Assembly (NCBI GenBank): GCA_947085045.1
Contig: CAMTUU010000003.1
Location: 42,013-106,012 of the forward strand
Length of the DNA: 64,000 nucleotides
Origin: an uncultured Microbacteriaceae bacterium
Lineage (GTDB): Bacteria > Actinomycetota > Actinomycetes > Actinomycetales > Microbacteriaceae
Direction of reading: 5' to 3'
Both the position numbers and the translations under genes were made by a program. The number at the start of each line of letters is the position of its first letter. Within the stretch, counting starts at the first letter, position 1. Below are positions 1-64,000 of the stretch, piece by piece. The notes beneath the pieces were generated by a model. It made no database searches and was not told where the DNA came from. It saw only the letters and a program-made list of their open reading frames with translations.

Positions 1-2254
<2,254 letters not shown>

Positions 2255-2330
2255 TCTGAACTCCTGTGGACGCCGGTCGGAAGGCGTCGATACATCCGAG
2301 GGTAACGACGCGGCCTCGCGAAAACTCCCG

Positions 2331-2348
2331 TGTTCGCTCACGGCTCAG
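2331..2348. promoter_or_regulatory. Candidate ClgR-type box upstream of clpC
   Basis: TGTTCGCTCACGGCTCAG lies 77-94 nt upstream of the clpC start. It matches the left half and spacing of the GTTCGC-N5-GCG type motif, but the right half is imperfect (GCT). Confidence 0.25.
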
Positions 2349-2379
2349 CGGGAGCTTGACGGGAGGCGTGCGACTGTGT

Positions 2380-2412
2380 TTATCGTAGATCGATAACAAC
2401 GACAATCGATAA
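2380..2412 (+). promoter_or_regulatory. AT-rich repeat cluster, candidate operator of the DUF2975/HTH operon
   Basis: Inverted repeat TTATCG (2380-2385) / CGATAA (2391-2396) plus direct repeat ATCGATAA (2389-2396 and 2405-2412). The second copy overlaps the AAGGAG Shine-Dalgarno of the first gene. Confidence 0.35.
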
Positions 2413-2422
2413 GGAGATACCG

Positions 2423-3043
2423 ATGTCTTCCTCCACCGCCTCCGCATCCACCCTGTCCAAGTGGGATGACGGCGCGCTCAAGTTCGGCATCGTCATGGGC
2501 GCCGCCGCTGCCGTCTGGACGGTCGTCCGGGCGGTGCAGAACATCATCCGGATCGCCCCGAACCGCGACGTCCCCGTGACGGCCGCGTTCGCCGACTCGA
2601 CCGCCTCGATGCCGATCGGACCCGGCGGCGCCGAGGTCGAGGTCATCCCGACCCAGGTGGTGCTCTCGGTGAGCGACATGCCTGGCATCACCCTCTGGTC
2701 GCTCATCCTCGCCGAGGTCGTCTACGCGCTGGCGGTCGTCACCGTGATCGCGTTGGTCTGCCTCGTCATCCGCAACGTGACCACCGGCCGGGCGTTCGCG
2801 CCGCAGACCGTCGGCTACATCGGCACGGCGACGATCGTCGTCGGGGTCGGCTGGATCCTCACCTGGCTGTTCCGCACGATGGGGGCCAACGGCGGCGCGG
2901 CCACGCTCGCGGGCGGGTCGCCGGTCAATACCGCCTTCGAGATCCAGCCCGTCGTGATCTTCGCGATCGCCTCGATGGGGGTGCTCGCCGTGGCGTTCCA
3001 GATCGGCGGCAAGCTGCAGCGCGAGAACGAGGGGCTCGTCTGA
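2423..3043 (+). CDS. DUF2975-like membrane protein, paralog 1
   Basis: 206 aa with about four TM helices and an AAGGAG SD 6 nt upstream. The C-terminal tail KLQRENEGLV is shared with the next two genes, and the stop overlaps the next start (GTCTGATG). Confidence 0.8.
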   Translation: MSSSTASASTLSKWDDGALKFGIVMGAAAAVWTVVRAVQNIIRIAPNRDVPVTAAFADSTASMPIGPGGAEVEVIPTQVVLSVSDMPGITLWSLILAEVVYALAVVTVIALVCLVIRNVTTGRAFAPQTVGYIGTATIVVGVGWILTWLFRTMGANGGAATLAGGSPVNTAFEIQPVVIFAIASMGVLAVAFQIGGKLQRENEGLV

Positions 3044-3666
3044 TGCCCGGCGTACTCCAGAGCCGCGCGAACCGGACGCTCGGACTCGCCGAGAAGACCA
3101 TCCTCGGCTTCATCGCCGGAGCTGCCGCGGCGATCGCGATCATCGACCTGGTGCTGCTCGTGCCGCGGATCGTCGACCTGGTGACCTCGGGCCCGACGAC
3201 CCTGATCGGGGCGACCCTCACTCGGCCGCTCGAGCCGGAGTTCGCCTCCCCCGACGTCACCGGCGCCGTCGCACGAACCGCCGATGTCACGGTGAGCACG
3301 CTCCCCGGGGGCGCGGTCGCCGCCCTCATCGCGGCCGCGATCGTGACGTCGCTGCTCACGATCGGTATCTGCCTCGTCGTCGCCTGGCTGTGCCTGCGCG
3401 TGTTCCTCGGCAAGCCGTTCGTGCGCTCGGCGACCTGGGGCATCGGGGCAGCCGCCATCCTGGTTCTGCTCGGCGGGCTCGGCGGCCCCCTGCTCACCGG
3501 GATCGCCTACGCCGAGACCGCGTCGGCGCTCGACCTCCCCGAGCTCGAGCCGTTCGTGGTCACGATCGACCTGGCGCCGCTCGGCTGGACGTTCGCCCTC
3601 GCGGTCGTCGCCGCCGCGTTCGAGATCGGTCAGCGCCTGCAGCGCGACACCGAGGCGCTCGTCTGA
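3043..3666 (+). CDS. DUF2975-like membrane protein, paralog 2
   Basis: 207 aa multi-TM protein with C-terminal RLQRDTEALV. It has TGATG 1-nt overlaps at both ends. Confidence 0.8.
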   Translation: MPGVLQSRANRTLGLAEKTILGFIAGAAAAIAIIDLVLLVPRIVDLVTSGPTTLIGATLTRPLEPEFASPDVTGAVARTADVTVSTLPGGAVAALIAAAIVTSLLTIGICLVVAWLCLRVFLGKPFVRSATWGIGAAAILVLLGGLGGPLLTGIAYAETASALDLPELEPFVVTIDLAPLGWTFALAVVAAAFEIGQRLQRDTEALV

Positions 3667-4256
3667 TGGCCACGACGACGCCTGTCGCTGTCGACAGCTC
3701 GCAGCGCACCGCGTTCGCCGTCATCGCCGGGATGGCGGGGGTACTCGGTCTGGTGCTCGTCATCGACGGGATCTGGCGCACGATCGCGCTCGCCGTCGGG
3801 GCGGGACCGGTCGCACTTCTCGCGCGCGGCGACCTGCCGGGTGCCGACGCCCGCATCACGACGGCGACGGTCCTCTCGTCGGACGTGGGCGAGTCGAGCC
3901 GCGCCTTCCTCGTCGGCGGTTCGGCCCTGGGGTTGCTCGTCACCGCGGCCACCTACGGCGCGATCATCGTGTTCCTGGTGCTGGCCGCCCGCGGAACCCC
4001 CTTCCACCGGCTCCTCTACCCGGTCGCCTTCGCGGCCGGGTCGGTGATGACCTTCGGCGGCCTCGCCGCGTCGGCGGTCTCCGGCGTCGGCAGGGTCCAG
4101 GCCGCCGATCACCTCGGCGCCGTGCCCGACGGCCCCTTCGAGGCGGCGTTCACGATCGCCCCCGGAGAGTGGTCGTTCGGCGTCGTCGTGCTGGTCGCCG
4201 CCTTCGTCATCCGGATCGGCCAACGTCTGCAGCGCGACTCCGAAGGACTGGTCTGA
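3666..4256 (+). CDS. DUF2975-like membrane protein, paralog 3
   Basis: Start taken at the ATG in the GTCTGATG junction (MATTTPVAVDSSQRTAF...), giving 196 aa, multi-TM, C-terminal RLQRDSEGLV. The longer track ORF from 3390 runs through paralog 2 in another frame. Confidence 0.75.
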   Translation: MATTTPVAVDSSQRTAFAVIAGMAGVLGLVLVIDGIWRTIALAVGAGPVALLARGDLPGADARITTATVLSSDVGESSRAFLVGGSALGLLVTAATYGAIIVFLVLAARGTPFHRLLYPVAFAAGSVMTFGGLAASAVSGVGRVQAADHLGAVPDGPFEAAFTIAPGEWSFGVVVLVAAFVIRIGQRLQRDSEGLV

Positions 4257-4480
4257 TGCCCCCCGACGAGGACGCCGGACGCATCCACTGCCGTCTCGAC
4301 GAGCTGCTCGCCGAGCGCGGGATGACGCTGACGAAGCTGTCGGAGCTGGTGGGGGTGAGCCTGGTGAACCTGTCGGTGCTGAAGAACGACCGGGCCCGCG
4401 CCATCCGCTTCTCCACTCTCACCGCCCTCTGCGACGCCCTCCAGTGCGAGGTGGGCGAGCTGCTGGTGGTGCGCCCGTAG
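4256..4480 (+). CDS. Small XRE/Cro-type HTH transcriptional regulator (YozG-like)
   Basis: 74 aa, MPPDEDAGRIHCRLDELLAERGMTLTKLSELVGVSLVNLSVLKNDRARAIRFSTLTALCDALQCEVGELL. This is a typical HTH_26/YozG pattern, and the start sits in the third GTCTGATG junction. Confidence 0.85.
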   Translation: MPPDEDAGRIHCRLDELLAERGMTLTKLSELVGVSLVNLSVLKNDRARAIRFSTLTALCDALQCEVGELLVVRP

Positions 4481-4516
4481 CATTCGGGCACGGCGCTGCT
4501 CGACGCTCGGCCGGAC

Positions 4517-4783
4517 TCACCCCGCGGGGGCGGTGCCCGGATTCGTCGCGCGGCCGTCGAGCCAGAGCATGTTCGACGGGTCGCTGTGGGCGGTGCCGGT
4601 GCCGACGTGCGTGTCGGAGATCTGGGCACCCTTCGTGATGACCTGCACGAGCGCCATGCCGTGCCCGCGGCCGGGCCCGTAGTCGGCGGCGGACGCGAGG
4701 AACTGCCGCGGGGTGAGCCCCGTCTTCTCCTCGATGTTGTCGAGGTACTCCTGGAACGTCGTGCCGCCGAGGGTAGTCCGCGC
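4517..4783 (-). pseudogene. DUF4287-like ORF without a canonical start codon
   Basis: Open frame of 88 codons reading ..TTFQEYLDNIEEKTGLTPRQFLASAADYGPGRGHGMALVQVITKGAQISDTHVG... Where the family has M-S/T-F-Q this frame has ACG-ACG-TTC-CAG. An in-frame TAG lies 8 codons upstream and no ATG/GTG/TTG lies between. The only internal ATG leaves 38 aa. Confidence 0.45.
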
Positions 4784-4797
4784 CTACGATTCCGAAG

Positions 4798-5772
4798 GTG
4801 AGCAACCTGGAGGCCGACCCGGCGGAGACGGTGTGCGTCACCGACCCGGCGGCGGAGGGCGTCGAGATCCTCGAACCCCGGGAGGTGCCGCTCGGGGGGC
4901 CGCGCGCGTTGCCCGTGCGCCGGACCCTCCCGCAGCGGGCGCGCAGCCTGGTGGGCGCGTGGTGCTTCGTCGACTCCTACGGTCCGGTGCCGGGCGATCG
5001 CGCGGGCACGATGGACGTGCCGCCGCATCCGCACACGGGGCTGCAGACCGTGAGCTGGCTCTATGCCGGCGAGATCGAGCACCGCGACTCGGCCGGCAGC
5101 CATGCGCTCATCCAACCCGGTGAGGTGAATCTGATGACGGCCGGCGCGGGCATCCAGCACTCGGAGGTCTCGACGGGCGCCGCGTCGTCGTTGCACGGCG
5201 TTCAGCTGTGGGTCGCCCTGCCCGAACGGTCGCGGCACGTCGCCCCGTTCTTCGAGTCGTTCGCGCCGCTGCCGATCACGGTCGGCGACGCGGTCCTTCG
5301 GGTGTTCGTCGGCTCGCTCGCCGTAGCTTCGAGCCCCGTCTCCGCGTTCACCGGCCTCGTCGGCGCGCAGGTCGACCTGCCGGCGGGCGGGGTCGTCGAA
5401 CTCGCGGTCGACCCCGCCCACGAGCACGGCTTCGTGGTGGATGCCGGCGAGCCCCGGCTGAACGGGGTGCCGGTTCCCGCCGACCGCCTCGGGGTGGTCC
5501 CCGCGGGGCCCGGCGTCGTGCGGCTCGAGGCGGGCGCCGCCCCCGTGCGCGGCCTGCTGATCGGCGGCGAGCCGCTCGGCGAACCGATCGTCATGTGGTG
5601 GAACTTCGTCGGCCGCAGCCACGAGGAGGTCGTCGCGTTCCGCGCGCAGTGGCAGGCCGAGGTGATCGGCGGTGCGGATGCTGACGGCCGATTCGGGCAC
5701 GTCGACGGCTACCCGGGCGGGGCGCTGCCGGCCCCCGCGCTGCCGAACGTGAGACTGCACCCGCGCGCCTGA
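4798..5772 (+). CDS. Pirin family protein
   Basis: 324 aa; contains RTLPQR..VGAWCFVDSYGP...PHPHTGLQTVSWLYAGEIEHRDSAGSH..IQPGEVNLMTAGAGIQHSE, i.e. the pirin N-terminal cupin motifs. Confidence 0.9.
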   Translation: MSNLEADPAETVCVTDPAAEGVEILEPREVPLGGPRALPVRRTLPQRARSLVGAWCFVDSYGPVPGDRAGTMDVPPHPHTGLQTVSWLYAGEIEHRDSAGSHALIQPGEVNLMTAGAGIQHSEVSTGAASSLHGVQLWVALPERSRHVAPFFESFAPLPITVGDAVLRVFVGSLAVASSPVSAFTGLVGAQVDLPAGGVVELAVDPAHEHGFVVDAGEPRLNGVPVPADRLGVVPAGPGVVRLEAGAAPVRGLLIGGEPLGEPIVMWWNFVGRSHEEVVAFRAQWQAEVIGGADADGRFGHVDGYPGGALPAPALPNVRLHPRA

Positions 5773-5782
5773 CCGGCGAGCC

Positions 5783-5807
5783 GGACGGCTAGGAGCCGGA
5801 GCCGTCC
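5783..5807. terminator. Hairpin between convergent pirin gene and small membrane ORF
   Basis: GGACGGCT-N9-AGCCGTCC (8-bp stem) followed by TTCTG on the + strand. It overlaps the stop of the minus-strand ORF. Confidence 0.3.
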
Positions 5808-5974
5808 TTCTGCGCGGCGCGCTTCGCGCGCTCTTCGGCCTCTACTCGCGCCGCGACCTTGCGCTCCGCACTGTCGGATCCGATGATCGAGCGGAACACG
5901 AACCAGAACAGCACGCCGAACAGCACCGTGGGCACGAGCGAGAAGATCGCGTTACCCCAGAAGTCTTGCGGCAT
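5789..5974 (-). CDS. Small single-pass membrane protein (61 aa)
   Basis: MPQDFWGNAIFSLVPTVLFGVLFWFVFRSIIG has one TM helix followed by a charged Lys/Glu/Ala tail. Third-position GC is high. Confidence 0.55.
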   Translation of the reverse strand: MPQDFWGNAIFSLVPTVLFGVLFWFVFRSIIGSDSAERKVAARVEAEERAKRAAQKDGSGS

Positions 5975-5995
5975 GGTCCCAGCGTAACCCGCGAG

Positions 5996-6082
5996 TCAGC
6001 GCGTGAAGAACGCGGCGGCGACCACCCCGAGGATGACGACCAGCCCGGCGATCGCCACGATCCGGGAGGTGCGGCGGTCCAT
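5996..6082 (-). CDS. Candidate 28-aa hydrophobic peptide
   Basis: MDRRTSRIVAIAGLVVILGVVAAAFFTR. All 27 codons after the ATG end in G/C. The ATG shares one base with the stop of the upstream candidate peptide (TGATG). It is not in the ORF track because of size. Confidence 0.4.
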   Translation of the reverse strand: MDRRTSRIVAIAGLVVILGVVAAAFFTR

Positions 6083-6222
6083 CAGCCTTTCGCGATCATG
6101 CCGACGATGCCGCTGACGAGGAGGAAGATGCCGATGCCGCCGACGACGATCCACGTCGTGACGCGGGGCGGTGTGATCCGCCGTCCCGGATCGGGCTCGC
6201 GCGGAGGGGGCGTCGACGTCAC
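6082..6222 (-). CDS. Candidate 46-aa single-pass membrane peptide
   Basis: GTG start; VTSTPPPREPDPGRRITPPRVTTWIVVGGIGIFLLVSGIVGMIAKG. 41 of 46 codons end in G/C. It begins 24 nt after the stop of the 178-aa anchored protein. Confidence 0.35.
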   Translation of the reverse strand: MTSTPPPREPDPGRRITPPRVTTWIVVGGIGIFLLVSGIVGMIAKG

Positions 6223-6246
6223 CTCAGCACGGTAGCAGCGCGGGCG

Positions 6247-6783
6247 TCAGGCATCCTGTTCGCGACGGAGCCGCGACTGGATGGCGACGGCCGCCAGGAA
6301 CACGATCGAGAAGCCCAGCGCCCCGCCGATCCAGACGCCGCCCGGGAGCGCCTCCGACCCGGATCGCGCGGACGCGGCAGCCACGACCGGCTCGTCGGGG
6401 AGCGGGAGGGTCTGAAGCTGGAGATCCGCGAAGAAGGTCGCCGGCAGCGACCACGCGCCGTCGGGCAGCACGCGCACCTGCCAGACGTAGGAACCGCTCG
6501 CGACCTCGATCGGCACCGACGTGCCGGAGACGGTGGCCGTGCCCGCGTCGTCGCCCGCGTCGGTCGCCCAGCTCACCTCGTAACCCTGGGGGGCGTCGAC
6601 CGCGGTCCACTCCAGAACGACCGGGCCGGGACCGAGCACAGTCGCCTCCTCCGGCGCGACGGCGACGGGGACGTCCGAGGGTCCGGATGCCGACGCCGCG
6701 TTCGGCACCGCGATGCCCCCGGCCGCGCCGAGCGCGATCGCGAGCGCGATCACGGGGAGGAGCCGTCGGGCGGATCGGGGCAC
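6247..6783 (-). CDS. Secreted single FN3-like domain protein with C-terminal TM anchor (178 aa)
   Basis: Signal peptide MPRSARRLLPVIALAIALGAAGGIAVPNAASA; one module ending YVWQVRVLPDGAWSLP; C-terminus ALPGGVWIGGALGFSIVFLAAVAIQSRLRREQDA. Confidence 0.75.
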   Translation of the reverse strand: MPRSARRLLPVIALAIALGAAGGIAVPNAASASGPSDVPVAVAPEEATVLGPGPVVLEWTAVDAPQGYEVSWATDAGDDAGTATVSGTSVPIEVASGSYVWQVRVLPDGAWSLPATFFADLQLQTLPLPDEPVVAAASARSGSEALPGGVWIGGALGFSIVFLAAVAIQSRLRREQDA

Positions 6784-6827
6784 GGGGAAGTCCGGGGGTT
6801 CGGGGGGGCGGGTCCGCGCTGGGGGGG
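6784..6827 (+). other. Cluster of five G-runs (C-runs on the sense strand) directly upstream of the 178-aa gene
   Basis: G4 6784-6787, G5 6794-6798, G7 6802-6808, G3 6810-6812, G7 6821-6827, with loops of 1-8 nt. Confidence 0.6.
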
Positions 6828-6886
6828 AGCACGGCGTGATTCCAAGCTACCCAGCGGGTGACGGGCGCACATCCCCCGGGGACGGC

Positions 6887-6917
6887 GCGACGGGCCCCCA
6901 CTTCGGGGGCCCGTCGC
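6887..6917 (-). terminator. Perfect 13-bp GC hairpin between the large and small surface-protein genes
   Basis: GCGACGGGCCCCC-ACTTC-GGGGGCCCGTCGC, 23 nt after the stop of the 1299-aa gene. There is no U-tract. Confidence 0.45.
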
Positions 6918-6939
6918 ATCCGTTCGGGGTGGGAGCCGG

Positions 6940-9900
6940 TCAGGCCTCCTGGCTGCGGCGGCGCAGCCAGGCGAGGAAGACGCCTACCAGCACCAGCAAC
7001 GCGACGAAGATCGCGATGAGCAGCCAGAGCAGTCCCGCATCGAATCCGGTGGGCTGGGTGGCGGCCACCGTCTCGGGGACGGCCTTCGCGTCGTCAGTCG
7101 ACGGGGTCGGCGTGTCGTCCGAGGTGCTCGCCGGCGATTCGTCGTCGAGGGCGAACGTCGTCAGCTGCGCGCCGCCGGTCGTCGTCGTCGCGCCGCGTGC
7201 CGCCGGGCCCGCCGGAGCCGAGCCGGACGGAGCCGAGCCCGCCGGGGCCTCGCCCTCCGGGGACTCCTCCTCCGGGGATCCGGTCGGCAGATCCGCGTCG
7301 GCAGCCACCGTCACGGTGAACGGGACCGCCCAGGGGCCGACGTTGCCGGCGGCGTCGGTCGCCCGCACCTGCCAGTAGTAGACATCGTCCGGCACTCCGA
7401 CGAGCGCCAGGGTGCTGTCCGTCTGGGTGACCGTGTCGATCAGCGCGAGCAGCTCGTTCGTCGACGGGTCGGTGGCGGGCGACGAGCTCGACTGGATGTC
7501 GTAGCGCATTCCAGTGCCGGACTCCGACGCCGACCAGGTGAGCGAGAAGTCGCGCGTGAGCAGCGTCGCGCCGTCGGCCGGGCTGAGCAGCGTCACGTTC
7601 GGCGCCGAGGTGTCGATCCCGGTGGCCCAGATGCTCGACCACGGACCCACGTTGCCGAGCGCGTCGAGGGCCCGCACCTGCCACCAGAGCCGGCCGTCGG
7701 CCTCTGTGCCGAGCTGGTACTCGGTGTCGGTCACGCCGGTGTAGGTCGAGACGACTCCGTTCAGCTGGTTGTCGGTCAGGCCGTCGGCCGGATCGACCGG
7801 CGTGCGGCTCGGCCCGCGGCTCGTGCGCACCTCGTAGCTGACGGGGTTGGTGAGGGCGTCGGTCACCGGCTGCCAGTCGAGCAGCGGCGTCGCGTTCGCC
7901 TGCATCCGCCCGTTCTCCGGGTGGAAGGGCTGCGGCGCGGCCGGACCGGTGCGATCGACGACGAACTGCGCCGTGACCGTGCGGTTGTTGCCCGCCAGGT
8001 CGAACCCGCCCGCGCGCACCGTGTACGTGCCGTCGGCCGTGAACCACGAGATCGGGATCGTCCAGGTCGCGCTCATCGTCGTCGCGCCGGGCGTCGCCGT
8101 CGCGGTGCCGATCGGGCGCAGCGTCGGGCTCGCGTTCGCGGCGTTGTAAAGGTTGGCACCGAGAGACGCGATGCCGTCCGGGTCCAGTCCCGTCACCGTC
8201 ACCGTCACGTCGGTGTTGAAGGCCGTGCCGGGGGCCGGCACGTCGATCGTCACCGTCGGGCGGGTGCGGTCGATCACGATCGAGATCGAGGTCGCCGTCG
8301 TCTTGCCGGCAGCGTCGGTCGCCGACGCCCTGATGACGTAGGCGCCCTCGGCGAGACCGGCCGGAATGTTCCAGGTGCGCGTCGCCGACTGGCCGATCGC
8401 GCCGTTCGGAGCCGTCGAGCCGATCGGGCGGATGAACGTCGAGCCGTCTGCCTCGTAGAGGTTGGCGACGAGCCGGCTGACACCCGAGGCATCCGCACCC
8501 GTGATGGTCACCGGGATCGCGGCGTCGCCCTTCAGACGGGCGCCGTCAGCCGGGGTGTCGATCGTGATCGTCGGCTTCGCGGTGTCCCGCAGGTACGAGA
8601 CGGTGTTGCTCCACGGCCCGACGGTCGAGCCGCCGATGGGGATGTTGTAGATCGCCCGGACCCGGATCGTCACGGGACCCTCGTAGCCCGACGTGAACGA
8701 CTGCGTTCGGGTCACGAGGTCACCGGTCCAGTTGTTCGTACCAGCAGCCTCACGGTACTCGTAGGCGAGTGTGCCGTCGTGGTCGCGATCGAGGCCGTAC
8801 TCGATCTCGTAGCGTGCCACGCCGCCGACGCCGAAGGACGGGGTCCATTGCGCGGTCAGGGTCGAGCTCGAGAACTGCAGCGCGGGCGTGGGGAAGACGA
8901 TCTCGGGAACGCCGATGACCTGGGCCCCGGTCGGGGTGCTCCACGCCGAGGCGTTGCCAAGGGAGTCGATCGCGCGCACCTGCCACTGCAGCGGGCCGGT
9001 CGGGAAGTCGAAGTCCTGCGACGTCAGCTTCGCGTCGGTGAGCGCGACCACGACGCCGTCGTTGAGACGTCCGTTGGTCGTGTTCGGGTGCGAGCCCAGC
9101 AGCACCTCGTAGGTGACGGGACCGTGGTCATCCGTCACTGCGGACCACGCGAAGTAGTCGGCGGTGAGCGTGAACCCCGCCGGGAAGGTCGGGCTCGGCA
9201 CGGCCGGAGCCGTGGTGTCGACGGTCACGAAAGCGACCTCCGACCACGGGCCGGGGGCGCCGGACGAGTCGAGACCGCGCACCTGCCAATACCACGAGCC
9301 GTCCGGCAGCGGGTTGCCGCCGAGAACGCAGGTGGTCGTGCCGGGCAGCGGGTTGCAGTCGAAGTCGCCGTAGACCGTCGAGCCGGCCAGCGCCGCCTCG
9401 GTCGCCGCGATCCGGGTCTGGTACTTCACGGCGTTGAGCGCCGGCTCCCAGGTCGCCGGGTCGCCGTCGTGGGCGATCAGGCCGACCGGCGCGAGGTCGG
9501 TCGGAGCCGCGGTCACCGGGAGCACGACCGGCGGCGTCGCCGCGAACGTGAACGTGGTGCACGCGACGGTCGCGCTGCTGAACGTCGTGGTGCGGGGCGC
9601 AAAACGCCCCGCTCCGATGCCGATCTCGCGGATCTTCGCCTTCGGGAAGGCGGTGAGCCACTCCTGCGCGGTGCCGGCGTACTTGTTATTGAGGCCGCCC
9701 CTGAGCGCCGCGGCGGCAGGTCGGGCGTCGAGCCAGGCCTGGGTGCCTCCGTTGACGTCGCCGTCAGCGGTCCATTCGTAGACGCCGTCGCTATAGAACC
9801 CGCCGTCGATCGTGCCGTTGCCGTCGAAGTCGACGGTGGCCTGCAAGGAACCGCCAGTCGAGGCCAATGCCCCCGCGTTGAGGTACGCGAGTCCGACGTT

Positions 9901-10839
9901 GACCGGGTGGAGCCACCGCACGCGGTCCCTATCTCCGGGGTTGGTGAAGACGACCCCACCTGCCGCGAAGGCCGCAGTGCCGCTACCAGTGCTGGTCGGG
10001 TAGCTGTCGAAGTTGTCGGGGTCGCGACGCGGGAAGATGCTCGTGTAGTTCGTCTCGTCGACCGCGATGGTCTCGGTCGCGACGCACGCCTGCAGCGGCG
10101 GGCTGTAGATCACCTGCAGCAGGTAGCTGCCGGGGATGCCGACGAGGTCGGTGAAGCTGAGCTGCACGTCCTTGGTCGAGTAGAAGACCTTGTTGTAGAC
10201 GGAACCGGAGCCGTACCAGCCCTGTCCGAGCAACGTCGGGTCGATGCCCTCGCTGAAGGTGACGGTGACGCGAACGCGACCGCCCTCCTTCGACTCGTAC
10301 TCCTGCACCGGGGTTCCGACGACGTACGGGGCGGTGACGTCGACCGTCGACGAGTGCACGCCCGTCGCGCCGTTGATATCCGTGTAGTTCACGGTGAAGG
10401 GGTCGCTGGTAAAGAACACCTTCCGCCACTTCAGGCCGGTGCCGTCGTTCACCCAGCCCTGCTGGGAGATCGAGACCACGGGGATGTCGAAGGTCAGCGT
10501 GACGGCGGTACGCAGCTGCCCGTTCCGGGGGTCGTAGACCTGCTCCTCGTCGATCACCGCGGCGGCCGCCGCAGCGAGGGACGTCACGCGGAGCGACGGG
10601 GCGTCCTCGACGATCTCCGCGGTGACGGCCTCGGGGATCTGCTCGAGGTCCTCCTCCTCGGGGACGTCGGGCTTCTCCTCCTCGATGGCCGGGGTCGTCG
10701 GCTCGACCGGGGTGACGATCGTCTCCTGCGAGTCGGGCTCGTCGGCGACGGCCGGGAGGCCGATCCCGACGGAGGTGCCGACGACGGCGACGACCATCGC
10801 GATTGCGGTCAGGATACGTGCACGGGGGAAGGTGCGCAT
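6940..10839 (-). CDS. Large cell-surface protein with Ig-like and FN3-like repeats and C-terminal TM anchor (1299 aa)
   Basis: Signal peptide MRTFPRARILTAIAMVVAVVGTSVGIGLPAVA and an acidic linker. Two SbsA-Ig-like modules. Four modules end W(Y/Q/W)WQVR(G/A)xDxxGNxxxWS. Two repeats of about 95 aa are bounded by D(T/R)xxPT(I/V)TID. Pro/Ser/Glu-rich stalk, then C-terminus QPTGFDAGLLWLLIAIFVALLVLVGVFLAWLRRRSQEA. Confidence 0.9.
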   Translation of the reverse strand: MRTFPRARILTAIAMVVAVVGTSVGIGLPAVADEPDSQETIVTPVEPTTPAIEEEKPDVPEEEDLEQIPEAVTAEIVEDAPSLRVTSLAAAAAAVIDEEQVYDPRNGQLRTAVTLTFDIPVVSISQQGWVNDGTGLKWRKVFFTSDPFTVNYTDINGATGVHSSTVDVTAPYVVGTPVQEYESKEGGRVRVTVTFSEGIDPTLLGQGWYGSGSVYNKVFYSTKDVQLSFTDLVGIPGSYLLQVIYSPPLQACVATETIAVDETNYTSIFPRRDPDNFDSYPTSTGSGTAAFAAGGVVFTNPGDRDRVRWLHPVNVGLAYLNAGALASTGGSLQATVDFDGNGTIDGGFYSDGVYEWTADGDVNGGTQAWLDARPAAAALRGGLNNKYAGTAQEWLTAFPKAKIREIGIGAGRFAPRTTTFSSATVACTTFTFAATPPVVLPVTAAPTDLAPVGLIAHDGDPATWEPALNAVKYQTRIAATEAALAGSTVYGDFDCNPLPGTTTCVLGGNPLPDGSWYWQVRGLDSSGAPGPWSEVAFVTVDTTAPAVPSPTFPAGFTLTADYFAWSAVTDDHGPVTYEVLLGSHPNTTNGRLNDGVVVALTDAKLTSQDFDFPTGPLQWQVRAIDSLGNASAWSTPTGAQVIGVPEIVFPTPALQFSSSTLTAQWTPSFGVGGVARYEIEYGLDRDHDGTLAYEYREAAGTNNWTGDLVTRTQSFTSGYEGPVTIRVRAIYNIPIGGSTVGPWSNTVSYLRDTAKPTITIDTPADGARLKGDAAIPVTITGADASGVSRLVANLYEADGSTFIRPIGSTAPNGAIGQSATRTWNIPAGLAEGAYVIRASATDAAGKTTATSISIVIDRTRPTVTIDVPAPGTAFNTDVTVTVTGLDPDGIASLGANLYNAANASPTLRPIGTATATPGATTMSATWTIPISWFTADGTYTVRAGGFDLAGNNRTVTAQFVVDRTGPAAPQPFHPENGRMQANATPLLDWQPVTDALTNPVSYEVRTSRGPSRTPVDPADGLTDNQLNGVVSTYTGVTDTEYQLGTEADGRLWWQVRALDALGNVGPWSSIWATGIDTSAPNVTLLSPADGATLLTRDFSLTWSASESGTGMRYDIQSSSSPATDPSTNELLALIDTVTQTDSTLALVGVPDDVYYWQVRATDAAGNVGPWAVPFTVTVAADADLPTGSPEEESPEGEAPAGSAPSGSAPAGPAARGATTTTGGAQLTTFALDDESPASTSDDTPTPSTDDAKAVPETVAATQPTGFDAGLLWLLIAIFVALLVLVGVFLAWLRRRSQEA

Positions 10840-10877
10840 GGGGGTTCCTCGGGTGTGGGACGGCCCTGCTCGGTCAC

Positions 10878-10936
10878 GGGGGTGCGGAGCGACGGGAGTT
10901 CTGATCCTGCGGGGGTGCGGGTGCTGCGGAGCGACG
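10878..10936 (-). promoter_or_regulatory. Direct repeats upstream of the large surface-protein gene
   Basis: TGCGGAGCGACG at 10883-10894 and 10925-10936 (42-nt period). GGGGGTGCGG at 10878-10887 and 10911-10920. They lie 39-97 nt upstream of the start at 10839. Confidence 0.35.
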
Positions 10937-11030
10937 AGCCGCGAAGGGGGTTCGAGTGAGGCTTCGTCGCGTTCGTCAGGTTAGCGGTCCCCAAGATGGG
11001 GACAAGGCCGATTCGTGGCACCCGTGTAGT

Positions 11031-11057
11031 CGGCTGCCCCCACTTCGGGGGCGACCG
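11031..11057 (-). terminator. Hairpin immediately downstream of lysS
   Basis: GCCCCC-ACTTC-GGGGGC core with extended imperfect stem, 4 nt after the lysS stop. Same loop and core as the hairpin at 6887..6917. Confidence 0.45.
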
Positions 11058-11060
11058 GAA

Positions 11061-12572
11061 CTACTTGACGAGCGGGAACAGGATCGTCTCGCGGATGCCG
11101 AGGCCGGTGATCGCCATGAGCAGCCGGTCGATGCCCATCCCCATGCCGCCCATGGGCGGCATCCCGTGCTCCATCGCGCGCAGGAACTCCTCGTCGAGCC
11201 GCATCGCCTCGACGTCACCGCGGGCTCCCTGTTTCGCCTGCTCGACGAAACGCTCGCGCTGGATGACCGGGTCGACGAGTTCCGAGTAGCCGGTCGCGAG
11301 CTCGAACCCGCGCACGTAGAGGTCCCACTTCTCGACGACGCCGGCGATCGACCGGTGGTCGCGCACGAGCGGCGAGGTGTCGACGGGGAAGTCCATGACG
11401 AACGTCGGCGCGGTCAGCCCGGGCTTCACGAAGTGCTCCCACAGCTCTTCGACGAGCTTGCCGTGGGTGGAGAGCTTCACCTCGACGCCGACGGATGCCG
11501 CCAGCTTCTCGAGTTCGGGCACCGTCGACTGCGGCGTCACCTCGACGCCCGCGGCCTCCGAGAGCGACGCGTACATCGGCAGCCGCGCCCACTCGCCGCC
11601 CAGATCGAACTCGGTGCCGTCGGCCCAGGTGACGACGTGCGAGCCCGACACGGCCATCGCGGCGTTCTGCACGAGCTCCTGGGTGAGGTCCGCGATCGAG
11701 TGGTAGTCGCCGTAGGACTGGTACGCCTCGAGCATCGCGAACTCGGGGCTGTGGGTGGAGTCGGCGCCCTCGTTGCGGAAGTTGCGGTTGATCTCGAACA
11801 CCCGCTCGAGACCGCCGACGACGGCGCGCTTGAGGAACAACTCCGGCGCGATGCGCAGGAACAGCTCGGTGTCGAACGCGTTGCTGTGCGTGGCGAACGG
11901 GCGGGCCGAGGCACCGCCGTGGATCGTCTGCAGCATCGGCGTCTCGACCTCGAGGAACGCGTGCGCCGCGAAGGTCGACCGCAGGCTGCTGACGGTCGTC
12001 GCTCGCGCGATCACCGTCGCTCGTGCCTGCTCGCGCGTGATCAGGTCGAGGTAACGCTGGCGCACGCGGGTCTCGTCGGAGAGCTCCGAGTGCAGGTTGG
12101 GCAGCGGCAGCAACGCCTTCGAGGCGATCTTCCAGTCAGCGACGAGGATGCTGAGCTCCCCCCGCCGCGACGAGATGACCTCGCCGGAGACGAACACGAA
12201 GTCGCCGAGGTCGACGAGCTCCTTCCAGCGCTCGAGCGACTCCTCACCCACCTGGTCGAGCGAGAGCATCGCCTGGATGCGCGACCCGTCGCCCGCCTGC
12301 AGCGACGCGAAGCAGAGCTTCCCGGTGTTCCGCGAGAACACCACGCGACCGGCCAGGCCCACGATCTCACCCGTGGTCGCATCCGCCGAAAGGTCCGGGA
12401 ACTTGGCCCGCACCTCCGCGATCGTGGCGGTGATCGGCACGGAAACCGGATACGGTCCCTCGCCGGCCGTGTCGGCATCCTGAATCAAACGGGCGCGCTT
12501 CTCGAGCCGCACGGCCTTCTGCTCGGCGATGTCCTCGATCTCAGGCGTCTCGTCAGTCACAGCAAAGCTCAA
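11061..12572 (-). CDS. lysS: Lysine--tRNA ligase (class II)
   Basis: 503 aa with OB-fold N-terminus and class II motifs (..[20 protein letters not shown].., ..[11 protein letters not shown]..). The TTG/GTG start overlaps the panC stop. Confidence 0.95.
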
Positions 12573-13423
12573 TTCAGGTAGAGGGCGTCGTTGTCGATGA
12601 GCCGGGCCGGTCCGACCTGGGCGGCGATCAGCATGCGCGCCGGCCCCTTGTAGCCGTCGTCGACGGGGAGGAAGGTCTTCGGATCGACGACCTTGAGGTA
12701 GTCGAGCGTCACCAGTTTCTCATCCATCAGCACCGACTGCGCGGCGGCGAGCACGCTGTCGATTCCCCGGTCGCCGGCCGATTGCGCGGCTTCGAGCGCC
12801 CGGCTGAGGGTGCGCGCGGCGCGGCGCTCGTGCGGTCCGAGGTAGCGGTTGCGGCTCGACAGCGCAAGGCCGTCGTCGTCGCGCACCGTCTCGATGACCT
12901 CGACCGCGACCGGGATGTTGAGGTCCCTGACCATCCGCTTCACGAGGAAGAGCTGCTGGGCGTCCTTCTGGCCGAAGGTCACCAACTCGGGCTGCACGAT
13001 CTGCAGGAGCTTCGCGACGACGGTCAGCACGCCATCGAAATGCCCGGGACGCGAACGACCCTCGAACAGCGTCGCGACCTGGCCGCCGGTGACCTTCACC
13101 TGGGTGCCGCCGTCGGGGTACATCTGCTCCACCGCTGGCGCGAACACGAACTCGACGCCGTACTCCTCGAGCTGCGCGAGGTCGCCGTCGAGGTCGCGCG
13201 GGTATTTCGCCAGATCATCGGTGGCGCCGAATTGGAGCGGGTTCACGAAGATCGAGACGACGACGACATCCGCCAGTTCGCGGGCCCGCTTCACGTGTGC
13301 GAGGTGACCCTCGTGGAGGGCGCCGAGGGTGGGGACGAGCGCGATGCTCCGGCCGGCCGCACGCAGCGACGCCAGCTCGGAGCGGATTCCGACGATCGTC
13401 TCGACGACGAGCGGTGCAGACAC
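12569..13423 (-). CDS. panC: Pantoate--beta-alanine ligase
   Basis: ..[32 protein letters not shown].. Start placed at the GTG at 13423 ([12 protein letters not shown]..) rather than the 39-codon longer track ORF. Confidence 0.9.
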
Positions 13424-13503
13424 GGTGACCTCTCCGGCGGATTCCTCGCCGAGGGCGCCGAGTCGATCGTAGCCGCCACTTCCTTCATAGACTGGTCGCG
13501 AAG

Positions 13504-14727
13504 ATGACGACGATTCAGAACGCACCGTGGCGCCGAGCACCGTTCCTGCTGCTCTTCGCGAGTCTCGCGATCGGGGTGCTGCTCCACGGGTTCTTCGGCT
13601 TCGCGATCCGCACCGGCGAGCAGCGGGTTCTCGCGGTGCTCCTCTGCACGCTCGTCGCGGGTGCCGGGCTCACGCTCGGCCTGCATCTCGCCTATCGGCC
13701 GTTCGCGTTCGACGCGGTGTCGCGCACCGTGCGCATCGGTCGCCGCACGGTGCCGCTCGACACGATGCGCGAGGCGTGGCGCAGTTTCCAGTCGGGCCGC
13801 AACGGGGCCGCGTATCTGATCTACGGGTTCCGCTCGACGGACGGCCCGACCGTGCGGGTGATGGTGGCCGGCCGGCCGCTCCGTGGGTTGAACGAGGCGG
13901 AACGCGCGGCCCTCGCCGAGTTCCTGCGGCTCGCACCGATCCCGGGTCCGGCCGATTCCGACGACGCGCTGCACGGGTCGCTGGCCTCCGACATCCTCGC
14001 CGACGGCACGAAGGTGCCGGTGAGCGCGGCCCTGCTGCTGCGTGAGCTCGGGGCCGCCGGGGACTCCGCCGCGGGTGCTGCCGTGGCCGAGCAACCCGAG
14101 GCGGCCGCGGTCGAGGTGGATACCGCCGGGATGCTGGCCGACGACGTCGCAGTGGTGACCGCCGTGCGCGCGGACGGCCACCGCATCCGGGTGGCCCGGC
14201 TGTGGGCGGCACGCGCGTTCGGGGTCTCGACGATGCTGTTCCCGGTGCTCGTCGGCGTTGCCGTGCTCGCGCCCGCGGTCGGCTGGCGCCTCGACGAGGG
14301 GCTGTTCCTGCCCGCGCTCGGCCTCGCGGCGGCGCTCCTGACGGTGGCCGGGCTCGGCTGGAGCCTGCTCGGCGATCTCGACACCCGCACGGTGCGGCGG
14401 GCCTCGCTCGCCTGGCTCGACGCCGCTTCCCCCGCGATGCGCGCCCGCGGCCTCCCCGTCGCCTTCCACCCCGCCTGGCTGCAGTTCGCCCCGGGCCATC
14501 GGATGCTGACGATCCTCGCCTTCGCGGGCGGGGTGCTCGGAATGCTGCTCGTGCTCGCCGGCATGGTCACCCTCACGACCGAGTACCCGCTCGTCGTGCT
14601 GATCGCGCTGCCGGGCATCCTGTTCGGCGCGCTCGCGATCAGGTTCTGGATCCGGCACCGCCGCCGTCGCCGGGCTGACGTGCTCTGGCTCATCGAGGCA
14701 GCAGGCCCGCGAGCGGGTCGTCCCTGA
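13504..14727 (+). CDS. Hypothetical polytopic membrane protein (407 aa)
   Basis: High GC3 and balanced second positions in this frame. Two N-terminal TM helices, a soluble segment of about 170 aa, four or more C-terminal TM helices, and an RHRRRRR tail. It is the only plus-strand gene inside the conserved minus-strand block. Confidence 0.65.
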   Translation: MTTIQNAPWRRAPFLLLFASLAIGVLLHGFFGFAIRTGEQRVLAVLLCTLVAGAGLTLGLHLAYRPFAFDAVSRTVRIGRRTVPLDTMREAWRSFQSGRNGAAYLIYGFRSTDGPTVRVMVAGRPLRGLNEAERAALAEFLRLAPIPGPADSDDALHGSLASDILADGTKVPVSAALLLRELGAAGDSAAGAAVAEQPEAAAVEVDTAGMLADDVAVVTAVRADGHRIRVARLWAARAFGVSTMLFPVLVGVAVLAPAVGWRLDEGLFLPALGLAAALLTVAGLGWSLLGDLDTRTVRRASLAWLDAASPAMRARGLPVAFHPAWLQFAPGHRMLTILAFAGGVLGMLLVLAGMVTLTTEYPLVVLIALPGILFGALAIRFWIRHRRRRRADVLWLIEAAGPRAGRP

Positions 14728-14736
14728 CCTGACGCG

Positions 14737-15513
14737 TCAGTCGAACGGTCGCGCCCCGGCCGCGAGGGCATCGTCGGCTGCCGACCGCAGCACCTGCCCG
14801 AGCACCAGCCCGGGACGCTCGACGCCGATCGCCGCGAGGCGGCTCATCGCGTCGGCAACGACGCCCGAGGCGAGACCGCGCACCGCGGATACCGCGTCCG
14901 CGTAGGCCGCCCGGTCTCGCTCGGCGATGACCACCGGCTCGGCCCCCATCTCGACGACGAGCGCTTGGGCGATCGGCAGCACGGGGGCCGCGGAGGTGAC
15001 CGCGAACCACGACTCGCGCAACCTCACGAGGTCGAGGCTCGTGCCCGTGAAGGACATCGCCGGATGGATGGCGAGCGGGATGCCGCCGGCCGCGGCCGCC
15101 GGGGCCAGCACGCCGACCCCGAATTCCGCCGCCGTGTGCACCACGAGCTGTCCGGGCTGCCAGGCACCCGTCGCGGCGAGTCCTCGCACGAGGGCCTCGA
15201 GTTCGCCGGGCGGGACGGCGAGCAGCACGAGCTCGGCCCGTTCGACGACCTCGGGCACGGTGAGCACCGGCACCCCGGGCAACAGCACGTCGGCGCGCTC
15301 GCGGCCCGCCGCCGACACCGTGCTGATGCCGACGATCGCGTGACCGGCGCCGCCGAGCGCCGCACCGAGCACGGCTCCGACCCGGCCCGCGCCGACGATC
15401 CCGACCCCGAGCCGACCTCGCGCTGGAGCATGGGAGCGACGGCCCTTGCTGGCTGTCGCCGCGACGCCAGCGCCGAGGGCCGTCTCGGCCCTCGGTTCTT
15501 CCCGCGGCGTCAT
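14737..15513 (-). CDS. Rossmann-like and DUF2520 domain protein
   Basis: 258 aa from the ATG at 15513 (ATGA overlap with the upstream gene). GIVGAGRVG dinucleotide-binding motif. Occupies the position of Rv3603c-type genes next to panC. Confidence 0.8.
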   Translation of the reverse strand: MTPREEPRAETALGAGVAATASKGRRSHAPARGRLGVGIVGAGRVGAVLGAALGGAGHAIVGISTVSAAGRERADVLLPGVPVLTVPEVVERAELVLLAVPPGELEALVRGLAATGAWQPGQLVVHTAAEFGVGVLAPAAAAGGIPLAIHPAMSFTGTSLDLVRLRESWFAVTSAAPVLPIAQALVVEMGAEPVVIAERDRAAYADAVSAVRGLASGVVADAMSRLAAIGVERPGLVLGQVLRSAADDALAAGARPFD

Positions 15514-17081
15514 GCCTCGCTCGCGCGCCAGCGGTGCGTGGTGTCGGTTCCCGCCGCGGCGACGGCGGCCTCGGCGACATCCCGGAACAGCGCCTGCGCG
15601 TCGACGACATCCAGGGCCCCGATGCGCGGCGAGATCGGACCGGCGACCGTGTGGACGTGCACGTTCGCGAGCCGCAGCGAGCGGGCGAGCGGACCCTGCT
15701 CGACCGCGACGCTCTGCACGCGCGGCGTCGGCACGATCGCCAGCTCGCGCCAGATCGCTCCCCGGCGCAGCAGCACGGCACCCGGGAACAGCGCGAAGCC
15801 GTTGCGGCGCCAGGAGAACCAGCGCACCACGGCCGCTCGGCGCGGCGAGACGGTGAAGTCGGCGTCGGCGTCCCGCCCGGCGAGGCCGCGTTCGAAGAGG
15901 TCGCGGGCCCCGCCCTCGGTGAGCCCCGGCAGCAGCAGCTCGAGCACTCGGAACACATCGTCGCGCGACCCGACCGGCAGCACGACAGTGCTCTGCTGGG
16001 CGTTCTGCCCCTCGGAGGAGGTCTGACGCGTCGCGCGGTTGATGCGGATGGTCCACCAGTCGGCGGGTCGCCAGAAGATGCTCTGGCTCACGGCGACCGA
16101 GTGGATGCGACCCGGCGGCACCGTCTCGTTGCGCGTCGAGAGCAGGCCGTAGCCGATGCGCACCCCGTCGGGCGTCGCCGCGATCGAGTAGCGCAAGAAC
16201 TTGAGCAGCCGGTTCACCTGGTACGAGAGCAGACCGAAGGCGATCGGCACGAAGGTGAAGAGCGTCCAGACCAGCTCGCGACCCCCGCTCGCGGTGATCA
16301 CCAGCCCGACGACGACCGCCGCGACGACGACGAGCAACGCGACCGTCGTGCCGCTCAGCACCGTCGACCCGACGAGTCGGCCGGGATGCATCCGCACCAC
16401 CGATTCCGGGGGTGCCAGGTTCGGGTCGAGCTCGGGGGCGAGCAGCTCGCTCGCCCGGCGCCCGAGCAGCGATCCCGCGGCGGGAGCGGGGGATCCGGAG
16501 GTGGACGCCGCGCGCGATCCCGACGCGAGGCGCAGGATGTCGGCGCGCAGCGCGTCGGCGAGCGTGTTGCCGAGGTACGCGAGCGGCACGTTGGCGTCCT
16601 GCCCGGCGACCTCGACATCCAGCTTCGCCGTGCCGAAGAGCCGCGCGAACAGCGGTCGGGCCACCGCGACCCCCTGGATGCGGTCGAGCCGGGCCTTGCG
16701 GTGGGTGCGGAAGAGCACGCCGCTCTTCACTTCGACGACCTCGTCGGTGATGCGGAAGGTGTTCATCCGCCAGGAGACGTAGAACAAGGCGATGCACAGC
16801 AGCAGGATGCCGAGCACCGCGAGCGCCGCGATCAGCGCGTAGCCGTTCTCGACGATGTACGCGAAGGGATCGCCCTGGCTGCAGGCTCGCCCCTGCGGCG
16901 GGCAGACCCCCGGGAGGAACCACTCGACGAGCCGCTCGCGCAGGTTCGCGATGATGATGCCGACGATCGCGACGAAGCCCAGACCACCGCGTAGCAGCGG
17001 GGTCGCCGGATGCAGGCGATGCCACTCTCCGTCGGCCAGCCCCGTGCGGGCGGCGGGCCCCGACTCGTCCGCGGTGGTCAC
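15510..17081 (-). CDS. PH (bPH_2) domain membrane protein, YdbT-like
   Basis: 523 aa from the GTG at 17081 (GTGA overlap). Repeated TM-pair plus ..RITDEVVEVKSGVLFRTHRKARLDRIQGV.. type modules. Confidence 0.8.
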   Translation of the reverse strand: MTTADESGPAARTGLADGEWHRLHPATPLLRGGLGFVAIVGIIIANLRERLVEWFLPGVCPPQGRACSQGDPFAYIVENGYALIAALAVLGILLLCIALFYVSWRMNTFRITDEVVEVKSGVLFRTHRKARLDRIQGVAVARPLFARLFGTAKLDVEVAGQDANVPLAYLGNTLADALRADILRLASGSRAASTSGSPAPAAGSLLGRRASELLAPELDPNLAPPESVVRMHPGRLVGSTVLSGTTVALLVVVAAVVVGLVITASGGRELVWTLFTFVPIAFGLLSYQVNRLLKFLRYSIAATPDGVRIGYGLLSTRNETVPPGRIHSVAVSQSIFWRPADWWTIRINRATRQTSSEGQNAQQSTVVLPVGSRDDVFRVLELLLPGLTEGGARDLFERGLAGRDADADFTVSPRRAAVVRWFSWRRNGFALFPGAVLLRRGAIWRELAIVPTPRVQSVAVEQGPLARSLRLANVHVHTVAGPISPRIGALDVVDAQALFRDVAEAAVAAAGTDTTHRWRASEA

Positions 17082-17578
17082 AGTCCCGCCCGGCGGCTCT
17101 CCGCGAGTTCCACGAGCCGGTCGCGCAACGCCTCGGCGTCGGCTTCGGCCAGCCCGGGGATGGTGATGTGGCTCGCCGCGGCGGCGGTGACGAGCTTGAG
17201 TTCCGAGAGCCCGAACGCCCGTGCGAGCGGTCCACGGGTGAGGTCGACGAGCTGCATGCGCCCGTACGGCACCGAGACGACCCGCAGGAACATGATGCCC
17301 TTGCGGAACACGAGGTCGTCGGCGCGCAGCCGGTACCCGTAGGCGCGCACCCGGCGCGGGGTGAACGCCGCGACGAGGGCGTGGACGACGAACGCCGCGA
17401 TCGGCAGCACGACCAGCCACGGCACGCCGGAGAGGATCCACGGCACGCCGGCGCCGACGATGAACAGCACCGCCGAGACGAGGGTGCTGAGCAGGTCGAC
17501 GACGACGAACTTCGGCGACACCCGCCGCCACTCGCCCCCGCCGTTCTCGGACAGGGAATCGGGATCGAGGGCGCTCAC
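17078..17578 (-). CDS. PH (bPH_2) domain membrane protein, YdbS-like
   Basis: 166 aa from the GTG at 17578 (GTGA overlap). Two TM helices, then YRLRADDLVFRKGIMFLRVVSVPYGRMQLVDLTRGPLARAFGLSEL. Confidence 0.8.
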   Translation of the reverse strand: MSALDPDSLSENGGGEWRRVSPKFVVVDLLSTLVSAVLFIVGAGVPWILSGVPWLVVLPIAAFVVHALVAAFTPRRVRAYGYRLRADDLVFRKGIMFLRVVSVPYGRMQLVDLTRGPLARAFGLSELKLVTAAAASHITIPGLAEADAEALRDRLVELAESRRAGL

Positions 17579-18054
17579 ATCCCCACGGTACCCGCCGGGT
17601 CCGGCTCGCGGTCGTCGTCGCTCGGCGGCACCGTGCACAGCCACTCGCCGACGAGACCCGCGACCAGCAGCACGACGGCGCCGACGAGCACCGCGAGGGT
17701 GCGCAGCAGGCTGTCGGTGTTGACGCCGCCGCTGCGCACGAGCACCTCGGCGAGCAGGCCCGCCGCGGCCCCGGTGAGCAGGGCGCCCGCGATGCTCGAC
17801 GCCTTCGCGAACAGCACCACCCGCGTCGCGTGGAACGGGTCGATACGGGTGCGCACCGTCGCACGGGTCGCGCGCCGGATCGGCACGGCGAGCGCGATCA
17901 CGATGCCGGCGAGGAAGATCAGGCTGAGCGCGAGGGCGTACTCGGGCCGGTAGCGCTGAAGACCCCCGGATGCGAGCGCGACCTGCACGAGGAATCCCGC
18001 ACCCGCGGCGATGGCCGCCAGGATCACGAGGGTCGAGGCCTTGGTCCTGGTCAT
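17575..18054 (-). CDS. DUF3180 family membrane protein
   Basis: 159 aa from the ATG at 18054 (ATGA overlap with folK). Four TM helices. Conserved position directly after folK. Confidence 0.8.
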   Translation of the reverse strand: MTRTKASTLVILAAIAAGAGFLVQVALASGGLQRYRPEYALALSLIFLAGIVIALAVPIRRATRATVRTRIDPFHATRVVLFAKASSIAGALLTGAAAGLLAEVLVRSGGVNTDSLLRTLAVLVGAVVLLVAGLVGEWLCTVPPSDDDREPDPAGTVGM

Positions 18055-18551
18055 CGCCCGGCGTCCAGCGCCGCGAGCAGGTCGGCGACCCTCCCGTGTC
18101 CGGGCAGCACGGCCTCCGGAGCCACCTCCACCCAGGGGCGCAGCACGAAGGTGCGCTCGTGCGCGCGGGGATGCGGCAGCGTCAGCTCCGCGCTCGACGA
18201 CGTCTGCCCGGCGTAGTCGATGATGTCGAGATCGAGGGTGCGGTCGCCCCAGCGTTCGCCGCGCACGCGCCCGTGCGCGCGTTCGAGGTCGTTGAGCAGT
18301 TCGAGCAGCTTGCGCGGCGCGAGGGTGGTACGCACCAGCACGACCGCGTTGAGGTAGGCGGGGGCATCCGGATCCTCGCCGTCGGGTCGCACGGCGACGG
18401 TCTCGATCGGGGTGGAGATCGCGGTCACCTCGACGCCGTCCGCCTCCGCGAGCGCCCGCACCGCCGCCTGGAAGGTCGCGACGCGATCGCCGAGGTTGCT
18501 GCCGACGGCGATCACGGCATCCGCTTCGATGCGGCGCAGCATCACGTTCAC
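18051..18551 (-). CDS. folK: 2-amino-4-hydroxy-6-hydroxymethyldihydropteridine diphosphokinase
   Basis: AVIAVGSNLGDR..., ..WGDRTLDLDII.., ..LTLPHPRAHERTFVLRPW. Confidence 0.93.
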   Translation of the reverse strand: MNVMLRRIEADAVIAVGSNLGDRVATFQAAVRALAEADGVEVTAISTPIETVAVRPDGEDPDAPAYLNAVVLVRTTLAPRKLLELLNDLERAHGRVRGERWGDRTLDLDIIDYAGQTSSSAELTLPHPRAHERTFVLRPWVEVAPEAVLPGHGRVADLLAALDAGR

Positions 18552-18919
18552 GACGGGCGCCGACGCGTGATGGTGACGCTGACATCGTCGAACGGCACGG
18601 TGATCGGCGCGCGCGGCTTGTGCACGGTCACCACGACCTCGTGCGCGGCGGGGAACGACAGCGCGACCGCGGCGATGCGCTCGGCGACGGTCTCGATGAG
18701 GTCGACGGGGTCGCTCTCGACGGCGGCGACCACCTGCTCGGCCAGCTCGCCGTAGTGCACCGTCGCGGCGAGATCATCACCCGAGGCGGCGGGACCCAGC
18801 GGCAGCCGCACGATGACGTCGACGACGAACTCCTGTCCGTCGCGGCGCTCGAAGTCGAACACCCCGTGGTGCGCGGTGGCCCTCAGCCCGGTCAACCGGA
18901 TCTCGTCGAGCGGCGTCAC
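18548..18919 (-). CDS. folB: Dihydroneopterin aldolase
   Basis: 123 aa, DEIRLTGLRATAHHGVFDFERRDGQEFVVDV..; 4-nt overlaps on both sides. Confidence 0.93.
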   Translation of the reverse strand: MTPLDEIRLTGLRATAHHGVFDFERRDGQEFVVDVIVRLPLGPAASGDDLAATVHYGELAEQVVAAVESDPVDLIETVAERIAAVALSFPAAHEVVVTVHKPRAPITVPFDDVSVTITRRRPS

Positions 18920-19695
18920 GACGTCTGCTCCGCGATCGCGAGCGCGATGCGGGTCGACGGCACGTCGTGCACCCGCACCGCCCAGGCTCCCTGGCGGGCG
19001 ACGAGCGCCGAGATGACGGCCGTCGGCAGATCGCGGTCCGCCATCGGAGCCCCGTCGGGCAGCAGCGCCCCGACGAACCGCTTGCGCGAGGCGCCGACGA
19101 GGATGGCATGGCCGAGCGAGGCGATCTCGTCGAGGTGGTTGAGCAGGGCCCAGTTGTGCTCGGCGCTCTTGCCGAACCCCAGGCCCGGGTCGAGCACGAT
19201 CTTCGCCGGGTCGACGCCGGCGACGATGAGTTCGGCGAGGCGGGCCTTGAGTTCCGCGCGCACCTCGGCGACCACATCCGTGAAGGCCGGCGCGATGTCG
19301 GCGCCGCCGCGCCAGTGCATGACCGCGTAGTGCGCCCCGGTCTCGGCGACGATCCGCGCCATCCCCGCGTCGGCGAGCCCGCCCGAGACGTCGTTGACCA
19401 GCCGGGCGCCCGCCTCGACGGCGGCGGCGGCGGTGGCGGCGTTCGTCGTGTCGATGCTTACCGCGACGCCCTCCTGCACGAGGGCCTCGACGACTGGCAC
19501 GACCCGCTCGCGCTCCTCGGCCGGATCGACCTTCGCGGCTCCGGGGCGGGTCGACTCGCCGCCGACGTCGACGATCGCGGCGCCGGCATCCCGCAGCTCC
19601 AGACCGCGGGCGATCGCAGCGTCGGTCGCGGCGTAGAGCCCCCCGTCGCTGAACGAGTCGGGGGTGACATTGAGGATGCCCATGATGATGGTCAC
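18916..19695 (-). CDS. folP: Dihydropteroate synthase
   Basis: MGILNVTPDSFSDGG..IVDVGGESTRPGA..SIDT..VNDVSG.. pterin-binding domain. Confidence 0.95.
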   Translation of the reverse strand: MTIIMGILNVTPDSFSDGGLYAATDAAIARGLELRDAGAAIVDVGGESTRPGAAKVDPAEERERVVPVVEALVQEGVAVSIDTTNAATAAAAVEAGARLVNDVSGGLADAGMARIVAETGAHYAVMHWRGGADIAPAFTDVVAEVRAELKARLAELIVAGVDPAKIVLDPGLGFGKSAEHNWALLNHLDEIASLGHAILVGASRKRFVGALLPDGAPMADRDLPTAVISALVARQGAWAVRVHDVPSTRIALAIAEQTS

Positions 19696-20267
19696 GCGCC
19701 GGCCCCGATCAGGGTGATGGCCTCGGCCCGGCCAGCGGCTTCGCTCAGCTCGCCGCGGCTCGCGATCGTGACGGTGCTGGAGTTCATCTGACGGGCATCC
19801 CGGGCGGCGACGCAGTCGTGCTCCGCCTCGAGCACGACGATGACGCCGCGCGGCCCGAGGCCCTCATCCAGGGCTTCGGCGATCTGCTCGCCGAGACGCT
19901 CCTGCAACTGCGGCCGTGCCGCGAGGATCTCGACGACCGCGCCGAGGCGGCCGAGGCCGACGACCTTGCCGGCCGGCAGGTAGCCGACGTGCGCCACCCC
20001 GCGGAAGGGAAGCAGGTGGTGCTCGCACATCGAGCGGAACTCGAGCCCCCGCAACAGCACGAGGTCGCCGCGCTCCCCGTCACCCGCCGCGTCGACGCCC
20101 GCGTGGAGCACCGCCACCGGGTCGACGCCGATCCCGGCGAAGTACTCGGCGTACGCCTCCGCCACCCGCTTCGGGGTGCGCTGGAGTCCGGGGCGCGTCG
20201 CATCTTCGCCGATCGCTGCGAGCAGCTCGGCCACGGCGACCTCGATGCGGCCCTGGTCGACGGTCAT
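19692..20267 (-). CDS. folE: GTP cyclohydrolase I
   Basis: ..FRSMCEHHLLPFRGVAHVGYLP..VVGLGRL..RPQLQERL.. Confidence 0.95.
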   Translation of the reverse strand: MTVDQGRIEVAVAELLAAIGEDATRPGLQRTPKRVAEAYAEYFAGIGVDPVAVLHAGVDAAGDGERGDLVLLRGLEFRSMCEHHLLPFRGVAHVGYLPAGKVVGLGRLGAVVEILAARPQLQERLGEQIAEALDEGLGPRGVIVVLEAEHDCVAARDARQMNSSTVTIASRGELSEAAGRAEAITLIGAGA

Positions 20268-20274
20268 CGCCGCG

Positions 20275-22296
<2,022 letters not shown>

Positions 22297-22362
22297 GAGA
22301 CAGCCAGGGTATCGCCCCATTACTGGGCGCCGCCCCGGTGTTCGCCCGAGGAGTAACGAGAG

Positions 22363-22914
22363 TCAGCTGTAGACGTGCGGGGCGAGGATGCCGATCGACC
22401 GAAGGTTGCGGTAGCGCTCGGCGTAGTCGAGGCCGTAGCCGACGACGAACGCGTTCGGGATCTCGAAGCCGACGTAGTGGGCCTCGATGTCGACCTTCGC
22501 GGCCTCGGGTTTGCGCAGCAGCGCGCAGATCTCCAGCGACGCCGGATTGCGGCTCTCGAGGTTGGATCGCAGCCACGACAGGGTGAGCCCCGAGTCGACG
22601 ATGTCCTCGACGATGAGCACGTGCCGGCCGGCGATGTCGGTGTCGAGATCCTTCACGATGCGCACGACGCCACTGGACTCCGTCGAGGTGCCGTACGACG
22701 AGGTCGCCATCCAGTCCATCTCGACGTCGCGCTTGAGTTCGCGCGCGAGGTCGGCCATCACCATGACGGCGCCCTTGAGCACGCCGACGATGAGCAGGTC
22801 GCGGCCCGCGTAGTCGGCCTCGATCTCGCGGCACATCTCGGCGATGCGTTCGCGGATCTGCTGCTCGGTGTAGAGCACCTCGGTGAGGTCGCCCTCGATG
22901 TCAGCCGTGTCCAT
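22363..22914 (-). CDS. hpt: Hypoxanthine phosphoribosyltransferase
   Basis: ..[32 protein letters not shown].. PRPP motif. Start at MDTADIEG (22914) preferred; the ATG at 22953 is an alternative. Either start overlaps the tilS 3' end. Confidence 0.9.
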
Positions 22915-23899
22915 CGCCGTCTTTCTCTCGTGCCCGGAACTCGATTCTGCCATCGGCTCTCACGACCGAGACGCCGGGCACGTCGATCGGCCCCTGGCCC
23001 CGCCAGTCGGTCACCAGCCGGGCGATCTGGAGGGTGTGGGCGCGGCTGAGCGACACCCCGAACTCGCTCCGCACGATGAAGCGGATGATGCGCTGCCGCA
23101 ACGCCGCCGGGTTGGCGGCGAGCGCCCCCACCGCGACCGCGATGCCCCCGTCGATGAACTCCGCGAGCTCCCCGGCGACCTCGTCGATCATCGTCGCGAA
23201 GGCGTCCTCGTCTTCGCGCAGGGCCTCGGCGGTGCGGGCGAGCGCCTCCGCGACTCCCGGCCCGAGTTCGGCTTCGAGCACGGGCAGCACGTCTTGGCGC
23301 ACCCTGACGCGGGTGAACGACGGATCGCCGTTGTGCGGGTCCACCCAGGGCTCGAGGCCCTCGTCGACGCAGGCCCGCACGGTCGTCGACCGGCGGATGC
23401 CGAGCAGCGGCCGGCGGTACAGCCCCGCCACGGGCGCCATGCCCTGCAGGCTGCCGCCGCCGGAGCCACGGGCCAACCCGAGCAGCACCGTCTCGGCCTG
23501 GTCGTCGAGGGTGTGCCCGAGCAGCACCGCGACGGCCCCGAGTTCGCCGGCGACCGACGTCAGGGCGTCGTACCGAGCGGCCCGCGCCGCCGCCTCCGGT
23601 CCCGCGCCGGAGTCCGACGGGACCGTGACCCGCACGACGCGCACGTGACCCAACCCCAGGCTCTCGGCCTGCTGCCTCGCCCGCTCGGCTACGGCATCCG
23701 ATCCGCTCTGCAGCTGGTGGTCGACGATCACCGCACCCGACCGACCCGGAGCCTCGAACGCGAGGGCGGCGGCGAGGGACAGGGAATCGGGGCCTCCGGA
23801 CAGCGCGACCAGGACGAGCCCTTCGGCGGGGAGGGACGACCGCACGGCCCGGCGCACATCCGCGACAGCAGGCGAGAGAGACGGCCGGAAAGAACCCAT
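22901..23899 (-). CDS. tilS: tRNA(Ile)-lysidine synthase
   Basis: 332 aa with PP-loop [13 protein letters not shown]. Conserved position upstream of hpt-ftsH. Confidence 0.88.
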
Positions 23900-23943
23900 C
23901 GGCTAACGTTAGACCCGCCTTTCGGCCCGAACTCAGGAGCATC

Positions 23944-24435
23944 ATGTCCGACAGCTACGCCATCGTCATCGAGTGCCCGAAGGGCAGCCGCAACAAGTAC
24001 GAGATCGACCACGTCACTGGTCGCGTCATGCTCGACCGTGTGCTGTACACCCCGATGGCCTACCCCACCGACTACGGCTTCTTCGAGAACACCCTCGCCG
24101 ACGATGGCGACCCGCTCGACGTGCTCGTGCTCGGCGAGTACCCGCTGTTCCCCGGCATCGGCATGCTCGTGCGACCCGTCGGGGTCTTCAAGATGACGGA
24201 TGACGGCGGCGGCGACGCCAAGGTCATCGCCGTCGCCGCGAAGGACCCGCGCTGGGACCACATCCAGGACCTCGCCGACATCCCGGAGTACAAGGTCAAG
24301 GAGATCGAGCACTTCTTCGAGCACTACAAGGACCTCGAGCCGGGCAAGTGGGTCAAGACGGACGGGTGGGGCGACAAGGCCGAGGCGCTGTCGATCATCG
24401 AGGCGTCGTACTCGGCGTACGTGCCGAACCAGTAG
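23944..24435 (+). CDS. ppa: Inorganic pyrophosphatase (family I)
   Basis: 163 aa, ..[14 protein letters not shown]...[10 protein letters not shown]... Confidence 0.95.
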
Positions 24436-24508
24436 GTCTCGGCACGCGCCACTCGACCGCCGAGGGGGAACGCGACCGTCGACGAGGCCGGTGGATCCCG
24501 GGGGCGGG

Positions 24509-25297
24509 TCAGACCGAACCCTGGTCGCCGATCAGGCAGCCGAAGCCGCCCTGGGCCTGCTGCACCCACGCCGACGCGGTGGCGACCCGCTGAGCGGCCG
24601 ACGACAGCTGGATGACGCAGTCGCGCCAGCGGATGTCGACCGCCGAGCGGGCGTCGGTCTCGAGCCCGAAGTAGCCCTGCGCGACCTGCTGCTCGAGGTC
24701 GGTGCGGTCGGGGATCACCGGGTCGCCGAGCAGCAGGCTGACGAACTCGGCCTCGCCCGATCCGGTGACGACGGGCACGGTGCAGCCGAAGGTCCCGACT
24801 CCGTCCTGCGTCGCAGCCACGTCGGCGCCCTCGCCGAACGACGCGATCGTGCCGCCGGCGGCGATGGCGACCGCCATCCCCTCGGGCCAGTCGCCCGTCG
24901 TCACGAGCTGCGAGGTGATGACCCCGGTGGGCTCCAGTCCGGGAAAGATCTCGAGCTGCGAGGTGATCGCGTTCGGGCACTCGTCCTGCACGGCCTGGAG
25001 GTCCGCGGGTGAGGAGGCGGCGCCCTGCGCCCGCGCGAACGTCAGCTCCAGACGCACCTCCTGCTCGCCCACCTCGGCCGTCGCCGAGACGCGCAGGAAG
25101 GCGGTGCCGGGCAGCGCGGCGACCGTCGTCGGCGGTGTGGTCGGGACGACGACCGGCGCGCTCGTCGTGGGCGTCGAGGTCGCGCTCTCCGTGGGCGTCG
25201 GCGTCGGGCCGGCGACGACCCCGCACCCCGCCAGCGCGACGACGGCGACGGTGGTGACGAGAGCGAGCTGGGCGAGGGGGAGCATCCTGCGGCGCAT
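24509..25297 (-). CDS. Hypothetical lipoprotein (262 aa)
   Basis: Lipobox VALAGC after MRRRMLPLAQLALVTTVAVV, Thr/Pro-rich linker, four further Cys. Starts 12 nt after the NlpC/P60 stop. Confidence 0.7.
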   Translation of the reverse strand: MRRRMLPLAQLALVTTVAVVALAGCGVVAGPTPTPTESATSTPTTSAPVVVPTTPPTTVAALPGTAFLRVSATAEVGEQEVRLELTFARAQGAASSPADLQAVQDECPNAITSQLEIFPGLEPTGVITSQLVTTGDWPEGMAVAIAAGGTIASFGEGADVAATQDGVGTFGCTVPVVTGSGEAEFVSLLLGDPVIPDRTDLEQQVAQGYFGLETDARSAVDIRWRDCVIQLSSAAQRVATASAWVQQAQGGFGCLIGDQGSV

Positions 25298-25309
25298 CCC
25301 CCGATTGTG

Positions 25310-26551
25310 TCAGCCCGTCGGCCTGCCCACGTAGGGAACCAGGCTGCTGTATCGAACATTCACGATCCGAACGGGCACCGACGGGTTCGCCGCCTCGATC
25401 ATCTTGCCGCCGCCGAGATAGATCGCGACATGCCACTTGCGCGACGCCGAGGCCGAACCGCCGTCGGAGTAGTACAGCAGATCCCCGCGCTGGGCTTGCG
25501 CGAGCGGCACCAGCCGGCCCTGCGCCGACATGTAGTTGTACTGGTCGGTCGAGGAGTGGGTGCCGATGTAGACGCCCACCGATGCGTACGAGGCCTTGGT
25601 GAGCCCCGAGCAGTCCCAGGAGTTGGGGCCCATCCCGCCGAAGACGTAGGGCTCACCGAGTTGGGCGGCGGCGTAGGCGATCGCGTTCTCGACCGCGCTC
25701 GACACCGGGGCGGGCGCCGTCGGGGCCGTCGGGGCTGTCGGCGCGGTGGGCGTGCTCGGTGCCGTGACGACCGGGGGCGCCGGAGATCCGGGCGGGTTCG
25801 CCGCGAGCCCCTGCTCGTAGCCGCGCTCCAGGGCCAGGGTGGTGCCCTTCAGCGCGGCGAGTTGCGCGTACATCCGATCCATGTCGGCGCGTTGATCGTC
25901 GGCCCTCGCCTGCGCGGCTTCGGCCGCCTCCTGCGCGACGGTGGCCTTCTCCTGCGCGGCGTCGGACAGCTTCCGACGCTGAGCCTCGGCGGCGCGGGCA
26001 TCCTTCGAGAGCGCCTGCGCGGTCTTCTTGTCGTAGATGGCGCGTTCGAGCATCTCCGCCGACGATGCCGTGAGCCGGTCGGCGGTGCCGAGTCGAGCGA
26101 GCAGAGAGTCGGCGTCATCCGCCGAGCCGAGCAGCAGCCCGAGAGTGACGTCGCCGCCGCCGTTGCGGGCGAGCTGGGCCACGATCACCGCGACCCGCTG
26201 CTCGGACTCGTCGGCGCGATCCTGCGCGGCAGCCGACTGCCCCTTGAGCTTGTCGAGCTTGGCGGTGGCGTCGTCGAGCTCCTTCTGGGCGATCGCGTAA
26301 TCTTCGCGCAGCACCAGCGCGACGTGGGTGAGGTCCGCGACCTCGGCTTCCAGGCCACTCAGGATGCCCTCGATCTCCGCGATCTTCCCGGCGACCGCGG
26401 TCTCGTCGGACCGGGCCTGCTCGACCTCGTCCCAGGTCGGGTAGTCGGGCTGACGGACGGCCATCGCGGGCATCGGGTTGGCGAACGCCAGCAGAAGAGT
26501 CGCCGGCACCCCCGCCGCGACGGCGCGCTTCGCGCGCCTGTTGTCTCCCAT
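25310..26551 (-). CDS. Secreted NlpC/P60 (C40) peptidoglycan endopeptidase with N-terminal coiled coil
   Basis: Signal peptide, QPDYPTWDEV, about 230 aa of Ala/Glu/Gln-rich helix, (TAP)n linker. Then GEPYVFGGMGPNSWDCSGLT...HVAIYLGGGKMIEA catalytic Cys/His domain. Confidence 0.9.
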   Translation of the reverse strand: MGDNRRAKRAVAAGVPATLLLAFANPMPAMAVRQPDYPTWDEVEQARSDETAVAGKIAEIEGILSGLEAEVADLTHVALVLREDYAIAQKELDDATAKLDKLKGQSAAAQDRADESEQRVAVIVAQLARNGGGDVTLGLLLGSADDADSLLARLGTADRLTASSAEMLERAIYDKKTAQALSKDARAAEAQRRKLSDAAQEKATVAQEAAEAAQARADDQRADMDRMYAQLAALKGTTLALERGYEQGLAANPPGSPAPPVVTAPSTPTAPTAPTAPTAPAPVSSAVENAIAYAAAQLGEPYVFGGMGPNSWDCSGLTKASYASVGVYIGTHSSTDQYNYMSAQGRLVPLAQAQRGDLLYYSDGGSASASRKWHVAIYLGGGKMIEAANPSVPVRIVNVRYSSLVPYVGRPTG

Positions 26552-26581
26552 GATGTCTCCCCTTGCTGGTGGCGCTCCGGG

Positions 26582-27820
26582 TCAGAGCGTGATGCCCTGG
26601 TCGCGCATGAACTGAACGGGATCGGTGGTGTTCAGGTTGCCGCCGACGCGCACCATGTAGTGCAGGTGGCAGCCGGTCGAGTATCCGGTCGTCCCCGTCC
26701 GCGCGATCGGCTGACCCGGGTCGACCTGCTGACCGACGCTGACCCCGATTCCGCCCGGCATGATGTGGGCGTAGCCGGTGCCGGTGCCGTCGCCGTTGTC
26801 GATCGCGACGTAATAGCCCCACGAGCCGTACCAGCCGGCGTAGGTGACCGTTCCGGAATGCGCGGCGTAGATCGTCGCAGCGCAGCCGATTCCGGCCATG
26901 TCGGTGCCCGTGTGCCAGGCGCGTGTGCCCTTGAACGGGTCGGCACGCCAGCCGTAGTTGCTGCTGATGAATCCGCCGCTCAGGGGGCGGGCCCAGCCGG
27001 TCGAGCTGATCTGACCGCCGGCGTTGTCGCCCCACTGCGCCCGGATCCCCGCGCTGTACTGCGCGCTGGTCTCGGCGCTGATCCCCGCGAGATACTCGAT
27101 TCGGGCACGTAGCTCGGCGATGTCCCGCTCGGTCTGCGCCAGCTTCTCCGCGGCGGCGATCGCGGCATCCTGGGCGACCGTGAACGCCGCTTCGAACGCG
27201 AGACGCAACTCTTCGAGGATGCCCTGCGCCACCTCGGCCTGCGCGGCCAGCGCGTTCGCGCGATTGCGCAACTCGATCGCCTCGGCGTACAGGTCGGCGT
27301 AGCGGTCACCGATCACCCGGTTGAGCTCGAGGCGGTCGAGCAGCACGTCGGGCGACCCCGGCGTGGTGAATAGCTGCGGGGTGAGATCGGCTCCGCGGCC
27401 CGACTTGCTCATCTCGGCGATGATCTGGGCGGCGACCGAGAACGCCTCCTTCGCCTCGGCCTCGGCGGCGCCGGTCTGGTCGAGCAGCGACTGCGTCTCC
27501 ACGTTCTGCTTGTCGTAGGCGTCCTGCGCTTCGGCGAGCAGTGCGCCCTTGGCGTCGGCGTCGTCCTGCGTGCGCTGCGCCTCGTCCTGGAGTCCCTGCA
27601 ACTGACCGGTCAGGTCTGCACTGAGCGCCGTGGCCTGGGCTTCGTTGCGCTTCGCGGCGACGACCTCCTCCCAGGTGGGGTAGTCGGCGGCGACCGCGGC
27701 CTGCGTCGGGGTGAGGCCGCCGCCGAGCGGAACGAGGGCGAGGGCGAGGGCGGCGGCGAGCACACGGAGGCCCCGCGCGAATCGTTCGCTGCTGGCCCCC
27801 CGGCTGGACTGACGCCCCAT
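26582..27820 (-). CDS. Secreted M23 (LytM-type) metallopeptidase with N-terminal coiled coil, motifs intact
   Basis: Start at the ATG at 27820 (MGRQSSRG.., signal LRVLAAALALALVPL). ADYPTWEEV plus coiled coil. HTGTD (HxxxD), YAHI, CHLHY (HxH, 26660-26668). Confidence 0.9.
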   Translation of the reverse strand: MGRQSSRGASSERFARGLRVLAAALALALVPLGGGLTPTQAAVAADYPTWEEVVAAKRNEAQATALSADLTGQLQGLQDEAQRTQDDADAKGALLAEAQDAYDKQNVETQSLLDQTGAAEAEAKEAFSVAAQIIAEMSKSGRGADLTPQLFTTPGSPDVLLDRLELNRVIGDRYADLYAEAIELRNRANALAAQAEVAQGILEELRLAFEAAFTVAQDAAIAAAEKLAQTERDIAELRARIEYLAGISAETSAQYSAGIRAQWGDNAGGQISSTGWARPLSGGFISSNYGWRADPFKGTRAWHTGTDMAGIGCAATIYAAHSGTVTYAGWYGSWGYYVAIDNGDGTGTGYAHIMPGGIGVSVGQQVDPGQPIARTGTTGYSTGCHLHYMVRVGGNLNTTDPVQFMRDQGITL

Positions 27821-27990
27821 GTTTCCCCGCTTCTTCCTGCCGGCCGAATCACTCGCCGTCCCAGGAACAACTTCGGCAACACTAACAACAAGTCTCAACG
27901 GCGACTTGAACCTAGTTCAGGGGTGCGGATGCGTCGGGCTCATCCTCGGGGTGTCCGACATCCGGGCCGTGCGGTCGCGAGCGGTCGGGA
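27821..27990 (-). promoter_or_regulatory. Conserved structured leader, copy A (5' UTR of M23 gene 26582..27820)
   Basis: 170-nt gap between two same-strand genes. Plus-strand blocks 27890-27915 and 27947-27963 are near-identical to 29308-29333 and 29364-29380. Potential helix 27898-27904 with 27853-27859. Confidence 0.55.
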
Positions 27991-29241
27991 TCAGCCGAGC
28001 ACGATGCCCTGCTCCCGCATGAACTGAACGGGGTCGGTGATATCGCGATCGCCGTTCACCCGCACGTTGAACTGCAAGTGGCAGCCCGTCGACTGACCCG
28101 TCGAGCCGACCTTGGCGATCGGCTGGCCGGGGGCGACCTGCTGACCGACGCTCACGCCGATGCCGCCGGCCTGGATGTGGGCGTAGCCGGTACCGGTGCC
28201 GTCGCCGTGATTGATCGCGACGTAGTAGCCCCACGACCCGCTCCAGCCCGCGTAGGTGACGACTCCGGCGCGCGCCGCCCGGATCGTCGTCCCGCAGCTG
28301 TTGCCGGCGAGGTCGACGCCGGTGTGGAACTGGCGCTTGAAAGTGACCGGGTTGATGCGCCAGCCGTACGGGCTCGAGATGTACCCGCTGATCGGTCGCG
28401 TCCACCCGCTCTGGCTGATCTCGCCCGCGGCTCCGCCGCCCCACTGCGCCTGGATCCCGGCGTTGTAGTCGGCGGTGGTCTGCTGCCGCACGCCCGCCAA
28501 GTACTCGACACGGGCGCGCAGCTCCGCGATGTCCCGCTCGGTCTTCGCCAGCTGCGCGGCTGCCGCTTCGGCCGCGGCGACGGCTGCCTGCAACGCCGCC
28601 TCGGCCTTGATCCGCAGCTCGTCGAGGAGGCCCTGGGCGATCTCCGCCTGGCTGGCCAGGGCCTTCGCGCGGTTGCGCAGCTGGACGGCTTCGGCGTAGA
28701 GGCCGGCGTAGCGGTCGCCGACCACCCGGTTCATCTCGAGGCGCTGGAGCAACATGTCGGGCGACCCGGGGGTCGTGAACAACTGCGGCGTCAGGTCGGT
28801 CAAGCTGCCCGACTTGCTCATCTCCGCGATGATCCGCGCGGCGACCGCGTAGGCGTCCGCGGCCTGCGTCTCCGCCTCGGCGGTCTGGGCGATCAGCGAC
28901 TCGGTCTCCAGCTTCTGCGCGTCGTAGGCATCCTGCGCTTCCGCGTACAGGACACCCTTGGCGTCCGCCTCCTGCTGCGTGCGCTGCGCTTCCTCCTGCA
29001 GGCCCTGGAGCTGGGCCTGGAGGCTGGCGCTCAACGCTTTCGCGTTCGCCTCGTTGTTGCGCGCGGCGACGACGTCGCTCCAGCTGGGATAGTCGGCGAC
29101 GACCGCCGACCTCGCCGGTGAGATCTCGCTCAGCGTCGGGATGAGCGCCAGAGCGACGGCGGCGGCGAGCACGCGGAGAGTCCGCGTGAGCCTCGCCGGC
29201 GCCTGCAGTGAGTGGGCCCCCCGGCCGGACAGTCGTTCCAC
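27991..29241 (-). CDS. Secreted M23 (LytM-type) domain protein with N-terminal coiled coil, degenerate HxH motif
   Basis: Start at the GTG at 29241 (VERLSGRG.., signal LRVLAAAVALALIPTL), in the same GCGGGGAAC context as its paralog. HTGVD and YAHI are present, but CHLQF replaces CHLH (CAC TTG CAG, 28072-28080). Confidence 0.88.
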   Translation of the reverse strand: MERLSGRGAHSLQAPARLTRTLRVLAAAVALALIPTLSEISPARSAVVADYPSWSDVVAARNNEANAKALSASLQAQLQGLQEEAQRTQQEADAKGVLYAEAQDAYDAQKLETESLIAQTAEAETQAADAYAVAARIIAEMSKSGSLTDLTPQLFTTPGSPDMLLQRLEMNRVVGDRYAGLYAEAVQLRNRAKALASQAEIAQGLLDELRIKAEAALQAAVAAAEAAAAQLAKTERDIAELRARVEYLAGVRQQTTADYNAGIQAQWGGGAAGEISQSGWTRPISGYISSPYGWRINPVTFKRQFHTGVDLAGNSCGTTIRAARAGVVTYAGWSGSWGYYVAINHGDGTGTGYAHIQAGGIGVSVGQQVAPGQPIAKVGSTGQSTGCHLQFNVRVNGDRDITDPVQFMREQGIVLG

Positions 29242-29459
29242 GTTCCCCGCACCAACTCGTTCGTCGTCATCGATTCGCCGCCCGGGACCGACCCGCCGCG
29301 GCAGGAAAAGTCTCAACGACGACTTGAACCTAGCCCAGTGGCGCGGTCGAGCCGGTTCATCTGCGGGGTGTCCGACATCCCGCCGGCGATCGCGATTGGC
29401 GTTAACGACGCGCCGACCGTATGCTTGACCCTCGGTTGCTGTGCGGTCTCGCACTTCAC
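29242..29459 (-). promoter_or_regulatory. Conserved structured leader, copy B, plus promoter region of the hydrolase cassette
   Basis: Shares the GGAUGUCGGACACCCCG ... CUAGGUUCAAGUCGNCGUUGAGACUU blocks with copy A. Potential helix 29316-29322 with 29261-29267. Confidence 0.55.
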
Positions 29460-29532
29460 GGCCCCATCGTTTAGTGGCCTAGGACACCGCCCTTTCACGG
29501 CGGCAGCACGGGTTCGAATCCCGTTGGGGTCA
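29460..29532 (+). tRNA. tRNA-Glu (anticodon UUC)
   Basis: GGCCCCATCGTTTAGTGGCCTAGGACACCGCCCTTTCACGGCGGCAGCACGGGTTCGAATCCCGTTGGGGTCA folds as a cloverleaf with anticodon loop CTTTCAC. No encoded CCA. Confidence 0.9.
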
Positions 29533-29565
29533 CTCACACAGCACCGCCCACAACTCAATACGCAT

Positions 29566-29639
29566 GGCCCTGTAGCGCAGTTGGTTAGCGTGCCGCCCTG
29601 TCACGGCGGAGGTCGCGGGTTCAAGTCCCGTCAGGGTCG
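29566..29639 (+). tRNA. tRNA-Asp (anticodon GUC)
   Basis: GGCCCTGTAGCGCAGTTGGTTAGCG..CCTGTCACGG..GCGGGTTCAAGTCCCGTCAGGGTCG folds as a cloverleaf with anticodon loop CTGTCAC. Confidence 0.9.
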
Positions 29640-29708
29640 CGGAGTGGAAGCCTTTCCGCGAGGAAAGGCTTCTTCCACATCAGACGTCGTTCGACGAACG
29701 TCGGCTGA

Positions 29709-29784
29709 GGCTCTGTAGCTCAGTTGGTAGAGCGTCCGACTGAAAATCGGAAGGTCACCGGATCGACGCCGGTCGGAGCCACCA
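29709..29784 (+). tRNA. tRNA-Phe (anticodon GAA), CCA encoded
   Basis: GGCTCTGTAGCTCAGTTGGTAGAGCGTCCGACTGAAAATCGGAAGGTCACCGGATCGACGCCGGTCGGAGCCACCA. T-loop reads ATCGACG. Confidence 0.88.
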
Positions 29785-29790
29785 GCGAAT

Positions 29791-29825
29791 CCCCCGCAGT
29801 TCGTCCGAACTGACGGGGGTTTCGT
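29791..29825 (+). terminator. Rho-independent terminator of the tRNA array
   Basis: CCCCCGCAGTTCG-TCC-GAACTG(A)CGGGGG followed by TTTCGT. Confidence 0.75.
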
Positions 29826-29857
29826 CATTCGAGGGGCCGCACCATCGGGAGGCGGGC

Positions 29858-30877
29858 ATGAAGATCGGGATGCTCGCGCCGGTCGCCTGGCGCACCCCGC
29901 CCGAGCACTACGGCCCGTGGGAACGCGTAGCCGGCCTGCTCACCGAGGGGCTCGTCGCCGCGGGCCACGACGTCACCCTGTTCGCGACCGCCGACTCGAT
30001 CACGACGGCGACCCTGGATGCCGTGGTGCCGCACGGCTACGCGGGCGACGACGCTCTCGACGGCCGCGTGCAGGAGGCGCTGCACATCGGGCACGCGCTC
30101 GACCGGTCGGGCGAGTTCGACCTGATCCACAGCCACCTCGACTGGCTGCCGCTCGCTCTCGCCGGCGCGTGGCGCGCCCCGCTCGTCACGACCGTGCACG
30201 GCTTCTCGGGATCTCAGATCCTGCCGGCGTACCGCGCCGGACTCGCGGTGCCCGGCGCGGCCCACCTGGTCGCGATCTCGGCGGCCGACCGGCATTCGGA
30301 CCTCGACTACGTCGCGACCGTGCACCACGGGATCGACCTGGGCGAGTTCACCGCCACGACCGCGTCGGGCGAGGCGCTGATGGTCCTCGGACGCATCCAT
30401 CCCGACAAGGGCACGGCGGATGCCATCGCGATCGCCCGCGCCGCCGACCGACCCCTGCTGATCGCGGGGATCGTCCACGATCAGCGGTACTTCGACGAGG
30501 AGGTCGCGCCGCACCTCGACGGCGACGGGGTCCGGTACCTCGGCTCGATCGGCGCCGACGAGCGGAACCGCACTCTCGGCTCGGTCGCGGCCCTGCTGCA
30601 TCCCATCCACTTCGACGAGCCGTTCGGGCTGTCGGTCGTCGAGGCGATGGCCTGCGGCACCCCGGTGATCGCCTACCGCCGCGGGTCGATGGCCGAGGTG
30701 ATCGACGAGGGCGTCACCGGCTTCGCCGTCGCCGGGCTCGAGGAAGCGACCGCCGCCGTCCCCGCCGCTGCGGCGCTCGACCGAAGCGTCGTCCGGGCGA
30801 CCGCGGAACGCCGGTTCGGCGTCGCCCGCATGGTCGAGGAGTACGTCGCCGTCTACCGGCGCATCCTCTCGGCTTAG
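29858..30877 (+). CDS. Glycosyltransferase family 4 (GT-B)
   Basis: 339 aa, MKIGMLAPVAW...HDVTLFAT...IHSHLDW.., C-terminal ..FGLSVVEAMACGTPVIAYRRGSMAEVI..GVTGF. Confidence 0.9.
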   Translation: MKIGMLAPVAWRTPPEHYGPWERVAGLLTEGLVAAGHDVTLFATADSITTATLDAVVPHGYAGDDALDGRVQEALHIGHALDRSGEFDLIHSHLDWLPLALAGAWRAPLVTTVHGFSGSQILPAYRAGLAVPGAAHLVAISAADRHSDLDYVATVHHGIDLGEFTATTASGEALMVLGRIHPDKGTADAIAIARAADRPLLIAGIVHDQRYFDEEVAPHLDGDGVRYLGSIGADERNRTLGSVAALLHPIHFDEPFGLSVVEAMACGTPVIAYRRGSMAEVIDEGVTGFAVAGLEEATAAVPAAAALDRSVVRATAERRFGVARMVEEYVAVYRRILSA

Positions 30878-31155
30878 CCGTTCGGCAGGCCGCGGTCCCG
30901 CAGATACTCGGCGTGGCCGCGCAACGCCGCCTGGTACCGGTCGATGTCGGGCGAGTGCACATGATCGGCCATCACGTCGAGCAGGACCGCGAAGGCCGGC
31001 ACAGCGTCCGAGGTTGCGCAGGGTGGAGCCGTACTGCACGGCGCCGCGGCGGGCGAGATCCCCGTCGAGACCGGCGGCGATCGCGCGCTCGTCGGAGCCA
31101 TGTCGTCCCGGTTCCGTGCCTCGGAGATGCGGTCGAGGTCGTCGTCGAGGGTCAC
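30874..31155 (-). CDS. Hypothetical 93-aa ORF with internal frame anomaly
   Basis: GTG at 31155; ends look protein-like (VTLDDDLDRISEARNRDD.. and ..AFAVLLDVMADHVHSPDIDRYQAALRGHAEYLRDRGLPNG). The middle 30 codons are Ala/Pro/Ser/Thr-rich with lower GC3. Its stop overlaps the GT4 stop. Confidence 0.35.
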   Translation of the reverse strand: MTLDDDLDRISEARNRDDMAPTSARSPPVSTGISPAAAPCSTAPPCATSDAVPAFAVLLDVMADHVHSPDIDRYQAALRGHAEYLRDRGLPNG

Positions 31156-31172
31156 GGATCCGGTCTGTCGCG

Positions 31173-31829
31173 TCAGCTGATGATGTTGACCGCGCGGGCG
31201 ATGACGAGGGCGAGCAGCACGAAACCGGTGAGCGACTCGTAGCCCATGAACGCCTTCGCCCGGCGGGTGAGCGGCATCACGTCGGTCGGGCTGAACGCCA
31301 TCATCGAGCTCAGCGAGAAGTACAGATAGTCGAAGAACTCCGGGCGCCACCGCGGGTCGAGCCCGGGCGAGCCGTCCTCCTGCGGGAACCGAAAGTCCAT
31401 CGGGGCGTCGTCGCGCACCCCCTCGAACCGCCGGGCGAACGGGCCGCCGCGGTCGATCTCCCAGAAGACGACCGCGAAGGCGATCACGTTCGTCACCCAC
31501 ACGCCGGCGGCGACGTACACGACCGTCACGCCGACGCCGCGGCCGTTGAGCAGCTGGTCGAGGATCTGCACGATGTAGACCTGGTTGACGAGCGCCAGCG
31601 CCACGGCGATCCCGACCCCGAGCCCGCGCGACCAGGACGTCTCGCGGCCGAGCCGCCGGGGGTTGAGCACGACGAGCGGGATGTAGGCGACGAGCGCCGC
31701 GACCGGGAACACCCACGACGGCAGCCAGGCGAACGGGGCCGGCAGGATCGCGTAGACGCCGAGGGCGAGGATGATCGCCACGGCGGCGGGCCAGCGGTGC
31801 TCCGGCTTCGGCCCGGCGGCGGCAGTCAT
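31173..31829 (-). CDS. DUF1345 family membrane protein
   Basis: 218 aa from the ATG at 31829 (MTAAAGPKPEHRWPAAVAI..). Several TM helices and the conserved ..FFDYLYFSLSSMMAFSPTDV.. region. The longer track ORF upstream is not protein-like. Confidence 0.8.
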   Translation of the reverse strand: MTAAAGPKPEHRWPAAVAIILALGVYAILPAPFAWLPSWVFPVAALVAYIPLVVLNPRRLGRETSWSRGLGVGIAVALALVNQVYIVQILDQLLNGRGVGVTVVYVAAGVWVTNVIAFAVVFWEIDRGGPFARRFEGVRDDAPMDFRFPQEDGSPGLDPRWRPEFFDYLYFSLSSMMAFSPTDVMPLTRRAKAFMGYESLTGFVLLALVIARAVNIIS

Positions 31830-32141
31830 GGAGCGAGTATGGCCCGCGATGCCGTCCGGCTCACGTCCGCCACGGCAGGACGCGCCCCGACGCCGGGTCG
31901 GGCCGCGTGCGGGGATCGGGATGGGAGTGCCCGGTGAACCGGTAGAGCGCCACCGGTGACGACTTCGACCTCCTCGCGCACCCCACGCTCCGATCCCGTC
32001 GTGTGGATCAGAGCCGCCGTGAAGTTCGCCCGCGCGCGCATCCTCCTTCGACGGTGGGCAGCACAGGTCCGCCGCCGTCAGGGATCGACTCCCGGCCGAG
32101 CTGGTGTTCCCTCGGACGGTGGTGGCGCCTAGCGTGACGGG

Positions 32142-32831
32142 ATGGACGTCATCCTCATCCCTGGTTTCTGGCTCGACTCCTCCGCGTGGGACGACATCGT
32201 TCCCGCCATCCGCACCGCGGGACACGATCCGCGCCCGATCACCCTCCCGGGCCTGGTGCCCGCCGACCCCGAGGTGGGTCTGCGCGACCAGATCGACTTC
32301 GTCGTCGACCTGGTGGATGCCGCCGCCGCCCCCGTCGTGCTGGTCGGTCACTCGGGCGGGGGTGCGGTCGCGCACGGCGTCGTGGATGCCCGTCCCGCCC
32401 GCGTCGCGAAGGTGATCTACGTCGACTCCGGCCCGCTCGGCGACGGCAACGTCATCAACGACGGCTTCGAGGCCGACGATGACGGGATGGTCCCACTGCC
32501 CGACAAGATGATCTTCGACGACGAGTCGGTCGTCGGCATGGACGACGCGATCTGGGGCGCGTTCGCGGAGCGGGCGATCCCGATCCCCGAGAAGGTCGCG
32601 ACCGAGAAGCAGGTGCTCTCCGACCCGCGGCGGTACGACGTGCCCGTCACCGTCATCACGTCGGAGATGTCGGAGGCGACGCTGCGCGAACTCATCGCCG
32701 GCAAGCACCCGTACGTCGCCGAACTCGCCGCCGTGAAGGACTACGAGATCGTCGAACTGCCCACGGGGCACTGGCCGATGTTCACCACGCCGGGGCAGCT
32801 CGCCGAGAAGATCGCCGCCGCCCTGCCCTGA
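32142..32831 (+). CDS. Alpha/beta hydrolase
   Basis: 229 aa, MDVILIPGFWLDSSAW.., nucleophile elbow VGHSGGG. Confidence 0.85.
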   Translation: MDVILIPGFWLDSSAWDDIVPAIRTAGHDPRPITLPGLVPADPEVGLRDQIDFVVDLVDAAAAPVVLVGHSGGGAVAHGVVDARPARVAKVIYVDSGPLGDGNVINDGFEADDDGMVPLPDKMIFDDESVVGMDDAIWGAFAERAIPIPEKVATEKQVLSDPRRYDVPVTVITSEMSEATLRELIAGKHPYVAELAAVKDYEIVELPTGHWPMFTTPGQLAEKIAAALP

Positions 32832-32835
32832 GCGC

Positions 32836-34884
32836 CTACTTCTTCGAGGGGGCCTTCTCCTCGACGGGAGCCCTGCCCGACGCCTTCAGGTCGGCGTAGT
32901 ATGCGCGGGCTTCGTCCTGGCGCTCCTTCTCGGCGCCCGACGCGATCGGCGCCCGCAGGTGCTCGGGCGCGAAGCCGAAGGCATCCACGAGGTCGAGTGC
33001 GTGCGTGCGCAGACGCGGCAGCAGGCGGTCGTCGATGTAGTCGGTGATCGCCGTCGCGCGGGTCGTCGAGAGCCGCCCGTTGATGAGGTACCAGGCGGCG
33101 TGCTTCTCGATCAGCGTGAACCCGAACAGGTCGCGCAGCCAGGTGAGCACCTTCCTGGTGTCGGCATCCTGGATCCCGTCGAGCGCGTCGCTGAACGCCT
33201 CCCATTCCAGCAGCTCGGAGTGCGCGTACGCCGCCTCGATCAGCTCGTTCTGGTTGGCGTTGAACAGCGCGGCGGCCTCGAGCGGCGAGAGCTGCCCGAC
33301 GCCCTTCAGCCGCCCGGCGATCTCCGCGACCATCGAGTGCACGCGGTCGGTGAGCAGCTGGCGCTGCGCGTCGGCGCCGCGGACGAACCCGATCGATCGG
33401 GCGCGCGAGCCGAAGTCCTGGATGCTCTGGCCGAGCGCCCGCAGACCCGAGCGGTTGACCGCGACCTCGCCGACCTGCGCCGCGACGAGCCCGGCGATGG
33501 CGGCGGCATCCGCGTTCTTGAATCCCTTCGCGAAGTCGGCGAGCAGGCGCTTCGCGACCAGCTGGAGCAGCACGTTGTTGTCACCCTCGAAGGTCACGTA
33601 GATGTCGAGGTCCTGACGCAGCTGGGTGAAGCGGTTCTCGGCGAGGAAGCCGGCGCCGCCGCACGCCTCGCGCGACTCCTGCAGGATGTCGAGCGCCGAC
33701 CAGGTCGAGAACGGCTTGAGCGCGGCCGCGAGGGTCTCCAGCTCCTGCCGGTCGGCATCCGTGTCGCTGGCGCCACTGAACACCGAGTCGAACTTCTCGA
33801 GCAGCCGCTCGTGCGCGAACGACATCGCGTACGTCGTGGCGAGGCGGGTCAGCAGCCGGCGCTGGTGCTTCTGGTAGTCGAGCAGCACGACCTCCGATCC
33901 GTCGGGTCCGTCGGCGAACTGCCGGCGCTCGGAGCCGTAGGTGATCGCGATCTTGAGCGCGAGCTTCGAGGCGACGACCGCAGCACCGTCGAGCGAGACA
34001 CGGCCCTGCACGAGGGTGCCGATCATCGTGAAGAAGCGGCGGCCGGGGCTCGCGATGCTCGACGTGTAGACGCCGTTCTCGTCGACGTCGCCGTAGCGGT
34101 TGAGCAGGTTGGTGCGGGGCACGCGCACGCCGGAGAAGTGCAGCCGGCCGTTGTCGATGCCGTTGAGCCCGCCCTTGAGCCCGTCGTCCTCGCCGCCGAC
34201 GCCCGGCAGGAAGTCCTTGCCGTCGCGGATCGGCACGTAGAGGGCGTGCACGCCGTGGTTGACCCCGCCGACGATCAGCTGCGCGAACACGACCGCGGCT
34301 TGGCCGTCCTTCGCGGCGTTGCCGAGGTAGTCCTTCCAGGCGGCGCGGAACGGGGTGTCGATCACGAACTCGTCCCGCGCGGGGTCGAAGGTGGCGGTCG
34401 TGCCGATGCTCGCGACATCCGACCCGTGTCCGGTCTCGGTCATCGCGAACGCGCCGGGCACGGCGAGGCTCATCGCGCCGGGCAGGAACTGCTCGTGGTG
34501 GCGCTCCGTCCCGAGGTGCAGGATGGCGGCCGCGAACAGGCCCCACTGCACGCCCGACTTGATCTGCAGCGACGGGTCGGCGAGCACGATCTCCTGGAAC
34601 TGCGCGAGGTTGCCGCCGTGGTCGTCGAAGCCGCCGAGGCTCGCCGGGAAGGCGCGCAGCACGGCGCGCTCCTCGACGAGGCGGTGCAGCTGCCCGAGGG
34701 CGCGCTCGCGATGCTCGGCCATCGACTGGCCCGGGATGCGGTGGAACTCCTCGCGCTTCATCAGCTCGCGCGACGCCAGGCGTACGTCCTTCCAGCGGCC
34801 GAGCAGTGTCTCGCCGAGCGCGGCGACGTCGATGTGCAGGGCGGCGGGCGCCGACTCGGTGGCGCGGTCCACGAGATCCGTCAT
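32836..34884 (-). CDS. Acyl-CoA oxidase/dehydrogenase family protein
   Basis: 682 aa. ACOX-like N-terminal, middle (..FAMTETGHGSDV..) and two C-terminal helical domains. Confidence 0.9.
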   Translation of the reverse strand: MTDLVDRATESAPAALHIDVAALGETLLGRWKDVRLASRELMKREEFHRIPGQSMAEHRERALGQLHRLVEERAVLRAFPASLGGFDDHGGNLAQFQEIVLADPSLQIKSGVQWGLFAAAILHLGTERHHEQFLPGAMSLAVPGAFAMTETGHGSDVASIGTTATFDPARDEFVIDTPFRAAWKDYLGNAAKDGQAAVVFAQLIVGGVNHGVHALYVPIRDGKDFLPGVGGEDDGLKGGLNGIDNGRLHFSGVRVPRTNLLNRYGDVDENGVYTSSIASPGRRFFTMIGTLVQGRVSLDGAAVVASKLALKIAITYGSERRQFADGPDGSEVVLLDYQKHQRRLLTRLATTYAMSFAHERLLEKFDSVFSGASDTDADRQELETLAAALKPFSTWSALDILQESREACGGAGFLAENRFTQLRQDLDIYVTFEGDNNVLLQLVAKRLLADFAKGFKNADAAAIAGLVAAQVGEVAVNRSGLRALGQSIQDFGSRARSIGFVRGADAQRQLLTDRVHSMVAEIAGRLKGVGQLSPLEAAALFNANQNELIEAAYAHSELLEWEAFSDALDGIQDADTRKVLTWLRDLFGFTLIEKHAAWYLINGRLSTTRATAITDYIDDRLLPRLRTHALDLVDAFGFAPEHLRAPIASGAEKERQDEARAYYADLKASGRAPVEEKAPSKK

Positions 34885-34942
34885 GGCAACACGGTACGTC
34901 TGGCCCGCGCGGGCCGCCGGAATCGTCGTCGAGGGCTACGAA

Positions 34943-34963
34943 CCCGACCCACTCCGGGTCGGG
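34943..34963 (-). terminator. Hairpin downstream of the metallopeptidase gene
   Basis: CCCGACCC-ACTCC-GGGTCGGG (8-bp stem); weak T content after it on the minus strand. Confidence 0.3.
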
Positions 34964-34967
34964 GCGG

Positions 34968-34986
34968 GTTGTGGATACTCCACAAC
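34968..34986. promoter_or_regulatory. Perfect palindrome upstream of the acyl-CoA oxidase gene
   Basis: GTTGTGGA-TAC-TCCACAAC, 84-102 nt upstream of the start at 34884. Confidence 0.3.
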
Positions 34987-35077
34987 GGCGGGTGCCGGAG
35001 TACGGAGCAGTCCTACAGCTCGCCGCGGCGCACGCTCGGCGGCTGCACCGGCCAGGCCTCGCCGGTGACCTTCGGGC

Positions 35078-35953
35078 TCACAGCTCGGATCCCGTCGCCG
35101 CGAAGGTGTCGCAGGCACCGACGCCTTGTGTGTATCCGGCGGTGAACCACTTCTGCCGCGACTCGCTCGAGCCGTGCGTCCAGGTTTCGGGGTTCACCTG
35201 ACCGCCGCCGAGCGTCTCCTGGATGTTGTCGTCGCCGACGGCGGCTGCCGCGTTGAGGGCGTCGGCGATCTCGGCGTCGGTCGGCTCGACCAGGAACGGC
35301 ACCCCGTTCTCGTCGGGCACCGTGCTCGCCGCCTTCACCCACGATCCCGCGTAGCAGTCGGCCTGCAGTTCGAGCCGGACGCCGTCGGAGGTCGGGCCCT
35401 GATCCTGCAGGTCGAGGCCGTTCATCGTGCCGGTGATGTTCTGGACGTGGTGGCCCCACTCGTGCGCGACGACGTAGAGCTGAGCGAGCGGGCCGCCCGT
35501 GGCGCCGAACTGGGTGCGTAGGTCGTCGTAGAACGCGGTGTCGAGGTAGACCATCTGGTCGGGCGGGCAGTAGAACGGGCCCGTCGCGCTCGTGGCGTTG
35601 CCGCATCCGGTGCTGACCGAATCGGTGAAGATCACGAGGTTGGCGGGCCCGGTGTAGCCGTCGACCTGGGTCTCCCAGTACGTATCCAGCGCGGCCGCGG
35701 CGCCCTTCATGCGGCACTCGATGTCCTGATTGGCGTCCTCGCCGGTCTGACACTGCGCGAGGCTCTCCTCGGTCGGCGTGCCACCGCCGCCTTGGATGAC
35801 CGGGGCCAGCCCGGTGAGATCGACCCCGACGAGCTGAGACACGACGAACAGTGCGATGACGACGAGACCGCCGCCGCCAGCGCCGAGGGCGGCGTTGCGG
35901 CCCCGCTTCGAGACGCGTCCGCCACCGATGTTCGCGTTGTCGTTGAAGGTCAT
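35078..35953 (-). CDS. Neutral zinc metallopeptidase (YpfJ-like)
   Basis: 291 aa with an N-terminal Gly-rich/TM segment and a HEWGHHVQN zinc motif. Confidence 0.88.
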   Translation of the reverse strand: MTFNDNANIGGGRVSKRGRNAALGAGGGGLVVIALFVVSQLVGVDLTGLAPVIQGGGGTPTEESLAQCQTGEDANQDIECRMKGAAAALDTYWETQVDGYTGPANLVIFTDSVSTGCGNATSATGPFYCPPDQMVYLDTAFYDDLRTQFGATGGPLAQLYVVAHEWGHHVQNITGTMNGLDLQDQGPTSDGVRLELQADCYAGSWVKAASTVPDENGVPFLVEPTDAEIADALNAAAAVGDDNIQETLGGGQVNPETWTHGSSESRQKWFTAGYTQGVGACDTFAATGSEL

Positions 35954-36012
35954 GCGAGAACGCTACCGGGGCGCGCGCGGGCCAGGACGCCCCTGGCAAC
36001 GCGGCCCGCGCG

Positions 36013-37851
36013 TCACGCCGCATCGGCGGCGGCCGCCGCGACCACCTCGACCACGCCCGCGCCGTAGGACTCGAGCTTCTTCTCGCCGACGCCGCTGATC
36101 GTGGCGAGCTCCTCGAGAGAGCCGGGCTTCGTCACCGCGATGCCGCGCAGGGTCGCGTCGCCGAACACGATGTACGCCGGAACGCCCTGCTCGCGTGCGA
36201 CGCCCGCCCGCCACTCCCGTAGCTTCTCGAACAGGCCGCGGGCCGCTTCCGGCAGTTCCGCTCCGGCGGTGCGCTTCGCCGCGCGGGCCTTCCGCTCGGG
36301 CTCGCGGCGCAGCATCACCTTGCGCGACCCGTCGAGCACCTCGGCCGCGGCCGGCGCGATGACGAGGGTGCCGTAGCCGTCGGCGCTCACCGACAACAGA
36401 CTCTGCGCGAGCAACTGGCGCACGACACCGCGCCACTCCTGCTCGCCGAGCTCGGTACCGATGCCGAAGGTCCTCAGCTCGTCGTGCCGGTTCGATCGCA
36501 CGCGCTCGGTCTCCTTGCCGAGCAGGATGTCGATCAGCTGCCCGGCGCCGAAGCGCTGGTTGCGCTCGCGCTGCAGCCGCACCACGGTGGAGAGCAGTTT
36601 CTGCGCCGGGATCGTGCCGTCGAAGGCTTCCGGCGGCGAGAGGCAGGTGTCGCAATTGCCGCACGGGTCGCTCGGCTGCCCGAAGTAGCCGAGCAGCTGC
36701 ACCCGGCGGCACGAGACCGTCTCGCAGAGCGCGAGCATCGCGTCGAGGTGCTGGCCCATGCGCTGCTTGTGCGCACGGTCGCCGTCGCCCTCGTCGATCA
36801 TGCGGCGCTGCTGCACGACGTCCTGGAGACCGTAGGCCAGCCAGGCCGTCGAGGGCAACCCGTCGCGGCCCGCGCGGCCGGTCTCCTGGTAGTAGCCCTC
36901 GACGCTCTTCGGCAGGTCGAGGTGGGCGACGAACCGCACGTCGGGCTTGTCGATGCCCATGCCGAACGCGATCGTCGCGACCATCACGATGCCGTCCTCG
37001 CGCAGGAACCGCGACTGGTTGCGCGACCGCACGCCGGCGTCGAGACCCGCGTGGTACGGCAGGGCCGGGATGCCTTCCGCCACGAGCGCGTCGGCCGTCT
37101 TCTCGACCGAGGCGCGCGACAGGCAGTAGACGATGCCGGCGTCGCCCGGGTGCTCGGTCTTGAGCAACGACAGCAGCTGCCCGAACGACTGATTCTTCGG
37201 ATCGATGCGGTACTGGATGTTGGGCCGGTCGAACGACGACACGAACCACCGCGCGTCGCGCAGCTCGAGCCGCTCGGCGATCTCCCGCCGGGTGGCCTCG
37301 GTCGCGGTCGCGGTGAGCGCGATCCGCGGCACACCCGGCCAGCGCTCGTGCAGCACCGAGAGCAGCAGGTAGTCGGGCCGGAAGTCGTGGCCCCACTGCG
37401 ACACGCAATGAGCCTCGTCGATCGCGAACACGCCGATGTTGACGCGGTCGAGGAGGGCGAGGGTCTGCTGCAGCTTGAGCCGCTCCGGGGCGAGGTAGAG
37501 CAGGTCGATGTCGCCGGCGAGCAGCTCGCTCTCGACGCGGTGCCGCTCCGCCGCGTCCTGCGTCGAGTTGAGGAACGCCGCCCGCACGCCGACGGCGGAG
37601 AGGGCATCCACCTGATCCTGCATGAGGGCGATGAGCGGCGAGATCACGACGCCGGTGCCGGGTCGCACGAGCGCCGGGATCTGGTAGCACAGCGACTTGC
37701 CGCCGCCGGTGGGCATCAGCACGAGGGCGTCGCCGCCGGAGACGACCCGGTCGATGATCGCCGCCTGCTCGCCGCGGAAGTCGGCGTACCCGAAGACGCG
37801 GCGGAGGATGTCGACGGCCGCGTCAGGTGCTTCGCCGCGAGAGGTCGTCAC
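36013..37851 (-). CDS. recQ: ATP-dependent DNA helicase RecQ
   Basis: ..FGYADFRGEQ..LVLMPTGGGKSLCYQIPA.., DEAHCVSQWGHDFRPDY, RQC and HRDC regions. Start at the GTG at 37851, leaving 88 nt to the divergent gene. Confidence 0.93.
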   Translation of the reverse strand: MTTSRGEAPDAAVDILRRVFGYADFRGEQAAIIDRVVSGGDALVLMPTGGGKSLCYQIPALVRPGTGVVISPLIALMQDQVDALSAVGVRAAFLNSTQDAAERHRVESELLAGDIDLLYLAPERLKLQQTLALLDRVNIGVFAIDEAHCVSQWGHDFRPDYLLLSVLHERWPGVPRIALTATATEATRREIAERLELRDARWFVSSFDRPNIQYRIDPKNQSFGQLLSLLKTEHPGDAGIVYCLSRASVEKTADALVAEGIPALPYHAGLDAGVRSRNQSRFLREDGIVMVATIAFGMGIDKPDVRFVAHLDLPKSVEGYYQETGRAGRDGLPSTAWLAYGLQDVVQQRRMIDEGDGDRAHKQRMGQHLDAMLALCETVSCRRVQLLGYFGQPSDPCGNCDTCLSPPEAFDGTIPAQKLLSTVVRLQRERNQRFGAGQLIDILLGKETERVRSNRHDELRTFGIGTELGEQEWRGVVRQLLAQSLLSVSADGYGTLVIAPAAAEVLDGSRKVMLRREPERKARAAKRTAGAELPEAARGLFEKLREWRAGVAREQGVPAYIVFGDATLRGIAVTKPGSLEELATISGVGEKKLESYGAGVVEVVAAAAADAA

Positions 37852-37939
37852 GCGCCCCACCCTACGACGGACCGCCGATCGTGGTCCCGGCGAGCGCGCG
37901 GGTGCGGAGGGGTCGCGGGTCAGCGCTACCGTGAAGGAC

Positions 37940-38803
37940 ATGCTGGCGATCGTCGTGGGACTGGCGAGCGCCCTCACCTACGGCGTCGCCGACTTCTTCG
38001 GCGGCCTCGCCGCGAAGCGCACGGCATCCGTCGTGGTCACCGCGTTCGCCGCCCTCGTCGGGCTCGCCGTCATGCTGCCGTTCGCGTTCCTGGTTCCAGC
38101 CCGGGCGTCGTGGGAGGCGTTCCTCTGGGGCGGACTCTCGGGCATCACCGGCGCGGCGGCCATCTTCCTGCTCTACGCGGCGCTCGCCATCGGGCCGATG
38201 AGCATCCTGTCGCCGCTGACCGCCGTGCTCTCCGCGCTCGTGCCGATGACCTGGGGGCTCCTCTCCGGTGAGCGGCTGCCGTGGTGGGGCTACCTCGCGC
38301 TCGGCGGCGTGCTCGTGGCGATCGTGCTGGTCGGGTTCGTGCCCGAGAAGGGCGCCCTGCGACCGAAGGTGCGCGGGCTCGTCTACGCGACGATCTCGGG
38401 CGTGCTCATCGGCTGCTTCTTCATCTTCGTCGACCGGGCGCCCGGTGACTCCGGGCTCTTCCCGATCGTCGCCAACCGCTCGGTGAGCAGCGCGATCCTC
38501 CTCGTCGTGCTGCTGGTACTCGTGGTGGTCGCGCGTCGTCGCGGGATGCGCCCGTTCCCGGGTCTGCGGAGTGCGGTGTGGCTCATCCTCGCCTGCGGCG
38601 TCGCGGATGCCGCGGCCAACGTGCTCATCCTGACCGGGCTGCGGATGGGCGACCTCACCGTCATGAGCGTGCTCGCCGCGCTCTACCCGGGTGGAACGAT
38701 CGCCCTCGCCGCGCTCGTGCTGCGAGAGCGCATCGCGCCCGTGCAGTGGGCCGGGCTGGGGCTCGCGCTCGCCTCCGCCGCAGTGCTCGCGATTCCGGCC
38801 TGA
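37940..38803 (+). CDS. EamA/DMT family transporter
   Basis: 287 aa from MLAIVVGLASALTYGVADFFGG (the GTG at 37931 is also possible). Ten TM helices in two EamA repeats. Confidence 0.85.
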   Translation: MLAIVVGLASALTYGVADFFGGLAAKRTASVVVTAFAALVGLAVMLPFAFLVPARASWEAFLWGGLSGITGAAAIFLLYAALAIGPMSILSPLTAVLSALVPMTWGLLSGERLPWWGYLALGGVLVAIVLVGFVPEKGALRPKVRGLVYATISGVLIGCFFIFVDRAPGDSGLFPIVANRSVSSAILLVVLLVLVVVARRRGMRPFPGLRSAVWLILACGVADAAANVLILTGLRMGDLTVMSVLAALYPGGTIALAALVLRERIAPVQWAGLGLALASAAVLAIPA

Positions 38804-38923
38804 CCGACGGCGGCGATCCAGCCGCGCACGACGGCGACCGGATGCCTGCGAGTGCGCGCGCTGCAGCGGGTCCAGGTACGCGCAGACGTCGCTCATCGGG
38901 CGAGCGCACAGACCGCACGGCGG

Positions 38924-38966
38924 GTCGAGTGCCGGGCGCAGCCCGGTGCTGGGCCCGGCACTCGAC
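38924..38966. terminator. Long perfect hairpin between convergent genes
   Basis: GTCGAGTGCCGGGC-N15-GCCCGGCACTCGAC (14-bp perfect stem; the loop can add a further 4 bp, CAGC/GCTG). Confidence 0.5.
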
Positions 38967-38990
38967 CAGCGAAGGGTGCTGCGGTGGCGC

Positions 38991-39923
38991 TTAGAGAAGG
39001 CCCTGCGCCGTCAGCCATTCGGTGGCGACGTCGGCCGCGGACGGCTTGTCGTCACCCGCGAACTGCACATTGAGCTCGAGCAGCACGTCCGTGGTGATGA
39101 GCGCCGAGACCTCGTCGAGCAGAGCGGCGATCTCCGGCGTGAGCACGTCGGCCCTCAGCAGCGGCACGACGTTCTGCGCCGCGAACAGGTCCAGGTCGTC
39201 CTCGAGCACGACGAGGTCGTTGGCCGAGACCGACGCGGTCGTCGTGTAGATGTCGGCGACCTGGATGTTGCCGGCGAGCAGGTCCGCGAGGGTTCCCGGT
39301 CCGCCGTAGTCGTCGATCGCCTTGAACGCCCAGCCCTCGAAGCCGTAGGTCGCCGCGAGGCCGTCGCGCCAGCGCGGCTCGAACTCGGTGTTGGCACCGA
39401 GCGTGATCGTCGAGGCCAGCGGAGCGAGGTCGCCGATCGAGGCGAGCCCGTTCGCCTCGGCGTACTCCGGGGTGACGACGAGCGCGTCCGAGTCCTCTCC
39501 GGGCGCGGCCGCGGCGACCGCGAGGCCGAGCGGTTCGAGCGCGGCCGGGAGGGCCGCCTCGACGTCGTCGGCCGAGGTGGCGGTGGCCTGCGGGTCGGCG
39601 TAGAGCAACGCGTTACCGGCGTAGTCCGGGATCAGGTCGATCGACCCGTCCTGCAAGGCGAGAACGAAGGTCTCGCGCGAGCCGATCCCCTCCTCGTACG
39701 ACACCTCGTAGCCGTTCGCGGCGAGCACCTGGCCGTAGATCTGGGCCAGGATCTCGCTCTCGCCGAAGGCCTGGTTGCCGATCGTGATCGTGTCGCCGAC
39801 CGAGCCGCCGGTCTCCTCCGCGAGCGGGTCGCCCGTGGAGCAGGACGCCAGCGCGACCGTGAGGCCGAGAGCGACGACACCGACCCCGACGCGCGTGAGT
39901 GTGGGTGAGAACATCCGATTCAT
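38991..39923 (-). CDS. Glycine betaine/osmoprotectant ABC transporter substrate-binding lipoprotein
   Basis: Lipobox LASC, ..ITIGNQAFGESEILAQIYGQVL..DLIPDYAGN.. OpuAC-type fold. The ATG at 39923 overlaps the permease stop (ATGA); the ATG at 39914 is an alternative. Confidence 0.88.
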   Translation of the reverse strand: MNRMFSPTLTRVGVGVVALGLTVALASCSTGDPLAEETGGSVGDTITIGNQAFGESEILAQIYGQVLAANGYEVSYEEGIGSRETFVLALQDGSIDLIPDYAGNALLYADPQATATSADDVEAALPAALEPLGLAVAAAAPGEDSDALVVTPEYAEANGLASIGDLAPLASTITLGANTEFEPRWRDGLAATYGFEGWAFKAIDDYGGPGTLADLLAGNIQVADIYTTTASVSANDLVVLEDDLDLFAAQNVVPLLRADVLTPEIAALLDEVSALITTDVLLELNVQFAGDDKPSAADVATEWLTAQGLL

Positions 39924-40687
39924 CCTTCCGTGAGGGGTGTCCGGGTGGCTTCGAGAGTCCGGGATGGACGCTTCGCTGGAGTGCCGGTACTGCTCTTGGT
40001 GCGCGACCCACCGCGGGACACCCCACGCGGCGCGACGAGTCTCTGCAGGGCCGCGAGCAGCCCGTCGAGGAGGAGCGCGAGCGCGGCGATGAGCAGCGCC
40101 CCGATCAGCGCGCGCAGATAATCCTGCGAGCGGAGCCCCTCGATGAGGTAACGGCCGAGGCCGCCCTGGGCGACGTAGGCGGCGATCGTCGCGGTCGCCA
40201 CGACCTGCAGCGTCGCCGAGCGCAGACCGCCGACGAGCAGCGGAAGCGCGAGCGGCACCTCGACCCGGGACAGGATCTGCCACTCGGTCATGCCCTGTGC
40301 ACGCGCGGCGTCGACGGTCTGGCGGTCGACGGCTTCGACGCCGGAGTAGGCCCCGGCGAGCAGCGGGGGGATGGCGAGCACCACGAGCACGACGATGACC
40401 GGGGTGAGGCTGAGGCCCGCGCCGAACTGGAGGCCGATCAGCACGAAGAGCGTCATCACGCCGAACGTGGGCAGCGCTCGGGCGGCCCCCGTGATGCCGA
40501 TGACCGCGGCCCGGCCCCGCCCGGTGTGCCCGATGAGCAGGCCGAGCGGCACGGCGATGGCGGCGGCGAGGATCACGCTGAGGAAGGTGATAGCCAGATG
40601 CTGGTTGAGTCGGGCGGCGATGCCGTTCGCGCCCTGCCAGTTGGCCGGGTCGAGGATGTACGCGACGGCGTCGAGGATGAAGTTCAC
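39920..40687 (-). CDS. ABC transporter permease (osmoprotectant type)
   Basis: 255 aa from the GTG at 40687 (GTGA overlap). BPD_transp_1 EAA loop ..VDAARAQGMTEWQILSRVEVPLALP.. Confidence 0.9.
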   Translation of the reverse strand: MNFILDAVAYILDPANWQGANGIAARLNQHLAITFLSVILAAAIAVPLGLLIGHTGRGRAAVIGITGAARALPTFGVMTLFVLIGLQFGAGLSLTPVIVVLVVLAIPPLLAGAYSGVEAVDRQTVDAARAQGMTEWQILSRVEVPLALPLLVGGLRSATLQVVATATIAAYVAQGGLGRYLIEGLRSQDYLRALIGALLIAALALLLDGLLAALQRLVAPRGVSRGGSRTKSSTGTPAKRPSRTLEATRTPLTEG

Positions 40688-41373
40688 GCGACCCTCCCCG
40701 GCAGGATCGAGCGCAGGAAGGAGGCGCGGGGGGACGCCGGGCGCCGCCGCGACCAGGGCATGAGCAGCCGGCCGAGGATCACGAGGATCGCGTCGAACAG
40801 CAGGGCCAGTAGCACCGTGAACACGATGCCGATGACGATCTCGTCGATGAACGGCCGGTTGTAGCCCTCGGTGAACAGCCTCCCGAGACCGCCGGACCCG
40901 ATCAGTGCCGCGACGCTCAGCAGCGACACCGTGCTCACCGAGACCACGCGGAGGTTGGCGAGCAGCACCGGTCCGGCGAGGGGCAACTGCACCTTCCAGA
41001 ACCGCGAGGTGCCCGAGTAGCCCTGCGCCGTCGCCGACTGCAGCACGTCGCCGGAGACGCTCGCGAACCCGTCGACGGTACCGCGCAGCATCATCGCGGT
41101 CGCGTAGAGCGAGAGCGCCACGACCACGTTGAGCTCGTCCAGGATCTTGGTGCCGAGGATCCCGGGGAGCACCACGAAGAGGGCGAGCGCGGGGATGGTA
41201 TAGATCAAGTTGAAGACGGTGAGCAGGATGCCGCGCAGCCACGGCACGCGCACGGCGACCCAGCCGAGGGGCAGGGAGGCTGCGAAACCGACGAGGATCG
41301 GGAGGGCCGAGAGCCTCGCGTGTTCCGCGGTGAGCCCCAGCACCAGATCCAGGTTGTTCCACAGCCAGGTCAT
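40684..41373 (-). CDS. ABC transporter permease (osmoprotectant type)
   Basis: 229 aa, ..LQSATAQGYSGTSRFWKVQLPLAGP.. Confidence 0.9.
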   Translation of the reverse strand: MTWLWNNLDLVLGLTAEHARLSALPILVGFAASLPLGWVAVRVPWLRGILLTVFNLIYTIPALALFVVLPGILGTKILDELNVVVALSLYATAMMLRGTVDGFASVSGDVLQSATAQGYSGTSRFWKVQLPLAGPVLLANLRVVSVSTVSLLSVAALIGSGGLGRLFTEGYNRPFIDEIVIGIVFTVLLALLFDAILVILGRLLMPWSRRRPASPRASFLRSILPGRVA

Positions 41374-42269
41374 CAGGCGTCCCCGGCCTGGTCCGTCTTG
41401 TTGGAGACGCTGCGGGACTTCGGACTGGCGTTGCCGATCGCGAGCTTGCCGCCGGGCGCCGCGATGACGCCGACGGGGTAACCGCCGGCATCCACCAGCA
41501 CCTGGTCGTCGCCGCTGCCGCTGGCGCTCACCGTGAGCCGGCGCTTGCCGCGGTCGGAGCCGACGAACGACGCGACGAAGTCGTCGGCAGGGTTCGCGAG
41601 GATCTCCTCCGGGGTGCCCTGCTGCACGATACGCCCGCGTTCGGCGAGGATCACCACCTGGTCGCCGAGCAGGAACGCCTCGTCGATGTCGTGGGTGACG
41701 AAGACGATCGTGGTCTCGGTCTCGGCCTGGATGCGCAGCACCTCCTGCTGGAGGTCGGCGCGCACGATCGGGTCGACCGCGCCGAAGGGCTCATCCATCA
41801 GCAGGATGTTGGGGCCCGCGGCGAGGGCTCGGGCCACGCCGACGCGCTGCTGCTGGCCGCCGGAGAGTTCGCCGGGGAACCGGAGAGCGAACGAACGGTC
41901 GAGGCCGACGACATCCATCAACTCCAGTGCGCGTGCGCGGGCCTTCTCCTTCGCCACACCGGTCAGGCGCGGGACGGTGGCGATGTTGTCGACCACCCGC
42001 CGATGCGGCAGCAGCCCGGAGCTCTGCATGACGTAGCCGATGCGCCGACGGAGGGCGACGGGAGCGACCGCCGCGACGTCCTCGCCGTCGATCTCGACCG
42101 TGCCGGAAGAGGGGTCGACCATCCGGTTGATCATGCGCAGGAGGGTGGTCTTGCCCGATCCGCTCGAGCCCACCAGCACGGTGACCTGGCGGGCCGGGAT
42201 CTGCAACGAGAAGTGCTCGACGGCGTAGGAGTCGCCGAACGTCTTCGTGACATCGGTGAACTCGATCAC
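41373..42269 (-). CDS. ABC transporter ATP-binding protein (osmoprotectant type)
   Basis: GSSGSGKTT, LSGGQQQRVGVARAL, LLMDEPFGAVD. GGAGGAGG SD before the GTG start. Confidence 0.93.
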   Translation of the reverse strand: MIEFTDVTKTFGDSYAVEHFSLQIPARQVTVLVGSSGSGKTTLLRMINRMVDPSSGTVEIDGEDVAAVAPVALRRRIGYVMQSSGLLPHRRVVDNIATVPRLTGVAKEKARARALELMDVVGLDRSFALRFPGELSGGQQQRVGVARALAAGPNILLMDEPFGAVDPIVRADLQQEVLRIQAETETTIVFVTHDIDEAFLLGDQVVILAERGRIVQQGTPEEILANPADDFVASFVGSDRGKRRLTVSASGSGDDQVLVDAGGYPVGVIAAPGGKLAIGNASPKSRSVSNKTDQAGDA

Positions 42270-42337
42270 GACCGCCTCCTCCTGCTGCTTCGTCGCTCGA
42301 CGCTAATCCGGTTGCCCGGATTGCGCTCGGTGTTGCG

Positions 42338-43015
42338 TCATCCGGCGACATTCCCAACGGCCGGATAGCCGCCGGCGTCCTTCAGCAACCGCGCCAGGTG
42401 CAGCAGATTCCACGACATCGCCGTGAGCGTGCTCGTCGTGAACTCGTTCTCGGGCCCGCCGGAGTCCTCGTCCAGATACGACGGCCCCGGACCGATGTCG
42501 CCGATCCACCCCGTCTCGGCGGCCGGGGGGATCGTGTAGCCGATGTGCTGGAGGGCGTAGAGAAGATTGCGCCCGGAGTTCTTCACGCCGTCCTCGTTGC
42601 CCGTGGTGATCGTGCCGGCGACCTTGCCGTAGTAGACCGGCTGGCCGGCGTCATTCGTCTGGTCGCTCATCGCGTAGAGCCGCTCGATGAGCTTGCGGGC
42701 CTCCGATGTCGGCTCGCCGAGCTGGATGGAGGTGCCGACGATGAGGATGTCGGCATCCCGCACCTTCGGCCAGACGACGTCGGGCCAGGCGTCCGCATCC
42801 CAGCCGTGCTCGCGCAGGTCGGGCTGCACGCCGGGCGCGACCTCGAAGTCGACGAGCCGCAACGACTCGACGCTCGCACCCTGCTCCCGCAACAGCTCGA
42901 TGCTGCGATCGGCGAGCCCCTGCGTGTGCGAGAGCTCCGACGTGCGATTCAGCGTGCAGTTGATGAACAGGACCTTCAGGTCGTCGTAGGTCGGCACCCC
43001 CTCAGCTGATCCCAC
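42338..43015 (-). CDS. Flavodoxin-like fold NAD(P)H-dependent FMN reductase family protein
   Basis: ..KVLFINCTLNRTSELSHT..ADILIVGTSIQLGEPTS..TGNEDG.. Start at the GTG at 43015, because the longer ORF would overlap the divergent DUF427 gene. Confidence 0.8.
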   Translation of the reverse strand: MGSAEGVPTYDDLKVLFINCTLNRTSELSHTQGLADRSIELLREQGASVESLRLVDFEVAPGVQPDLREHGWDADAWPDVVWPKVRDADILIVGTSIQLGEPTSEARKLIERLYAMSDQTNDAGQPVYYGKVAGTITTGNEDGVKNSGRNLLYALQHIGYTIPPAAETGWIGDIGPGPSYLDEDSGGPENEFTTSTLTAMSWNLLHLARLLKDAGGYPAVGNVAG

Positions 43016-43059
43016 GTCAAGACGGGAATGCCGAGGCTTGACAAGGGCTTGGATGAGGT

Positions 43060-43362
43060 ATGGCAACTGCAACCGTGAACGGCACCGTCATCGCCGAAGC
43101 GCCCGACTCCGAGATCATCCACATCGAGGGCAACTCGTACTTTCCGCCGTCGTCGGTGAAGGAGGGGTTCCTCACCACCTCGCCGACGCCGTACACCTGC
43201 CCCTGGAAGGGCGAGTGCCAGTACTTCACCGTGACCGTCGACGGTCAGGCTCTGCCCGACCGCGCGTGGTCGTACCCGACGCCGTACCCGACCGGGATCG
43301 AGCGCGTCGGCCAGGACTTCTCGAACTACGTCGCCTTCTGGAAGGAAGTCCAGGTCTCGTAA
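43060..43362 (+). CDS. DUF427 domain protein
   Basis: 100 aa, ..IHIEGNSYFPPSSV..TSPTPYTCPWKGECQYFTV...DRAWSYPTP.. Confidence 0.85.
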   Translation: MATATVNGTVIAEAPDSEIIHIEGNSYFPPSSVKEGFLTTSPTPYTCPWKGECQYFTVTVDGQALPDRAWSYPTPYPTGIERVGQDFSNYVAFWKEVQVS

Positions 43363-43397
43363 GCCTCGCGGTCAGCCGCGCTTCGTAGGCTGACCGG

Positions 43398-44549
43398 ATG
43401 CTGACGTCCCTCGCGATCGAGGGGTACCGGTCGATCCGGTCCCTCGTCGTGCCGCTCGCCCCGCTCACCGTCGTCACGGGACCCAACGGCAGCGGCAAGT
43501 CGTCGCTGTACCGCTCGCTGCGCCTGCTTGCGGCGGCGGGACGCGACGGTGCGGTCGCGGCCCTGGCCCGCGAGGGCGGCCTGTCGTCGACACTCTGGGC
43601 GGGGCCGGAGGCGGGGTCATCGCGGTCGGGCCCGGTGCAGGGAACCGCGCGGAAGAACCCGATCGCCCTCAAGCTGGGCTTCGCCGCGGATGCCGACGGC
43701 TTCGGGTACGCGATCGACTTCGGGCTGCCCGTGCCCGCCACGACGATGTTCGGGACGGACCCGATCATCAAGGCCGAAGCGGTGTGGAGCGGCCCGTTCC
43801 TCCGGCCCGCGACGCTTCTCAGCGACCGGCGCGGCCCGACCGCGCGGGTGCGCGGCGACGACGGCTGGCGCACCCTGGGCCGCACACTCGCGCCCTGGGA
43901 GAGCATGCTCGCCGAGTTCGGCGACCCCGACGCGACCCCCGAGATCCTCGGCCTGCGGGCCGATCTCCGCGACTGGCGGTTCTACGATGCCGTGCGCACG
44001 GACGCCGCGGCGCCGGCCCGGCAGACCGCGATCGGCACGCGCGCGCCGATCCTCGCCTCCGACGGCTCCGACCTCGCGGCGGCGCTGCAGACGATCCGCG
44101 AACAGGGTGACGCCGGCGAGCTCGATGCCGCGATCGCCCGCGCGCTGTCGGGCAGCCGGTTCTCGGTCGAGGACCGCGCCGGCGGGTTCGCGCTGCTACT
44201 GCACCAGCCCGGGCTGCTGCGTCCGCTCGAGGCGGCGGAGCTCTCCGACGGCACCCTGCGCTACCTGATCTGGGCCGCCGCCCTGCTCAGCACCCGGCCC
44301 GCCACGTTCCTCGCGCTCAACGAGCCGGAGACGAGCCTGCATCCTGGAGTCGTCGAGGCGCTGGCATCCCTCCTGGTGACGGCGGCCGAGCGGTCGCAGC
44401 TCGTCGTCGTCTCCCACTCGGCCGCGCTCGTGAGCGCGCTCGAGGACGCCGGCGCGACCGTCCACCGGCTCGAGAAGCAGGCCGGCGAGACGGTGCTCGC
44501 CGGCCAGGGACGCCTCGACGGGCCGCCGTGGAGCTGGCCCTCCCGCTGA
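43398..44549 (+). CDS. Stand-alone ABC/SMC-like ATPase (AAA_21-type)
   Basis: 383 aa. Walker A GPNGSGKS near the N-terminus, signature-like LSDGTLRY, Walker B/D-loop FLALNEPETSLHP, VVVSHS H-loop. Confidence 0.85.
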   Translation: MLTSLAIEGYRSIRSLVVPLAPLTVVTGPNGSGKSSLYRSLRLLAAAGRDGAVAALAREGGLSSTLWAGPEAGSSRSGPVQGTARKNPIALKLGFAADADGFGYAIDFGLPVPATTMFGTDPIIKAEAVWSGPFLRPATLLSDRRGPTARVRGDDGWRTLGRTLAPWESMLAEFGDPDATPEILGLRADLRDWRFYDAVRTDAAAPARQTAIGTRAPILASDGSDLAAALQTIREQGDAGELDAAIARALSGSRFSVEDRAGGFALLLHQPGLLRPLEAAELSDGTLRYLIWAAALLSTRPATFLALNEPETSLHPGVVEALASLLVTAAERSQLVVVSHSAALVSALEDAGATVHRLEKQAGETVLAGQGRLDGPPWSWPSR

Positions 44550-44552
44550 AAC

Positions 44553-44586
44553 AACGAGAGGCCGCCCCGAAGGACGGCCTCTCGTT
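44553..44586. terminator. Bidirectional terminator hairpin between ATPase and helicase genes
   Basis: AACGAGAGGCCG-N10-CGGCCTCTCGTT (12-bp perfect stem). Confidence 0.6.
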
Positions 44587-44600
44587 CGGGTGACGGCTGC

Positions 44601-46352
44601 TTATTCGGCGAACGTCCGGATGACCTCGTCGCCGGGGCGGACCGAGATCCACTCGGGCGAGATCTCCGCGCGGGAGAGCAGGTCCTCGGTCTTGCGGCGA
44701 CGGTTGCGCGGCACGAGGGTCACGACGGTGCCCGTCTTGCCGGCGCGGCCCGTACGGCCGGCGCGGTGCAGGTACGCCTTGTACTCGTCGGGCGCGTCGG
44801 CCTGGATGACCAGCTCGATGTCGTCGACGTGGATGCCGCGCGCGGCGACGTCGGTCGCGACGAGCACGTTGACCCGACCGCTGGTGAACTTCTCCAGCGC
44901 GCGGGTGCGCCGCGACTGGTTCAGGTCGCCGTGGATCGACTCGGCGCGGATGCCGGCCTCGTCGAGGAGGTCGGCGAGCTGCTCCGCGAACGCGCGGGTG
45001 CGCGCGAACACAAGCTTCTTGCCCGGTCCGCCGGCGAGCTCGATGAGCACGTCCTGCTTGTCGCGCTGCTCGAGCAGGAACGCCACGTGGCGGATGTCGG
45101 ACGAGGCCTGGTCTTCACCGGAGATCTCGTAGACGGCCGGCTCGACGAGGAACTCCTCGACGAGCGACGCCACACCGGAGTCGAGCGTCGCCGAGTAGAG
45201 CAGCTTCTGCCCGCCCTCGGAGGTGCGCTGGAGCAGGTCGCGCACGGGCTCGAGGAATCCGAGCTCGCACATGTGGTCGGCCTCGTCGAGCACCGTGACC
45301 ATGACCTGCGAGAGGTCGAGCCGGCCCTGCGACACGAGGTCGCCGATGCGGCCCGGGGTGCCGATGATGATGTCGACACCGCGCTGGATGGCGCCGACCT
45401 GGCGCTGGTACGGCACGCCGCCGTAGATCTGCGTCGTGAAGAGGCCCACGCTCTGCGCGAGCGGCTGCACGGTGCGGTCGATCTGCAGCGCGAGTTCGCG
45501 CGTCGGAGCGAGGATGAGCGCCCGCGGGGCACGGCCCGGCTTGCGGCGCTCGGTCGAGCCCTTCTGGGCCTGGAGCAGACGCTCGACGAGCGGAGCACCG
45601 AACGCGATCGTCTTGCCGGAGCCGGTGCGGCCGCGGCCGAGCACGTCGCGACCCTCGAGCACCGACGGGATCGTCGCGGCCTGGATCGGGAACGGGCTGT
45701 CGGCGCCGAGCTGGGAGAGCGCGCGCACGAGGTTCTGGCCGAGGCCGAGCTCGAGGAATCCGCTGCTCGTCATGTCGGTCGCGTCGACGGCCTGCGCCTC
45801 GAGACGGGCGAGGACGACGTCATCCTGGTGCTGGGCGGGGCGATCGGTGCGGTCGTGACCGAAGTTGCGGTTCTCGCGCGGCTCGTAGCCCTCGCGGTTG
45901 CGCGGCTCGTAGCTGCGCGACGGAGCGCCGCCCTCGCGCGGGGTGTACTCGCGACGGGGGGCGCGCTCGGTGCGGTCGTAGCTCGGACGCTCGGTGCGCG
46001 GGGCGTAGCCCTCACGGGCCGGACGCTCGGAGCGGCCCTGGTAGCCACCCTCGCGGGCGGGACGGTCGGACCGCTCGAAGCGGTCGCCGGTGCGGGGAGC
46101 GCCGAAGCGCTCGTTCGACCGGGGGGCCTTGTCGCGCGGCTCCCAGTTGGGACGCGTCGACTGGCCGCGCTCGACGGAGTCGCGACGGTCGGCGGAGTCC
46201 GCCTGGCGCTCGCGCACCGGACGGGCGGCGGTGCCGCGCGGGCGCACCGGGGACTTGCCCTGGGCGGCGCGCTGCTCGGTGGACCAGCGGGCCTTCTTGG
46301 GGCCGGCGGCGGAGTTCGAGCGCGCGGAGGCGCTCTTCTTGGGACTGGGCAT
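44601..46352 (-). CDS. DEAD-box RNA helicase with long N-terminal Arg/Glu/Tyr-rich extension
   Basis: Q motif ..FPIQAATIP.., GRTGSGKT, PTRELA, DEADHM, SAT, HRAGRTGRAG. The roughly 190-aa N-terminal low-complexity region is in a high-GC3 frame. Confidence 0.92.
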   Translation of the reverse strand: MPSPKKSASARSNSAAGPKKARWSTEQRAAQGKSPVRPRGTAARPVRERQADSADRRDSVERGQSTRPNWEPRDKAPRSNERFGAPRTGDRFERSDRPAREGGYQGRSERPAREGYAPRTERPSYDRTERAPRREYTPREGGAPSRSYEPRNREGYEPRENRNFGHDRTDRPAQHQDDVVLARLEAQAVDATDMTSSGFLELGLGQNLVRALSQLGADSPFPIQAATIPSVLEGRDVLGRGRTGSGKTIAFGAPLVERLLQAQKGSTERRKPGRAPRALILAPTRELALQIDRTVQPLAQSVGLFTTQIYGGVPYQRQVGAIQRGVDIIIGTPGRIGDLVSQGRLDLSQVMVTVLDEADHMCELGFLEPVRDLLQRTSEGGQKLLYSATLDSGVASLVEEFLVEPAVYEISGEDQASSDIRHVAFLLEQRDKQDVLIELAGGPGKKLVFARTRAFAEQLADLLDEAGIRAESIHGDLNQSRRTRALEKFTSGRVNVLVATDVAARGIHVDDIELVIQADAPDEYKAYLHRAGRTGRAGKTGTVVTLVPRNRRRKTEDLLSRAEISPEWISVRPGDEVIRTFAE

Positions 46353-46398
46353 GCGAATGTCTTCCGTATTTTCTGGGGATCAGAGTGCGGGCGCGCCC

Positions 46399-46414
46399 CT
46401 GTTCGATCGAACAG
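46399..46414. promoter_or_regulatory. Perfect 16-bp palindrome in the helicase leader
   Basis: CTGTTCGATCGAACAG, 47-62 nt upstream of the helicase ATG within a 250-nt intergenic region. Confidence 0.35.
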
Positions 46415-46602
46415 AGCGCACGCTCCGAGAACCCGGGCGTACGTAGACCGGGGCCGTTTTCCTGAAGGATTCCTCGTGCCTCGACTGAGTCACGATCCGG
46501 CCCGCTCGACATACAGTGCTGCATTGGCGGATGACATCCGCGCGTCGAGAGCCGACTGCACCACATTACCCGACCCGGGCCCGTTCGCCTAGGATTCCGA
46601 GG

Positions 46603-47556
46603 ATGCGCGTGGCGGTCGGCATCCCCCTCGCGCTCGCCGCCGTGCTGGTGCTCGCGGCCTGCGGCCCGACGGGCTCGGATGCCGAGACCATCGACCCGCA
46701 GATCGATGCGGCCGGCACCGACCTCGCGACCGATCCCGACGCCACCGTGCTGGCGGATCTCGAGTACGGCGCCGTCGACGGCGAGCCGCTGCTGCTGGAT
46801 GCCTGCCTGCCGCCCGGCTTCGATCCGAGCGCGAGCCGGGTCCCCGGCATCGTGGTCGTCCACGGCGGCAGCTGGCGGGAGGGTCGCAAGGACAGCGTCG
46901 CGTGGCGCGCGGTCTGCACCTGGCTGGCCGGCGCCGGTTACCCGGCCTTCTCGGTGCAGTACCGCCTCGCGCCCGAGAACCCTTTCCCGGCGGGCTCCGA
47001 CGACGTGCGGGCGGCCGTCGAGTGGCTGCGCGCCGACGAGCAGGCCGAGCGCTTCGGCCTCGACCCTGCTCGGCTGGGGATCTTCGGCGGCTCGGCCGGG
47101 GGCAATCTGGCGGCACTGACCGGCACCCTCGGCAGCGGCCCCCTCGACACCGGTTCGCGTGTCGCCGCCGTGGTCGACCTCAGCGGTCCGATCGACCTGA
47201 CCGGGGTCGCGCTGACCGATGACTTCGCGCCGCTGCAGCTCGAGTACCTCGGCTGCACGACCTTCCAGACCTGCCCCACGGCAGAGGCGGCGTCGCCGAA
47301 CTTCCAGGTCGACCAGACCGATCCCCCGTTCTTCATCGCGCACTCGACGACCGAGAAGATCCCGCTCGCGCAGTCGGAGCGATTCGTCGAGGATCTGCGG
47401 GATGCCGGCGTCGAGGTCGAGTTCCTCGTCGCCGACGGTGCGCTGCACTCGATCGCGTTGCTCGACGACGACCTCAAGGCGCGGATCGTCGCGTTCTACC
47501 TGCGCACCCTCGGCCCCGCGTTCGCCCCGATCGACGATCCCGACGCCCTCGACTGA
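46603..47556 (+). CDS. Alpha/beta hydrolase (esterase/lipase-type) lipoprotein
   Basis: Start at MRVAVGIPLALAAVLVLAAC (lipobox). VVVHGGSW oxyanion motif and GGSAGG nucleophile elbow. Confidence 0.85.
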   Translation: MRVAVGIPLALAAVLVLAACGPTGSDAETIDPQIDAAGTDLATDPDATVLADLEYGAVDGEPLLLDACLPPGFDPSASRVPGIVVVHGGSWREGRKDSVAWRAVCTWLAGAGYPAFSVQYRLAPENPFPAGSDDVRAAVEWLRADEQAERFGLDPARLGIFGGSAGGNLAALTGTLGSGPLDTGSRVAAVVDLSGPIDLTGVALTDDFAPLQLEYLGCTTFQTCPTAEAASPNFQVDQTDPPFFIAHSTTEKIPLAQSERFVEDLRDAGVEVEFLVADGALHSIALLDDDLKARIVAFYLRTLGPAFAPIDDPDALD

Positions 47557-47596
47557 CCCGCCACCCCGGTTTGGTCGGCCAAACGGTGCTGACCGG

Positions 47597-50500
47597 TCAG
47601 ACCGCGGTGTGCGCCCCTCGGTGCGTGGCGCGCTTCGCCTCCCGCCGCTCGGCGGCACCCTCGACGAGCGAGTAGAGCGCGGGCAGCACGAGCAGCGTCA
47701 GCAGGGTCGACGAGATGAGCCCGCCGATCACGATGATGCCGAGCGGCTGCGAGATGAAGCCGCCGTGCCCGGTGAGTCCCACGGCCATCGGCAGCAGCGC
47801 GAAGATCGTCGCCAGCGCCGTCATGAGGATCGGCCGCAGTCGCCGCGCACCGCCGTGGCGCAGTGCCTCGGGCACGGTCATCCCGCGCTCGCGGTACTGG
47901 TTCACGAGGTCGATGAGCACGATCGCGTTGGTGACGACGATGCCGACGAGCATGAGCAGTCCGATGATCGACGCGGCGCCGAACGGGATGCCCGAGGCGA
48001 TCTGCAGCAGCAGGGCACCGGTGGCGGCGAACGGCACCGAGATGAGCAGCAGCAGCGGCTGGCGCAGCGACCGGAACGCGGCGACCATCACCGTGTAGAC
48101 GATGAGGATGGCGGCCAGCAGCGCGAGGAACAGCTGCGAGAAGCCCTCCGCCTGGTCCTGCGCGACACCGCCGACCGACGCGCTGACGCCTTCGGGCAGG
48201 TCGGCCTCGTCGATCGCGGTCTGCAGGGCCGGGGTCACGGCGGCGAGGTTCGGCGTCGACGGGGTGACGGTGATCGTCGAGGTGCGCACACCGCGCTCGC
48301 TCGAGATCGTCGCCGGCGCCTCGACCTGCTCGATCGTGGCGAGCTCGGAGAGCGGCACGGGACCGCGGCTCGTCGGGATCTCGAAGTCGCGCAGCTCCTG
48401 CACCGTGACCGGGGCGCGGGCATCCGTGATGTAGACCGACAGCACGGTGTCGTCGATCGTCACCGAGCCGACGGCGGCCGGGAGCATCGCGTCGGCGACG
48501 ATCCCGCCCACGGCGACTTCGCTGAGTCCCGCCTCGGCGGCCTTCGCGCGATCGACCTCGATCGCGAGGTACGGCTGCGTGACGGCGAGATTGCTCTCCG
48601 CCTGGGTCGTGATCTCGAGCCCCTGGACGGTCTCGAGCAGGTCGGCCGTCGCGGTGCCCAGGTCGTCGGCGTTCGCCGCGCGGAGTTCGATGGTGACGTC
48701 GCTCGAGAAACCGCCGCCGCCCGAGCCGACCGAGACCTCGCCGACGCCGGTGAGGCCGTCGAGAGCCTCGGTGACGGTCTGCCGGAGCTCCTCCTGGTCG
48801 AACGACGGGTCGGTCGTGATGGAGTACGTCGCATCCGCGCCGCCGCCGAAGAACGAGCGGATCGAGCCGCCGTCGCTGCCGATCGAGACCTGCACGACGT
48901 CGACACCGTCGATGTCGCGGAGGGTGGCCTCGACGTCCTGCGTGGCGGCGTCGATCGCGTCGAGGTTCGAACCCGCGGGCAGAGATTGCGTCACCGAGAT
49001 GGTGTTCTGCCCGCTGTCGCCGACGAAGTTGGTCGGGGTGAAGCCGACGAGAACGCCGGTGCCGGCGAGCACGAGCACGGCGGCCGACAGGGTCGCGATC
49101 GGATGCCGCAGGGTCCAGTTGAGCGCGGGCAGGTAGCCCTTCTGCAGCCGCGACGGCGTCTCCAGCTCGTCGCGCGCGGACTCCGTGGTGCCGGTGACGT
49201 TCTTCGGTGCCCGCAGGAACCAGTAGGCCAGCACCGGGACGATCGTGAGCGACACGAAGAGCGACGCGACGAGGGCGATCGTGACGGTCAACGCGAACGG
49301 CCGGAACAGCTCGCCGGTGACGTCGCTGACCAGGGCGATCGGCAGGAACACCGCGACCGTCGTGATCGTCGACGCGGTGACGGCGGTCGCGACCTCCTTG
49401 ACGGCGGTGAGGATGGCATCTTTCTTCTGCTCGCCGAGGGTGAGGTGCCGCTTGATGTTCTCGATGACGACGATCGAATCGTCGACGACGCGGCCGATCG
49501 CGATCGTGAGCGCGCCGAGCGTCAGCACGTTCATCGAGTAGCCGGTGGCCCACATGCCGATGAAGGTGATGAGCACCGACGCGGGGATCGAGATCGCGGT
49601 GACGATCGTCGAGCGCACCGAGAGCAGGAAGATCAGGATGACGACCACCGCGAAGAACAGGCCGAGCAGACCCTCGGTGGCGAGGCTCTCGATCGACTGG
49701 GTGATGAACGGCGCCTGGTCGAAGATCGTCGTGAACTCGGTGTTCTCACCGATTGCGGCGGCGAGACCGGGCAGCGCCTCCTGGATGACCCGGGACACCT
49801 CGACGGTGTTGCCCGCCGGGGTCTTCGTGATCGAGATGGTCAGCGACGGCTCGCCGTTGACGCGCGAGATCGCGGTGACCGGGTTGGAGACGATCTCCAC
49901 CGCGGCGACGTCGGCGATCGTGAGCGCGCCGGTGCCGCCGAGCAGCGGGAGCGCTGCGATGTCGTTGGCCGAGGTCAGGGCGCTTCCGGCCTGCACCGTC
50001 AGCTCCTGGTCGCCCTCGTCGATGATGCCGGTCGCCAGCAGCACTCCGTTGGCGTCGAGGGCATCCCGGATCGCCTGGTTCGACAGCCCGTTCGCGAACA
50101 GGGCGTCGCTGTCGGGGGTGATCGTGACGCGCTGGCCGCTGGCGCCCGACAGCGACGCCTCGGCGACCTCGGGGAGGTTCGCGAGGTCGACGATCGTCTG
50201 GTCGCGCAGCCGCGCGGAGAGCTCCTCGGGGTCGAGGTCGCTGGTCACGGCGAGCACCACGACGGGGAGGTCGCTCAGCGAGAAGGCGACGACCTGGGTG
50301 TCGACGGCGGCCGGCAGGGAGTCCTCGATGCGGTTGATCGCGAGCGAGATCTTCTGCTCGGCGCGACCGAGGTCGGTGCCGTAGGTGAAGGATGCGGAGA
50401 TCGTGGAAACGCCCGACCCCGAGGTGGCGGAGGTCGACTCGAGCCCGTCGACGCCCTGGATCGCGGCCTCGATCGGCGTCGACACGTCGTTCTCGACGAC

Positions 50501-50674
50501 ATCCGGGCTGGCGCCGCGGTAGGTGCTGATGATCGTCAGGTTCGGCAGCGAGATCGACGGGAAGAGCTCCTGCTTGAGCGAGCTGAGGGCGATGCCGCCG
50601 AAGATGCCGATGACGATCGTGAGCAGGGCGATGAGTGCGCGGTTGCGCAGACTGAACACCGAAAGCAGGTGCAA
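47597..50674 (-). CDS. RND superfamily efflux transporter permease (AcrB/SwrC-like)
   Basis: 1025 aa, 12 TM helices with two large extracytoplasmic loops. N-terminus MHLLSVFSLRNRALIALLTIVIGIFG. Confidence 0.93.
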   Translation of the reverse strand: MHLLSVFSLRNRALIALLTIVIGIFGGIALSSLKQELFPSISLPNLTIISTYRGASPDVVENDVSTPIEAAIQGVDGLESTSATSGSGVSTISASFTYGTDLGRAEQKISLAINRIEDSLPAAVDTQVVAFSLSDLPVVVLAVTSDLDPEELSARLRDQTIVDLANLPEVAEASLSGASGQRVTITPDSDALFANGLSNQAIRDALDANGVLLATGIIDEGDQELTVQAGSALTSANDIAALPLLGGTGALTIADVAAVEIVSNPVTAISRVNGEPSLTISITKTPAGNTVEVSRVIQEALPGLAAAIGENTEFTTIFDQAPFITQSIESLATEGLLGLFFAVVVILIFLLSVRSTIVTAISIPASVLITFIGMWATGYSMNVLTLGALTIAIGRVVDDSIVVIENIKRHLTLGEQKKDAILTAVKEVATAVTASTITTVAVFLPIALVSDVTGELFRPFALTVTIALVASLFVSLTIVPVLAYWFLRAPKNVTGTTESARDELETPSRLQKGYLPALNWTLRHPIATLSAAVLVLAGTGVLVGFTPTNFVGDSGQNTISVTQSLPAGSNLDAIDAATQDVEATLRDIDGVDVVQVSIGSDGGSIRSFFGGGADATYSITTDPSFDQEELRQTVTEALDGLTGVGEVSVGSGGGGFSSDVTIELRAANADDLGTATADLLETVQGLEITTQAESNLAVTQPYLAIEVDRAKAAEAGLSEVAVGGIVADAMLPAAVGSVTIDDTVLSVYITDARAPVTVQELRDFEIPTSRGPVPLSELATIEQVEAPATISSERGVRTSTITVTPSTPNLAAVTPALQTAIDEADLPEGVSASVGGVAQDQAEGFSQLFLALLAAILIVYTVMVAAFRSLRQPLLLLISVPFAATGALLLQIASGIPFGAASIIGLLMLVGIVVTNAIVLIDLVNQYRERGMTVPEALRHGGARRLRPILMTALATIFALLPMAVGLTGHGGFISQPLGIIVIGGLISSTLLTLLVLPALYSLVEGAAERREAKRATHRGAHTAV

Positions 50675-50798
50675 CGGACGACTCCTTGGCTGTGGATGGA
50701 GGATGCACGCCGGAGTGCACTCGCGTCAGTATCCCAACCCCTCCTCACCGCGCCCTACTCCCGGGGGATGAACGCTGCTGGCAGAACGCTGGGAGAGC

Positions 50799-52220
50799 TC
50801 AGGCGATCTCGGCGTAGTCCCTGTCGACGACCGGGATCGGCGAACGCGTCACCGCGCGCCAGGCTTTGGCGAGAGCGTCGACCCCGCGGTCGAGCACGTC
50901 CGGCGGGTAGGTGAACGGGATGCGGATGAAGCGCTCGAACAGCCCCTCCACGCCGAAGCGCGACCCCGCCGCGATCAGCAGCCCCTCCGAGCGGGCGGCG
51001 AGCGCGAGCTGCGACGAGATCGGCAGCCCGAGGTTCACCCAGGTGGTGATCCCGCCGGCGACGTGCGGCACGTGCCATTCCGGCATCCGCTCGGCGAGCA
51101 GACGCACCAGGTGGTCGCGGCTGGCCCGGAGGTAGTCGCGGCGGTCGGCGAGGATGCGGTCGAAGTCGCCGAGCAGCTCGGTGAGGATCAGTTGCTCGAG
51201 CAGCGGGGTGCCGAGGTCGATCGTCGACCGCTGCCGGGCGACCCGCTGGATGAGCTCGCGGTCGGCCCGGATCCAGCCGATGCGCAGGCCGCCCCAGACC
51301 GACTTGCCGAACGAGCCCAGCATGACGGCGCGACCGAGGGCCGAGAACGGCGCCGGGCGATCCTGCCCGTCGAGTTCGAGCCCGCCGATCGTCTCGTCGA
51401 TCACGAGCGTCGTGCCCTGCTCAGCGGCGAGGCGGATGACGCGCTCCCGCTGGTCCGCCGGCATCGACGCGCCCGTCGGGTTGTGGTTGTCGGGCATCAG
51501 GTAGGCGAGCACCGGCGAGGTGCGCTGGAACGCCTGCTCGAGCGCCGACTCGTCCCAGCCCTCCTCGGCGGTCACCGGCACCGTGACCAGCCGGGCACCG
51601 GCATCCCGGATCGCCTCGACGGCGTGCGGGTAGCTGGGCGACTCGATGATGGCGCGGTCGCCGCGGGAGAGCAGCGTGCGGGTCAGCAGGGTGATGGCGT
51701 GCTGCGCCCCGATCGTGATGAGGATCTCGTCGGGGTCGGTCGGCAGCCCGCGGGCGGCGTAGTGGTCGGCGACCGACTGGCGCGCGATGCGGGCGCCGTA
51801 GGGGTCGAAGCCCGACTCGGCGAGGAAGCTCGGCAGCACGGCGACGGCCCGCTGCGCCGCATCGCCGACGGCCGGGTGGGCGGGCAGCATCGCCTTGCTG
51901 AAGTCGAGGGCGTCGGTGGCGAGCACGTCGTACACGACGCCGCCGCGGCGGGGCAGCCGGGCGACGCTGCCGGAGCCGCGGACGCTGTCGAGGTGTGCGC
52001 TGTCGCGGAGGTCGGCGTAGGCGGCCGAGACGGTGGTGCGGCTGAGTCCGAGCTGGGCGGCGAGTTCGCGCTCCGCGGGAAGACGGGTGCCGAGCGCGAT
52101 GCGGCCGTCGAGGATGAGCAGCCGGATGCGGTCGGCGAGCGCCGCATACGCCGGTCCCTGGGCGAGGTCGCGCCAGCCGACGATGAGGACGGCGAGGGCG
52201 CGGGCCGAAAGGGATGCCAT
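50799..52220 (-). CDS. MocR-type GntR family regulator with PLP aminotransferase-like domain
   Basis: Start at MASLSARALAV.. (52220). wHTH ..LPAERELAAQLGLSRTTVSAAYADL.. plus a fold-type I aminotransferase domain. Confidence 0.9.
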   Translation of the reverse strand: MASLSARALAVLIVGWRDLAQGPAYAALADRIRLLILDGRIALGTRLPAERELAAQLGLSRTTVSAAYADLRDSAHLDSVRGSGSVARLPRRGGVVYDVLATDALDFSKAMLPAHPAVGDAAQRAVAVLPSFLAESGFDPYGARIARQSVADHYAARGLPTDPDEILITIGAQHAITLLTRTLLSRGDRAIIESPSYPHAVEAIRDAGARLVTVPVTAEEGWDESALEQAFQRTSPVLAYLMPDNHNPTGASMPADQRERVIRLAAEQGTTLVIDETIGGLELDGQDRPAPFSALGRAVMLGSFGKSVWGGLRIGWIRADRELIQRVARQRSTIDLGTPLLEQLILTELLGDFDRILADRRDYLRASRDHLVRLLAERMPEWHVPHVAGGITTWVNLGLPISSQLALAARSEGLLIAAGSRFGVEGLFERFIRIPFTYPPDVLDRGVDALAKAWRAVTRSPIPVVDRDYAEIA

Positions 52221-52236
52221 CCAGCCACCGTAGCAG

Positions 52237-52263
52237 GATTGGCACCTTGATCGAGGGCCAATC
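52237..52263. promoter_or_regulatory. Inverted repeat in the MocR/YczE divergent intergenic region
   Basis: GATTGGC-N13-GCCAATC inside the 53-nt gap between the two starts. Confidence 0.4.
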
Positions 52264-52273
52264 GAGGAGTTCG

Positions 52274-53011
52274 ATGGGCCACATGCTCGCACCGGCCCCC
52301 TCATCTGCCCTCGCCTGGACCCGTCGCGGGGTCCAGTTGGTCGTCGGCCTCGCCTTCTACGGTTTCGGGATCGGCCTCATGGTGCGCGCCGGCATCGGCG
52401 TCGCCCCGTGGGACGTGCTCGCCCAGGGCATCACCGCGCAGACCGGCCTCCCGTTCGGCGTCGTGGTCAACATCGTCGGCGCGCTCGTGCTGCTGCTCTG
52501 GATCCCGATCCGGCAGAAGCCCGGCCTCGGCACGGTCGCCAACGTGCTGCTCATCGGACCCTTCGCGCAACTGCTGCTGCTCGTCGTGCCGCAGCAGTAC
52601 GAGCCGATCCTCCAGGGCCTCGTCTTCGCCGGCGGCCTGCTGCTCGTCGGCATCGCGACCGGTCTCTACGTCGGAGCCCGCCTCGGCCCGGGGCCGCGCG
52701 ACGGGCTGATGACCGGCCTGCGCGCCCGCACCGCCTGGCCGATCTGGGCCGTGCGCACCGGCATCGAGATCTCGGTGCTGGTCGTCGGCTTCGTGCTCGG
52801 CGGCCAGGTCGGCATCGGCACCCTCGCCTTCGCGCTGCTCATCGGCCCCATCGTCAACGTCACACTGCCGCTGCTGCGGGTTCCGGGCGGCGCCCCGGCG
52901 ACCCTGTCGGCCGCGACGGTCGAGATCTGCTCCGAGCACGGGCTCGTGCTGCCCGACCGCCTCGAGCGGGAGCGCGGCGACCGATGGTCGTCGCTCGCCG
53001 GCTCCCGCTGA
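52274..53011 (+). CDS. YczE/YitT-like membrane protein
   Basis: 245 aa from MGHMLAP.., ..GFGIGLMVRAGIGVAPWDVLAQGI.. Confidence 0.85.
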   Translation: MGHMLAPAPSSALAWTRRGVQLVVGLAFYGFGIGLMVRAGIGVAPWDVLAQGITAQTGLPFGVVVNIVGALVLLLWIPIRQKPGLGTVANVLLIGPFAQLLLLVVPQQYEPILQGLVFAGGLLLVGIATGLYVGARLGPGPRDGLMTGLRARTAWPIWAVRTGIEISVLVVGFVLGGQVGIGTLAFALLIGPIVNVTLPLLRVPGGAPATLSAATVEICSEHGLVLPDRLERERGDRWSSLAGSR

Positions 53012-53015
53012 GCGC

Positions 53016-53771
53016 CTAGAGGTTCGCGTCGGCGAACGCCCGCATCGCGTCGCGCACGAAGGTCGCTCCGGCCTCGCCGCCGTAGTTCTTCGCGAACCAC
53101 GGGTCGGCGACGTACATGTCGGCCAGGCCGACGAAGTACTCCTTCGCGAGACCCTTCGGACCCCGGGGAACTCCGGGGATGCCCGCCAGGTGCTCGTACT
53201 GCCGTCGGGCGAGTGCCTGCGCCTCGTCCCCGGCCGGGTCGACGCCGCGTTCTGCCGCCTCGAGCCAGCCGAAGATCAGCTCGGCCGACGCATCCTTGAA
53301 GGCCTTCTGGCCGTCGGCGCCGAGCCCGCGCCACCAGGCGTCGGACGTCGCGTAGGCATCCTTCCCCCAGCGCTGCTCGACCTCGTCCTTGAACTCGGTG
53401 TGGTCGAAGCCGTCGAACATGTTCTCTGCCATCGGTTTCTCACCTCCTCTCAGTGCCGTGATGGTGGACTCGACGCTGGCGATCTGCCGGTCGAGGCGGA
53501 GTTGCTCCGCGCGGAGCCAGTCCAGGTGGGCGACGAGCGCGTGTTCGTCGTCGCGTTGACCGTCGAGCACCTGGGCGATCGCCGGGATCCCGAGACCGAG
53601 GCCGCGCAGCAGCAGCACGCGCTGCAGTCGCACGAGCGCCTCGGCGTCGTAGTACCGGTACCCGTTGGCGCCGATCCGGCTCGGCGTCACGAGGCCCGTG
53701 TCGTCGTAGTGACGCAACGTGCGGCTCGTGGTGCCGGCCAGCCGGGCGATCTCCTGGATGCTCCACTCCAC
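53016..53771 (-). CDS. MerR family regulator with TipAS antibiotic-recognition domain (TipAL-like)
   Basis: VEWSIQEIARLAGTTSRTLRHYDDTGLVTPSRIGANGYRYY.. plus C-terminal ..FDHTEFKDEVEQRWGKDAY.. Confidence 0.9.
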   Translation of the reverse strand: MEWSIQEIARLAGTTSRTLRHYDDTGLVTPSRIGANGYRYYDAEALVRLQRVLLLRGLGLGIPAIAQVLDGQRDDEHALVAHLDWLRAEQLRLDRQIASVESTITALRGGEKPMAENMFDGFDHTEFKDEVEQRWGKDAYATSDAWWRGLGADGQKAFKDASAELIFGWLEAAERGVDPAGDEAQALARRQYEHLAGIPGVPRGPKGLAKEYFVGLADMYVADPWFAKNYGGEAGATFVRDAMRAFADANL

Positions 53772-53778
53772 GCGTTCG

Positions 53779-53809
53779 ACCCTAGAAGTTGACGCTGCGT
53801 CATTGTCAA
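53779..53809 (-). promoter_or_regulatory. MerR-type promoter/operator of the TipA-like gene
   Basis: Minus strand reads TTGACA-N19-TAGGGT with dyad TTGAC-N11-GTCAA (53789-53809) spanning the spacer. The -10 ends 7 nt before the GTG start. Confidence 0.55.
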
Positions 53810-53833
53810 GGATCGGATGTTGCGCTCCCTTGA

Positions 53834-53874
53834 CTCGCGATATATCTTGATTTCAACACGCGATATAACGCGAG
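53834..53874 (+). promoter_or_regulatory. Repeat cluster upstream of the DUF4097-PadR operon
   Basis: CGCGATATA at 53836-53844 and 53859-53867, flanked by CTCGCG (53834-53839) / CGCGAG (53869-53874). Locally AT-rich. Confidence 0.35.
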
Positions 53875-53887
53875 AGAGGCGGACGCG

Positions 53888-54721
53888 ATGTCCCAGCAGA
53901 AGTGGCTCGTGGACGGGCCGAAGACGATCGAGATCGACGGCATCCGCACGCTCAAGGTGGGGCTCGTCGCCGGCAACGTCGACGTGATCGCCCACGACGA
54001 GCCCGTCGTGCGCGTCGAAGTGCACAGCGTCAGCGGCAAGGACCTGCGCATCACCGCCGAAGGCGATTCCCTCCAGATCGACCATGCCCAGCTGTCGTGG
54101 GAGAACTGGCTCGACGTCTTCCGCAGCTTCAGCCCCGGGGCGGCCCGGGCCGACGTCAGCATCCTCGTGCCGCGCGCCACCGCGCTGAAGCTCGGCGTCG
54201 TCAGCGCGACCGCGCTGGTCAGCGGACTCAGCGCGGATGCCGACCTCAGCACGGTCAGCGGCGACGTCTCGACCGACGGCCTCGCCGGTCGTCTGCAGCT
54301 CAACGCCGTCGGCGGCGAACTGACGGTACGCAACCACCGCGGCCGGATCGCCGCGCACACCGTCAGCGGCGACATCTCCGCGACCGGAGCGGTGACCTCG
54401 TTCACGAGCGACAGCGTGAGCGGTGACGTCTTCCTCGACCTCTCCGGCATCCCCGACGCGATCAAGGTCAGCACCGTCAGCGGCGACGTGTCGGTGCGGC
54501 TCGGGCGCGACGTGCCGACCGCCTACGCGGTCAACACCGTCGCCGGCAAGCTCCAGCTCGACGACGGATCCTTCCGCCCGCGGGGAAAGTTCACCGGCAA
54601 GTATGGGCAGCTCGACGGGCGGTGGACCGACTTCCGGGCCAACACCGTGAGCGGCGACGTGAACGTGCTGCACGTCGCGGTCGCCGAGGTGCCCGTCACC
54701 GACGCGTCCGCCTCCGCGTGA
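53888..54721 (+). CDS. DUF4097 family beta-strand repeat protein
   Basis: 277 aa with recurring (V/T)SGD(V/I)S.. units (TVSGDVSTDG, HTVSGDISATG, DSVSGDVFLDL, STVSGDVSVRL, NTVSGDVNVLH). Confidence 0.85.
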   Translation: MSQQKWLVDGPKTIEIDGIRTLKVGLVAGNVDVIAHDEPVVRVEVHSVSGKDLRITAEGDSLQIDHAQLSWENWLDVFRSFSPGAARADVSILVPRATALKLGVVSATALVSGLSADADLSTVSGDVSTDGLAGRLQLNAVGGELTVRNHRGRIAAHTVSGDISATGAVTSFTSDSVSGDVFLDLSGIPDAIKVSTVSGDVSVRLGRDVPTAYAVNTVAGKLQLDDGSFRPRGKFTGKYGQLDGRWTDFRANTVSGDVNVLHVAVAEVPVTDASASA

Positions 54722-55347
54722 GTCCCGCCGTCTTCGGTCACGGGCACCTGCGGCTCTACCTGCTGCGGCTGCTCGTCGAACGGCCCATGCACGGGTACGA
54801 GATCATCCAGGCGCTCTCCGACCAGTCCGGCGGCACCTACTCGCCGAGCGCCGGCACCATCTACCCCCGGCTCGGGAAGCTAGAGGAAGAGGGGCTCGTC
54901 ACCAAGGAGGCCGACGGACGCAAGACCGTCTACGCCATCACCGACGCCGGGCGTGCCGAGCTGACCGTCCGCGAGCCCGAACTCGCCGGGATCGAGACCG
55001 AGTTCACCGACTCGGTACGCCGACTGGCGGACGAGGTGCGGGCCTCCGTCACCGACGCCATGCGCACGCTCAAGGCCGACCTCGCCGTCGCAGCGCGCGA
55101 GGCCCGCACGGAGGCGGCCGACGCCGCCCGGGAGCGCGAAGAGCGCATGTCGGCCGGGGAGCCCCGGGTCGAATCCCGCGCCCGCCTGCACGACGCCGAG
55201 GCGGCGCTCACCGAGTTCCGAGGCGACGTGCGCGACGAGTTGCGGTCGGCCGTGGCCGCCGGCACACTGTCGGCGGAAGCCCTGCAGACGCTCACCGACG
55301 GGCTCGGCGACCTCCGTCGTCGACTCGTCGCGCAGCTGCGCGGCTGA
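54718..55347 (+). CDS. PadR family transcriptional regulator
   Basis: GTG at 54718 (GTGA overlap). ..LRLYLLRLLVERPMHGYEIIQALSDQSGGTYSPSAGTIYPRLGKLEEEGLV.. Confidence 0.88.
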   Translation: MSPAVFGHGHLRLYLLRLLVERPMHGYEIIQALSDQSGGTYSPSAGTIYPRLGKLEEEGLVTKEADGRKTVYAITDAGRAELTVREPELAGIETEFTDSVRRLADEVRASVTDAMRTLKADLAVAAREARTEAADAAREREERMSAGEPRVESRARLHDAEAALTEFRGDVRDELRSAVAAGTLSAEALQTLTDGLGDLRRRLVAQLRG

Positions 55348-55470
55348 CCGGCGTCGCGCCCACGCTGCTCTCCGCAGGCTGTCCCGAACGTACTTCCCGA
55401 AGTGCGAGATGAAGCCGAGGCGGGGGGCACTGCTCGGCTCTGGGCCGGGGTCGCGACGAGCGCTCGGTCG

Positions 55471-56109
55471 TCAGCCGGCGAAGCCGAGCGGGATGTAGAC
55501 GTCCTGAACCCGGTCGGACGAGGCCGTGTGGTCGTTGCGTGTGTAGAGGGCGCACGCCACCTCCCCGCAGTCGACGTTCTCGTCGGCGATCTGCGGCACC
55601 TCCAGGTAGGCGGTGAAGGTGCCCGATCCGCGGTCGTCGTAGGAGCGCGCGCCGAACAGCTTCCACGCCCAGTCGTCGTTGATCCAGTTGCTCGGCGCGA
55701 ACTGGATGGTGCCCTCAGGGACCTCCACCGCGTCGCCGCCGGGGCTGCCGCCGAGGCACGGCCCGGGTTTCACGGAGACGTCGTCGGGGATGGCGCAGAT
55801 GGCGACGTAGATGCCGCGCGCCGGGTCGTAACCCGTGCCGCTCACCACGAAGCGGTCGCCCGGCGCGAGCGACGAGGTGTCGACGGTGCCGCCGGGCTCG
55901 ACGGAGCGGATCTCGAGGCGGCGCTCGCGCCCGTCGTCGCCGATCGCGGTCGCCTCGAGCGGCCACTCGCCGACGGGTCGCTCCTGGTTGGCGTCGCCCT
56001 GATCCACGTGCGTGAGGATCGGCACGATCACGATCCCGACCGCGGTCAGCACGAGCGCGAGCACCCCCGCCACCACCCAGGGCCAGCGGCGCCGCCGCGT
56101 TCTCGTCAC
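55471..56109 (-). CDS. Hypothetical N-terminally anchored extracytoplasmic protein (212 aa)
   Basis: MTRTRRRRWPWVVAGVLALVLTAVGIVIVPI signal-anchor, a beta-rich domain with two Cys pairs, and high GC3. Confidence 0.7.
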   Translation of the reverse strand: MTRTRRRRWPWVVAGVLALVLTAVGIVIVPILTHVDQGDANQERPVGEWPLEATAIGDDGRERRLEIRSVEPGGTVDTSSLAPGDRFVVSGTGYDPARGIYVAICAIPDDVSVKPGPCLGGSPGGDAVEVPEGTIQFAPSNWINDDWAWKLFGARSYDDRGSGTFTAYLEVPQIADENVDCGEVACALYTRNDHTASSDRVQDVYIPLGFAG

Positions 56110-56153
56110 CGCATGATCTTAGGGTGGTGTCGCGAGAGGAGTAACGTGACGCC

Positions 56154-58229
56154 GTGCCCGATCAGGAGCCTCCCGAAAAGTCCCGTGCCGATGCCGGTGG
56201 CAACGCCGCCAAGCGGCTGCTGATCGGAGAGCCCCTCCCGTCGGACAAGCTCGAGGGCCAGCTGCTGCCCAAGCACCTCGCCCTGCCGATCTTCGCAAGC
56301 GACCCGCTCTCGTCGGTGGCGTACGCGCCGCAGGAGCTGCTCATGATCCTGCTGATCGGCGGATTCGGCCTCCTCGCCTACGGTCCCTGGGTGGCACTCG
56401 CCGTCATCGTGCTGCTGCTCGTAGTCGTGCTCTCCTACCGCCAGCTGATCAAGGCCTATCCGTCGGGCGGCGGCGACTATGAGGTCGCCCGCAAGAATCT
56501 CGGCGAGAAGGCCGGGCTCGTCGTGGCGTCAGCCCTGCTCGTGGACTACGTGATGACGGTCGCCGTGTCGGTCGCGTCGGGCGTCGACAACATCATCTCG
56601 GCGCTGCCCTTCCTCGACGCGTACCGGGTCTGGATCGCCGTGTTCTTCGTCGTCATCCTCGCCGCCGTCAACCTGCGCGGGGTCAGCGAGTCGAGCAAGG
56701 CGTTCGCCATCCCGACCTATCTGTTCATCGGGTCGATCGCGATCATGGTCGTCACCGCGCTCACGCGCACGTTGCTCGGGGATGCGCCCGTCGCGGAGAG
56801 CGCCGATCTCGTCCCACAGGGCGAGTCGCTCAGCCAGGCGGCCTTCGTGCTGCTGCTGCTGCGTGCGTTCGCCTCCGGCTGCGCCGCGCTCACCGGTGTC
56901 GAGGCGATCTCGAACGGGGTGCCGGCCTTCCGTCGCCCGAAGATCGCGAACGCGCAGAAGACGCTCGTCATCATGGGCAGCATCGCGATCGTCCTCTTCG
57001 CGGGCCTGACCACGATCGCCCTCGTCGGCCAGGTGCGCTACCTCGACTGCACCGAAGCCGTGAACGCAACCGTCGCCGAGTGCTCGACCGACCCGCAGCG
57101 CAGCCTCATCGCGCAGATGGCCGCGGCCACCTTCGGCGACTTCTCGGTGCCGTTCTTCATCATCCAGGCGGCGACGGCGGTCGTGCTGCTGCTGGCCGCC
57201 AACACGGCGTTCAACGGATTCCCCCTGCTGGGTTCGGTGCTCTCCGCCGACAAGTACGCGCCGAAGGCCCTGTCGACCCGCGGCGACCGGCTCATCTTCA
57301 GCAACGGCGTGCTCGCGCTGTCGGTGACGGCGATCGCGATCCTGGTGATCTTCCAGGCCGACCTGACCACCCTCATCCAGCTCTACATCATCGGCGTCTT
57401 CGTCTCGTTCACGCTCGGCCAGTCGGGAATGGTGCGGCACTGGATCCGGCTGCTGAAGCGCGGCGCCGCGGGCCGGGGATCCATCATCCGCAGCCTCGTC
57501 ATCAACGTGATCGGCGCGTCGATGACCGCGGCGGTGCTCATCATCGTGACGATCACGAAGTTCACGCACGGCGCGTGGATCGTGTTCCTGGTCATGCCGA
57601 TCCTCTGGTTCCTGATGCTCGGCGTCAACCGCTACTACCGGGATGTCGACCGCGAGATCGCCGTCGACGCCGACACGACGTTCGGGGCGACCGGCGACCA
57701 CGCCATCGTGCTGGTCAGCCGGGTGCAGAAGCCGGTGCTCAAGGCGCTCGACTACGCGATCGCGGCCCGCCACGAATCGATCGAGGCCGTGCACATCGCG
57801 ATCGACGACGCCGCGGCCGACAAACTCGACCTCGAGTGGGCGACGCAGAACATCAAGGTGCCGCTGCACATCATCGAGTCGCCGTATCGCGACATCAGCG
57901 CCCCGCTCATCAAGTACCTCAAGGCCCGGCGGGCGAAGCACGGGTCCGAAGTGATCACCGTCTATCTGCCGGAGTACATCGTCGGGCACTGGTGGGAGCG
58001 GCTGTTGCACAACCACAAGGCCGGCCGCATCCGGCAGAAGCTGATGCTCGTGCACGGCGTCGCCGTCACCCTGGTGCCGTGGCTGCTCGACTCGTCCGAC
58101 CTCATCTACGGCCGCCGCTCGCGTCCGCTGCCGGGTCAGGACCGCCGCGGGGAGCCGCTGCGACCGCGTCCGGTGAAGCGCGAGCCGCTGCGCGCCGAGC
58201 CGCCGGCGGCGGGCAAGATGAAGAAGTGA
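56154..58229 (+). CDS. APC superfamily permease with C-terminal cytoplasmic domain
   Basis: 691 aa: 12 TM helices, then a soluble domain of about 220 aa. Confidence 0.9.
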   Translation: MPDQEPPEKSRADAGGNAAKRLLIGEPLPSDKLEGQLLPKHLALPIFASDPLSSVAYAPQELLMILLIGGFGLLAYGPWVALAVIVLLLVVVLSYRQLIKAYPSGGGDYEVARKNLGEKAGLVVASALLVDYVMTVAVSVASGVDNIISALPFLDAYRVWIAVFFVVILAAVNLRGVSESSKAFAIPTYLFIGSIAIMVVTALTRTLLGDAPVAESADLVPQGESLSQAAFVLLLLRAFASGCAALTGVEAISNGVPAFRRPKIANAQKTLVIMGSIAIVLFAGLTTIALVGQVRYLDCTEAVNATVAECSTDPQRSLIAQMAAATFGDFSVPFFIIQAATAVVLLLAANTAFNGFPLLGSVLSADKYAPKALSTRGDRLIFSNGVLALSVTAIAILVIFQADLTTLIQLYIIGVFVSFTLGQSGMVRHWIRLLKRGAAGRGSIIRSLVINVIGASMTAAVLIIVTITKFTHGAWIVFLVMPILWFLMLGVNRYYRDVDREIAVDADTTFGATGDHAIVLVSRVQKPVLKALDYAIAARHESIEAVHIAIDDAAADKLDLEWATQNIKVPLHIIESPYRDISAPLIKYLKARRAKHGSEVITVYLPEYIVGHWWERLLHNHKAGRIRQKLMLVHGVAVTLVPWLLDSSDLIYGRRSRPLPGQDRRGEPLRPRPVKREPLRAEPPAAGKMKK

Positions 58230-58633
58230 AGCCGATCCTCGCCGTGCTCGCCGGCGGGGTGGTCGGCACCGGCGCCCGGCTGGCGCTCGACACGGTGCTG
58301 CCGCACGGCGGCGCGGTCTTCCCGATTGGCACCTTCGTGATCAACCTCGCGGGGTCGTTCCTGCTCGGGATGCTGGTCTCCCGGGTGTGGCCGGTCGCCC
58401 CCGAGTGGCTGCGCGCGGGACTCGGGCCCGGGCTGCTCGGATCGTTCACCACCTTCTCGGCGCTCGTCGGGTCGGCGGTCGACCTCACGGCATCCGGGAT
58501 GCCAGCCTCCGCCGTCGTCTACGTCGCCGCCTCCGTCATCGGCGGCATCGCGGCGGCAGCTCTCGGCCTGCGCCTCGGCACCCCACGACCCGTGCCCCGA
58601 GCGCCGATCTCGCGCATCGGACCCGACGAATGA
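58226..58633 (+). CDS. crcB: Fluoride channel CrcB/FluC subunit
   Basis: GTG at 58226 (GTGA overlap with the permease stop). ..GTFVINLAGSFLLG...LGSFTTFSAL.. Confidence 0.9.
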   Translation: MKPILAVLAGGVVGTGARLALDTVLPHGGAVFPIGTFVINLAGSFLLGMLVSRVWPVAPEWLRAGLGPGLLGSFTTFSALVGSAVDLTASGMPASAVVYVAASVIGGIAAAALGLRLGTPRPVPRAPISRIGPDE

Positions 58634-58986
58634 CCCCGGTGGTGATCGCCCTGGTACTGGTCGCCGGCGCGGTCGGCTCGCTCGTCCGCTACCTCGTCGG
58701 CCGCGCGGGTGCTCGCGCGTCGTGGCCCTGGCCCGTGCTCGCCGTCAACGTCGCCGGGTCGCTGCTCGCCGGCATCCTCCTCCACTCCGACCTCGCCCTG
58801 ATCGCGGTGACCGGCCTCGCTGGCGGCCTCACCACGTTCAGCACCTTCAGCGTCGAGACGGTCCAGCTGGTGGCCGAGGGCCGCTGGCGCGCCGCCACGG
58901 CATCCGTCGCCCTCAACCTGATCCTCGGCCTTGCGGCAGCGACCGCTGGCTGGTTCGTCGGTCCTCTTGCTCTTCCCGTGAGCTGA
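58630..58986 (+). CDS. crcB: Fluoride channel CrcB/FluC subunit (second paralog)
   Basis: ATG at 58630 (ATGA overlap). ..LAVNVAGSLLAG...GGLTTFSTFS.. Confidence 0.9.
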   Translation: MTPVVIALVLVAGAVGSLVRYLVGRAGARASWPWPVLAVNVAGSLLAGILLHSDLALIAVTGLAGGLTTFSTFSVETVQLVAEGRWRAATASVALNLILGLAAATAGWFVGPLALPVS

Positions 58987-59039
58987 GACGCCGCGAGGCA
59001 GGCGGCGGTCCCGATCGCTGTCTGCCGTGCCGGAGGAAC

Positions 59040-59906
59040 TCAGCCCTTCTCCGCCCCTTCGGAGTTCGACATGATGCGTTTCTGGAAGACGAAGAACAGC
59101 ACGGCGACCGGGATCGACATCAGCACCGCCGCAGCGAGTTTCAGCGGGAACTGATTGCCCTGCCCGAGTTGGCCGTTGGTGAGGGTCGCGACACCCGTGG
59201 TGAGGGTGTGCAGGTCGGCATCCTGACGGGCGATGAGGAAGTACGAGAACTCGTTCCACGACCCCTGGAACGACAGGATGAACAGTGTGATGAGAGCGGG
59301 GCGCGCCATCGGCAGCGCGATCAACCAGAACGTGCGGAACACGCCGGCGCCGTCGATGCGCGCGGCCTCCTCCACCGAGACCGGAATCGACTCGAAGAAC
59401 TGCTTCATGATGAAGATGCCCGCCGCGTCGATCATGATCGGGATGATCATGCCGGCGTAGGTGTCGAACATCTCGAACTGCTTCAACACCAGGAACCGCG
59501 GGATGAGCAGCGCCACCGGCGGCACGGCCATGACCGCGATGAGGCTCGCGAAGATGACGTTGCGGCCCGGGAACCGCAGCCGCGAGAGCGCGTAGCCGGC
59601 GAGCGAGTCGAAGAACACCCGGCCGGCGGTGATGCAGATCGTGACGATGACCGAGTTGCCGGTCCACTGCAGCAGCGGCGTGTCCTGGAACAGCCGCTCG
59701 TAGGCGGCGAACGACCAGGTCTGCGGCAGCAACGACAGCGGGTTCTGCGTCGCGTCGGCATCGGTCTTGAAGCTGCCCGCCACCGAGATGAGGAACGGGT
59801 AGATGTAGATCAGCGCGAGCAGCACCAGGATGAGGTATCCCCCGAGGAGTCCCGCCGTCGCGCGGGGGGTGAGCCGGTAGCGGCCCGGCAGCTGTGTCGC
59901 GGTCAT
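59040..59906 (-). CDS. Carbohydrate ABC transporter permease
   Basis: 288 aa from the ATG at 59906 (ATGA overlap). EAA loop ..EEAARIDGAGVFRTFWLIALPMARP.. Confidence 0.92.
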   Translation of the reverse strand: MTATQLPGRYRLTPRATAGLLGGYLILVLLALIYIYPFLISVAGSFKTDADATQNPLSLLPQTWSFAAYERLFQDTPLLQWTGNSVIVTICITAGRVFFDSLAGYALSRLRFPGRNVIFASLIAVMAVPPVALLIPRFLVLKQFEMFDTYAGMIIPIMIDAAGIFIMKQFFESIPVSVEEAARIDGAGVFRTFWLIALPMARPALITLFILSFQGSWNEFSYFLIARQDADLHTLTTGVATLTNGQLGQGNQFPLKLAAAVLMSIPVAVLFFVFQKRIMSNSEGAEKG

Positions 59907-61024
59907 CGCACCACGCCCTTCCCGGCGTCGGCGTTGGCGCCGAGCCTGGCCGCCTCGGCATCCGCCTGCAGTCGTTGCACGGCACGCTTCTCGCGGCGGA
60001 TGCCCGAGCGGCCGGCATCCCGATCGCGCAGCACCCAGCGCTGGATGAGGGTGAACGTCACGATGATCAGGAACAGCAGGAACGAGATCGCCGTGCCCTC
60101 GCCCCAGTCGAGGTTCTCGAACGACGACTGGTAGGCGAGGTACGCGGGCGTGAGCGTGGTCTTGCCGGGGTCCCCCCCGCCGGTCAGGTACACCTGGTCG
60201 AAGACCTGCCAGGTGCCGATGAGTCCGAGGGTCAGCACGGTGAAGAGCGTCGGCTTGAGCAGCGGCAGCGTGACCGAGAAGAACGTGCGCAACGGCCCGG
60301 CGCCGTCGATCGCCGCGGCCTCCTGCACCTCCTGGCTGACGTTCTGCAGCGCCGCGAGGAACAGCAGCATGAAGGTGCCCGAGGTGGTGAACACCGCCAG
60401 GATGATGAGGACGCACATCGCGACCGAGGGTCCGGACAGCCAGTCGTACCAGGTGAGTCCGAGCGCGCCGGCGTCGGTGAGCGGACCCGCGCGGCCGACA
60501 CCGAACACCCCGAGGATCTTGTGGCCGATGCCGCTCGGGTCGGAGAACCAGTTGGGCCCTCGAGCGCCGAACCAGCCGATGACCGAGTTGACGGCGCCCG
60601 ATCCGGCGAACAGGAAGATGAAGATCGTCGTGATCGCGATCGACGAGGTCACCGACGGAAAGTAGAAGGCGGTGCGGAAGAACCCGCGGCCGCGGAGGAT
60701 GCGCCGGTTCACCTGCACGGCGAGGAACAGGGCGAGCGCCGTCTGCAACGGCACGACGGCGAGCACGTAGTAGAGGTTGTTGCGGATGGCGGTGCCGAAA
60801 TCGCGCTGCGAGAGCCCGTCTTCGGTCAGCACCGCCGCGTAGTTGTCGACCCCGATCAGGTCCGCGTTGCCGAGGGGCGATCCGCGACCGTTCCAGTCGC
60901 TGAAACTCACGTACGCCGCGAGGAAGATCGGGAGCACGAGGAAGACGCCGATGATGATGACCGCGGGTGCGGTGAACAGCCAGCCCGCTCGGGCCTCGCC
61001 ACCGCGGATGTTGTTCTTCACCAT
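59903..61024 (-). CDS. Sugar ABC transporter permease
   Basis: 373 aa, ..QEAAAIDGAGPLRTFFSVTLPLLKP.., with a C-terminal charged extension of about 45 aa. Confidence 0.92.
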   Translation of the reverse strand: MVKNNIRGGEARAGWLFTAPAVIIIGVFLVLPIFLAAYVSFSDWNGRGSPLGNADLIGVDNYAAVLTEDGLSQRDFGTAIRNNLYYVLAVVPLQTALALFLAVQVNRRILRGRGFFRTAFYFPSVTSSIAITTIFIFLFAGSGAVNSVIGWFGARGPNWFSDPSGIGHKILGVFGVGRAGPLTDAGALGLTWYDWLSGPSVAMCVLIILAVFTTSGTFMLLFLAALQNVSQEVQEAAAIDGAGPLRTFFSVTLPLLKPTLFTVLTLGLIGTWQVFDQVYLTGGGDPGKTTLTPAYLAYQSSFENLDWGEGTAISFLLFLIIVTFTLIQRWVLRDRDAGRSGIRREKRAVQRLQADAEAARLGANADAGKGVVR

Positions 61025-61054
61025 CGACGTCTCCTCGTGCTCCTCAGTGACCGA

Positions 61055-62275
61055 TCAGCCCTGCGCGTCCGCGTACGCCGCTTCGAGCTGCGCCTGGAAG
61101 TCGGCGAGGATCGAGGCGAAGTCCGCGTTCGCGAAGTCGGCGAGACGCGCGTTGAACTCGCTCGTCACCGCCGCGGCTCCGTCGAACGCCACCGGCGTCA
61201 CGGCGTAGTCGGCACCGGCCACGAAGCCCGCGATCGCCGGGTTGCTATCGGCGTAGGTCTGCGCGGCAGCCTCGCTCGACGGCAGCACGCCGTACGCGTT
61301 GGCGAACTCGACCTGCTGGTCGTCGCTGGTCAGGAACTCGACGAGCGAGACGGCGTCATCCGCGGTGGGCGAGCCGTCGGGGATGCCCCAGCAGTTCGTG
61401 AACGAGAACGTCGCCGGGCCGCCCGGGCCCGCGGGGAGCTCGTACGAGGCGTAGTTCGTGTCCGGGAAGTCGCCTTCGATGCCCTTGATCCACGGGCCCT
61501 CGATGACCATCGCGGCCTTGCCGGCGCCGAGCGCTTCGCCGCCCCAGCCCGCGTCGATCTCAGCCGGGAAGCGCAGCACGCCCGCGTCGTAGAGCGACTT
61601 CACGTACTCCAGGCCCTCGAGGTTCTCGGGGCTGTCGGCGACGATCTGATCGCCGTCGACGATCGAGCCGCCCGCCTGCGCCATGAACACGCCGATGCGG
61701 GCGTACTCCTGGCCGAACGAGAGGCCGACGACGTCTGGGGTGGTCAGCGCGGTCGCCGCGGCGGTCAGGCTCTCCCAGTCGGTGGGGATGTCGGCATCCG
61801 TCAGTCCGGCCGCCTCCCACATATCGGTGTTGATGATCAGACCGAGGGTCGAGAAGTCCTTCGGGGCGCAGACGAACTCGCCGCCGAAGGTGTACTCGTC
61901 CTTGAAGGTCGGGAAGAACGCGTCCGCGTTCGGGAGGTCGTCACCGTAGGACTCCAGGTAGCCGTTGCCGGCGTACGTCTGGAACTGGTCCCACGACATG
62001 TAGAACAGGTCCGGCGGGTCGTCGCCGGCGAACCCGGTGGCGAGCTCTTCGGTGAGGTTGGCGGCGACCTTGACGTCGACGTCGACCCCGCTCTCCTGCG
62101 ACCAGGCGGCCGCGGCGGCTTCGACGGCCGCGGTCTCGGCATCGCCGCTCGTGCCGATCAGCACGGTCAACGGTTCGTCGTTCGTCGAGTCACCACCACC
62201 GCCGCCGGCACAGCCGGCGAGCACCAGTGCCGTGGCGCCCGCGATCGCGGCGCCACCCCACATCTTGCTTCTCAT
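61055..62275 (-). CDS. Sugar ABC transporter substrate-binding lipoprotein
   Basis: Start MRSKMWGGAAIAGATALVLAGC (lipobox), with an AAGGA SD 10 nt after the LacI stop. Confidence 0.9.
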   Translation of the reverse strand: MRSKMWGGAAIAGATALVLAGCAGGGGGDSTNDEPLTVLIGTSGDAETAAVEAAAAAWSQESGVDVDVKVAANLTEELATGFAGDDPPDLFYMSWDQFQTYAGNGYLESYGDDLPNADAFFPTFKDEYTFGGEFVCAPKDFSTLGLIINTDMWEAAGLTDADIPTDWESLTAAATALTTPDVVGLSFGQEYARIGVFMAQAGGSIVDGDQIVADSPENLEGLEYVKSLYDAGVLRFPAEIDAGWGGEALGAGKAAMVIEGPWIKGIEGDFPDTNYASYELPAGPGGPATFSFTNCWGIPDGSPTADDAVSLVEFLTSDDQQVEFANAYGVLPSSEAAAQTYADSNPAIAGFVAGADYAVTPVAFDGAAAVTSEFNARLADFANADFASILADFQAQLEAAYADAQG

Positions 62276-62285
62276 GTTTCGTCCT

Positions 62286-63380
62286 TTACTGTCCGTTGCG
62301 ATTGCCGGTCTCGGTGCCACCGGCGTCTTCCTCGACGGGCGCCAGGTGACTCGACCGGCGCACGACAAGCTGGGGGGTGATGAGACGGTGCGTCGGGCTG
62401 TCGCCCACGTCGCCGTGCGCGCGCACGCGCTGCCCGCTGGGTCCCATCAGCAGTTCGAGGGTCGCGGCGGCGACGTCGCCGAGCCGCTGGTCGACGCTCG
62501 ACAGGCCGACCGCCGAGGCGACCGGGGTGTTGTCGAAGCCGATGACCGGGAAGTGCGGGGCGCCCGCCTCGCGGACCGCCATCATCGCGCCGAGGGCGAG
62601 CGAGTCGGAGGCGCAGACGAGGCCTTCGAGCTCGGTGCCGTGCCGGAACAGGCTCTCGATCGCGATCCGGGCCGACGGGACGCCCTCCTCCGCGACCGTC
62701 GTCAGGGCGGCGAGATCGATCGCGCCGAAGGCATCCGTCATCGCCGTCTCCCAGCCGCGGCGGCGGTCGTCGCCCGTTCCGGAGCCGGCGGGCCAGCCGA
62801 GGTAGCCGATGCGCGAGAGCCCGCGGCCGATGAGGTGCCGGGTCGCCTGGTGGACGCCCGACTGACCGTCGACATCCACCCACAGCCGCGTCGGGTCGTC
62901 GTCGGTCTCCGCACCCCACGGGCGGCCGAAGGCGACGAACGGGATGCGCTCGCGCGCGAGCCAGGCGATGCGCGGGTCGTCATACTGCGTCGCGGTGAGC
63001 ACGATCGCGTCGACGTCCGCTCCGTCGCGGAGTCGCTCGTAGTGGCGGATCTCGTCGTCGACGTCGGTCGCGACGACGAGGGTGATGCGCATCCCGCGGG
63101 CGTCGGCCGCCTCGGTGAGGGCGTGCAGGTAGCGGTCGAGGATCGAGCCGGAGATGCCGTTCGACATCGGGTCGAGCCGGATGCCGATCGCCGAGGAGCT
63201 GCCCGCACGGAGGCGGCGGGCCGACGTGTTCGGGCGGTAGCCGAGTTCGCCGATCGCCTGCTGCACCCGTTGGCGCGTCTCGGGGCGCACGATGTCGGGG
63301 GAGTTCAGCACGTTCGAGACCGTCTGGCGGGAGACCTGGGCGAGCCGCGCGACGTCGTCGACGGTGGGGAGCGATGCCAC
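62286..63380 (-). CDS. LacI family transcriptional regulator
   Basis: GTG at 63380; VASLPTVDDVARLAQVSRQTVSNVLNSP..VRPETRQRVQQAIGELGYRPN plus a periplasmic-binding-like core. Confidence 0.92.
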   Translation of the reverse strand: MASLPTVDDVARLAQVSRQTVSNVLNSPDIVRPETRQRVQQAIGELGYRPNTSARRLRAGSSSAIGIRLDPMSNGISGSILDRYLHALTEAADARGMRITLVVATDVDDEIRHYERLRDGADVDAIVLTATQYDDPRIAWLARERIPFVAFGRPWGAETDDDPTRLWVDVDGQSGVHQATRHLIGRGLSRIGYLGWPAGSGTGDDRRRGWETAMTDAFGAIDLAALTTVAEEGVPSARIAIESLFRHGTELEGLVCASDSLALGAMMAVREAGAPHFPVIGFDNTPVASAVGLSSVDQRLGDVAAATLELLMGPSGQRVRAHGDVGDSPTHRLITPQLVVRRSSHLAPVEEDAGGTETGNRNGQ

Positions 63381-63428
63381 GGGCCGGACCTCCTTTGGTC
63401 GTTCGCGCGGACGGGGACTCCGCCAGCT

Positions 63429-63471
63429 TGATCGTTCAAGTTCCATGCGAACAGGGGTTTGAACGATCAAA
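63429..63471. promoter_or_regulatory. Two LacI-type operator half-palindromes in the divergent intergenic region
   Basis: TTGATCGTTCAA (63429-63440) and its exact reverse complement TTGAACGATCAA (63460-63471). Each fits TTGAWCGWTCAA. Confidence 0.55.
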
Positions 63472-63552
63472 CCGTGGGTGCTAGGTTACCTCCCTGACGG
63501 GCGGTGTCAACCGACGCCGAAACCGACGCCGATTCAGAAGGTCGTTCTTCGG

Positions 63553-64000
63553 ATGCAGGCAGACACGCCGCCCCCGGCTCTCCAGCCCCTCCTCCACGAC
63601 GCCGTCGCGACGCTGCGGGCACCCGCCCAGGCGTGGTCGCGGCCCGACGGGTCGATGGGCTCTGCCCCCTCGGGCGGCAGCAGCATCGACGGGGTCTACG
63701 TCTCCGACGTACGGGTTCTGCGCGAGTTGTCCGTCACCGTCGACGACCGCCCGGTCGAACACATCGCGACCCTCCAGGACTCCGCCGATCGCACGCGCTT
63801 CGTGAGCGTCGTGCGCGTGCTCGACGGTCCCGGCGCCGACCCCGACGTGCGCAGCATCCTCACCCGCGGCGTCGGACCCGCGGGCGCCGCGCACACGTTC
63901 GAGCTCGCCTCCCGCCGCACGCACCCCGTGGCCGCGCGCGTGCGGTTCGTGCTCGAGCCGGCGCTCGACGACGTGCAGACCGTCAAAGCCGGTCTCGCCG
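63553..64000 (+). CDS. Glycogen debranching enzyme N-terminal domain protein (amylo-alpha-1,6-glucosidase family), 3' end beyond window
   Basis: MQADTPPPALQPLLHDAVATLRAPAQAWSRPDGSMG...IDGVYVSDVRVLRELSVTVDDRPVEHIAT.. Open to the window end, so it is absent from the ORF track. Confidence 0.8.
   Translation, partial: MQADTPPPALQPLLHDAVATLRAPAQAWSRPDGSMGSAPSGGSSIDGVYVSDVRVLRELSVTVDDRPVEHIATLQDSADRTRFVSVVRVLDGPGADPDVRSILTRGVGPAGAAHTFELASRRTHPVAARVRFVLEPALDDVQTVKAGLA

Follow-up and report, generated by a model that had tools for sequence, protein, structure and literature searches.

The sequence blocks shared by the leaders of two neighboring M23 peptidase genes in the 64-kb stretch of Microbacteriaceae DNA analyzed here (the window) appear, on balance, to be the core of a region that controls transcription and that was copied together with its gene when the second M23 gene arose. 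The first gene, M23-A (26582..27820, minus strand), encodes a coiled-coil M23 metallopeptidase of 412 aa with an ATG start at 27820, and it probably forms a single operon with the NlpC/P60 gene (25310-26551) that follows after a gap of 30 nt. The second, M23-B (27991..29241, minus strand), is a lineage-specific tandem duplicate with 67% amino acid identity to M23-A, and the closest relative (L001) has one M23 copy only, with an A-type leader. Both proteins match Pfam PF01551 (M23 peptidase), in agreement with their identification from the sequence alone. The NCBI protein for M23-B is 393 aa long, implying a start at 29172; we kept the start at GTG 29241 because the N-termini of M23-A and M23-B are homologous and the Shine–Dalgarno (SD) sequence is common to both. 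Across the Microbacteriaceae, the locus in which the conserved blocks are found has the context tRNA-Glu / M23 / NlpC-P60 / ppa / tilS.

Block 1, GGATGTCGGACACCCCG on the minus strand, is identical in the two leaders (27947-27963 and 29364-29380), and block 2, CTAGGTTCAAGTCG(C/T)CGTTGAGACTT, has a single difference between them (27890-27915 versus 29308-29333), a match that arose in 0 of 100 shuffles of the window. The sequence-only reading had described both blocks correctly, together with the SD context GCGGGGAA common to copies A and B. Its view of the flanks as unrelated was mistaken, the leaders of M23-A and M23-B being alignable end to end with 75% identity (121/161). The leader lengths that it gave, 170 and 218 nt, are right as intergenic distances, but ~65 nt of the longer one belong to the tRNA side, since the distal part (29396-29459) consists of the divergent tRNA-Glu promoter and the tRNA leader and is not M23 leader. 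That divergent tRNA-Glu/Asp/Phe promoter, TTGGCG-N18-TATGCT (29396..29425, plus strand), was read from the sequence and is conserved at all tRNA-adjacent loci. The coding sequences of the two genes are identical at 924 of 1230 nt, the same level as their leaders, and gene and putative promoter were therefore duplicated together in tandem. At 75% identity the chance of an identical 17-nt run is P=0.26 and that of a 26-nt window with no more than one mismatch is P=0.14; such runs are not improbable, and thus the comparison of the paralogs alone is no proof of constraint: when paralogs are 75% identical, perfectly matching stretches of their leaders are weak evidence by themselves.

It is only conservation across genera of the Microbacteriaceae that shows constraint on the blocks. 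Variants of block 2 precede the M23 gene in all syntenic orthologs sampled outside Agromyces and Aurantimicrobium, and the block is retained in other genera before M23 proteins that are 40-50% identical to M23-A (L003-L005, L062, L063 and L067-L069). The downstream gene could be judged for 25 of 26 metagenomic matches to block 2, and it was of M23 type in all 25. Block 1 is retained throughout the Pseudolysinimonas-like clade and is missing from more distant leaders, whose SD is the same. There were no further copies of the motifs in the window, nor anything else in it resembling block 2, and across ~435 kb of related loci plus the window the motifs occurred nowhere beyond M23 genes and the gene after M23 in L049; a wider regulon was therefore not seen. 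The blocks are thus kept at the orthologous M23 loci of other genera, and by this conservation the cis-regulatory region tied to M23 hydrolase genes that had been proposed earlier is genuine and selectively maintained.

In the arrangement that we propose, the first promoter (P1) would use TAGGTT as an actinobacterial -10 hexamer of the TAnnnT type, without a recognizable -35. The candidate hexamer of copy A lies at the 5' end of block 2 (27909..27914, minus strand), TAnnnT being retained in the variants, and that of copy B (29327..29332, minus strand) lies likewise inside block 2 and is the only TAnnnT hexamer identified in that copy's own upstream region. Ahead of it is an upstream element made of block 1 and its extension, GGATGTCGGACACCCCGAGGATGAGCC in copy A (27937..27963, minus strand), where the GACAC core is nearly invariant in close relatives, and GGATGTCGGACACCCCGCAGATGAACC in copy B (29354..29380, minus strand), where it has the divergent tRNA promoter on one side and that of M23-B on the other. 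With the form GGACACC-CCGC-GGATGAR-CCGG, two units 11 bp apart fixed at about -54 to -32, this element would have the place and form of an activator site, e.g. for an OmpR/PhoB-type response regulator; in copy A, GGATGA starts exactly 31 nt ahead of TAGGTT. Directly 3' of the -10, and spanning the expected start, is a 17-bp imperfect palindrome, TTCAA-N7-TTGAR, which we regard as a putative operator. No other part of block 2 is conserved as widely; the palindrome reads TTCAAGTCGCCGTTGAG in copy A (27894..27910) and TTCAAGTCGTCGTTGAG in copy B (29312..29328), both on the minus strand.

Copy A and the single-copy orthologs also have a second module, in which another candidate -10 (P2, TAGTGT; 27879-27884, minus strand) lies inside three or four contiguous 9-bp direct repeats of the form TGTKRnnnn. 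The array of copy A, TTGTTAG+TGTTGCCGA+AGTTGTTCC+TGGGACGGC (27855..27888, minus strand), is deleted in copy B, which would therefore be expected to be regulated differently from copy A. On the mRNA, a hairpin is predicted just 5' of an exposed SD, GGGGAA, at 27823..27828 for M23-A and at 29243..29248 for M23-B, both on the minus strand. The minimum free energy fold of copy A (27834..27867, minus strand) pairs UUCCUG (27862-27867) with CAGGAA (27834-27839) around an inner stem CGGC/GCCG. In copy B a GC-rich hairpin (GCCGC GG CGGG ... CCCG G GCGGC; 29277..29302, minus strand), predicted from this single sequence, adjoins block 2 on its 3' side.

The way in which the two hexamers vary argues for promoter function. 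P1 keeps TAnnnT among its variants (TAGGTT, TACGTT in L060 and TAGTTT in L065), P2 is found as TA(G/C/A/T)TGT, and in both, as in a sigma-A -10, T1, A2 and T6 are constant with the middle positions free. The P1 variants disrupt UGARCC/GGUUCA, the sole helix that RNAalifold offered for the P1 region; both hexamers vary by the -10 rule and not by a pairing rule. When 34 leaders were aligned without gaps on TAGGTT, G(G/A)ATG stood at -31 in most lineages (L063 being off by one nt), and the ~18 columns between the two held almost no information. Conservation past the P1 hexamer and at -31 is unusual compared with an ordinary promoter and would imply extra protein contacts. A -35-like hexamer 16-18 bp upstream was lacking for P1, and for P2 within the window, and a simple sigma-70 scan found no promoter. 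In relatives with long leaders, CTGGGCAA is located 16 nt ahead of TA(C/A)TGT in L003, L004, L005 and L068 and 17 nt ahead in L056, so that box and hexamer together read as a sigma-70-like candidate promoter, TGGGCA-N17-TAnTGT; L063 has TTGGCG-N17-TATTGT at P2.

Two further groups of relatives bear on how the modules are organized. In L049, the M23 leader has block 2 and no array, and an array module with its own CTGGCTTA-N16-TACTGT, preceded by a small hairpin and a T-run, lies upstream of the next gene, at the NlpC/P60 position of the operon; with array and block 2 on different genes, the modules therefore behave as separable promoter units. In the L062/L063/L069 clade, block 2 is without TAnnnT and none was seen by eye further upstream, and the palindrome is retained 58-59 nt before the array 7-mer with unconserved sequence in between. 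The palindrome in this clade is most simply regarded as untranscribed DNA, a view resting on that by-eye promoter search. Helical phasing of block 2 with the array was considered and rejected, as the distances between them (22-23, 58-59, 65-67, 71 and 79-82 nt) share no phase. What was observed is how the leaders are conserved, how their elements are spaced and that covarying helices are lacking; that the region acts as a promoter, where transcription starts and which proteins bind it are inferred.

A different possibility is a transcription start at block 2 or ahead of it, with a protein binding to the single-stranded UGUKR repeats, and perhaps to block 2, in the 5' UTR. As part of the same reading, the bound protein and the SD-proximal hairpin would set translation or mRNA stability. 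We consider this reading unlikely. All modules are strictly sense-oriented, a 9-nt period is odd for DNA-binding response regulators and fine for RNA binders, and the repeats form a U/G-rich island in a genome of 70.5% GC. Moreover, the SD-proximal hairpin takes its 5' arm from the 3' units of the array; in the stem of this hairpin 86% of cells are paired over 18 leaders, with a series U-A, U.G, C-G and one two-sided change. Close relatives exchange these pairs via G.U (UUCCUG/CAGGAA, UUCCUG/CGGGAA, UUCCCG/CGGGAA and UUUCCG/CGGAAA), and similar pairings were seen by eye in L003/L004 and L062/L063/L069. This hairpin is the only element with RNA-level support, which is modest, and its stability is not above that of shuffles (mean folding z -0.7 for the 54 nt preceding the SD in 25 leaders). 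An mRNA leader would, however, leave unexplained the upstream element at its fixed distance, the -10-like variation and the conserved -35-like box at N16, as well as why block 2 persists even with no promoter ahead of it, and we know of no RNA-binding protein that is a candidate for a UGUKR leader. The part of the array 3' of the P2 -10 would be transcribed regardless, its 3' units pair with the sequence just before the SD with the exchanges described above, and an RNA-level role for the array may exist. We also put forward, as a rather improbable suggestion, that the array and block 2 form an undescribed control element for septal peptidoglycan hydrolases of Microbacteriaceae, either a 5'-UTR platform on which an RNA binder would couple to the SD-proximal hairpin or a new mode of binding, with contiguous 9-bp phasing, by the essential MtrA-type regulator. 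In that case, too, the two paralogs would differ in regulation through the missing array of copy B.

The sequence-only reading had proposed a riboswitch or attenuator, with the blocks in a folded aptamer, mutually exclusive helices and an anti-SD box. In its favor are the long leaders before a class of hydrolase genes often under c-di-AMP riboswitches, the existence of an "M23 motif" RNA candidate ahead of M23 peptidase genes (PMC5737381), and the A/B difference, C-G to U-A, which looks compensatory. The complementary segments are indeed present as it described, UCGCCGU/ACGGCGA at 27898-27904 / 27853-27859 and UCGUCGU/ACGACGA at 29316-29322 / 29261-29267, and the CACCCCG/CGGGG complementarity, being invariant, carries no information on pairing. 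Among about 35 orthologous leaders, however, neither of the two proposed helices was supported. Over 18 close leaders UCGYCGU/ACGRCGA has 71% of its pairing, no better than column shuffles, of which 339-390 out of 500 do at least as well; copy B itself is the one two-sided change, the partner has been lost in L033, L036, L046, L037 and L060, and in the predicted folds the long helix forms in copy B and not in copy A. The alternative AAGUC/GACUU hairpin has a standard central pair in only 13 of 27 block-2 variants (11 G-C and 2 C-G, with 8 C.C and 6 G.G), which is what independence of the columns looks like. For 18 leaders the RNAalifold consensus was weak, at -7 kcal/mol, and its covariation term was 0.01 at most. 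Folding energies of the leaders (both copies, three lengths) did not stand out from those of shuffles, with z values of -0.7 to -1.7 and, in the 3' portion of the copy B leader, +0.8.

Nor did covariance models give support at any threshold tried: at the gathering score, Rfam matched only tRNAs in the whole window, as did Rfam 15 in 19 orthologous loci, and at E<=10 the leaders, scanned within the window and each alone, returned no family, including ydaO-yuaA (RF00379), the one suggested earlier, whose model describes a pseudo-symmetric two-domain fold with conserved cores. Distant leaders are, in addition, without block 1. In favor of an attenuator, a terminator scan flagged the block 2 hairpin of copy A only, a 6-bp stem with 3 G-C pairs followed by a U-rich stretch; but the stem is unconserved, copy B is without a U-rich tail, and an intrinsic-terminator attenuator was rejected. 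The riboswitch or attenuator reading is thus largely refuted by the missing covariation, and we now judge it very unlikely. We do not add a new riboswitch class; the region is a fairly ordinary regulatory one.

It is also highly improbable that the repeats encode a short Leu-rich leader peptide, largely of UUG/UUA Leu codons, and that ribosomes translating it or stalled on it would refold the hairpin next to it. The frame in close relatives is TTG TTG TTA GTG TTG CCG AAG TTG TTC CTG TGA, with the GUU triplets of the array all in one reading phase; in many lineages it closes at the TGA of TGTGAC right before the hairpin, and in many leaders an ATG or GTG 6 nt past TA(N)TGT would fit a leaderless start. 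Yet the 9-nt unit accounts for the phase without coding, substitutions show no third-position bias, seven close leaders have AAG or ACG at the start position, and the stop is absent in copy A (TGGGAC), L033, L036, L037 and L046. Six lineages also have an in-frame TGA within the array (L003, L041, L044, L063, L068 and the second gene of L049), which, with the lack of covariation, argues against a coding or a folded-RNA reading alike. Finally, the idea that the blocks are the functionless, least-diverged pieces of a recent duplication fits leaders that are 75% identical (chance runs of such length, P ~0.1-0.25) but is already refuted by the cross-genus conservation, with block 2 before 40-50%-identical M23 proteins elsewhere and block 1 clade-wide in the Pseudolysinimonas-like group, and its probability is next to nil.

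A number of other motifs were tried and set aside. The TGTC-G-GACA palindrome of block 1 is unconserved as an operator, relatives carrying TGCCGGACA, TGCGGACA or GGGGACA, and the palindrome TGAAC-TAG-GTTCA occurs only in part of the close clade. In comparisons made by eye, the spacing or the second half-site did not fit for a LexA/Cheo box or RecA-NDp (TGTCGGTG-N8-TAnnnT), CRP/GlxR (TGTGA-N6-TCACA), the Streptomyces PHO box, BldD, Rex, ECF-type -35/-10 pairs or SigF-type GGGTA; the IdeR/DtxR iron box was represented only by a TTAGGTT half, and DnaA boxes by 8/9 matches in two lineages only. A tRNA-like T-arm in block 2 (GGTTCAAGTC, cf. the neighboring tRNA-Asp) has no T-stem, antisense ORFs over the leaders put block 1 in differing frames in A and B, and the frame of an N-terminal extension of M23-A from TTG 27898 is unconserved.

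Returning to the transcriptional control region, M23 and NlpC/P60 hydrolases cleave peptidoglycan, and their expression hence needs tight control. If the promoter reading is true, this would be a compact and comparatively well-delimited control region of the operon, with two promoter modules, a palindrome and an array, in an actinobacterial family that has been little studied. The tandem pair would also be a natural experiment, the duplicate having kept one module and lost the other.

With respect to known systems, the leaders resemble the M23 RNA motif of Weinberg et al. (2017) in their location, as M23 peptidase genes have that motif in their potential 5' UTR (PMC5737381); the comparison in sequence and structure was made via the Rfam 15 scan, which may or may not include the motif and gave no match in the two leaders or in 19 orthologous loci. 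They share with ydaO-yuaA the location before cell-wall hydrolase genes, but have neither a covariance-model match nor a covarying structure. The WalR (YycF/VicR) regulon includes autolysins, namely M23 (LytM) and NlpC/P60/CHAP enzymes, and MtrAB is regarded as the functional counterpart of WalRK in Actinobacteria, WalRK being a Firmicute system with, to our knowledge, no actinobacterial ortholog. The array units TGTTAC, TGTTAT, TGTTAA and TGTGAC present a TGTWAH-type half-site in direct repeat (GTnAC and RTAACAAT on the other strand). The WalR half-site consensus is TGTWAH, arranged in boxes as TGTWAH-N5-TGTWAH (PMC4168254); the first three units are exact half-sites in direct repeat, with a spacer of N3 as opposed to N5.

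In C. glutamicum, mepA, mepB and nlpC, which are putative cell-wall peptidase genes, are repressed by MtrA, and the published MtrA sites consist of two half-sites with 11-bp phasing, near the -10 for repression and upstream of the -35 for activation (PMC3353115, PMC6265350). The MtrA-controlled promoters (C. glutamicum mepA, mepB, nlpC and rpf2; M. tuberculosis ripA and rpfB) serve the same class of genes, secreted M23 and NlpC/P60 hydrolases. The repeat core here fits GTnAC/RTAACAAT (GTTGTTAC is the reverse complement of GTAACAAC, and ATTGTTAC of L048 that of GTAACAAT), and one candidate site lies over the -10 with another upstream of the -35 position. Unlike those sites, the array has three to five contiguous 9-bp units; its period is 9 bp in every lineage with no 11-bp pair, and the only pair phased at 11 bp is formed by the two units of block 1, the second of which, GGATGAA, is unlike an MtrA half-site. 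The match of the repeat hexamer to WalR and MtrA half-sites may therefore mislead, the period being 9 bp as against the 11-bp phasing of the OmpR family. Lastly, actinobacterial TAnnnT promoters, with a weak or absent -35, resemble both candidate hexamers in keeping T1, A2 and T6, and the neighboring tRNA promoter, TTGGCG-N18-TATGCT, is a local example of the consensus; what sets the present leaders apart from such promoters is the much stronger conservation of the sequence after P1 and of the element 31 nt upstream of P1.

The two paralogous M23 peptidase genes (Pfam PF01551) lie on the minus strand in the order M23-B (27991-29241), M23-A (26582-27820) and an NlpC/P60 gene (25310-26551; PF00877), and a tRNA-Glu/Asp/Phe cluster begins divergently from M23-B at 29460 on the plus strand. 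The duplicated blocks that the sequence-only reading described in front of both M23 genes are real and lie where it placed them: block 1, GGATGTCGGACACCCCG, is identical at 27947-27963 and 29364-29380, and block 2, CTAGGTTCAAGTCG(C/T)CGTTGAGACTT, at 27890-27915 and 29308-29333, is without a near-match in the rest of the window or in shuffled sequences. Also present are the partner boxes ACGGCGA and ACGACGA and a Shine-Dalgarno (SD) context, GCGGGGAA, common to both copies. The flanks of the blocks had been called unrelated, which is wrong, as the leaders can be aligned over their full length at 75% identity, the same level as the coding sequences (75% nucleotide, 67% amino acid). An identical 17-mer (P=0.26) and a 26-mer with one mismatch (P=0.14) are unremarkable at that identity, so the comparison of the two paralogues alone proves little. 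Leader B stands as an M23 leader except for its distal ~65 nt (29396-29459), about one third, which are the tRNA promoter and tRNA leader; this plus-strand promoter (TTGGCG 29396-29401, N18, TATGCT 29420-29425) is kept in every tRNA-adjacent relative. The closest relative, L001, carries only one M23 gene, adjoining the tRNAs and with an A-type leader, and M23-B is therefore a lineage-specific tandem duplicate that carried its upstream region along.

The public M23-B protein, of 393 aa, implies a start at GTG 29172 (minus); we favor GTG 29241 based on N-terminal homology and the SD common to both copies. An in-frame TTG at 27898 (minus) would give a possible 26-aa extension of M23-A, in a frame not kept in relatives. 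At codons 5-9 of both M23 genes, CCGGGGGGC (codons CGG GGG GC, 'RGA'; 27796-27808 and 29214-29226, minus) has the same nucleotides in every close relative but L037, and also in L060, L067 and L068, and the G5 run is also found there in L003, L004, L042, L062, L063 and L069. Glycine is rarely encoded by GGG in high-GC actinobacteria, and the run is a hint that the nucleotide sequence itself is constrained shortly after the start codon.

The organism belongs to the Microbacteriaceae, with Pseudolysinimonas as its nearest named relative (79% amino acid identity). Related sequences were gathered by a protein-guided scan in which one genome represented each species, eleven exact-protein look-ups and a metagenome pattern scan with a degenerate block 2. 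The syntenic locus, consisting of tRNA(Phe-Asp-Glu) and, divergently, M23, NlpC/P60, sometimes a hypothetical gene, ppa (opposite strand) and tilS, was found in Pseudolysinimonas, Galbitalea, Homoserinibacter, Protaetiibacter, Agromyces and uncultured relatives. There were 26 metagenomic matches to block 2, and in all 25 with enough downstream sequence to judge, a gene with the conserved DYP(S/T)W motif of the M23 family followed. In the protein-found orthologues, the unbiased sample for its retention, block 2 is kept in L001, L003-L005, L067 and L068, reads TACGTTCAAGTGGCTGTTGAAACTT in L060 and TAGTTTCAACTCGTCGTTGAGAGTT in L065, persists without TAGG as (A/C)TTC(A/G)AC...TTGA(A/G)GCTTG in L062, L063 and L069, and is absent from Agromyces and Aurantimicrobium. 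The Agromyces loci L006-L011 (about 3880-3970) are without both blocks, keep the hexamer TAGTGT (then GAC) or TATCGT (then GAA), and have a covarying GC-rich hairpin directly before the SD (arms GCGCGGTCC...GGCCCGCGC, GCGGGGGGTC...CGCCCGC and GCGCGGGGCT...AGCCCGCGC). Close M23 paralogues of 57-64% identity occur in copper/thiol-redox clusters (CopC, CtaG, DsbD, thioredoxin-like) in L002, L064 and L066. None of the upstream motifs is found at these paralogues, and the element is therefore tied to the tRNA/M23/NlpC-P60 locus, not to M23 genes generally. The element amounts to a regulatory region that is both conserved and gene-specific.

The best explanation, and by a little the probable one, is a duplicated promoter-operator region. 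It would comprise two promoter modules, P1 and P2, for which the start sites, like the protein identity proposed below, are ones that we infer. P1 would be the candidate -10 TAGGTT without a -35, with an upstream direct-repeat element placed as an activator site would be and a palindromic operator over the expected start. The hexamer at the 5' end of block 2, TAGGTT, conforms to TAnnnT, the -10 pattern of actinobacteria, and its two natural variants TACGTT and TAGTTT retain T1, A2 and T6 and disrupt the helix proposed there by RNAalifold. G(G/A)ATG is fixed at 31 nt upstream in most lineages, across an information-free spacer, and in the close clade this upstream element is longer (GGACACC-CCGC-GGATGAR-CCGG, two units 11 bp apart), with a nearly invariant core, GACAC. 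The most widely retained piece, TTCAA-N7-TTGAR, makes up the 3' part of block 2 and is kept by L062, L063 and L069 despite the loss of TAnnnT; inspection by eye upstream of it in these loci revealed no other TAnnnT, and 58-59 nt of unconserved sequence separate the palindrome from the array 7-mer. A 10-mer, GGTTCAAGTC, is common to block 2 (27905-27914 and 29323-29332, minus) and the T-arm of the opposite-strand tRNA-Asp (29566-29640, plus) in all relatives, probably by coincidence because block 2 has no T-stem.

P2 would have TAGTGT as its candidate -10, overlapped and followed by a 9-bp repeat array placed as a repressor site would be. The array is present in copy A (27855-27888, minus, with TAGTGT at 27879-27884) and in all single-copy orthologues, and is built of a 7-mer, TTG(T/C)TA(C/G), three or four contiguous 9-mers, TGTKRnnnn, and a terminal (T/C)GTGAC. 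Where the 7-mer meets the first 9-mer, a second TAnnnT hexamer arises, TA(G/C/A/T)TGT, preceded in long-leader relatives at N16 (N17 in L056) by CTGGGCAA, a sigma-70-like -35. In L049 the M23 leader has block 2 without the array, and the entire module (CTGGCTTA-N16-TACTGT and four units; minus strand, about 4271-4350) lies upstream of the next gene, at the NlpC/P60 position of the operon; a small hairpin and TTT stand ahead of this array. Copy B, in which TTCCTG and an unrelated GC-rich hairpin directly follow block 2, has lost the array. In L062, L063, L069 and L058, the last array unit, TGTGAC, is complementary to a GTCACA lying between the array and the SD, giving a hairpin or an inverted repeat of the unit itself.

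The main rival, that a protein binds the leader at the RNA level, we consider unlikely. The SD-proximal stem (copy A, UUCCUG/CAGGAA, 27862-27867 with 27834-27839) is the only one for which comparison of the leaders lends some RNA-level support, with U-A, U.G and C-G exchanges and one two-sided change (UUUCCG/CGGAAA, L033). Its stability is not above that of shuffles (mean z -0.7, 25 leaders), and the role of the hairpin is one that we infer.

The riboswitch or attenuator proposed by the sequence-only reading is not supported. Rfam searches matched only tRNAs in the window at gathering score, no family in the leaders at E<=10 (each also searched alone) and none except tRNAs in 19 orthologous loci. 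Neither leader folds better than dinucleotide shuffles, and for 18 close leaders (alignment A2) RNAalifold gave -7 kcal/mol, with zero contribution from covariation. The proposed long-range helix (UCGYCGU/ACGRCGA) pairs in 71% of cells, a level attained by column shuffles in most trials; copy B, from which its compensatory change was drawn, is the sole two-sided change, and the partner is gone in five lineages with block 2 reading TCGCTGT. The alternative AAGUC/GACUU hairpin is 92% paired in close relatives, with one compensated change (L065), but its central pair does not hold across 27 distinct block-2 variants (G-C 11, C-G 2, C.C 8, G.G 6), the proportions being those expected for independent columns. 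The CACCCCG/CGGGG complementarity is invariant, and block 1 is missing in long-leader relatives with the same SD.

Coding readings are very unlikely: the antisense ORFs spanning both leaders read block 1 in different frames, and the short Leu-rich ORF that the single-phase repeats allow, ending at the TGA of TGTGAC, has internal TGA codons in six lineages, no stop in copy A and four relatives and no start codon in seven. The conserved feature of the array is the repeat unit, not an ORF, and the array would be of greater note only if its 9-nt repeats were an undescribed type of RNA or DNA recognition element.

Among known systems, the 'M23 motif' of Weinberg et al. (2017) lies in potential 5' UTRs of M23 peptidase genes and was grouped with c-di-AMP-related candidates, c-di-AMP binding not being observed by those authors (PMC5737381). 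The leaders here match no Rfam model, and by this comparison, made by Rfam scan, their identity with that motif is unlikely. The hexamers of the array match WalR half-sites exactly (TGTWAH; PMC4168254), are the reverse complement of the Corynebacterium glutamicum MtrA half-site RTAACAAT, and fit the Mycobacterium tuberculosis MtrA core G-T/A-n-A-C/T (PMC3353115, PMC6265350). MtrA of C. glutamicum is a repressor of mepA, mepB and nlpC, three genes for putative cell-wall peptidases; it represses from sites near the -10 and acts as an activator from sites upstream of the -35 (PMC3353115, PMC6265350). Based on the half-site matches and this control of peptidase genes, an MtrA-type regulator would be the best candidate for the M23 promoter region. 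Published MtrA and WalR sites have an 11-bp phasing, whereas the array keeps a period of 9 bp in all lineages, and we therefore liken the region to an MtrA-type promoter rather than class it as an MtrA site.
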